A stretch of DNA of 32,166 nt from positions 1 through 32,166 of the IMG/VR virus record IMGVR_UViG_3300048895_000064; one strand, written 5' to 3'. Made by a program: the position numbers and the translations under genes. Shown piece after piece: positions 1-32,166 of this stretch (its first letter is position 1; each line of letters opens with the position of its first letter). This DNA comes from a virus (Duplodnaviria; Caudoviricetes). Below the pieces are notes generated by a model that worked only from the letters and a program-made list of their open reading frames with translations, had not been told where the DNA came from and made no database searches.

Positions 1-2
1 CC

Positions 3-392
3 TTCTCTCGCACGGCACACCTGAAGCGGTGGATCGCCGACATCGAGGACACCGCGCTGAAGCGGGCCTACGAGGAGGCCGGGTCGGTCCCGGGCTACAA
101 GGTCGTGCTGAGTGGTGGGCGTCGCCAGATCAGCGATGAGGCCAAGGCGATCGGCGCCCTCATCGACGCGGGATACGGGGTGGAAGAGGTATCCCACATG
201 AAGATAGCCACCCTCGGTCAGTTGGACAAACTGGTCGGGGCCAATGAACTCCAAGAGGTCTTAGGCGACCTGTTGGGTAAGAGCGAGGGACGCCTGTCCG
301 TCGCTAAGGAGAGCGACCCTCGGCCACCGGCCGACGCTGTCCACTCTGCGCAGACGGACTTCGCAGAGATCGAGAATCAAGGAGAAGCCTGA
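3..392 (+). CDS. Cas4-like/DUF2800-family phage exonuclease, C-terminal part (5' truncated by window)
   Basis: Frame is open from base 3 (FSRTAHLKRWIADIEDTALKRAYEEAGSVPGYKVVLSGGRRQISDE). The PGYKVV..GRR segment and the position directly before a DUF2815 SSB and PolA are typical of this module. Confidence 0.65.
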   Translation, partial: FSRTAHLKRWIADIEDTALKRAYEEAGSVPGYKVVLSGGRRQISDEAKAIGALIDAGYGVEEVSHMKIATLGQLDKLVGANELQEVLGDLLGKSEGRLSVAKESDPRPPADAVHSAQTDFAEIENQGEA

Positions 393-913
393 TGGCGAAG
401 GTAGTGACCAAGAAGCCGGTGCGGCTCACGTTCTGCTTCCTCCCGGACGAGGACGGTGTGTTCCGCACCAGCGTCCTCGTCCCGAAGCGGGACAAGGCCC
501 TGATCGCGCAGATCGAGGAAGCGATCGAGGAGGCCAAGGAGTACGGCAAGACCGCGAAGTGGGGCGGCAAGATCCCGCGCAACCTCAAGATCTCGTTCCA
601 GGACGGCGACGACACCGACCTGGACAAGTACCCGGAGAACGAGGGGCACATGCTCCTCAACACCCGGTCCAAGAAGAAGGTGGGCCTGGTCGACATCGAC
701 CGCCAGCCCATCCTCGACGCCAGCGAGGTCTACTCGGGGTGCTGGGCCTACGTCAGCGCCACGTCGTTCGCCTACGACAACGAGTCGAAGGGGGTGTCGT
801 TCTTCCTGAACAACATCATGAAAGCCCGCGACGACGAGTCGTTCGGTGGCAGTGTGTCCAGCCCGGACGAGGACTTCGCCGAAGTCGAGGTCGACGAGGA
901 CGACCTGATCTGA
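392..913 (+). CDS. ssDNA-binding protein (DUF2815 / T7 gp2.5-like)
   Basis: QDGD, EVYSGCW, FAYDNESKGVSFFLNNIMKARDDESFGG motifs; acidic C-terminal tail (EVEVDEDDLI); TGA/ATG overlap with the upstream gene. Confidence 0.85.
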   Translation: MAKVVTKKPVRLTFCFLPDEDGVFRTSVLVPKRDKALIAQIEEAIEEAKEYGKTAKWGGKIPRNLKISFQDGDDTDLDKYPENEGHMLLNTRSKKKVGLVDIDRQPILDASEVYSGCWAYVSATSFAYDNESKGVSFFLNNIMKARDDESFGGSVSSPDEDFAEVEVDEDDLI

Positions 914-925
914 GACAAGGTCAGG

Positions 926-1047
926 TACACTAGACCGCAGCCGGGGCGGAGTCGTTCAGTCCGCGGGGAGTTGCCCCCCAACGACAGCCCGAAAGGGCGA
1001 GCCTTTCTCCTCCGCCCCGGCTGCTCTTCGTTTAGACAGGAGAGCAG
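926..1047 (+). promoter_or_regulatory. Putative -10 box (TACACT) and structured 5' leader of the DNA polymerase gene
   Basis: TACACT at 926-931; perfect 15-bp stem 937-951/1010-1024 enclosing GTCGTT/AACGAC and a GCCC-GAAA-GGGC hairpin; SD AGGAGA at 1038-1043. Confidence 0.55.
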
Positions 1048-3080
1048 TGGACACCATCACGGTGAACCGAGTGAAGTTCCCGGATGCGGCCAAGCCCATC
1101 ATCCGAGCAGCGGCTCTCTCTGCTCTGGGCGAACCACTGCGAATCAAGTACACCGACGGCGACGCTGACCTCGCGTTCGACCTGCTTGACCAGAACGCCG
1201 CCGTACGCACCCTCGGCCCGAAGCAGTTCTACGACGCGGTGTGGATCCCCCTCGAGAACGGGCAGGGCTTCCGCAAGGGGATCGGCTACCCGAACGCTCA
1301 GTATTACGTCCAGTTCGCGCTGAAGCAGGCGCACGGGCTGGACCTTCACATGTTCGACGACGACGTGCTCATCCTGGACACCGAGACGCACGGCTCCGAG
1401 CACCGCTGGAACATGGCACCGCGTGACTTCTTCCGGTTGGGTCAGTACGCATGGGGCGAGGGCGACGTGGTGCTCACCCAGGACTTCGACGAGGTGGTCG
1501 ACGCGATACGGTCGGCCCGGCTGATCATCGGCCACCAGATCCACTCCTACGACCTGTCCTATCTCATGAACGACGAGGCGCTCCACCTACCCGTGTTCGA
1601 CACCCTTGTCCATGCAACGTGCGTCACCCCCGCGCCTGACCGCTTCCTCAACGCGAAGGGCGTGGTCCAACTCTCCAACTCGCCGGGGTCTGCGCTGGCG
1701 TTCCATTCGCTCGAGAACGCCTGCTTCACCTTCGGCATCCCGGGGAAGCACGGCAACCTGAAAGACATGGCGAAGCGGCACGGGTGTGAGATCGGCGAGA
1801 TCCCGATCAACGACGAGTTCGAGGAGTACGCCCGACAGGACGTGGTGGCGAACCGAGAGTTGGCACGGGCCATGTTCAGTGTCGCCGAGCCCACGGACTA
1901 CGAGTGGCGGGAGCAGGAGGTAGCGGCGATCAACGCCCAGATCAGCCGCAACGGATTCCGCGTAGACCGGGACGTGGCCGAGGCACGGGTGCGGCAACTC
2001 CAGCGCCGGAAGGACGCCCTGCTCGTGGACCTTGTGATGGACTACGGGTTCCCGACGCAGGGGAAGCAGCCGTGGAGGAGCAACGCGGGGAAGGCCGCGA
2101 TCCTTGACATCCTGGGGCCGAGCGCGAAGCGGCTGCCCAAGACGAAGAAGGGCGCACCGTCCCTGTCCGGTGAAGCGATCAAGAGCGTGACCGTGGGTAC
2201 GGAGAACGAGGCGATGGGTGAGGCGCTGGGCGAACTGCTGGGTCAGCGGTCGCTGGCGCAACTCGCGCTCGAGAACACCCACGACGACGGCTTCGTCCAC
2301 CCAGACATCACGTCGCTTCAGCGGTCGCGGCGCTTCTCGGTATCCAACCCCGGCCTGTCAGTCTGGACAGCACACGGCCCCGGCGCGATTGAGAAGGCGT
2401 ACTTCGTGGCAGACGGCGATGACCACGTCCTGTACGAGATGGACTTCGCCGCAGCCGACGCCCGCGTGGTCGCGGCGTACAGCGGGGACCGGCACTACCT
2501 GAGGGACATGACGAACCCGAAGTTCGACGCTCACATCCAGACAGCGCGATGGTGCTACGGGGCGAAGTTGGACGAGGACCCGAAGAAGTACCGCCAGATC
2601 GCGAAGGACGTCACCCACGCCATCCCCTACGGCGCGGGCGGTAAGCGGGTGAGTGAGACGGTGGGTATCACGTTGAATCAGGGCTACGACGTGATCAAGA
2701 AGTTCGGCATGACCTACCCGTCAGTTGCCAAGTGGATGGAGCGGTCCCGCGAGGAGGGGAAGTGTGGCACGTTGACGAACGCATGGGGCGGGGTGCTCTA
2801 CCTGGAGCCGGGTCGTGAGTACACGCAGTCCCCCGCTCTGTATGGCCAGAACGGCACCCGCGAGTTGCTCGTTGACGGCATGATCCGATGCCGGGATGCG
2901 GGCCTGCTGCACTACCTCAAGATCACGGTTCACGACGCCGTCGTGTTCTCGTTCCCTAGGGACAATCACGAAGCGATGAAGAAGGAGGCCGAGGCGTGTT
3001 TCACCACGAAGTTCCGAGAGGTGCCGTTCCCCCTGACGAGCGGGAAGCCCGCCGACGATTGGTACGAGGCGGGGCACTGA
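1047..3080 (+). CDS. polA: DNA polymerase, family A, with 3'-5' exonuclease domain
   Basis: Exo motifs LDTETH, GHQIHSYDL, YARQDV; motif A DFAAADAR, motif B RQIAKDVTHAIPYG, motif C VHDA. Confidence 0.93.
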   Translation: MDTITVNRVKFPDAAKPIIRAAALSALGEPLRIKYTDGDADLAFDLLDQNAAVRTLGPKQFYDAVWIPLENGQGFRKGIGYPNAQYYVQFALKQAHGLDLHMFDDDVLILDTETHGSEHRWNMAPRDFFRLGQYAWGEGDVVLTQDFDEVVDAIRSARLIIGHQIHSYDLSYLMNDEALHLPVFDTLVHATCVTPAPDRFLNAKGVVQLSNSPGSALAFHSLENACFTFGIPGKHGNLKDMAKRHGCEIGEIPINDEFEEYARQDVVANRELARAMFSVAEPTDYEWREQEVAAINAQISRNGFRVDRDVAEARVRQLQRRKDALLVDLVMDYGFPTQGKQPWRSNAGKAAILDILGPSAKRLPKTKKGAPSLSGEAIKSVTVGTENEAMGEALGELLGQRSLAQLALENTHDDGFVHPDITSLQRSRRFSVSNPGLSVWTAHGPGAIEKAYFVADGDDHVLYEMDFAAADARVVAAYSGDRHYLRDMTNPKFDAHIQTARWCYGAKLDEDPKKYRQIAKDVTHAIPYGAGGKRVSETVGITLNQGYDVIKKFGMTYPSVAKWMERSREEGKCGTLTNAWGGVLYLEPGREYTQSPALYGQNGTRELLVDGMIRCRDAGLLHYLKITVHDAVVFSFPRDNHEAMKKEAEACFTTKFREVPFPLTSGKPADDWYEAGH

Positions 3081-3081
3081 C

Positions 3082-3939
3082 ATGATGGACCTCTACGATC
3101 ACATGGTGATAGAGCGGCATAAGATCTGGCTCGCCCGTCAGGACAATGCACCGCAGCCGTGGACCGAAGACCCGGTGCTGGTGAACCTGAAGATGACCAA
3201 TATGTTCCGCGTCCTCGACCCCGGCTCGCAGTTCGTGTTCGACCTCGACGGCGACGATCCGGTGGACGTGATCACCCGGCTGGTCTTCTACCGGATCACG
3301 AACCGCCCGTCGACGTGGTACGCGCTGAGGTCGTCGCTCGGGCGTTACCCGGTGGCCGCGGACTTCACCGAGAACCCGGAACGGATCACTGCCTTTTTGG
3401 ATCTGTACCGGAACCTGGGGAACCCGATCTTCAGCGGGGCGTACATCATCATCCCGAACCCCGGCGTCACCGGCAGCGACAAGATGGTCGATGCAATCTC
3501 ATTGGTCCGGTTCTTCATCGAGGAGAAGGCCGAGGCGTTCCTGGACGCCACTACCCAGGACGAGCGGTATCACCTGCTCAGGTCGACGAAGGGGCTGGGT
3601 CGCTTCCTGTCGATGCAGATCCTCACCGACTGGGACTACCTCCAGATCGATGAGCCGGACCTGTCGTTCGTGGTGGCTGGCCCCGGTGCCGTCCGCGGTG
3701 CCGCGCTGCTCGACCCGATCAAGAAAGCGGAGGACATGATCTACGATCTCGCCTTCGACTGGATGGCCTACGGTGCCGTCACGCTGGCGGGCCGCTCCCT
3801 CACGCCGATGGACGTGCAGAACACTCTCTGCGAGTTCAGCAAGTACGCCCGCGAGATCAACACCCCTCGCAGGAAGACGGCGTACCGACCCGCCCACCCC
3901 GGCGCTCAGCCAACCCCGATCCTCCCGCAGTGGTGGTAG
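3082..3939 (+). CDS. aGPT-Pplase1-like protein (amino acid:DNA transferase family, HhH-glycosylase-like fold), DNA hypermodification
   Basis: N-terminal ERHKIWLARQ..PQPWTEDPVL...TNMFRVLDPGSQ, central FSGAYII, GPGAVRG and C-terminal DVQNTLCEFSKY, which together are characteristic of this family. Confidence 0.8.
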   Translation: MMDLYDHMVIERHKIWLARQDNAPQPWTEDPVLVNLKMTNMFRVLDPGSQFVFDLDGDDPVDVITRLVFYRITNRPSTWYALRSSLGRYPVAADFTENPERITAFLDLYRNLGNPIFSGAYIIIPNPGVTGSDKMVDAISLVRFFIEEKAEAFLDATTQDERYHLLRSTKGLGRFLSMQILTDWDYLQIDEPDLSFVVAGPGAVRGAALLDPIKKAEDMIYDLAFDWMAYGAVTLAGRSLTPMDVQNTLCEFSKYAREINTPRRKTAYRPAHPGAQPTPILPQWW

Positions 3940-3960
3940 GACCAACCTGACTACCCCTCG

Positions 3961-3981
3961 CCTAGCCCACCCTGCTAGGCT
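3961..3981 (+). promoter_or_regulatory. Putative extended -10 promoter (TGC-TAGGCT) overlapping the inverted repeat CCTAGC-N7-GCTAGG
   Basis: Intergenic, about 35 nt before the ATG at 4015; resembles the - strand element at 12416-12434. Confidence 0.45.
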
Positions 3982-4014
3982 TAGGTGTAGGCAACCAATG
4001 GAGAAAGGCAGAAC

Positions 4015-4515
4015 ATGAGTCTGGCAAAGGTCAATCAGATCGGCCGGGTGCGGAAGCCCGGCAAGTGCGAGAAGTGCGGGCTGGAGATCAAGGTGGGAGA
4101 CCCCGCCGTCCGGTTCGCTGTGGGGTTCCGCGGGTTCACGCGTACCCGCTGCACGAAGCCTGAGTGCTTCCCCAAGCCCAGCGAGCGGGAGTCATCGTTC
4201 GTGGCTGACGCCTACGCCGCGCAGGAGGAGGTGGACGTCGACGGTGCGGGCAACCTGGAGGACCTGAACCAGATCCGCGACGACGTTGCCAACGCCGTGC
4301 GCGAGGTCGCCGGGCAGTACGAGGACAGTGAGATGTTCGACAAGAACGAGGACCTCCAGCAGCGGGCCGAGACGCTGAACGAAGCGGCTGACGAGTTGGA
4401 GAACTGGGAGCCGGAGGGCGAGGAGCCCACCGAGGATGCAACCGAGTACGAGGCGTGGCTCCAGCAGGCCCGTGAGTCCCTCAGCCTCGCGATCGACGGG
4501 ATGGAGTTGCCGTGA
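4015..4515 (+). CDS. Hypothetical protein with N-terminal Cys cluster (possible Zn finger) and acidic helical C-terminus
   Basis: CEKC...RCTKPEC followed by an acidic coiled-coil-like region; purine-rich RBS; GTGA overlap with the next gene. Confidence 0.75.
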   Translation: MSLAKVNQIGRVRKPGKCEKCGLEIKVGDPAVRFAVGFRGFTRTRCTKPECFPKPSERESSFVADAYAAQEEVDVDGAGNLEDLNQIRDDVANAVREVAGQYEDSEMFDKNEDLQQRAETLNEAADELENWEPEGEEPTEDATEYEAWLQQARESLSLAIDGMELP

Positions 4516-6053
4516 CGGAGAAGTACACGTTCCCCACGGCGAGTGAGGCGCTGCCGTTTATCTGCTCCCGCATCCTGGACATAGGCGACGAGGTGGGCAG
4601 CCGCAACGGGCGGGTGAAGGAACTCCTGAACACCCAGATCGTGCTGACCGACCCGCAGCGCCGGGAGATCCTCACCATCAACCGCAAGGCCAACATCTTC
4701 GCCCAGATCGCTGAGACGATGTGGGTGCTGGCCGGGCGCAACGACGTCGAGTGGTTGAGCGCCTACCTGCCGCGAGCCAAGGAGTACAGCGACGACGGCA
4801 TCACGTGGAGAGGCGGCTACGGCCCGCGTCTCCGGCAGTGGTCCACGCGCAAGCCGGGCGAGGACTACTATGCGCCGATCGATCAGGTCGCCCACGTCGT
4901 GGACTTGCTCCGGGAAGACCCACTGTCCCGGCGTGCGGTGATCGCGATCTACGACCCGGCGCGCGACACGGAGCCGGGCAAGGACATCCCTTGCAACGAC
5001 TTCCTCCAATTCCAGAGCCGCCTCGGTGCCCTGCACATGACCGTGACCGTGCGGTCGAACGACATGATGTGGGGCTGGTCGGGGATCAACGCTTTCGAGT
5101 GGAGCACGCTCCAGGAGATCGTGGCGCACCTGCTCGGGATTGCCGTGGGCACGCTCACGTTCAACATCGGCAGCCTGCACCTCTACGCACCGCATTGGGA
5201 GAGGGCCAATCGCTTCGAGTACGAAGACAACTCGTACGCGATCAGCCCGTTCCAGATGCCCGATCACATGAACCGAACCCTGTTCGAAGTGGACACCCTC
5301 CTCGACCAGTGGTTCGCATGGGAGGAGATGTGCCGGGCGGGCACGGCCACGCTGGAGCGCCTGGACAAGATCCAGGAACCGCTGTTCCAGTCCTGGGCCG
5401 TGGCGATTGCGTACTTCTGGCAGCGCGATGAGTTCTGGCTCAAGGCGCTCAACGGCACGGCGCTGGCAGCGGCCATAGCCAGGACCCCCGCCACGACGCT
5501 CTCAGAGGCCCCTCAGACGTCGCACGACACCGGGGCGGGGGTAACCCACAACCTAGCCGCGCACGACCGCACACGGGCGTTCTACGGTTTCGTCACCGAC
5601 CTGCACTTCAAGAAGCACGAGTCGTACGGAGACTCGTGGAAGAAGCGCGGCGAGAAGATGTCGATCCTGGCGAACATGGCTCGCAAGGTGGACCGGCTGG
5701 GGGTGGGTGACGAGTACGACAGTTCGGCTGACACCCTGATCGACCTGCTGGTCTACACGCTGAAGTACGGACTGTGGCTCGAGGGCAAGGACGACGGCCC
5801 CGAGAACGTCAACGACATGCTGTCGTGGTTCTTGGCGGAGACCGAGGAGTGCGTGGGGCAGGCGGCGGACATCGCCATCGTTGACATCGTGGATGACTTC
5901 AACCTCTACTGCGACAGCATCGATACGTACAGCACAGACCAGAAGTCGGACTTCGTCGCAGAGTTGGCGCGGCGCGTGGCCCCCATCGCCCGCGACGTCT
6001 GGTACGCGGAGACCTACGGCACCGACGAGTACCGAGGGGCAGACGCCGACTGA
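4512..6053 (+). CDS. Thymidylate synthase-like enzyme (probable dUMP hydroxymethylase) fused to a C-terminal Nmad1/DUF1599-like domain
   Basis: GGYGPRL, DPLSRRAVIAIYDP, catalytic DIPCN, RSNDMMWGWSGINAF and SLHLYAPH; C-terminal KHESYGDSWKKRG...ILANMARKVDRL...DTLIDLLVY. Confidence 0.85.
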   Translation: MTEKYTFPTASEALPFICSRILDIGDEVGSRNGRVKELLNTQIVLTDPQRREILTINRKANIFAQIAETMWVLAGRNDVEWLSAYLPRAKEYSDDGITWRGGYGPRLRQWSTRKPGEDYYAPIDQVAHVVDLLREDPLSRRAVIAIYDPARDTEPGKDIPCNDFLQFQSRLGALHMTVTVRSNDMMWGWSGINAFEWSTLQEIVAHLLGIAVGTLTFNIGSLHLYAPHWERANRFEYEDNSYAISPFQMPDHMNRTLFEVDTLLDQWFAWEEMCRAGTATLERLDKIQEPLFQSWAVAIAYFWQRDEFWLKALNGTALAAAIARTPATTLSEAPQTSHDTGAGVTHNLAAHDRTRAFYGFVTDLHFKKHESYGDSWKKRGEKMSILANMARKVDRLGVGDEYDSSADTLIDLLVYTLKYGLWLEGKDDGPENVNDMLSWFLAETEECVGQAADIAIVDIVDDFNLYCDSIDTYSTDQKSDFVAELARRVAPIARDVWYAETYGTDEYRGADAD

Positions 6054-7075
6054 TGCTGCGAGATGAGATGTTCCACTACCTGTACCGGGTGGAGAAGGAA
6101 GACCGCCTCCCGGTATGGGTGATCTCGTACAACCGATACGACGCTCCCACTCTGACCAGGATGTCGGAGTGGGAGCGCCTGGACGACATTCACGTGGTCG
6201 TCCGAGAGTCACAGATCGCCGCGTACCGCAGACACTTCCCTGCCCTGCGGTTCGAGGCGTTGCCTGACGAGCAGATCGGTTCCTGCGGAGCGGCCCGCTG
6301 GGGCGCGTACGACCTAGCCCGTGAGTTCGGCTACCAGCGGGCCGTGATGATGGACGACGACCTGCTCCAGTTTCGCCCGCTGTATCAGCACCACTTCGTC
6401 AAGGGGCCGAACGCCGGGGCACCGTGCAGCCGGGTCTTCGACAAGGACGACATCGAGGAGTTCGGTGGGCTGGCCGCGCTGGAAGAGGCCACCGTGACCA
6501 TGATGGGCAAGGTCGCTGATGACGTCTTCGACGAGGAGCCGAAGGCGGTGATCGGCACCACGATCAAACGGCTGCGGTCGTTCGACAATCGGAACCACGC
6601 GACTCGGTACTACCTGAACGGCGGGAGCACCCCGCGCCAGTGGACGGCGTGGGACCTGGAGAGGCTGGAAGAGCACGGCATCCGGCTCAACCTCGAACAG
6701 TTCGGCATCGTAGGTGAGGACGTCGGCTTTCTTGCCACGCTGTTCCAGGCGGGCATGGACGCTTTCACCATGCCGTCGTTCGCGTTCGAGTACTGGAATC
6801 AGAACGAGGGCCGGAACCGGGTTCAGGAGGCGGACACGCAGACGACCATCCGAACGCCGGGGCTTGCGGCCCTCCTCTCCGAGCATGAGTACGCGATGCT
6901 CCGCCTGTACGAGATGGGGGACAACTACCTGCGCGTCTGCCCGAAGGGCGGAGAAGAGTATGAGTGGGGTGAGGTGGACTGGCGGGCGTTGTCAAAGTAC
7001 CGGGGCAGCGAGATGAAGCGTGTTCTCTGGTACGCGGACCAAGACCGGATCGACGAAATGAAGGAGTTGTTATGA
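6053..7075 (+). CDS. GT-A glycosyltransferase, TAGT/GREB1-like (phage DNA-base glycosyltransferase)
   Basis: VWVISYNR, HVVVRESQIAAY, IGSCGAAR, metal-binding VMMDDD and late GEDV motif; translationally coupled to the TS-like gene. Confidence 0.72.
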   Translation: MLRDEMFHYLYRVEKEDRLPVWVISYNRYDAPTLTRMSEWERLDDIHVVVRESQIAAYRRHFPALRFEALPDEQIGSCGAARWGAYDLAREFGYQRAVMMDDDLLQFRPLYQHHFVKGPNAGAPCSRVFDKDDIEEFGGLAALEEATVTMMGKVADDVFDEEPKAVIGTTIKRLRSFDNRNHATRYYLNGGSTPRQWTAWDLERLEEHGIRLNLEQFGIVGEDVGFLATLFQAGMDAFTMPSFAFEYWNQNEGRNRVQEADTQTTIRTPGLAALLSEHEYAMLRLYEMGDNYLRVCPKGGEEYEWGEVDWRALSKYRGSEMKRVLWYADQDRIDEMKELL

Positions 7076-7386
7076 CCGAGTACACCGCACACGTCCAAGT
7101 TCCGGACGCTGCGATCGGGGCGGTAATCCACGACGCACTACTCGGTCACGAGGCCGTCGCCTGCGCTACATTGAGAAGCGGTAGCGGGACGTGGCTGTCG
7201 TTCGGGTACAACGCGGATAGCGATGACGAGGCTTCCATGATGGCGTCGTCTATCAGGTATCACGCGAGTCGTCCACAGGAGGTGCTCATACCTTTCGGGT
7301 ACGAGGCTTCCAGTATCGGGTCGTTCGAGAATGCGCCTATGATCATCACACAAGGGCGCGTCGTTATTCACAGTGAGGGAATCTGA
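7072..7386 (+). CDS. Hypothetical protein
   Basis: ATGA overlap with the upstream gene, SD AAGGAG; visibly more A/T at third codon positions than its neighbours. Confidence 0.6.
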   Translation: MTEYTAHVQVPDAAIGAVIHDALLGHEAVACATLRSGSGTWLSFGYNADSDDEASMMASSIRYHASRPQEVLIPFGYEASSIGSFENAPMIITQGRVVIHSEGI

Positions 7387-7387
7387 C

Positions 7388-7636
7388 ATGATCAACCACG
7401 GGACGAGGAGCGGATACTACGCCCACCGTCGCCGGAGTGAGCCGCCGTGCGACGCCTGCCGCGAAGCGATCAACGAGTACCTCCGGGAGTACCGTGCTAG
7501 GACCAAGGAGAACCGAAGCCGGAACCGCGAGAAGATCCGACGGAGGGCTCTGTCCGCATTGAGGGATGCCCACCGCGAGGAGTACGAGCGCCTCGTGGTG
7601 CAGTTCGAGGCGGATGAACTGGAGGAGGCGATATAA
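7388..7636 (+). CDS. Small His/Cys (Zn-binding-like) basic phage protein
   Basis: HGTRSGYYAH...PCDACREA motif common in actinophage small proteins; Arg-rich helix; ATG at 7388 after GAGGGA. Confidence 0.7.
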   Translation: MINHGTRSGYYAHRRRSEPPCDACREAINEYLREYRARTKENRSRNREKIRRRALSALRDAHREEYERLVVQFEADELEEAI

Positions 7637-7639
7637 CCG

Positions 7640-7756
7640 ATGCCGTGGTGGCTCTGGGTAGTCCTCGGGGTCATCACCTATCTGATCATTCTGCTGTTTG
7701 CCTATGCGCTGAGCAAGGCAGCCGGAGACGAGGACGAGAGAAGAGGTTACAAGTGA
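7640..7756 (+). CDS. Small single-pass membrane protein (38 aa, absent from the ORF track)
   Basis: SD GGAGGAGG, then ATG; MPWWLWVVLGVITYLIILLFAYALSKAAGDEDERRGYK*; its TGA overlaps the next ATG. Confidence 0.7.
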   Translation: MPWWLWVVLGVITYLIILLFAYALSKAAGDEDERRGYK

Positions 7757-7950
7757 TGGACCATCCCACGTTCGTACGTGTGGAGTACTGGAACGCGATG
7801 ACCGCGTCTTGGGGGACCGGGCACGCCGGGATCAACCTGATGAACCCCGCCGTCTACGTCCAGAAGTTGGCGAAGCGCGGAGTCATCGCACGGGCCGTCG
7901 AGGTAGACACCGGGGAGACGGTGTACGGAGAAGGCGCAGACCTCCTTTGA
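7756..7950 (+). CDS. Hypothetical protein (64 aa)
   Basis: MDHPTFVRVEYWN...; TGATG coupling at both ends. Confidence 0.65.
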   Translation: MDHPTFVRVEYWNAMTASWGTGHAGINLMNPAVYVQKLAKRGVIARAVEVDTGETVYGEGADLL

Positions 7951-8642
7951 TGGACGCCGTCTACGTATGCCGAGACGGCGAGAACCCCGAACTCCGGTAC
8001 TCCCTCCGCACGCTGGCGAATGTGGACCATGACCGGGTATGGATCTTCGGGGGTGCGCCTACCTGGGTCAACGAGGTCACCCACCAGAAGCGGGTGCAGG
8101 GTGGGTCGCCGTACTCCTCGACGCGAGGCCACATCGGGGCCGCGTGCAACACCCCCGAGGTGAGCGATCCCTTCATGCTCTGGAACGACGACTTCTTCGC
8201 GATGCACCCGGTCGGCAGCGTGCCGCTCTACCATCGTGGCCTGCTGGAGCCCCTGCTCGAGAGGTACGTCAAGAACAAGACGCCGTGGGGGAAGGGGCTG
8301 CGCGAGACCGCCGCGCTGATGGAGCAGCGTGGGATGCTGGCGGGGGCGATGTGCTACGACGTCCACCTACCGCTGATCGTTCACAAGACGCCGATGCGGG
8401 AGGCGCTGCGGCTGGCGAAGAGCGTCTCCACCGACGCCGTCCACGTGAGGACCCTGTACGGGGCCTTGTCAGGCTGTAAGGGTGTGGAGCATGATGACCC
8501 GAAGTTGATGCGACGGAGCGACCCGTTCCCGCGTGGCGCGTGGCTGTCCTCTAGCGGCGACACGTTCCGTTCAGCCGTGGAGCCGGTGCTGAGGTATCTG
8601 TTCCCAGACGTTTCACCCTACGAGAAAGCGTGGCGCATGTGA
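7950..8642 (+). CDS. Stealth-like sugar-phosphotransferase/glycosyltransferase
   Basis: Start MDAVYV (CR1-like), ELRYSLRTL and EVSDPFMLWNDDFF (CR2-like); TGATG coupling. Confidence 0.7.
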   Translation: MDAVYVCRDGENPELRYSLRTLANVDHDRVWIFGGAPTWVNEVTHQKRVQGGSPYSSTRGHIGAACNTPEVSDPFMLWNDDFFAMHPVGSVPLYHRGLLEPLLERYVKNKTPWGKGLRETAALMEQRGMLAGAMCYDVHLPLIVHKTPMREALRLAKSVSTDAVHVRTLYGALSGCKGVEHDDPKLMRRSDPFPRGAWLSSSGDTFRSAVEPVLRYLFPDVSPYEKAWRM

Positions 8643-9316
8643 CACTCGGGATCCTTCTCCCCACACGGGGGCGACCAGACAACCTCCACCGCTTCCTCTC
8701 GGCGGTCGAGGACACCGCTGACGACTGGCACCTGTACCTCCGGCTCGACTACGACGACCCGCAGGCACCCGCGTACGACGAAGTCATCGGGCGGGCGTAT
8801 CGGAACATCACGGTCCGCCACGGTGCTCGCATCGGCTTCGGTGCCTCCCTGAACGAACTCGCTTTCCTCGCAGAGCGGGACGGGGTGCCACACCTCGGCA
8901 TGTTCGGTGACGACGTGGTGCCGGAGACCCCACATTGGGACACCCGGCTGGTCGAGGGGCTGGGCGACGACCTCGGCATCGCCTACGGTGACGACGGCCT
9001 ACGGCACAAGCATGAGCCCGACCTGCCGACGCACTACGTCACCCATGCGGAGGTCTACCGTCGTCTCGGCTACCTGTCGCCACCCACCATCCGCCACCTG
9101 TTCCTGGACAACGTGGCGAGAGACGTGGGCCGGTATCTCCACAACTTCGTGTTCGTGCCGGTTAGCATCAGGCATCTCCACCCGTGGGTCGAGGGTGAGC
9201 AGGTCCACGACTCCACGTACGCTGAGGGTGGGCGCAACGCCGACCTCCGCCGCATGGACCGAATGGCCTACGTCCGCTGGACGCAGGACCGCGACTGGAA
9301 GCGCCGCCTGCGATGA
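8630..9316 (+). CDS. GT-A (family 2-like) glycosyltransferase
   Basis: ILLPTRGRPDNL, MFGDDVV (DxD-like), HLFLDN, IRHLHP; alternative GTG start at 8639. Confidence 0.8.
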   Translation: MAHVTLGILLPTRGRPDNLHRFLSAVEDTADDWHLYLRLDYDDPQAPAYDEVIGRAYRNITVRHGARIGFGASLNELAFLAERDGVPHLGMFGDDVVPETPHWDTRLVEGLGDDLGIAYGDDGLRHKHEPDLPTHYVTHAEVYRRLGYLSPPTIRHLFLDNVARDVGRYLHNFVFVPVSIRHLHPWVEGEQVHDSTYAEGGRNADLRRMDRMAYVRWTQDRDWKRRLR

Positions 9317-10284
9317 CACTCACCGCGTTCCTCCACGGCTACCCTCCGCTCTGGTCCATGGGCGGGGAGATGTCTACCCACCGCACTCTCCGCGCCGTGC
9401 CGGGGGCCGTCGTGTTCACGGAGACGCTCGAGGGCTATCAGTACGACGGGGTCTCGGTGAGGCCGGCGACAGGCGTATCCCTTCAGTGCATCAAGGACGA
9501 CGCCGTGTCCGCCGGGGCTACCATCCTGTTCGGGCACTCGACACTGTCCGAGGACACCATCAAGGCTGCGAAGCGGATGCGCCTCCCGTCTATCCTCGCT
9601 GTCCATGCGCCGCCCCGCTTCGGGAAAGACCTGCGACGGGCACGAACAGACGCCACAGTCCGCCTCTACAACACGGAGGCTGCTCGCAAGGACTGGCACG
9701 ACCCGAGGGGGTGGGTGCTGCACCCGCCTGTCGGGTTGCCGAGGCCGATACCGGAGGGGCCGCACAACGCACGAACGCTGACCTCGTCTCTCGTGAACAA
9801 GGGCGCGGAGCGGGTGCTCGAGTTGGCGAAGCGACGCCATGACCAGCGGTTCATCATTGTGGAGTCGCCCGCACACACGACTCACGGTGACCCCGACTTC
9901 TGGGCGCAGGCTGAGAAGTTCGACAACGTAGAGATCTGGCCGCGCTTGCACCCCGACGAGATGGGCAGGCTCTGGGCCGAGACTCGCGTGCTGCTGGTCC
10001 CGTCGCGGTACGAGACCTACGGCATGGCCGCGATGGAGGCGGCGTGGTACGGAATCCCCTCGGTACACGTGGACACACCCCACGTACGAGAAGGGATCGG
10101 CGAGGCGGCGCTGCTTCTCCAGTCCACGTCGTTCGAGGAACTGGACCACGCGCTCACCGAGGTAGAGATCGAGCACGACGTCTGGGCGGACCGGGCCTAC
10201 GACCGCGTCAGCAGCCTCGCGCAGCGGGAGGCGGACGAGTTGGCCCGGTTTGCGGCGGGCGTGGCAGCACTCACGCGACCGTAG
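9313..10284 (+). CDS. GT-B (family 4-like) glycosyltransferase
   Basis: HGYPPLWSMGGE N-terminus, NKG, and LLVPSRYETYGMAAMEAAWYGIPSV (ExxxxxxxE signature). Confidence 0.85.
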   Translation: MTLTAFLHGYPPLWSMGGEMSTHRTLRAVPGAVVFTETLEGYQYDGVSVRPATGVSLQCIKDDAVSAGATILFGHSTLSEDTIKAAKRMRLPSILAVHAPPRFGKDLRRARTDATVRLYNTEAARKDWHDPRGWVLHPPVGLPRPIPEGPHNARTLTSSLVNKGAERVLELAKRRHDQRFIIVESPAHTTHGDPDFWAQAEKFDNVEIWPRLHPDEMGRLWAETRVLLVPSRYETYGMAAMEAAWYGIPSVHVDTPHVREGIGEAALLLQSTSFEELDHALTEVEIEHDVWADRAYDRVSSLAQREADELARFAAGVAALTRP

Positions 10285-10441
10285 GAAGCGCTCAGACGCC
10301 CCTCTGACGCTCGCGGGGCCAGTAGTGGGGCACGGGTGCCCACCGCCAGCCCCGCGACGCTGTACGGGCGTCTGAGCGCTTCCGGGGCCACCCCCGGCTC
10401 CTGCTGCCTACTCGAGTTCACAACGGTGGAGCCGGGGGTGG
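10284..10441. terminator. Two adjacent hairpins between converging transcription units (probable bidirectional termination/processing region)
   Basis: Hairpin 1: perfect 18-bp stem 10284-10301/10366-10383 plus inner stems. Hairpin 2: perfect 14-bp stem 10388-10401/10428-10441. No U-tract. Confidence 0.6.
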
Positions 10442-10456
10442 GGCCGGGGGGCCGCT

Positions 10457-11278
10457 CTAGAGGGCGCGGACCTTGAACTCGGCCTCAATGACGAAGTGGT
10501 CGCTGTGCTGGAAGAACTCCTTGTCGTCCAGAGAACGGGCCGCCTGCGCCGCGACGCGTCCGTCCCCGTTGTAGGAGGCGATCACGTCGATGGTTCCGTG
10601 GCCGGTGCTCTCCCACTTCTTCAGTTCGTCCCACGCGGACGTGAGGGGCTGACCCCTGAAGGTGTCGTTGTTGCGGTCCTGGATGTTCTGGTCACCGCCA
10701 TAGAAGGCGAGGGCCTTGCCCGCTCCATGCTTGCGAGCCCAATCTCCGATCTCCTTGGCGAGCACCGTGTTCCACTGGTAGTGGTCGACGCCCTTGATCG
10801 GTTGGCCCTCGGGGCTTGCGCCTTTCGTCAGGTAGTGAGCAGCGGCCACGCTGACGACCCCGATGTCCGCGTTCTTGAAGGACACCCACACGACGCCCTT
10901 CTGTCCCCAGCGGGGGTACTCAGCGTCCACGCCTGCTTTCTCGTAGAGCGCCCTGGAGCCGGGGATCGCGAACTCGTAGCCGGTTCTCCATGAGTCCTTC
11001 TTGACACGCTCGCTGTTGACCGCGACCCACGCGTCGGTGGTGGACCCCTCGCCCTTGCCCGCGCTCGGGACCCAGACGTTGAAGCCAGCCGCCTTGCCGA
11101 TGCGGACCAGGAGATCGCTGGTCGGCCCAGCGCCGGGACCGGCCTCGGTGCCCGTGATGAACCAGACGCCGCGCTTCTTCGCACGGGCGAAGAGGTCTGT
11201 GATGTCCTCTTCCTGCTGCTTCGGCGTGTCGCTGAACTGGAGCGAGGCGTGCATCGCCTTGACGATGACGTCAGTCAC
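10457..11278 (-). CDS. Endonuclease/exonuclease/phosphatase (EEP) superfamily protein
   Basis: ITGTEA, AAAHYL, YGGDQN, TIDVIA and HSDH motifs; likely GTG start at 11278 overlapping the holin stop (GTGA). Confidence 0.75.
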   Translation of the reverse strand: MTDVIVKAMHASLQFSDTPKQQEEDITDLFARAKKRGVWFITGTEAGPGAGPTSDLLVRIGKAAGFNVWVPSAGKGEGSTTDAWVAVNSERVKKDSWRTGYEFAIPGSRALYEKAGVDAEYPRWGQKGVVWVSFKNADIGVVSVAAAHYLTKGASPEGQPIKGVDHYQWNTVLAKEIGDWARKHGAGKALAFYGGDQNIQDRNNDTFRGQPLTSAWDELKKWESTGHGTIDVIASYNGDGRVAAQAARSLDDKEFFQHSDHFVIEAEFKVRAL

Positions 11279-11511
11279 AGCGGATCTCCCGCCGAGTGCG
11301 TCGGGGCGACCGGCGTGGTGTTCGTCGGGGCGTTGCCCTTGACGCCCACCGCTGCGCCGGTCACGATCATCGCCACGACCGCGGTCACCCACTCCGAGCC
11401 GGTGATCGTAGATCCCCCGTCGGAGTCTCCCAGGACGGACGAGCCGATGATGATCGCCCCCGGGACCAGGAACGCAAGGATCGCCTTCCAGTAGTGCTGC
11501 CAGTTCTCCAT
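11275..11511 (-). CDS. Holin
   Basis: 78 aa, two hydrophobic segments, YWKAILAFL...ITGSEW pattern, directly downstream of the endolysin. Confidence 0.75.
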   Translation of the reverse strand: MENWQHYWKAILAFLVPGAIIIGSSVLGDSDGGSTITGSEWVTAVVAMIVTGAAVGVKGNAPTNTTPVAPTHSAGDPL

Positions 11512-11521
11512 GATGAGCTCC

Positions 11522-11965
11522 CTACTTCTTTTTCTTCGGCTTCGGCGGCTGGAAGTCGATCGAGGGCTGCGGGTCACGCACGATCGCGCACGACCAGCCC
11601 CCGGTGGCGACGGAGTGCCGCTCGAAGTGGAGGTGGGGTCCGGTCACGTTGCCTTCCGCACCGACCTCACCGATCTTGCGCCCGGCCCTGATCTTGGCCC
11701 CGTTCGGGACGCTCCGGGTCCGCATGTGCGCGTAGAAGTCCCGCGTGCCGTCTGCACGCTTGATCTCCAACTGGTGGAAGCCGAAGGCAGAGCCGTGATT
11801 GCAGTAGACCACGGTCCCTCCACGGGCGGCGATGACAGTGGTGCCGGAGGGCGCAGGGAAGTCGACCCCGGTGTGGATGCCGTTGCCAGCCCCGTCTCGA
11901 CGACAGGACCAGTACCGCCCGCGCCGACCGTACGGCGTGCCGATGGGACCCTTGACTGGTCTCAC
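11522..11965 (-). CDS. Endolysin, M23 metallopeptidase
   Basis: HTGVDF (HxxxD), YAHM and GNVTGPHLHFE (HxH); basic C-terminal tail. Confidence 0.88.
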   Translation of the reverse strand: MRPVKGPIGTPYGRRGRYWSCRRDGAGNGIHTGVDFPAPSGTTVIAARGGTVVYCNHGSAFGFHQLEIKRADGTRDFYAHMRTRSVPNGAKIRAGRKIGEVGAEGNVTGPHLHFERHSVATGGWSCAIVRDPQPSIDFQPPKPKKKK

Positions 11966-12159
11966 TCGGACTCACCCTCTTCCGTTCCCTCGTTGCCGCC
12001 CTCGCCGGGGTCGTCGGACTCGTCCGAGTCGACTTCCTCGTCGGGGTCGAAGTCGTCGTCGACACCCTCCTCCTCGTCCGGCTCGGCGCCCAGGTCGGGG
12101 TCGTACTGGTCCGAGTCCGGGTCCGTCCTCGGGTCGTACCCCGGCGTCTGCTCACTCAT
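11962..12159 (-). CDS. Very acidic small protein
   Basis: 30 of 65 residues are D/E; overlaps both neighbours; SD GGAGG upstream. Confidence 0.6.
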   Translation of the reverse strand: MSEQTPGYDPRTDPDSDQYDPDLGAEPDEEEGVDDDFDPDEEVDSDESDDPGEGGNEGTEEGESE

Positions 12160-12391
12160 CTTCGTCCTCCCATTCGATGTGTGTCTGTCCGTTGTGGCCG
12201 TGGAGATGCTCGACGTTGGCGATGTTGGGGTGGATCACGGTGGTCGGCTCGATCAGGCCCCACGGCTGCTGGATCGGACCCTCCCACCGCAGCGCGACCG
12301 TGCCGTCGTTGAACTCCACGCCCTCCGCTACGAGGCCGGTGCCGGAGATGCCTGTGACGTCCACGTCACGGACCAATCGGAATGTCCTCAT
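12152..12391 (-). CDS. Conserved-type hypothetical phage protein
   Basis: [33 protein letters not shown]...HGHNG pattern; RBS upstream. Confidence 0.75.
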
Positions 12392-12415
12392 GTTGCCGCC
12401 TTTCGTCCTTACCGC

Positions 12416-12434
12416 ACCATAGCAGGCGGGCTAG
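12416..12434 (-). promoter_or_regulatory. Putative extended -10 promoter (TGC-TATGGT) for the lysis cassette
   Basis: CTAGCCCGCCTGCTATGGT on the - strand, about 25 nt upstream of the ATG at 12391. Confidence 0.45.
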
Positions 12435-12923
12435 TCACTGCCCATCCTGGACACACACCTGGATGATCAGGTCCCTGTCGATCGGCGCTCGCTGGTGGAC
12501 GGCCACGACCTCGAAGGTGAAGCCTGGAGGGCAGGCTCCTGGGGGCTGCGCGGGGCCGGGTGGTCCCTGCCGTCCGGGCCGTCCAGGTCGTCCAGGCTTG
12601 CCCGGTGGTCCTTGTCGTCCGGGCTTGCCCGGTGGTCCCGTCACGCTGCGACCAGGAGGACCAGGAGGACCAATCCCCCCACGAGGGCCAGGAGGCCCAG
12701 CAGAGCCAGGACCACCATCACGACCATCGTTGCCTGGAGAGCCAGGAACACCAGCACGACCTGGAGGACCTGGAGGACCCGGTATCTGTACGGTCGTCGT
12801 CTGTGTCGGTGCTGGGGGCGGGGGTGAGGTGGCTTCATTCGCGGGTGCGGGGCTGGAGAGGGCCATGCCGAATGCGAGAACCATCAATGCGCCCGAGGTA
12901 GTGTAGCCGAGCCAAGGTCTCAT
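12435..12923 (-). CDS. Secreted/membrane-anchored collagen-like protein
   Basis: N-terminal hydrophobic signal, about 25 Gly-X-Y triplets, C-terminal CPPG...C domain. Confidence 0.75.
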
Positions 12924-13216
12924 GGCTTCTCCTCTGGCGGCTTAGGCCGCTTCATCAACTCCTGCTCCATGTCGAGCAGTCGCTTGTTCGCGGTGACGTT
13001 TGCATCAGTCCGCCCGGCCAGGAAGCCAGCCAGCAGACCGATCAGCGTGTTGAGTAGATCTGCGATGTTGCGCGCGAAGTTCGAGGTATCCAAGTCCGGT
13101 CGTACGACAGCCAGCACCACGAGCGCTGCTCCCCCAACGAACACAGAGGAGCAGACGGTGGTGGCGATCATCAGCACCATGAGATCGCCGGTGGGCTTGT
13201 CCCGAAGACGCGCCAC
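12920..13216 (-). CDS. Membrane protein (two TM segments)
   Basis: Two hydrophobic helices and a charged C-terminus; ATGA overlap with the collagen-like gene. Confidence 0.7.
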
Positions 13217-13220
13217 TCGG

Positions 13221-13505
13221 TTACACCCCCGGAGGGGCTGCCATGAGAGCCTGTACGACGGTCGTGATCATCTGGTCGGTGATCACATCCGGCCGAGCTC
13301 CGGTGTCAGGGTTGAAGGTCAGGTTGTAGTTGAAGACGGAGTCGGACCAGCGTGCGTCCCACTCGTCGTCGTGAGCCACGATCTGCCAGAAGTTCTCGGC
13401 CACCCAGATGTCCGGGGAGAGGCTGCCCTCGTTCGCTGCGGCTGCGATGCACCGCTGTCGCAGTGACATTGAAGCCTGCATATCGCTGACTGACTGGTAC
13501 GTCAT
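13221..13505 (-). CDS. Small tail-associated hypothetical protein
   Basis: Likely start MTYQSVSDM after SD AGGAGG; LRQRCIAAAA...VITDQMI pattern typical of genes following actinophage tail fibers. Confidence 0.7.
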   Translation of the reverse strand: MTYQSVSDMQASMSLRQRCIAAAANEGSLSPDIWVAENFWQIVAHDDEWDARWSDSVFNYNLTFNPDTGARPDVITDQMITTVVQALMAAPPGV

Positions 13506-13516
13506 TGGTCCTCCTG

Positions 13517-16500
13517 CTAGTCGCTCAACTTGATGATGTAGCACTCGTGACCGGGGTTCGTGCCAGCCTGGACGGTGACTCCGGAGTTCTGCCACAACTG
13601 GATACTGAATGATTCCCCAGCGGCCATTCGTATGACGGTACTGATCTGCCCGACCCAGGGGTTTCCACCCGAGTTGGCTCCCGCCGAGCCGTCGTGCCGA
13701 ATGACCTCGGTAGCACCCTTGAAGATAGCAACGATGTGACGCGTCGGGTTGGTCGGGCCGGTGCTGGGGATGTTGCCGGAGGCAATGATCTGGTAGACAC
13801 CCGGCACGGTGAAGGTGAACAGACCAGAGCCGACACCCGAGATGAACGCTCCCGTGTTCACACCCCAGGCGCTGTCCTGTGACCAAGCGCCGAGCGTCGT
13901 GAAGGTAGCATTCGCCATGCTCGCGGCGTGTGCCGAGGTGAACGCCATCGCGGTGCCGTTCTTCACCAGATCGCGGCCCTGATTGTCCCACTTGAACGGA
14001 CCCAACCGGCCGGAGCCGTCGCCCTTCAACTGGATCAACGGGACGGCGCTGACATCGGTAGCCGCCGAGACGAGGCTTGCGGGGTTCCCGGCTGGGAAGT
14101 TGTTGCCCGACCCCGTCTGCCCCTGGATGCCGCCCGGTGGATTGGCCCCCACCGAATCGGCAGTCATGGTCACTGCCTGCGGGACCGAGTTGGAGCCCAG
14201 CGTAGACACGAGGTGCATATCAGTCTTAGCCGGGGTCGAAGGAGTGCGAGCCCAATAGACCTTCCACTGGTTCTGGTCGTCGTTGCCGCCGGAGTCCTGC
14301 GTCACCGGCACCGTGATCGTCAGTTTCGAGCGGCGCTTCATCGCCAGAGCCACGAGGGTGCCGATGGGGGTCTCGTGCTGTCCGGCGGACTGCCCCGGCC
14401 ACGGATTCGCCGTGTCTCCGGCGGTACGAGAGTCGAAGCCCGACATCCCGACGTAGGTGGTCGCCGGTTCGGCGGTCCACGTCCAGTTCGTGTACTTCGT
14501 CATTACGCCCGACGCGGCAAGTGAGCAGAACGCCCCAGCCCCGTCCATGCCGAACGCCTGCGAAGCGACCTCCAGGGGCCACTCCTGGTAAGAGCCGTTC
14601 GTGTTGTATCGGGTCGTCCCGGCGAAGACCAAGATCGACGGCGTACCCATCCGGCTTACGACGTACCGGGCTCCACCGAAGTCAGCGGCTCCGTAGTAGG
14701 TGCCGTTGATCTGGTTGCCCGACCCGAGGCCGTTCGGGCTCGTGTAGACGCTCTGGCTGGTCGGGATTCCTCCCGGCATGGTGAACCGGCGCACCTGGAT
14801 GGGCCGAGACCCAGAACCCGACGTGTTCTGCACGAGCAGGTGATGACCCGCCACGGGGTCGTACGAGATGTAGGGGTCCTGGTTCGCGTTGATGATCCAG
14901 GAGGCCGGGATGTTCCCCGAGGCACCCCACACGATCCAGTCCAGGTTGTTCGTGAACAGGAGCGCCTGGGACGAAGTCGATGCGGAGTGGAAGCCCTTGA
15001 AGTCGTCCACCCACGGGGCCGTTGTGACGAACGGGTTCATCTTGATTGTACCGTCGGCGTTGAACCGCCACTGCCGGAAGCCCGCGCTCTTCTCCTGGAT
15101 GACATTCCAGCAGTTGTTCGTCGCGTCCCATGCCATCGACCGGGCCTCGGCGGCATTGAACGCAAACGAGCCCATCGCCCACGACCCTGTCCCGGTGACG
15201 ACGGTGGTCTGGTTGAATGTCACGTGGTCGTAGGTCTGCGCCAGCGTTGCCCCGGCCGAAGGTGCCGCGATGCCATTCCCGAGCGTCAGTTTCGACGAGG
15301 CGTCAGTCCGGTTGTTGACCCCGTGCATCACGAAGTTGTCGATCACATCGGCCGACAGAATCTCCAGGTGCGCCTGCCGGATAAACGCCTCTCCGCTCTG
15401 GTCGAGAGGGAACGCGGTGATCGCCTTCCCGGTGGAATCGAAGATCAGCAGCCCGTCTGGGCCGAGGTCGATGCGGGCACCGACGATGTTGCCGTCCGCG
15501 TCAAGCCCGCCCGTGCTGATGGTCGAGCCGAGCACCACCTCGCCTGAGAACAGATCGCCGGTCAGGGTGCCCGTCACGATGTGCTCGGCGACCACTGCTC
15601 GGGTAGCGATGTCCGCAGTGTTGACCAGCATCATCTGCCCCGTCGCCTGCGGACTGGTCGGTCCAACTCCAGGATCGGGGTCTCGGGCAATCACCCGAGC
15701 GAAGTAGTCGACGCCGTAGCGCAGGTCCGTTGAGGGGGGATCCCCGATCGCCGTCCGCAACGCCCGCAGCGTGTGACTGGACCCCGCCGTAGACACGATC
15801 AGCGTACTTGCGTCGGGGGTGAACCCGCTGACCGAGGAGACGTGTAGATCGTAGGTCACCCGGTCGGGGTTGTTGATCGGCGTCCAACGCACGAACAGCG
15901 CGCCGATCCCACCGATCACTTCCAGGTTCGTGACGGAGGCGGTCGGGGGCAGCCCGTCGGTCGCCGATCCTGGCGCACCCGCCGAACCCGGAGGACCCTG
16001 CGGTCCCTGCGGCCCCTGGATCAGCGACCACTCGTAGTCGGTGGAGAGGTTGCTCTCAGTCTGGCTCGTCTTGTTGTACGCCATGCCGAGGTACTTCGAG
16101 GTCGCCGTCGGGGTGTCGGAGAACCCGACGGTGCCCGTCGAGTTGTCGGCGTACTTCGTCCAGGTGTAGCGCGGCGTCCCGTCCGCACCGGGATCGCCCG
16201 GAGTTCCTTGCGTACCCTGGCGACTCACCGACCACGAGAAGATCTTGTTGAAGGTGAAGCCGTCCACCACGACCGGGATTGTCAGGACACCGTTGAGGGC
16301 GACCAGCGCGGTCGTCACCGTGACGGTCACCGTCGGCGTACCCGGAGAGCCGGTCACCGCCGTCGTCATCCCCGTAGGTGCCCCGGTGATTGCCGCGTTC
16401 GAGATGCTTGCGTTGATCGGGGTTGCGCCCTTGTACGAGGTGAACACCGTCGTCGTACTGCCTGCCAGCGCGGCCCCCGTCGAGCCGGGGAACGTGTGTG

Positions 16501-18481
16501 CCTCGTTACTCTGGCTGATCGTGTAGGCGTCCGCGCCGGGATTTCCGGTGGTGCCGTGCGCGGCCACCGAGTAGGCGGTGCTCGTGGTCGCGTTCGTGTA
16601 GGTGGTGATCGTCCGGGTCCAGAGGAACTCACCGGGCGCAGTGGCCGGAGGATTCGCGATCCACGTCCCTGTCGGCGCGACCGTGCCGCTCGACCCTGCC
16701 TGATAGGTGACGGCGGTCGAGGACACACCCACGCCGGGAGCACCTGGAGACCCGTCGGATCCAGGTGCCCCCGGAGATCCGGGTAGTCCAGTCGTGCCGT
16801 GCGCGGCAACCGAGTAGGCCGTCGAGGTCGTGGTGTCGGAGTAGGTGGTGATGGTGCGCGTCCACAGGAACGTGCCGGGTGTCGTCGCCTGCGGGGTGGA
16901 CGACCACGCGCCCGTCGGCGCAGAGGTGCCGCTGCTGCCCACCTGATAGGTGACCGCCGTGCTGGACACGCCGACACCTGGAGCGCCTGGATTGCCCGGC
17001 GACCCCGGTGCTCCAGGCGTTCCCGGCTGGCCCGTCGCTCCATGAGCGGACACCGAGTACGCCGTGCTGGTGGTCGCATCGGTGTACGTCGTCACGGTCC
17101 GCGTCCACAGGAACTCACCCGGCGCGGTCGCAAGCGGTGTCGGCGACCACGCCCCACTCGGTGCCGTAGTTCCCGAAGTAGCGACCTGATAGGTGACAGC
17201 GGTCGAGGAGATGCCACGTCCAGGAGCACCGGGAGATCCGTCGTCGCCGTCCGCGCCCGGAGCACCCGGCAGGCCGGTCGTGCCATGCGCGGCCACCGAG
17301 TAGGAAGTGCTCGTGCTCGCATCGGTCATCGTGGTGATCGTGCGAGTCCAGAGGAAGGTGCCCGGCGTGGTCGCAGGCGGAGTCGTCAGCCACGCGCCCG
17401 TGGGAGCCGACGTTCCGCTTGAGCCAACCTGATAGGTGACGGCGGTGCTGCTGATGCCCACGCCGGGCGGTCCCTGTGGGCCGGGAGCGCCGCCCGCGCC
17501 CTCCTGCACCCGTGCCACGCTGAGGCTGTCAGAGATGCCAGCAGCATCGGCCATCCGCACCGTGATCGACTTGGCGACCATCGTCGCGCCGGTGATCGTC
17601 ACCACGTCGCCGACCCGGGAGACACCTGTCGGGACAGTGGTCGAGAACGGCGTGCCGTCACTGCTGTACTCGTAGACCGAGATCGTGGTGTTGGACGACG
17701 TACCTGTCACCACGGCGGTCGCTGGGACAGTGACTCCGCCCGCTGCGGGCTGAGTGAGAACCTGTGTGTTCGAGGTGAGGTCCACCACGCCCGCCGGAGG
17801 ACCGGGGTCGCCCTGCACCTTTGACCACTGATAGTCGGTGTAGTTCGAGGACTCCGTGGGGTCGTCGTGGTTGTACGAGAGACCCATGTACGCCTTGCCC
17901 AGCGGATCGTCGCTCATCCCGCTCGTGGGCGAGTCGGCGTACTTGACCCAGGTGTACTGAGGAGAGCCATCGGCTCCCGGAGGACCGGGTACACCCTGCG
18001 GACCGGGCGGCAGCGTGTCCGGTGGGATGTAGACCCCGTCGACCACCGGCAGTGACCCCGGCAGATCCTCTACCGACCCGAGGTCGTCCGACAGGACAAT
18101 GACGACAGGCGGATCGTAGTTGCCCTCAGGCATGACGGAGAGGTCGTGGATGGTGAGCGGGACCTCGATGGGCGTATCGGCATCAGCGAGGATAACCTCG
18201 CACACCCACGCCCGACCCGGCTGGCCGCCGATGTCCTTCGCCACCTCAGTCCCGCTGTCCACGTCGATCTGGAGCCCAGACGTGAGGGTGAAGGTGGACC
18301 CGTCCACGTCCGTATCGGCGATCGTGTAGGGGCCGGTGTCGGCGATCCAGACGTCCTCATCAGCCGTGACGGACAGGGGGTCAAGAACGGGCAGAACGGT
18401 CGTGCCGGCGACGAGGTCCGTGGTAACCTCGGTGCCCGTCCACTCCCAGCGGACGTCGGTGAGAAGACCGTTAGTGCCCAT
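13517..18481 (-). CDS. Large tail fiber / receptor-binding minor tail protein
   Basis: 1654 aa; collagen triplets, two YTWxKYAD modules, four 81-aa repeats, an FN3-like segment (LFVRW...YDLHVS...YFARVIA) and a C1q/TNF-like C-terminus (FTFTVPGVYQI). Confidence 0.85.
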   Translation of the reverse strand: MGTNGLLTDVRWEWTGTEVTTDLVAGTTVLPVLDPLSVTADEDVWIADTGPYTIADTDVDGSTFTLTSGLQIDVDSGTEVAKDIGGQPGRAWVCEVILADADTPIEVPLTIHDLSVMPEGNYDPPVVIVLSDDLGSVEDLPGSLPVVDGVYIPPDTLPPGPQGVPGPPGADGSPQYTWVKYADSPTSGMSDDPLGKAYMGLSYNHDDPTESSNYTDYQWSKVQGDPGPPAGVVDLTSNTQVLTQPAAGGVTVPATAVVTGTSSNTTISVYEYSSDGTPFSTTVPTGVSRVGDVVTITGATMVAKSITVRMADAAGISDSLSVARVQEGAGGAPGPQGPPGVGISSTAVTYQVGSSGTSAPTGAWLTTPPATTPGTFLWTRTITTMTDASTSTSYSVAAHGTTGLPGAPGADGDDGSPGAPGRGISSTAVTYQVATSGTTAPSGAWSPTPLATAPGEFLWTRTVTTYTDATTSTAYSVSAHGATGQPGTPGAPGSPGNPGAPGVGVSSTAVTYQVGSSGTSAPTGAWSSTPQATTPGTFLWTRTITTYSDTTTSTAYSVAAHGTTGLPGSPGAPGSDGSPGAPGVGVSSTAVTYQAGSSGTVAPTGTWIANPPATAPGEFLWTRTITTYTNATTSTAYSVAAHGTTGNPGADAYTISQSNEAHTFPGSTGAALAGSTTTVFTSYKGATPINASISNAAITGAPTGMTTAVTGSPGTPTVTVTVTTALVALNGVLTIPVVVDGFTFNKIFSWSVSRQGTQGTPGDPGADGTPRYTWTKYADNSTGTVGFSDTPTATSKYLGMAYNKTSQTESNLSTDYEWSLIQGPQGPQGPPGSAGAPGSATDGLPPTASVTNLEVIGGIGALFVRWTPINNPDRVTYDLHVSSVSGFTPDASTLIVSTAGSSHTLRALRTAIGDPPSTDLRYGVDYFARVIARDPDPGVGPTSPQATGQMMLVNTADIATRAVVAEHIVTGTLTGDLFSGEVVLGSTISTGGLDADGNIVGARIDLGPDGLLIFDSTGKAITAFPLDQSGEAFIRQAHLEILSADVIDNFVMHGVNNRTDASSKLTLGNGIAAPSAGATLAQTYDHVTFNQTTVVTGTGSWAMGSFAFNAAEARSMAWDATNNCWNVIQEKSAGFRQWRFNADGTIKMNPFVTTAPWVDDFKGFHSASTSSQALLFTNNLDWIVWGASGNIPASWIINANQDPYISYDPVAGHHLLVQNTSGSGSRPIQVRRFTMPGGIPTSQSVYTSPNGLGSGNQINGTYYGAADFGGARYVVSRMGTPSILVFAGTTRYNTNGSYQEWPLEVASQAFGMDGAGAFCSLAASGVMTKYTNWTWTAEPATTYVGMSGFDSRTAGDTANPWPGQSAGQHETPIGTLVALAMKRRSKLTITVPVTQDSGGNDDQNQWKVYWARTPSTPAKTDMHLVSTLGSNSVPQAVTMTADSVGANPPGGIQGQTGSGNNFPAGNPASLVSAATDVSAVPLIQLKGDGSGRLGPFKWDNQGRDLVKNGTAMAFTSAHAASMANATFTTLGAWSQDSAWGVNTGAFISGVGSGLFTFTVPGVYQIIASGNIPSTGPTNPTRHIVAIFKGATEVIRHDGSAGANSGGNPWVGQISTVIRMAAGESFSIQLWQNSGVTVQAGTNPGHECYIIKLSD
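16550..17470 (-). repeat. Four tandem 243-bp (81-aa) repeats in the tail fiber gene
   Basis: TGATAGGTGAC occurs at 16701, 16944, 17187 and 17430 (exact 243-bp spacing); unit SSTAVTYQ..SGT.APTG.W...P.T.PG.FLWTRT.TT..D.TTST.YSV.AHG plus a collagen linker. Confidence 0.92.
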
Positions 18482-19713
18482 CAGTTCTTCTTCCCACCCT
18501 TCTTCTTGTCACGCTTCACGGTCGTCTTCGACTTGATCCGCCGGACCTTCGACGGCTTGCTGACCCACTTGTGAGCGCCGATGGTCATGTTGCCACTCGT
18601 GCCGAACGGAACCGAGGACCCACCGGCAAGCATCACACTACCCACCCCCTCTGGCAACCTGACGTGATCGAAGGGGTCGAGGTGAAACATCGGGATGATC
18701 TCGTAGGTCTTATCCGCGGCCAAGCCCGAGTGATCCTTCAACTGATTGGTCGCCGCGGTCAGGGTGTCCTTGAGCGTCTTGAGGTCGTCGTTGACAACCA
18801 CGAGGGGCATCGTCCGTGGCACGTTGTTCCGGGCAAGCGACTGCTCCGAGAGTTCGTTGCCCTTCGGCAGCGCGACGATGCTGTCGTAGGTGTAGTGGAC
18901 GCGGGACTCGTCGATCTTCTTTGTCGACTTCTTGTTGACCGGGGTGCGGTGGCTGGTGACCCGGACGTAGTTGGAGAAGTCGGTGAAGGAAGTCGCCGCT
19001 GCGGGAAGCGCCAGCATCGAGTGGATCTCGACCGGGTTCTTGGCATCCGAGGTCGCGTCGGCCACCGCCCAGCCGAGTCCGTCGTAGTAGGCTCGCCAGC
19101 CCATCTCCTGCTCGGCGATCCGCTTGAACGCATCCCACGGAGTCAGCGAGTCCTCGCCCATCCCGACCGCGTAGGCTTTGCTCAGGGTCTTCTTGGTAGA
19201 GGGGATCCGCATGTGCGTCTCGCCGGTGCAGTCCGCCAAGATCGACTTGAGGACGTTGTCTACCTGAGCGCCCTTCTTGTAGGAGCGCGGACGGACACCG
19301 TGGTCGGCGATCAGCGACTTGTCCCCGAACTCAAGAGAGACCTCCGCGCCTGAGCGGGAGACTGACGTAGGCAGCCCCACGACGCAGGACGTAGTGAAGT
19401 CGCCGTAGCCCGGAACAGTGACCTCGTGCCACACCTGGAGCAGCCGGTTGATCCAGAGCATGCCCTTCGGGTCTCGCATGTAGTCGGACCCGTAGTTCAG
19501 CGCACCCTCGGGATCGGACAGTGTGACAGACCCCGTGCGGCACGGCCCGTCGTTTCCGTTCGAGTAGTTCATCTGCCCGTCGAGGAGTTCCAGCGTCCCG
19601 ACGTACTTGTGCTCGATGGTGAGAACGTCGCACCACACCCGGAAGTCGTGGTCCGACTGGAGGTATTCGTGATAGGCTGTGCGAGCAGCCAGAGTACGAC
19701 CCTGATGCTGCAT
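18481..19713 (-). CDS. Minor tail protein (baseplate hub-like)
   Basis: Second gene after the tape measure; likely start MQHQGR at 19713. Confidence 0.7.
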   Translation of the reverse strand: MQHQGRTLAARTAYHEYLQSDHDFRVWCDVLTIEHKYVGTLELLDGQMNYSNGNDGPCRTGSVTLSDPEGALNYGSDYMRDPKGMLWINRLLQVWHEVTVPGYGDFTTSCVVGLPTSVSRSGAEVSLEFGDKSLIADHGVRPRSYKKGAQVDNVLKSILADCTGETHMRIPSTKKTLSKAYAVGMGEDSLTPWDAFKRIAEQEMGWRAYYDGLGWAVADATSDAKNPVEIHSMLALPAAATSFTDFSNYVRVTSHRTPVNKKSTKKIDESRVHYTYDSIVALPKGNELSEQSLARNNVPRTMPLVVVNDDLKTLKDTLTAATNQLKDHSGLAADKTYEIIPMFHLDPFDHVRLPEGVGSVMLAGGSSVPFGTSGNMTIGAHKWVSKPSKVRRIKSKTTVKRDKKKGGKKN

Positions 19714-19715
19714 CG

Positions 19716-21506
19716 CTAATCGTCCAGCCTCTCCCACCAGTTGAGCATGATGAGAACGAGGGTGTCATCGCACTCAGGATCGGGGTGAGCGTAGAAGACA
19801 TCGGTCGGGCTGTAATCGCCGAAGATGATGGGCCAGTTGACCTTGCCGAAGATCAGCCGGTAGTGCAGCGCCGAGTCGGCAAGCGCCCACCCTTCGAGCC
19901 GGTCCTCGTGGGCGTTGAGGACGAGACCCTCGATGCTGCCCGAGCGGGTAGTCCGCATCAGCCTGCGACGCACCGGCTCCACGATGAGGTTGCCGTGGAC
20001 CGGGGTGTGCAGGATCGACCCTTCCTCCGTGAGTTGCGCCACGGTGGGCACGTCGTCGTTCCCGAAGATCTCGATCTTGCCGCCCGTCCGCGGGTTCACC
20101 ATCCACACGCTGCCGGTGGAGAAGGTCTCCGTGACCTCGGGGCCGATAGCCGAGGTGACACCGTTGATCCGGGTCAGGACAGACCATGTGTGCGGCTTGC
20201 GGAGATCCGCGGTGAGGTCTCGGATGGCGAAGTTCGTGCCGGTGAAGAAGTCGGTGGCAGGAGCCCAATGAGTGGGATTGCCGTCCGCGTCCCAGATCGT
20301 GACCGCCACCCCGTCGCGTATCAGCGCGATGTCGTCGGGAGTGCCGAGTGCGCGGGTGCCGGTGATGACGGGGAAAGGGTCGCTGAACGTGACCGCGAGA
20401 TTCGTGATAGCCGGACCGTTGCCAGTGTGGACGGTGTCGAACTCCTTCACCGAGACCGACCAGACAGGTGCTCCCTCTGCCGCCACACGCGGGACGATGG
20501 AGTCGGTAGTCCGCACGACCACCCTGCCGTGACCGCCCGGCACCTTCACGCCCTTCGCCGGGAACCAGTCGCGGGTCGTCGAGTCCACATCCCAGACCGA
20601 CCTTGCGATGACGTCGGAGCCGTCCTGGAGTTCGGCCTGCCACGACACCTGATCGGCCACCGTCCAGGTCACAGTGGGGCTGCCGTCGTCAGTGACCGAG
20701 GGCGGGTTGACGATCACCGGCTGGACGATGGGCCGGTATGAGTACGACACCCACGGGCTCCACGGGCTCGTGCCGCCCCCTCCAGTGGTCATGACCCGCC
20801 AGTAGGTGACTTGCCCTGACGTCAGCACCGGAGCACCCGCAGCGGGGTCGTAGCGGCCTGAGGCGGCTGGGATGGAGCCGGTGTCGAACGTGATGCCGCC
20901 GACCGTGCCGTCCGAGGAATACTGGATCTGCTGGTGATCCATATCCTCGTCGCCGTTGTAGGACAGGATGGGGGTGGGCACCGAGACCGCTCCGCCGTGC
21001 GGGGACAAGCCCGTCGGCTGGGAGTTCGGCGTGTAGTAGTCCACGACCATGACAGGCTTGTTGAGAGCCGCCGCCGAGCCCCGCAGGGTGATAGCCGAAG
21101 TGAGGGTGGTGTCGATCTCCAGGCCGTTCCGGCTCCGAGTGTTCGCCCACGCCGTGACGGGGAAGGAGTAGAGCGCGTTCACCACCGGGGATGTGACCGA
21201 GACCGTGGTGATGAGAGTGCCGAGCGCAGGCCGGTTGGACCACGTGACCGAGGACTTCCAAGCCGGGTTGATCGGGAGGATGCGAATGGGCACCGCGCCC
21301 GACTTGGCCGCAGCCGTCCAGAACTGGACTACCGCCGACGTGATGACAGCACCCACGGGGACGCGGTCGATCGGTACGCGAATCAGGACGCGCTGGATGG
21401 CGTTGTTCGTGTTCTGCAGAGCCAGGGTGGCTGGTGACCCGATGGGGTACGCCGGTCGGTTCTGCTTGATCTGGTAGGTCGTCAGCGGGATAATGATCTG
21501 CGGCAT
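19716..21506 (-). CDS. Minor tail protein
   Basis: Directly follows the tape measure; N-terminal VITSAVVQFW...VTWSNRP (DNRLRE-like) segment and beta-rich repeats; likely start MPQII at 21506. Confidence 0.75.
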   Translation of the reverse strand: MPQIIIPLTTYQIKQNRPAYPIGSPATLALQNTNNAIQRVLIRVPIDRVPVGAVITSAVVQFWTAAAKSGAVPIRILPINPAWKSSVTWSNRPALGTLITTVSVTSPVVNALYSFPVTAWANTRSRNGLEIDTTLTSAITLRGSAAALNKPVMVVDYYTPNSQPTGLSPHGGAVSVPTPILSYNGDEDMDHQQIQYSSDGTVGGITFDTGSIPAASGRYDPAAGAPVLTSGQVTYWRVMTTGGGGTSPWSPWVSYSYRPIVQPVIVNPPSVTDDGSPTVTWTVADQVSWQAELQDGSDVIARSVWDVDSTTRDWFPAKGVKVPGGHGRVVVRTTDSIVPRVAAEGAPVWSVSVKEFDTVHTGNGPAITNLAVTFSDPFPVITGTRALGTPDDIALIRDGVAVTIWDADGNPTHWAPATDFFTGTNFAIRDLTADLRKPHTWSVLTRINGVTSAIGPEVTETFSTGSVWMVNPRTGGKIEIFGNDDVPTVAQLTEEGSILHTPVHGNLIVEPVRRRLMRTTRSGSIEGLVLNAHEDRLEGWALADSALHYRLIFGKVNWPIIFGDYSPTDVFYAHPDPECDDTLVLIMLNWWERLDD

Positions 21507-21507
21507 C

Positions 21508-24500
21508 TCAGGCTCCCTGCCATGCGAGGTTGTCCGAGGCGCTGATCCGGTCGTCCGCGATCTCCTCGAGGTAGGCCGTGAACTCGCGGGCACCCACGCG
21601 AAGGATCAGGGTCTTGGGCATACCGCCCATCATCTTCTTGCTGTCTCGGTTCGAGTGGATGCGCGACCCACGCGGGGGACTGATGATCTCCATGCCAGCC
21701 TCGCCGACGGCGATCGGGCCACCCGGAGCAAGACCGCCCTTCTCGAAGCCGGGGATGGTGAACCCGATCGTCTTGCCCAGCACCTTGAAACTCAGAGACT
21801 TCGGCAGCCCGATCGCGTTGTTGATGCCCGTCTTCAGGCTGGAGGCGACGCTCCCGGCCATATCACCGATCGCGGAGATACCAGCACGGATGCCCTCGAG
21901 GATTTTGCCGCCCAGCGTCTTCCCGGCCGAGAGGAGATTCCCACCGAGGCTGAGCAACTTCCCGGGGAGGCCCTTGATGATGTTCACCACCGAGGTGACG
22001 ACATTCCTTGCGATGCCCTCCACAGCACCGAGTCCGTTGCGAATGGCAGTCCCCAACTTGGAGATAGCCTCGGCACCGAGACGAAGCAACTTGCCCGGCA
22101 ACTTCGCGATAGCCTTGATGGTGCCGATCTCGAGACGGCCCATCGCCTGGAGCACCTTCGGCGCGTTCTTGACGACCGCCTTGCCTAGCCACACGATCGC
22201 CTTAGCACCGAGAGTAAGCAACTTCCCCGGCAACTTCGCGATGAACTTGAGGATGTTGAGTTCGAGACGGCCCACTGCCAGAAGCACCTTCGGCGCGTAC
22301 TTGATGAAGGCCCTGCCCAACGCCACGATCGCGTCGCCGCCGAGTTTCGCCAACTTCGGGACCAACTCCAGGAATCCCTTGCCAATGAAGACGAGGAACC
22401 GGCCCAGCCCAGCCAGGATCTCGGGCATGGCTGCCTTCATCCCAGCACCGAGACCCTTGATCGCGAAGAGACCCAACTTCGCCAACTTCGCGGGGGCGAA
22501 GAACGTGACGAACAGGCCGAACAGGCCCTTCAGCAGCGGCCAGACACCGCTCGCCATCTGCTTGATCCCCTTCCACATCATCCCCCAATCCAGGGTGAAC
22601 AGGGCAATCAGGAAGGTGATGAGGCCGGCGATGATGTGGCCCAGACCCGTGATCACAAGCCCCAGCGACTTGAAGCCGTAGATCATCATGTCGAGGACTA
22701 CGCCGATAGCGAGCGTGGCGATCTTGTCGAGGATGTCAAAGAGGAAACCGAGCACATGACCCGTAGCCTTCGCAGCCGGGGCCAGAGGCTTGAGCGCGGT
22801 GCCGATCTCCTTGAACGCCCCGCCGAGGGAAGAGAACACACCCTTGATCGAGTCCCAGAGTTCGCCCAACTTGGACTGGAGTTCCTTGGACTTCGCGATG
22901 AGGGTGACAACCCAGACGATGAGGCCCACCCAGCCCGCGAACTTCGCGATCCCCTCAAGGATAGGTGCGAACTTCGAGAAGGCAGAAGTCAGCCTACCCA
23001 TCTTGGACGCCGCATTGGCCGATTCCCCACTGGTCTTCCCGAAGAATCCGAGGACCTTGGTGAACGCGCCCTTCACCTTGTTGAAAATCCTGAGGAGCAG
23101 TTCCCAGGCCCGCCGCAGGAGGCCGGTCTTCTTCGCCGCCTCTCCGGCAGGACCGCCCATGTTCTTCAGCATATTGCTGATGATCTTGAACTTGATGATC
23201 TTGCTGAGGATGCTGAAGAAGCCGCCCATCTGACCGATGAGGCTGCCGATCATGATGTTGAAGGCTGCACCGGCGATGATGACAGCAAGGAAGAAACTGC
23301 TGACAGGCTGGAGCGCGTCCGAGACCTTGAGGAAGGCGTTGACCATCTGCTCCAGCGGCAACTTGTTGAGGAGTTTGAACGCGCCCTCGAGAGTCGCCAG
23401 GAAGTTCCCCATCACACGGGGGTCGGCGAGTTTCACCATGACCGGCCAGATCGCCTCAAGGGTGTGGCCGACCTGCACCATCATCTGGTTCGCGGCGTCG
23501 GCCCACTTTGCGATGGCGTTCTGCCCGCCGACGCTCTTCGTCCAGTCCTCGAACTTCTGGGTGATCTGGATGATCATGTCCAGGAAGTTGTTCGTGCCGG
23601 GGTTCGCCGCGTTGAAGACGTTCATGAGCGCCGAGGTGAGGTTGCCCAAGATCTTCCAGAGTTTGCCCGCAGTCTCGGCCGCGCCCTTCATCGCGGTGTC
23701 GATCCGCTTGTTGAAGCCCTCACCCTTCGTCCAGGACTGGAACTGCTCAGCGACCTTCTGGACGGCCCCGGCGAGCCGAATGGCTGAGGGCGTCAGCGCG
23801 TTGACGAGACGGAGGAACCCATCCAGGAACGGGACGGCGATCTTGGACAACGCTGCGAACACGTCCGCGTTGTTCTTGAAGAACTTGTTGAGAGTCTTGG
23901 TCCCCTCCGCCGAGTTGGCGTAGTTGAGGACGGACTTCGCCAGCCCATTCAGCGACCCCGCCATGAGGCCGAGGCCGCGCTGGATCACTCCCGTGTTGCG
24001 GAGTTTCTCGATCCCGTCCGAAAGCCCCTTGAACAGCACCGGCCAGACAGCGGCTCGCATCTCGTTGGAGAGTTTGCGGGTTGCCAGAACCGCGTTCTGC
24101 ATGGACTTCGGCATGTCCTTGAGCAGGAGTTCCAGTTTCTTCGGGTCGACCTCGGACACCGCTGCTGCGAAGTTCCGCATACCGATCTTCAGGGTGAGGC
24201 CCGCGACACCGAGGCTGGTGAAGATGGGGAGCAGGGCACCGGACTCCTGGCCCACTGAGTACAGCGCTCCGGCCAACTCCGTCGCCAAGCCTGCAAGCCC
24301 GCTGATCGCACCACCGATGAGGGGTGCCGACGTGATGGCCGCGCCGAGCGCTGCTCGCCACGCGGTGACTGCGCCCTGACCGATGCTCCGGTACGTCTTC
24401 GTATTCTGCTCGCCGGCCTTGACGAGATCCTTGTTCAACGCGCTCAGTTGCCGCTTGATGTCCTTGCCAACCTGCTTCAACGAGTTGTCGTCGAACTGCA

Positions 24501-24546
24501 TGTTGACTTCGACTTTCGCCCTGCCAACGGTGGGACCGCCTACCAT
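21508..24546 (-). CDS. Tape measure protein
   Basis: 1012 aa, Ala/Gly/Leu/Lys-rich amphipathic helices; 44-aa (132-bp) LPGKLL repeats at 21956, 22088 and 22220; downstream of the tail chaperones. Confidence 0.92.
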   Translation of the reverse strand: MVGGPTVGRAKVEVNMQFDDNSLKQVGKDIKRQLSALNKDLVKAGEQNTKTYRSIGQGAVTAWRAALGAAITSAPLIGGAISGLAGLATELAGALYSVGQESGALLPIFTSLGVAGLTLKIGMRNFAAAVSEVDPKKLELLLKDMPKSMQNAVLATRKLSNEMRAAVWPVLFKGLSDGIEKLRNTGVIQRGLGLMAGSLNGLAKSVLNYANSAEGTKTLNKFFKNNADVFAALSKIAVPFLDGFLRLVNALTPSAIRLAGAVQKVAEQFQSWTKGEGFNKRIDTAMKGAAETAGKLWKILGNLTSALMNVFNAANPGTNNFLDMIIQITQKFEDWTKSVGGQNAIAKWADAANQMMVQVGHTLEAIWPVMVKLADPRVMGNFLATLEGAFKLLNKLPLEQMVNAFLKVSDALQPVSSFFLAVIIAGAAFNIMIGSLIGQMGGFFSILSKIIKFKIISNMLKNMGGPAGEAAKKTGLLRRAWELLLRIFNKVKGAFTKVLGFFGKTSGESANAASKMGRLTSAFSKFAPILEGIAKFAGWVGLIVWVVTLIAKSKELQSKLGELWDSIKGVFSSLGGAFKEIGTALKPLAPAAKATGHVLGFLFDILDKIATLAIGVVLDMMIYGFKSLGLVITGLGHIIAGLITFLIALFTLDWGMMWKGIKQMASGVWPLLKGLFGLFVTFFAPAKLAKLGLFAIKGLGAGMKAAMPEILAGLGRFLVFIGKGFLELVPKLAKLGGDAIVALGRAFIKYAPKVLLAVGRLELNILKFIAKLPGKLLTLGAKAIVWLGKAVVKNAPKVLQAMGRLEIGTIKAIAKLPGKLLRLGAEAISKLGTAIRNGLGAVEGIARNVVTSVVNIIKGLPGKLLSLGGNLLSAGKTLGGKILEGIRAGISAIGDMAGSVASSLKTGINNAIGLPKSLSFKVLGKTIGFTIPGFEKGGLAPGGPIAVGEAGMEIISPPRGSRIHSNRDSKKMMGGMPKTLILRVGAREFTAYLEEIADDRISASDNLAWQGA

Positions 24547-24547
24547 C

Positions 24548-24982
24548 TCACACCACCATCGCTATGAGAGCGTCCCGGAGGAACGGTTGCGCGGGTGTTC
24601 CAGGGTGCATGACGAAGTCACGGTAGGGGAAATCGCCCTGACGCCCCGGCCAATGCATCACCTTCCGGGCGTCCGGCCAACGAGGGGAGGGACCCGTACC
24701 CTCGTGGACGTAGTAGGCGTACGGGGTATCGGCAGAGACGTCGTAGCCGAAGGTGAACCGACCACGTTCGTTCCGGCTCTGGCCAGCCCGGATGGAGGCC
24801 TTCAACCGTCCGGAACTGGAAGGGGCGAGCGCCGTAGCCAGGATCGCTACCCTCTCCGCGTTCTTGCGGGCGGTGCGGTCAGGGCCTTCTCCGGTAGAGA
24901 AGATTTTCAGGTAGACGACAGGAGCCGGGTCCATGACAACGACAACGCCGCTTCCGGCGTAGACACCGCCCGCGCCTGCCAT
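24548..24982 (-). CDS. HK97 gp10-like tail/neck completion protein
   Basis: AP..SGRLKASI, YAYYVHEGT and HPGTPAQPFLRDAL motifs. Confidence 0.75.
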   Translation of the reverse strand: MAGAGGVYAGSGVVVVMDPAPVVYLKIFSTGEGPDRTARKNAERVAILATALAPSSSGRLKASIRAGQSRNERGRFTFGYDVSADTPYAYYVHEGTGPSPRWPDARKVMHWPGRQGDFPYRDFVMHPGTPAQPFLRDALIAMVV

Positions 24983-24997
24983 GAACCCACCTCCCGT

Positions 24998-25587
24998 CTA
25001 CTTGTCCTTGGAGTCCTTCATCTGGGACTTATCCCACTCACGAAGAGCAGTGTAGTCCTTGGTCTCGTTGAGGTACATGCGGACCTGATTCGGCTTGTCT
25101 TCCTTGAGCCGTTCGATGGTCGACAGGTGTACCATCCAGAGCACCTCCGCGAATGAGAACTCCTTCCACTGCACACCGTTGAGGTTCCACGATGTGACGA
25201 GACTTATCCAGTTGCTTTTGATGCCTTCCCAGACGGCGATTGCCGCGTCGTAGGGAAACCCGTCCAGATCCCCATGAGGGCTTCCGAGATCGCCTGCTGG
25301 GGGCCGAGCCCGTACTCCTTCTTGATCCACTGCTTCTGCTGCTCTGCCTTGACCAGCATCTTCGACATCGCCTCGGTGAAGGCGGAGAGCGCGTGCTTGA
25401 ACGCTTCTCCCCCGAAGTCCTCGTCCTCGAACTTCGTGAACTCCTTCAGCGCATCCACGAGGGTGGACCACTGCTCAGGCGAGGGGTCCGGGTGGAACTC
25501 CCACTCGATGCCATCACCCAGATCGACCGGGATGGCCCGGAAGTCCAGGCCCAACTTGACTACGTCACGGCGTACTTCGTCGGTCAT
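24998..25587 (-). CDS. Tail assembly chaperone gpGT-like, -1 frameshift product
   Basis: G GGT TTC heptamer (+ strand 25255-25261) shifts WTGF into the -1 frame PYDAAIAVWEGIK..., open to 24998. Confidence 0.72.
25204..25587 (-). CDS. Tail assembly chaperone (gpG-like)
   Basis: 127 aa, SD AGGAG, upstream of the tape measure, slippery site near its 3' end. Confidence 0.8.
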   Translation of the reverse strand: MTDEVRRDVVKLGLDFRAIPVDLGDGIEWEFHPDPSPEQWSTLVDALKEFTKFEDEDFGGEAFKHALSAFTEAMSKMLVKAEQQKQWIKKEYGLGPQQAISEALMGIWTGFPTTRQSPSGKASKATG

Positions 25588-25615
25588 CGCTGTTCTCCTT
25601 TGTTCTAGCGACAGG

Positions 25616-25665
25616 CCGTGGGCCGGAGAGAACTAGAGGAGAACCCCCGGCCCACGGTGACCGTA
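25616..25665 (-). promoter_or_regulatory. Stem-loop with anti-SD loop upstream of the tail chaperone; possible -10 TACGGT
   Basis: 11-bp stem 25616-25626/25647-25657; the loop on the - strand contains GTTCTCCT, complementary to the RBS AGGAGAAC. Confidence 0.5.
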
Positions 25666-25674
25666 GCGTAGCAA

Positions 25675-26133
25675 TCACCGAACGATGATGGTTTCGCAGT
25701 TCCGTACCACGTCGATCGCGTCCACGATGCAGCGGTCCCGGCCAGCACCGCCGTTGACCACGTCACGCTCGCCGTCCACGGCTCGGAGCACGTCGTGGCC
25801 GCGCATCCCGTAGAGCCGGTCGCGCCCCGCACCACCGATCACCACGTCGCGCAGACCACCGAAGGCGAAGATCGCGTCACGACCAGCGGTGCCCGGCAGC
25901 CGGTCACTGTGCCGCGAGCCGACGATGACGTTGAACCCGCTCGGCACCGGGACGGGCGGCGGCGGAGTCGGGCAGTCGTTGCCGTGGCCCCGATCGTTGT
26001 CCGGACAACAGAACGGGGGCTGTCCGTGACCGTGGTGGTCACAGGGGTCAGCGTTGGCGGATGGAGCCGCGAACAGCCCGAGGGCAAGCGCGGCGGTGAG
26101 CCCTGTGATGAGGGCGATGAAACGTGCGAACAT
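25675..26133 (-). CDS. Secreted protein with RTX/hemolysin-type Ca-binding repeats (moron-like)
   Basis: Signal peptide ending ..PSANA, Cys/His/Pro-rich linker, GTAGRD/GGAGRDRL/GMRGHDVL/GGAGRDRC nonapeptide-like repeats. Confidence 0.75.
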   Translation of the reverse strand: MFARFIALITGLTAALALGLFAAPSANADPCDHHGHGQPPFCCPDNDRGHGNDCPTPPPPVPVPSGFNVIVGSRHSDRLPGTAGRDAIFAFGGLRDVVIGGAGRDRLYGMRGHDVLRAVDGERDVVNGGAGRDRCIVDAIDVVRNCETIIVR

Positions 26134-26153
26134 GGTGAATCACTTTCTCTTCT

Positions 26154-26693
26154 CTAGGCGGAGCCGGGGTCCGGCAACGCGGGAACCTGCACCTGCACAG
26201 TCACGTCGGCGAACATGACTGAGCAGTTCCCCGGGTCACTGAGATCGGCCGAAACGTCGTCTATCCGGATGTCCAGCCCGCAGCAGGCCAAACTCTGCCA
26301 GAGCAACTCCACGTCACGGAGTTGGTCCTCTGTGTGATCGGTCAACTCCTCGGGCGGTGGTATCTCGCCCTTCTCGTTGATAGTGGGGCGACACCGAGCC
26401 AGCACCAGTCGGAACTGAGCGGCTGTCACCCCGCCCTTGCACGGACGGATGCGACGCACCTCGTCGAGCGTGTTGGCCTCCGCGTCCATGAGGCGACGGA
26501 AGTGAATGCTGAGTTCACCGTTGGCCTCATCACCCAGATCCGGGTCGGCGCACTCGCAACACATGAAGATCACGGGGATGCCGTGGGTCTGGTAGACCTT
26601 GCAGACCGGGCGCAGATCATCCGCCAGCGCGTCCGCTACGCACTGGAGGATTGTGTCAGCCGTGGCGTACAGCCGCTCAGCCATGCCAGCCAC
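26154..26693 (-). CDS. Probable tail terminator / virion structural protein (Cys-rich)
   Basis: Position after the head-tail adaptor, size and Cys-rich pattern; start may be 26684. Confidence 0.55.
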   Translation of the reverse strand: MAGMAERLYATADTILQCVADALADDLRPVCKVYQTHGIPVIFMCCECADPDLGDEANGELSIHFRRLMDAEANTLDEVRRIRPCKGGVTAAQFRLVLARCRPTINEKGEIPPPEELTDHTEDQLRDVELLWQSLACCGLDIRIDDVSADLSDPGNCSVMFADVTVQVQVPALPDPGSA

Positions 26694-26761
26694 CGCCCCA
26701 GGATGCCCTCAGAAGCCCCTCAGAGCCGTTCTGAGCGTCGCGCAGCGTGCTAGCGGTACAA

Positions 26762-27484
26762 CTACGCACAGCAGGCCCCCGGAGCGCTCAGAGCGCCCCT
26801 ACGGGCCGCAGAGAGGTCCGGAGAGAACACCGCACCGGGCAAACGAGCGCCGTGGGGGTTGACGGCGTTGATCCACGCCCCAAGTTCCGGGATGAACGTG
26901 TTGACTTCGTCATCCCGAAGCCGAACAGTGATGCCCTGCGCGGTGACCGTGGTGACGTTGGAAGGAAGACGGCACTTCGCGCCCGTGCAGGACAGGTAGA
27001 GTTCCTTGACCAGCCGAGCGGCCACGTCCAGCGCCCACGCGTCCGGCGGGGTGCCGACCTCGGCGTCCACGACAAACGCCTCACCCTCGCCCGCGTTGGA
27101 CCACTTCTCGTCCTTGCGAGGCCAGACATCTGGGGGCACTCGGTACAGCATCCGCGAGTCCCTGTCGAATCGCCAGGAGGTTTCCGGGTAGTCGTCCGCG
27201 CCCAGCCGTACACGGGTGACGTCCCAGACGGAGATGCTGAACGGCCCCTTGAGGTAGATCGCATCGGCACCACCGCAGCACCACGTCCGGCACTCGGGGC
27301 AGAGGTTCAGCGGGCGGATCTCGGCCTCGCACAATCCCACCGTGTACCCCGACAGCCTCGTCATGATCGACGAGGCTGTCGCGACGGAAGAGAGGAAGAG
27401 TGGGGTGTCGGGGTCCAGGTCAGCCAGCCCGCAACTATCTGCGTCCACTTCCCACGGACACGAGGCCTCACTCAAGAGAGTCAT
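26762..27484 (-). CDS. Head-to-tail adaptor
   Basis: ASSIMTRLSG..VGLC...RP and CRLPSNVTTVTAQGITV...WINAVNP pattern of cluster-B-like actinophage adaptors. Confidence 0.7.
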   Translation of the reverse strand: MTLLSEASCPWEVDADSCGLADLDPDTPLFLSSVATASSIMTRLSGYTVGLCEAEIRPLNLCPECRTWCCGGADAIYLKGPFSISVWDVTRVRLGADDYPETSWRFDRDSRMLYRVPPDVWPRKDEKWSNAGEGEAFVVDAEVGTPPDAWALDVAARLVKELYLSCTGAKCRLPSNVTTVTAQGITVRLRDDEVNTFIPELGAWINAVNPHGARLPGAVFSPDLSAARRGALSAPGACCA

Positions 27485-27497
27485 CGTGCCCTACCGC

Positions 27498-28178
27498 TCA
27501 GGCCGAGCCGGGGTCGGTCGTGGTGACGGAGCCGCAACCGTCGGGAGCCACGCCGCCGACGAACCGGAAGCGGTGGGTGGCGTCCGCCAGTTCGTCGGAC
27601 AGCCACTCGGTGTCACCGGTCGTGGTGTCCAGCGCCAGCGGGATCGGGCCGAAGCCGATGTTGTGGCTGTCGGAGGTCTGGCCGGTGATGCGGACGTAGT
27701 TGTCCTCGCTGCCCGGCGTGCCCTCCTCGGTGACCGTCGCGCCCTTGACCGGGTAGATCCGGACGAAGTCGCCGGTGACGCCACCGCCGCACTCGCCGAG
27801 GATCTCCTGCCACACGATCACGACCACGTTGAAGCGGTCGGCCTTGCCGTCCGCCCAGCCGATCGTCTCGCTGTCGTGCTCGATCGCGGTGGCACCGCCA
27901 GCGGCGGCGATCCACTCGGGGTCGAGCCAGTGGAGGTCGACGTTCACCTCGATGGACTGGAGGCTCTTCACGCCCGGGATGTACCGCTTGATCGACCCGT
28001 CGGCACAACGGCGAGTGAACTCCTGGCCGTCGTCGACGTTGTCGCTGGTCTCGAAGGCTGCGGGGCAGTCGTCGAGGTAGCCCATGTCAGCCCCGTAGAG
28101 CGGGGTGAGGCATTCGTCGGCCAGGAAGAGCCCGACCTTCTTGATACGCCCCAGATCGGGCGTCGTGCAGATTCCCAT
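27498..28178 (-). CDS. Major tail (tube) protein
   Basis: Acidic and beta-rich, about 226 aa; follows the capsid genes; likely start MGICTT at 28178. Confidence 0.65.
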   Translation of the reverse strand: MGICTTPDLGRIKKVGLFLADECLTPLYGADMGYLDDCPAAFETSDNVDDGQEFTRRCADGSIKRYIPGVKSLQSIEVNVDLHWLDPEWIAAAGGATAIEHDSETIGWADGKADRFNVVVIVWQEILGECGGGVTGDFVRIYPVKGATVTEEGTPGSEDNYVRITGQTSDSHNIGFGPIPLALDTTTGDTEWLSDELADATHRFRFVGGVAPDGCGSVTTTDPGSA

Positions 28179-28197
28179 TGCGTTCTCTCTTCCGATT

Positions 28198-28233
28198 TCA
28201 GGGGCTGGCCGGGACAGTGACATCGATGTAGAA
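28198..28233 (-). repeat. Orphan duplicate of the 3' end of the 28692..29450 gene (FYIDVTVPASP*)
   Basis: 31/36 nt identical to 28692-28727; all 5 differences are synonymous third positions. Confidence 0.9.
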
Positions 28234-28260
28234 GGCGCTCCCTATGGTAGCGTTAGCGCC

Positions 28261-28689
28261 ATGCAGGCACACAGGCTGGACGACCTCCGACACCTTGCGG
28301 AAGAAGCCACGGATGAGTGCGTGGTCCCGACGTGGGGATTCGGCACCTTGCGATTCGAGGGCAAGACCCTCGATGCTGCCCGTGTCATGTGGGTGATTCA
28401 TCGCGGCGACCCTGGGGATCTCCTCGTACTCCACAACTGCGGTCGCGGAGGAACTGGATGTGTGAACCTTCGGCATCTCTACCTCGGGAACCACCGACAA
28501 AACCTGCTCGACCGCTACCGCGACCGGGGTTCCGACAGAACGGGTCTCACTGCGAACGATGTCCGTGAGATCCGCAGCCGTTCCTACGAGAAGCGCGGGT
28601 CGAAGATCGCCACGGCCCGTGAGTACGGGATCAATCGCAGCACGCTCGACCGCATTCTCGGCGGCATCTCGTGGGGCTGGGTGGACTGA
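28261..28689 (+). CDS. HNH homing endonuclease with C-terminal helix-turn-helix
   Basis: VLHNCG...CVNLRHLYLGNHRQNLLD HNH motif; LTANDVREIR...AREYGINRSTLDRI HTH; antisense to the structural operon; TATGGT -10-like box upstream. Confidence 0.85.
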   Translation: MQAHRLDDLRHLAEEATDECVVPTWGFGTLRFEGKTLDAARVMWVIHRGDPGDLLVLHNCGRGGTGCVNLRHLYLGNHRQNLLDRYRDRGSDRTGLTANDVREIRSRSYEKRGSKIATAREYGINRSTLDRILGGISWGWVD

Positions 28690-28691
28690 CA

Positions 28692-29450
28692 TCACGGGCT
28701 CGCCGGTACTGTGACGTCGATGTAGAAGTTGATGCAAGGATCAAAAGCCACGATGGCGCTGCGATTGGCGAAGGCCTCGTCGTTGTTGTTGCGACGGTCG
28801 AGGTCGTTGAGGACGAAAGGCTCGTCCACTCCCACCCACACCGAACCAGTGACCCAGAGCCGGACAGTGGTCGCCGACTGGACCGGGTAGCCGACGCTGA
28901 TGACCCACGGAGCGCCGGTCGGTGAAATCTTCCCGAGCAAGGAGCGGGACTCCGTGAGGAACGCCGCTGCCTTGACCGGACCGTGAAGCCACCACTGAGT
29001 GCCGAAGCCAGCGTCGGCCGCAGCCTGCTCGAGTTCACCTACGGCCTGAGCGAAGTTCCCGTCGGCCACGGTGCCGAGGCTGGTCCCGTCCGCGAGGGAC
29101 GGGGTGCCAAGGCCGAGGCCGTCGGTCGCCAGTTGACGGCCGACGGCCCACTCGGTCGTCGAGTCGAGCCGCCCCTGCGCGTGGGCCTTCTGGTCCAGCC
29201 GGGACAGGCTGCTGCACGCCGCGCTCTGCGAGATCCCGAAAGGCTGGAACTGCGAGACGACGGGCTTGTTCAGGTCGACGGTGTCGTCGGCCGTGACACA
29301 CCGATCTGAGAGGACCGGCTCACCGCACCCGTAGAACGGGATGGAGAGGCCCTGCATCCAGCCCTGCGGAGCAGGAAGCGCGGCAGTCAGGATGCCACCA
29401 GAGCGGACGGCCTGCTCGACCTCCACGCCCTCCATGAGACCTTGAGACAT
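28692..29450 (-). CDS. Major capsid pentamer-type protein (second capsid protein)
   Basis: 252 aa directly after the large capsid gene; PFGISQSAACS, EWAVGRQL and AVGELEQ resemble pentamer proteins of Rosebush-like (cluster B) phages. Confidence 0.6.
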   Translation of the reverse strand: MSQGLMEGVEVEQAVRSGGILTAALPAPQGWMQGLSIPFYGCGEPVLSDRCVTADDTVDLNKPVVSQFQPFGISQSAACSSLSRLDQKAHAQGRLDSTTEWAVGRQLATDGLGLGTPSLADGTSLGTVADGNFAQAVGELEQAAADAGFGTQWWLHGPVKAAAFLTESRSLLGKISPTGAPWVISVGYPVQSATTVRLWVTGSVWVGVDEPFVLNDLDRRNNNDEAFANRSAIVAFDPCINFYIDVTVPASP

Positions 29451-29482
29451 CAGGGCCTCTCCTTCCTAGTAGAGCCGGCGAT

Positions 29483-31099
29483 TCAGGCGGGGCAGGGGAC
29501 GGAGTCGCAGATCTCGACCGGGATGTCCAGGCCGAGGGCGTTGCACCCACGGGCCAGGATGCCCTCGTAGGACTCGGCGAACGCCGCGACCTTGTTCTGG
29601 CGGTTGAGGTTGTGGTCCCGGATCTCGGTGCCGAGGTCCAGCGTGCCGCCGTCGAGGTAGGTGAAGAACCCGTTCGGGGCCAGCACCGAGCCGAGGGTGG
29701 CCGGGAACTGCGGGTCGTCGCCGCCGCTGCCGAAGGTCACCGTGTCCAGGTCCTGCGAGTAGACCGCGTTGACGCCCTCGTTGCTGAGCGCCGTGTTGAG
29801 CATGCTCGACGCGAAGTTGGGGTCGTCGACCGCCGAGGAGAAGATCCGGCGGTTGAGCATCTCCAGCCGGATCGCCGTGAGCAGCGTCTCGCTGACGAAG
29901 AAGTCCATCTGGACGTCCCCGAGGCGCTGGTCCTGGCGGAGCGCGGCGGCGGCGGTGCCGACACCGTTCACCGTGTTGGCGAAGGTGGAGCCCAGAGCGT
30001 TCACGGTGTAGGTCGAGAGGACCTGATCGCGCATCTGCTCGAACAGGAGGACCTCACCCCGACGGGCGTTCTGGATCGCCAGCGCGGACAGGTAGCCCTG
30101 CCACTGCTCGGGGGCGAACCGAGCCTGGTAGTTGCCGACGGTGACGCAGGAGTAGACCGCGTAGACGTCGACCTCGTCGGCGTCGTCGCAGTCGACCTCG
30201 GCGCACACCTTCCAGGTGTCCGGGTCGCTCTCGTCGACGGCCTCGTCGTCGTCACAGGTCCAGACCCCGAAGCCGTCCACCGGGAGGCAGATGGCCGGGA
30301 AGAACGAGAACTTGCCCCGCGTCGCACCCAGCGTCGGCAGCGCACCCTTGATCGGGCGATCGGTGCTGCCCTGGACCGGGTTGCTGTAGATCGGCTGCGG
30401 CAGGGAGCAGCAGCCACCCGCCGCGACCACGGCGTCCGGGCTGACGAACGAGTCGACCAGCCGGGTGTCGGCGTTGATCTTGCCGCTCAGCGTGCGTTCG
30501 TCGGCGTACGAGGTCTCGATGCGGGCGACCCGCTCCTTGCCCGCCTTCAGGCTGCGGCTCGAGGAGTCGTGGAACGCCTCGGCCAGCGCACGGATGTCGG
30601 CGCCCTGGACGACGTCGCCGCCGATGAGCACGCGGGTCTCGGTGGCCGCGAGGTCGGGCTCCCGGACCTGGGTGGTCGTGGTGCCAGGGGTGCCGCTCAA
30701 GCCGAGGCGGGCGACCGCCTCCTGCACGGAGAGCATCTTGCCCTTCTTCGTGGACTTCTCGGTCTCGTCGCCGGCGTCCTCGCCGTCGCCGTCCTCGCCG
30801 TCCTCACCGTCGTCCTCACCGTCACCGGGCTCGTCGTCCGGGTTGGGGATGTCGGCCAGCGCGGCGTCCACGTCGGCGATCGCTGCCTCCTGCTGCTCGG
30901 CCACGGCCTTCACGGCAGCGTCGGCGGCGAAGTAGGACTCGCGGAGGGTGGTCAGTGCGTCGAGGTCCGGAGTGCCGGAACCGCGGAGAGCGTGGAGCTG
31001 ACGGGCGATGACGTCGCGTGCCTGAGTGAGCTCGGACAGCGAGAGAGTCTCTCCCGCGCCAACCCGACCCAGGATGCTGAGAGCCTGCTGGAGATCCAT
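29483..31099 (-). CDS. Major capsid (hexamer-type) protein with N-terminal scaffold-like region
   Basis: N-terminal coiled coil and acidic linker, then AAGGCC..P..IY, RGKFSF, GTLDLG.EIRD..LNRQN...FAESYEG. Confidence 0.8.
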   Translation of the reverse strand: MDLQQALSILGRVGAGETLSLSELTQARDVIARQLHALRGSGTPDLDALTTLRESYFAADAAVKAVAEQQEAAIADVDAALADIPNPDDEPGDGEDDGEDGEDGDGEDAGDETEKSTKKGKMLSVQEAVARLGLSGTPGTTTTQVREPDLAATETRVLIGGDVVQGADIRALAEAFHDSSSRSLKAGKERVARIETSYADERTLSGKINADTRLVDSFVSPDAVVAAGGCCSLPQPIYSNPVQGSTDRPIKGALPTLGATRGKFSFFPAICLPVDGFGVWTCDDDEAVDESDPDTWKVCAEVDCDDADEVDVYAVYSCVTVGNYQARFAPEQWQGYLSALAIQNARRGEVLLFEQMRDQVLSTYTVNALGSTFANTVNGVGTAAAALRQDQRLGDVQMDFFVSETLLTAIRLEMLNRRIFSSAVDDPNFASSMLNTALSNEGVNAVYSQDLDTVTFGSGGDDPQFPATLGSVLAPNGFFTYLDGGTLDLGTEIRDHNLNRQNKVAAFAESYEGILARGCNALGLDIPVEICDSVPCPA

Positions 31100-31207
31100 G
31101 GTGGACTTCTTTCGCGTCTGGTGTGAATCCGGGACGCGGTGCCCACCGCCAGGTGGCTCTACACAGAGCCGATTAGACCGAAGGGTAGCGGGTGATTGCG
31201 CGTTGCG
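31100..31207 (-). promoter_or_regulatory. Putative promoter and structured leader of the capsid gene
   Basis: - strand TACCCT -10-like box followed by hairpins GGCTCT/AGAGCC, GCGGT/ACCGC and CGCGTC/GACGCG. Confidence 0.45.
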
Positions 31208-32164
31208 CTACTCCCCAGGAGAATCTTCTGGAAGCGGGACATCCGTGAGAGCCTCCTCGGCCAGCACGGCGAGGGCCTTCTCGATCCGCTTCAGGCTCGC
31301 CATGACCTCGTCCAGAGAGGCCGGAGTATCGGCGGGCTGCTCGTCAGCAGGCATGTCGTCGAAGTGCTCGCCCTCTCCGCACTCGGCGCAGAAACCACCC
31401 TCAGGATTGACCACGTGGACGTGACTCTGTCCGGTCAGGACCTGGGCGTCGCCGCCTGCGCTGGCAGCCACCGGCCACGCCGGAGTCGGGACAAGGTGGA
31501 CGCCGACCAGCGTGCGGCCTCGGCCAGCGGGCCAGAGCTCCACGCTGGGTGCGAGCGTCAGTGCCCGCATCAGAGTGTCGCGGTCCACCCCCGGCATCAC
31601 TACCCCGCTGATGGCGAGACCGAAGTTGGTCTCCCATGCGCGGATCATCGCGAACACGGTGTTCGCGTCATCGCGGTGCCGGTTCGCCTCGCGGAAGTCC
31701 ACGCCCTGCCGGGCGAGGCTGGCGTCCAGGTGCTTCCCTCCGATCGTCAGGGCACCGACACGCACCTTGCTCCCGTCAGACAGGGTGATCTCCTGGCCGG
31801 TGTGGAAGCCACGGTGCTTCGGGTCCACATCGCCGGGGTACTGGAAGCACGCGCCCATGTCGCTTCGGTGGCACACGCCCTTCGGCGCGGCGATGCCCCA
31901 CACGTGACGCAGGCCGTTCTCGTCCTCACCCCCGATGGTAAGGGGCACCGCCTTCGTCGGACGGAAGTCGGCGAAGTACTCGGCAGGGAGGGTAGACGTG
32001 CCCGCAGCGGCGGTGACCGCCTCGATGTCTTCCCCGGTGACGGCCTCAGGACGGACCGCAGTGGTCATCCCGTCGACCCGCTCGAGGGCGCTGACGGAAC
32101 CGACCACCACGCCGTCGTGGTCGTTGTTGTCCGGGTCCCAGATGATCGGGATGGGGAGCAGTTC
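31208..32164 (-). CDS. Probable capsid maturation protease-containing protein (5' truncated by window)
   Basis: Frame stays open to the window edge (ELLPIPIIWDPDNNDHDGVVVG); lies immediately upstream of the capsid gene. Confidence 0.55.
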   Translation of the reverse strand, partial: ELLPIPIIWDPDNNDHDGVVVGSVSALERVDGMTTAVRPEAVTGEDIEAVTAAAGTSTLPAEYFADFRPTKAVPLTIGGEDENGLRHVWGIAAPKGVCHRSDMGACFQYPGDVDPKHRGFHTGQEITLSDGSKVRVGALTIGGKHLDASLARQGVDFREANRHRDDANTVFAMIRAWETNFGLAISGVVMPGVDRDTLMRALTLAPSVELWPAGRGRTLVGVHLVPTPAWPVAASAGGDAQVLTGQSHVHVVNPEGGFCAECGEGEHFDDMPADEQPADTPASLDEVMASLKRIEKALAVLAEEALTDVPLPEDSPGE

Positions 32165-32166
32165 GT

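Follow-up and report, generated by a model that had tools for sequence, protein, structure and literature searches.

Gene organization downstream of polA

The window analyzed here is a soil phage record of 32 kb (32,166 nt) that is 44% complete. Directly after polA, it carries genes for an aGPT-Pplase, for a thymidylate synthase (TS)-like protein with a C-terminal extension, and for a glycosyltransferase (GT), all on the same strand (Table 1). The coordinates and the gene order given in a preliminary description of the locus were correct, and the HMM searches that it had proposed yielded matches above cut-off to PF18723, PF00303, and PF20691. Missing from its gene list was an ORF of 166 aa, for which we found no Pfam match over cut-off and no PHROG match. 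This ORF is missing in the close relatives L006 and L009, lies at another location in L011, L022, and L025, and probably stands outside the modification pathway. The polA stop codon ends at position 3080 and the ATG of the aGPT-Pplase gene is at 3082; the following junctions are a GTGA overlap (4512-4515), TGATG (6051-6055), and ATGA (7072-7075).

Table 1 Annotated features of the polA region
Feature	Position	Strand	Basis and remarks
Family A DNA polymerase (polA)	1047..3080	+	PF00476, phrog_17; replicative
aGPT-Pplase clade 1 (Pfam HMUDK_hel), 285 aa	3082..3939	+	PF18723; HhH DNA-glycosylase-like fold, conserved Cys250
Accessory ORF, 166 aa, inserted in cassette	4015..4515	+	No family match over cut-off
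Predicted dUMP hydroxymethylase domain (thymidylate synthase superfamily)	4512..5500	+	PF00303; D158, C161, D184, N193
C-terminal Nmad1/DUF1599-like helical domain	5562..6053	+	Atlas lead, SP10 gp189 profile match
TAGT-family GT-A glycosyltransferase, 340 aa	6053..7075	+	PF20691; DDD at 101-103; predicted DNA glycosyltransferase

The order SSB-polA-clade 1-TS is common to most relatives. Since the cassette was found again in other assemblies with a GT identity of 95-98% (L103, L104), it is not an artefact. Overlapping pieces from four sequencing runs bridge single junctions, none of them covering the entire cassette. A GTDB scan returned five loci and no clear host. The window also contains a separate Stealth-like/GT2/GT4 gene trio at 7947-10284. 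The gene families of the cassette were reportedly defined by Iyer et al. in 2013, who may already describe this neighborhood.

The fused gene encodes a predicted dUMP hydroxymethylase

The fused TS-like gene (4512-6053) encodes 513 aa. Its TS-like domain matched PF00303 with 91.9 bits (cut-off 24.3) and carries, besides the catalytic C161, an asparagine at the N177 position (N193) and aspartates at the L143 (D158) and D169 (D184) positions, a D/D/N signature that a diagnostic residue rule ties to dUMP hydroxymethylation (PMC13326640). We rejected specificity for dCMP or 5-hydroxy-dCMP on account of N193 and D184. All 40 fused enzymes that we compared share the signature, including the aspartate at the L143 position, where T4-like td and SPbeta TS have leucine. 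In blastp, the domain scored 121-152 bits against the enzymes of SPO1, SP10, M6, and a ViI-like phage, compared to 62-74 bits against true TS and 51 bits against dCMP hydroxymethylase. From its sequence, the domain is likely to be a dUMP hydroxymethylase.

A quick TS tree placed the domain in a polytomy relative to true TS and to the SPO1, SP10, and M6 enzymes. The tree thus leaves room for an ordinary dTMP synthase in a cluster for nucleotide metabolism without base modification. We consider this highly improbable, given the invariant aspartate, a blastp score to hmU-phage enzymes about twice that to true TS, and orthologues that adjoin amino acid:DNA transferase (AADT) modules. In 19 of 40 groups, the fused enzyme accompanies a complete AADT-PLP-kinase set; as this set depends on hmU in DNA, its presence supports hmU synthesis. 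Together with the residue signature, this argues for hmU synthesis at the nucleotide level, as had been proposed.

The gene had been described as a TS-like/Nmad1 fusion. The PF00303 match bears out the first part; the tail had no direct Pfam match (PF07659 DUF1599 included), and its support is indirect. In the Atlas, "Nucleotide modification associated domain 1" came first with 0.85, which we treat as a lead. A profile match linked it to SP10 gp189 (7e-12), encoded 3' of the SP10 hydroxymethylase gene; both belong to the same three PHROGs, and gp189 itself matched DUF1599 weakly, below cut-off (E 0.02). We take the Nmad1/DUF1599-like tail to be a putative nucleotide pyrophosphatase that would remove dTTP/dUTP.

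A TAGT-family glycosyltransferase is coupled to the predicted hydroxymethylase

The preliminary description of a coupled TAGT GT-A gene held: the protein matched PF20691 with 40.3 bits (cut-off 27.5), in a match limited to residues 20-111, and its gene overlaps that of the hydroxymethylase stop-to-start. It has a GT-A fold with a DxD-type motif (D101-D103), and shares about 20% identity with the GTs of phage LuckyBarnes; a tblastn search of GenBank phages at E 1e-5 returned nothing for it. We predict that it is a DNA glycosyltransferase, translationally coupled to the hydroxymethylase.

Alternatively, hmU DNA might be made, with or without conversion to T, while the GT modifies a virion protein or the host envelope. 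The matches of the GT in the PDB are general GT-A enzymes, and a protein is reportedly O-GlcNAcylated by human GREB1, whose GT domain is related (PMC7968844). However, the closest structural relatives of the GT are phage TAGTs, its gene is coupled to that of the hydroxymethylase, and the Stealth-like/GT2/GT4 trio is a better candidate for non-DNA glycosylation. Together with the survey described below, these observations make a non-DNA target unlikely.

The aGPT-Pplase belongs to clade 1

The gene following polA matched PF18723 (clade 1) with 157.7 bits (cut-off 25) over model positions 4-274 of 281. No match to PF18724 (clade 2) was found for it or anywhere in the 32-kb, 44%-complete record; for comparison, M6 gp51 scores 159.6 bits against PF18724. 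M6 carries both families, gp51 being clade 2 and gp55 clade 1. The window protein is homologous to gp55 (27% identity, E 1e-16 in blastp) and to SP10 gp186, and had no blastp match to M6 gp51 or gp54. Its assignment to the aGPT-Pplases hence stands, whereas the label "amino acid:DNA transferase-like" refers to the wrong clade: transferase activity is proven for clade-2 proteins, and M6 gp55 is dispensable for glycine transfer (PMC8989533).

The structure model (pLDDT 91.8) is almost all-helical, with an HhH-glycosylase-like fold and a Cys motif in its C-terminal part. C250 is invariant in 21/21 aligned sequences and, judging from the motif, may be equivalent to Cys247 of PaMx11 gp46. A search of the PDB gave no match with phmmer and none at E<=0.001 with Foldseek. 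The comparison with gp46 (8z2m) gave a VIA Z of 9.4, with 218 aligned at an rmsd of 4.4; DUF2419 and 8-oxoG glycosylases scored equally well. A kinase function, as in the Pfam name, was rejected because the model is almost all-helical and the protein showed no Walker A; one search pattern detected no Walker A motif in the window. The name HMUDK_hel appears to reflect the SP10 gp186 fusion.

These features bear on a composite pathway, in which clade 1 would modify hmU with an amine or amino acid and leave the adduct to be decorated by the GT, or in which both bases would coexist. The AADT gp46, which tops the Foldseek list (E 0.18), has the same fold as clade 1, and clade 1 retains a Cys in a comparable motif near the C-terminus. 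SP10 makes glutamyl-T; it carries a fusion of kinase and clade 1 but gave no match to PF18724. Phage Golden has a kinase adjoining clade 1, likewise with no PF18724 match. TAGTs can also act as second-step enzymes; in T6-like phages, the TAGT is thought to add the second sugar, not the first (PMC13390438). On the other hand, the profile match between clades 1 and 2 is not significant (probability 0.25%), gp55 is dispensable for the glycine adduct of M6, and known transfer needs phosphorylated hmU, while near-complete GT-type relatives yielded no kinase. We regard a composite pathway as quite unlikely.

M6, a ViI-like phage, and SP10, none of which keep hmU in their virions (PMC8989533), all encode clade 1, whereas the hmU phage SPO1 lacks it. 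Because it also adjoins dCMP-type hydroxymethylases in Microbacterium phages, clade 1 is not T-specific, and because it persists where kinase and AADT are both missing, it need not depend on either. Clade 1 thus probably represents a step that is common to the sugar and amino-acid branches and kinase-independent. Our best guess, held tentatively and at somewhat less than even odds, is that residual hmU is converted to T by way of the conserved cysteine.

Sugar and amino-acid modules appear to replace each other among relatives

The proposed survey of homologous neighborhoods covered 40 non-redundant relatives with the fused hydroxymethylase/Nmad1 enzyme. Clade 1 adjoins this enzyme in 39 of them. 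Kinase/AADT/PLP modules were found in 22 and a TAGT in 11, while three have only a divergent GT-like gene and four have neither. None of the 40 has both modules, a count that does not amount to 40 independent trials because the groups are related to one another and a GT-seeded search had contributed 5 of the 11 TAGT groups. From this pattern, the sugar and the amino-acid modules appear to be interchangeable cartridges on a common hmU core. A TAGT lies directly 3' of the hydroxymethylase in the clade of the window, in LuckyBarnes, in L014, and in L068, which do not form one group on the quick TS tree.

Whole-record searches detected neither the PF18751 kinase (control positive) nor PF18748 (M6 positive) in four near-complete GT-type records; G013 and G015 likewise lacked a PF18751 match, G006 and G007 had none to PF18724 (two controls positive), and none of four AADT-type records matched PF20691. 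Two further searches, run without positive control, found PF18724 in 0/5 and the GT profile in 0/5 records. A family scan and the Walker A pattern revealed no 5-hmdU DNA kinase partner in the 44%-complete window, and such a kinase is likely absent from this phage. A scan of 96 proteins from three close relatives found neither dNMP kinase nor dCMP deaminase. Given the whole-record searches and the count of 0/40, a composite amino-acid and sugar pathway was rejected as the best reading. The earlier suggestion of combined branches fails, and an amino-acid adduct or a composite base is not supported.

In support of a non-DNA target, G009 (100% complete) has the core, but searches for TAGT, AADT, and the PF18751 kinase found none of them there, and L004, L005, and L009 lack the downstream TAGT. 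Against it, a TAGT repeatedly fills the slot of the AADT module. G005 and G013 have only the divergent GT-like gene, which hhalign connects weakly with TAGT (probability 21.9%, E 0.001) and which the Atlas lists as GT2 in 30% of one cluster.

A predicted route to glycosylated hmU

Overall, we favor, with a probability of about 60%, a pathway in which the phage makes 5-hydroxymethyl-dUMP, replaces thymine in its DNA, and glycosylates part of the hmU by the TAGT to a base-J-like glycosyl-hmU, with no amino-acid adduct. This agrees with one of the products first envisaged. The hydroxymethylase domain would form 5-hydroxymethyl-dUMP, the Nmad1 tail might deplete dTTP/dUTP, host kinases would supply hmdUTP, and the family A polymerase would incorporate it in place of thymine. 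The GT would then place a host nucleotide-sugar on the free hydroxyl of part of the hmU, and would therefore need no DNA kinase. The clade-1 protein may perform the step common to both branches without a phage kinase, and the modification presumably protects from restriction enzymes. Several observations weigh against this pathway: the core of G009 without any of the modules searched for, the divergent GT-like gene of G005 and G013, the TAGT match limited to residues 20-111, the second-sugar role ascribed to a TAGT in T6-like phages, the negative scan for dNMP kinase and dCMP deaminase, the association of clade 1 with dCMP-type hydroxymethylases, and the incompleteness of the window.

Like M6, ViI, PaMx11, and phiW-14, whose thymidine hypermodification uses a dUMP hydroxymethylase, 5-HMUDK, and a clade-2 AADT (PMC8989533), this phage has a dUMP-hydroxymethylase-type enzyme and a clade-1 paralogue. 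In contrast to them, kinase, clade-2 AADT, and PLP enzyme were not found here or in near-complete GT-type relatives, and a TAGT occupies the slot. With kinetoplastid base J (JBP1/2 and J-glucosyltransferase), the pathway would have in common a GT-A enzyme that O-glycosylates hmU within DNA, and phage GT-As structurally resemble JGT (bioRxiv 2023.12.21.572611). The likeness would be limited to this last step, as hmU would come from the nucleotide pool and not from a dioxygenase acting on DNA; a general family scan found no JBP/TET-type dioxygenase among 29 window proteins or 96 proteins of three relatives. The GT shares the PF20691 family and the GT-A fold with the T2/T6 beta-glucosyl-HMC-alpha-glucosyltransferase and TET-associated phage GTs, but those act on hmC or glucosyl-hmC, whereas its partner enzyme carries the dUMP signature.

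The co-occurrence of the three families is not new, contrary to the preliminary description. HTVC023P-type pelagiphages, which are marine podoviruses, have TS, aG/PT-PPlase1, and beta-glucosyl-HMC-alpha-glucosyltransferase next to PolA (PMC9599517), although the accessible part of that report describes no chemistry, substrate signature, or GT/AADT exclusion. The trio also occurs in cultured phages. Brevibacterium phage LuckyBarnes (gp38-gp41) has the fused hydroxymethylase/Nmad1 (42% identity), two TAGTs, and clade 1, and the unrelated Ralstonia jumbo phage phiRSL1 (ORF229-238) carries three TAGTs and sugar-nucleotide enzymes alongside clade 1, a D/D/N enzyme, and an Nmad1-like gene. Glutamicibacter phage Montesquieu (gp39-52) shares the core but carries an AADT module. 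The window differs from these three in gene order and GT subfamily.

The module swap narrows the question of clade-1 aGPT-Pplase function, and LuckyBarnes (GT type) and Montesquieu (AADT type) form a cultured pair with harmless hosts in which the hypothesis is directly testable. A pathway combining pre-replicative, base-J-like glycosyl-hmU with clade 1 as a kinase-free converter of hmU to thymine in DNA is rather doubtful as a whole; if true, LuckyBarnes and other GT phages without a kinase would offer the two activities on their own, encoded by just three genes. In the literature consulted, characterized phage hmU hypermodifications proceed via phosphorylation and amine or amino-acid transfer, and phage sugar transfers act on cytosine derivatives or long linkers; chemical evidence for phage glycosyl-hmU did not turn up in our literature searches. 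Direct glycosyl-hmU, if true, would be a phage counterpart of base J and an enzyme source for hmU labelling.

Organization of the cassette

The window (linear, 32,166 bp, ~65% GC, a 44% complete virus record) carries replication genes on the + strand and siphovirus-like structural genes on the − strand. Family matches and tight or overlapping gene junctions confirm the modification cassette that the preliminary description had placed after polA. Its three genes stand, while the run of genes given there had left out a 166-aa ORF. A family assignment was sought for this ORF and none was obtained; it has a Cys-rich N-terminus and an acidic helical C-terminus, and is mobile, its position varying among relatives. 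The WhiB-like gene present in the window, together with the phages of Brevibacterium, Glutamicibacter, and Streptomyces that count among its relatives, suggests an actinobacterial host.

A second glycan gene trio adjoins the tail genes and comprises a Stealth-like CR2 gene (weak match), a GT2-like phrog_14945 member with homologues in Streptomyces phages, and a GT4. The trio is kept in L005, L006, and L009, with or without a downstream TAGT, and may glycosylate the virion or host surface.

Features of the window (cassette genes in gene order) and of relatives' loci (L-numbers)
Feature	Record	Position
SSB gene	window	
polA	window	
Gene 3082 (aGPT-Pplase clade 1)	window	3082-3939
166-aa ORF	window	4015-4515
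Gene 4512 (hydroxymethylase, Nmad1-like tail)	window	4512-6053
Gene 6053 (TAGT)	window	6053-7075
Second glycan trio	window	7947-10284
Upstream slot, examples	L009; L004; L074; L006	918-1847; 464-1390; near 700; 828-1826
Microbacterium (Morrigan/Golden-type) "thymidylate synthases", dCMP-hydroxymethylase signature	L003; L095; L078-L087	14020-14922; 6892-7698; 
gp186 of SP10	L098	6562-8475
phiRSL1 cluster	L128	2672-11768
Split hydroxymethylase/Nmad1 gene	L018; L021	8001-9558; 3203-4763

Gene 4512 resembles dUMP hydroxymethylases

According to the available text of PMC13326640, three positions are diagnostic: Asn at N177 indicates dUMP, an acidic residue at L143 points to hydroxymethylation, and the change D169N points to hydroxylation. 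The corresponding residues of gene 4512 are N193, D158, and D184, which is the pattern of SPO1, SP10, and M6; T4-type td and SPbeta TS have Leu at the L143 position. In blastp, the protein scored 121-152 bits against hmU-type (5-hydroxymethyluracil) phage enzymes, compared with 62-74 against true TS and 51 against dCMP hydroxymethylase. Its deep placement within the TS superfamily is a polytomy in a quick tree.

The C-terminal tail gave no match in a Pfam search and Nmad1 as a lead only in the Atlas, and its profile matches the gene directly 3' of the hydroxymethylase in SP10 and phiRSL1. From what we take to be the role of the Nmad1 family, the tail is a putative dTTP/dUTP-removing domain. 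Such an enzyme is also needed in hypermodification pathways of this type, as stated in the accessible part of PMC13458397. In two relatives the fused gene is split over two or three frames, by frameshifts or assembly errors.

Gene 3082 is a catalytic-looking clade-1 paralogue

Gene 3082 matches PF18723 (clade 1) at 157.7 bits. Run on reference phages, this profile picks out gp55 in M6 and, in SP10, the C-terminal half of gp186, while M6 gp51, the proven glycine transferase, belongs to PF18724 (clade 2). Lee et al. assign the transferase activity to clade 2 and gp55 is dispensable, according to the text available of PMC8989533. The protein aligns with gp55 (27% identity, E 1e-16), and no alignment was obtained with gp51 or the kinase gp54. 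Its structure model (pLDDT 91.8) has an HhH-glycosylase fold; PaMx11 gp46 occupied the first Foldseek row at an E of only 0.18, and its Z of 9.4 is level with those of DUF2419 and glycosylases. All 21 aligned homologues share Cys250, which lies within a motif like that of clade 2, and PaMx11 gp46 uses covalent catalysis by a cysteine (PMC11472151, in part). Based on family, gp55 alignment, fold, and Cys250, gene 3082 is a catalytic-looking paralogue and neither a kinase nor a proven amino acid:DNA transferase (AADT).

Gene 6053 is a TAGT

Gene 6053 matches PF20691 above the cut-off, and its structure model is a confident GT-A; among named viral proteins, TAGTs match it best. The gene has 87 homologues, which fall into two identity tiers, and GenBank phages yielded none at the E 1e-5 cut-off. 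Some relatives (L006; L107/L113) have two TAGT paralogues. The window contig stops short of a slot that lies upstream in relatives, following a sigma-region-4 HTH gene. This slot is occupied either by a second TAGT paralogue or by a divergent protein of 310 aa that has an LLDDD motif and matches nothing in Pfam or PHROG.

Sugar and amino acid modules were not found together

Loci were gathered by scans seeded with TS, GT, and clade 1, and those with a strong TS match and a fused tail were merged at 97% identity into 40 groups; these thresholds left out loci whose TS was cut or not fused (e.g., L029, L110, L124, L127, and the Microbacterium type). All 40 carry the D158/D184/N193 signature, and clade 1 lies beside the fused enzyme in 39, the remaining group being cut upstream. 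A TAGT is found in 11 groups and only a divergent upstream GT-like gene in three; 19 groups have AADT, PLP, and kinase genes, three the kinase only, and four neither module (two of these cut). The AADT-type relatives carry a PF18751 kinase, from its context probably the hmU DNA kinase. The preliminary headline that both branches are combined was not borne out, as TAGT and AADT/kinase modules occur together in 0/40 groups and whole-record searches agree. The nominal hypergeometric P of this exclusion (1e-5 to 1e-7) overstates the case, because profiles were built from locus members, five TAGT groups were GT-seeded, and the groups are related. Even so, the quick tree spreads GT-type members over four distinct positions.

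Results from several phages count against the pathway proposed below. G009 (locus L019; complete, 46.7 kb) keeps the core of clade 1, hydroxymethylase, and Nmad1, but neither a GT nor an AADT nor a PF18751 kinase was found in it, which makes this phage a natural setting for studying clade 1 by itself. G005 and G013 carry just a divergent GT-like gene, weakly linked to TAGT. SP10 and Golden each encode a kinase as well as clade 1, and PF18724 matched neither phage; where a kinase is present, clade 1 may therefore act as a transferase. SP10 makes glutamyl-thymine yet has no PF18724 match, and the fused clade-1 domain of its gp186 retains the Cys motif.

In the Microbacterium-type phages clade 1 is paired with an Asp-type (dCMP) enzyme (15/15 among the loci listed), and is thus not uracil-specific. 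These "thymidylate synthases" group with T4-like gp42, and their loci hold clade 1 plus either TAGT or a P-loop kinase; such gene sets predict hmC-based modification in common teaching-collection phages. The phiRSL1 cluster contains clade 1 together with a hydroxymethylase of the dUMP type and an Nmad1-like gene; it also encodes three TAGTs, sugar-nucleotide enzymes, a sulfotransferase, and an APS kinase, a gene content that suggests a sulfated oligosaccharide on hmU.

Proposed pathway and implications

Most likely, the gene 4512 enzyme would make hmdUMP and deplete dTTP, PolA would put hmU into DNA, and the TAGT would transfer a sugar to the free hydroxyl of hmU, so that no kinase would be needed. 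Against this first-sugar reading counts that the T6-type TAGT is thought to attach a second sugar (PMC13390438, in part). Clade 1 would perform a step common to all branches, our best guess being conversion of leftover hmU to T. This hypothesis draws on five genomes: virions of M6, ViI, and SP10 contain no hmU (PMC8989533, available text), and clade 1 occurs in M6, SP10, and a ViI-like phage but not in SPO1.

The arrangement itself has precedents. A trio beside PolA, like that of the window, is already described for pelagiphages in the accessible part of PMC9599517, the cultured LuckyBarnes and phiRSL1 have it too, and Pyle et al. (bioRxiv 2023.12.21.572611, as far as available) mention ThyS-associated GT-As in bulk. 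In a literature search that missed most subscription papers and Iyer et al. 2013, we found no report of glycosyl-hmU from a dUMP hydroxymethylase and a TAGT, no function for clade 1, and no mention of TAGT/AADT mutual exclusion. The remaining interest of the cassette lies in its predicted base-J-like product and in the clean system that it provides for the orphan clade-1 enzyme.
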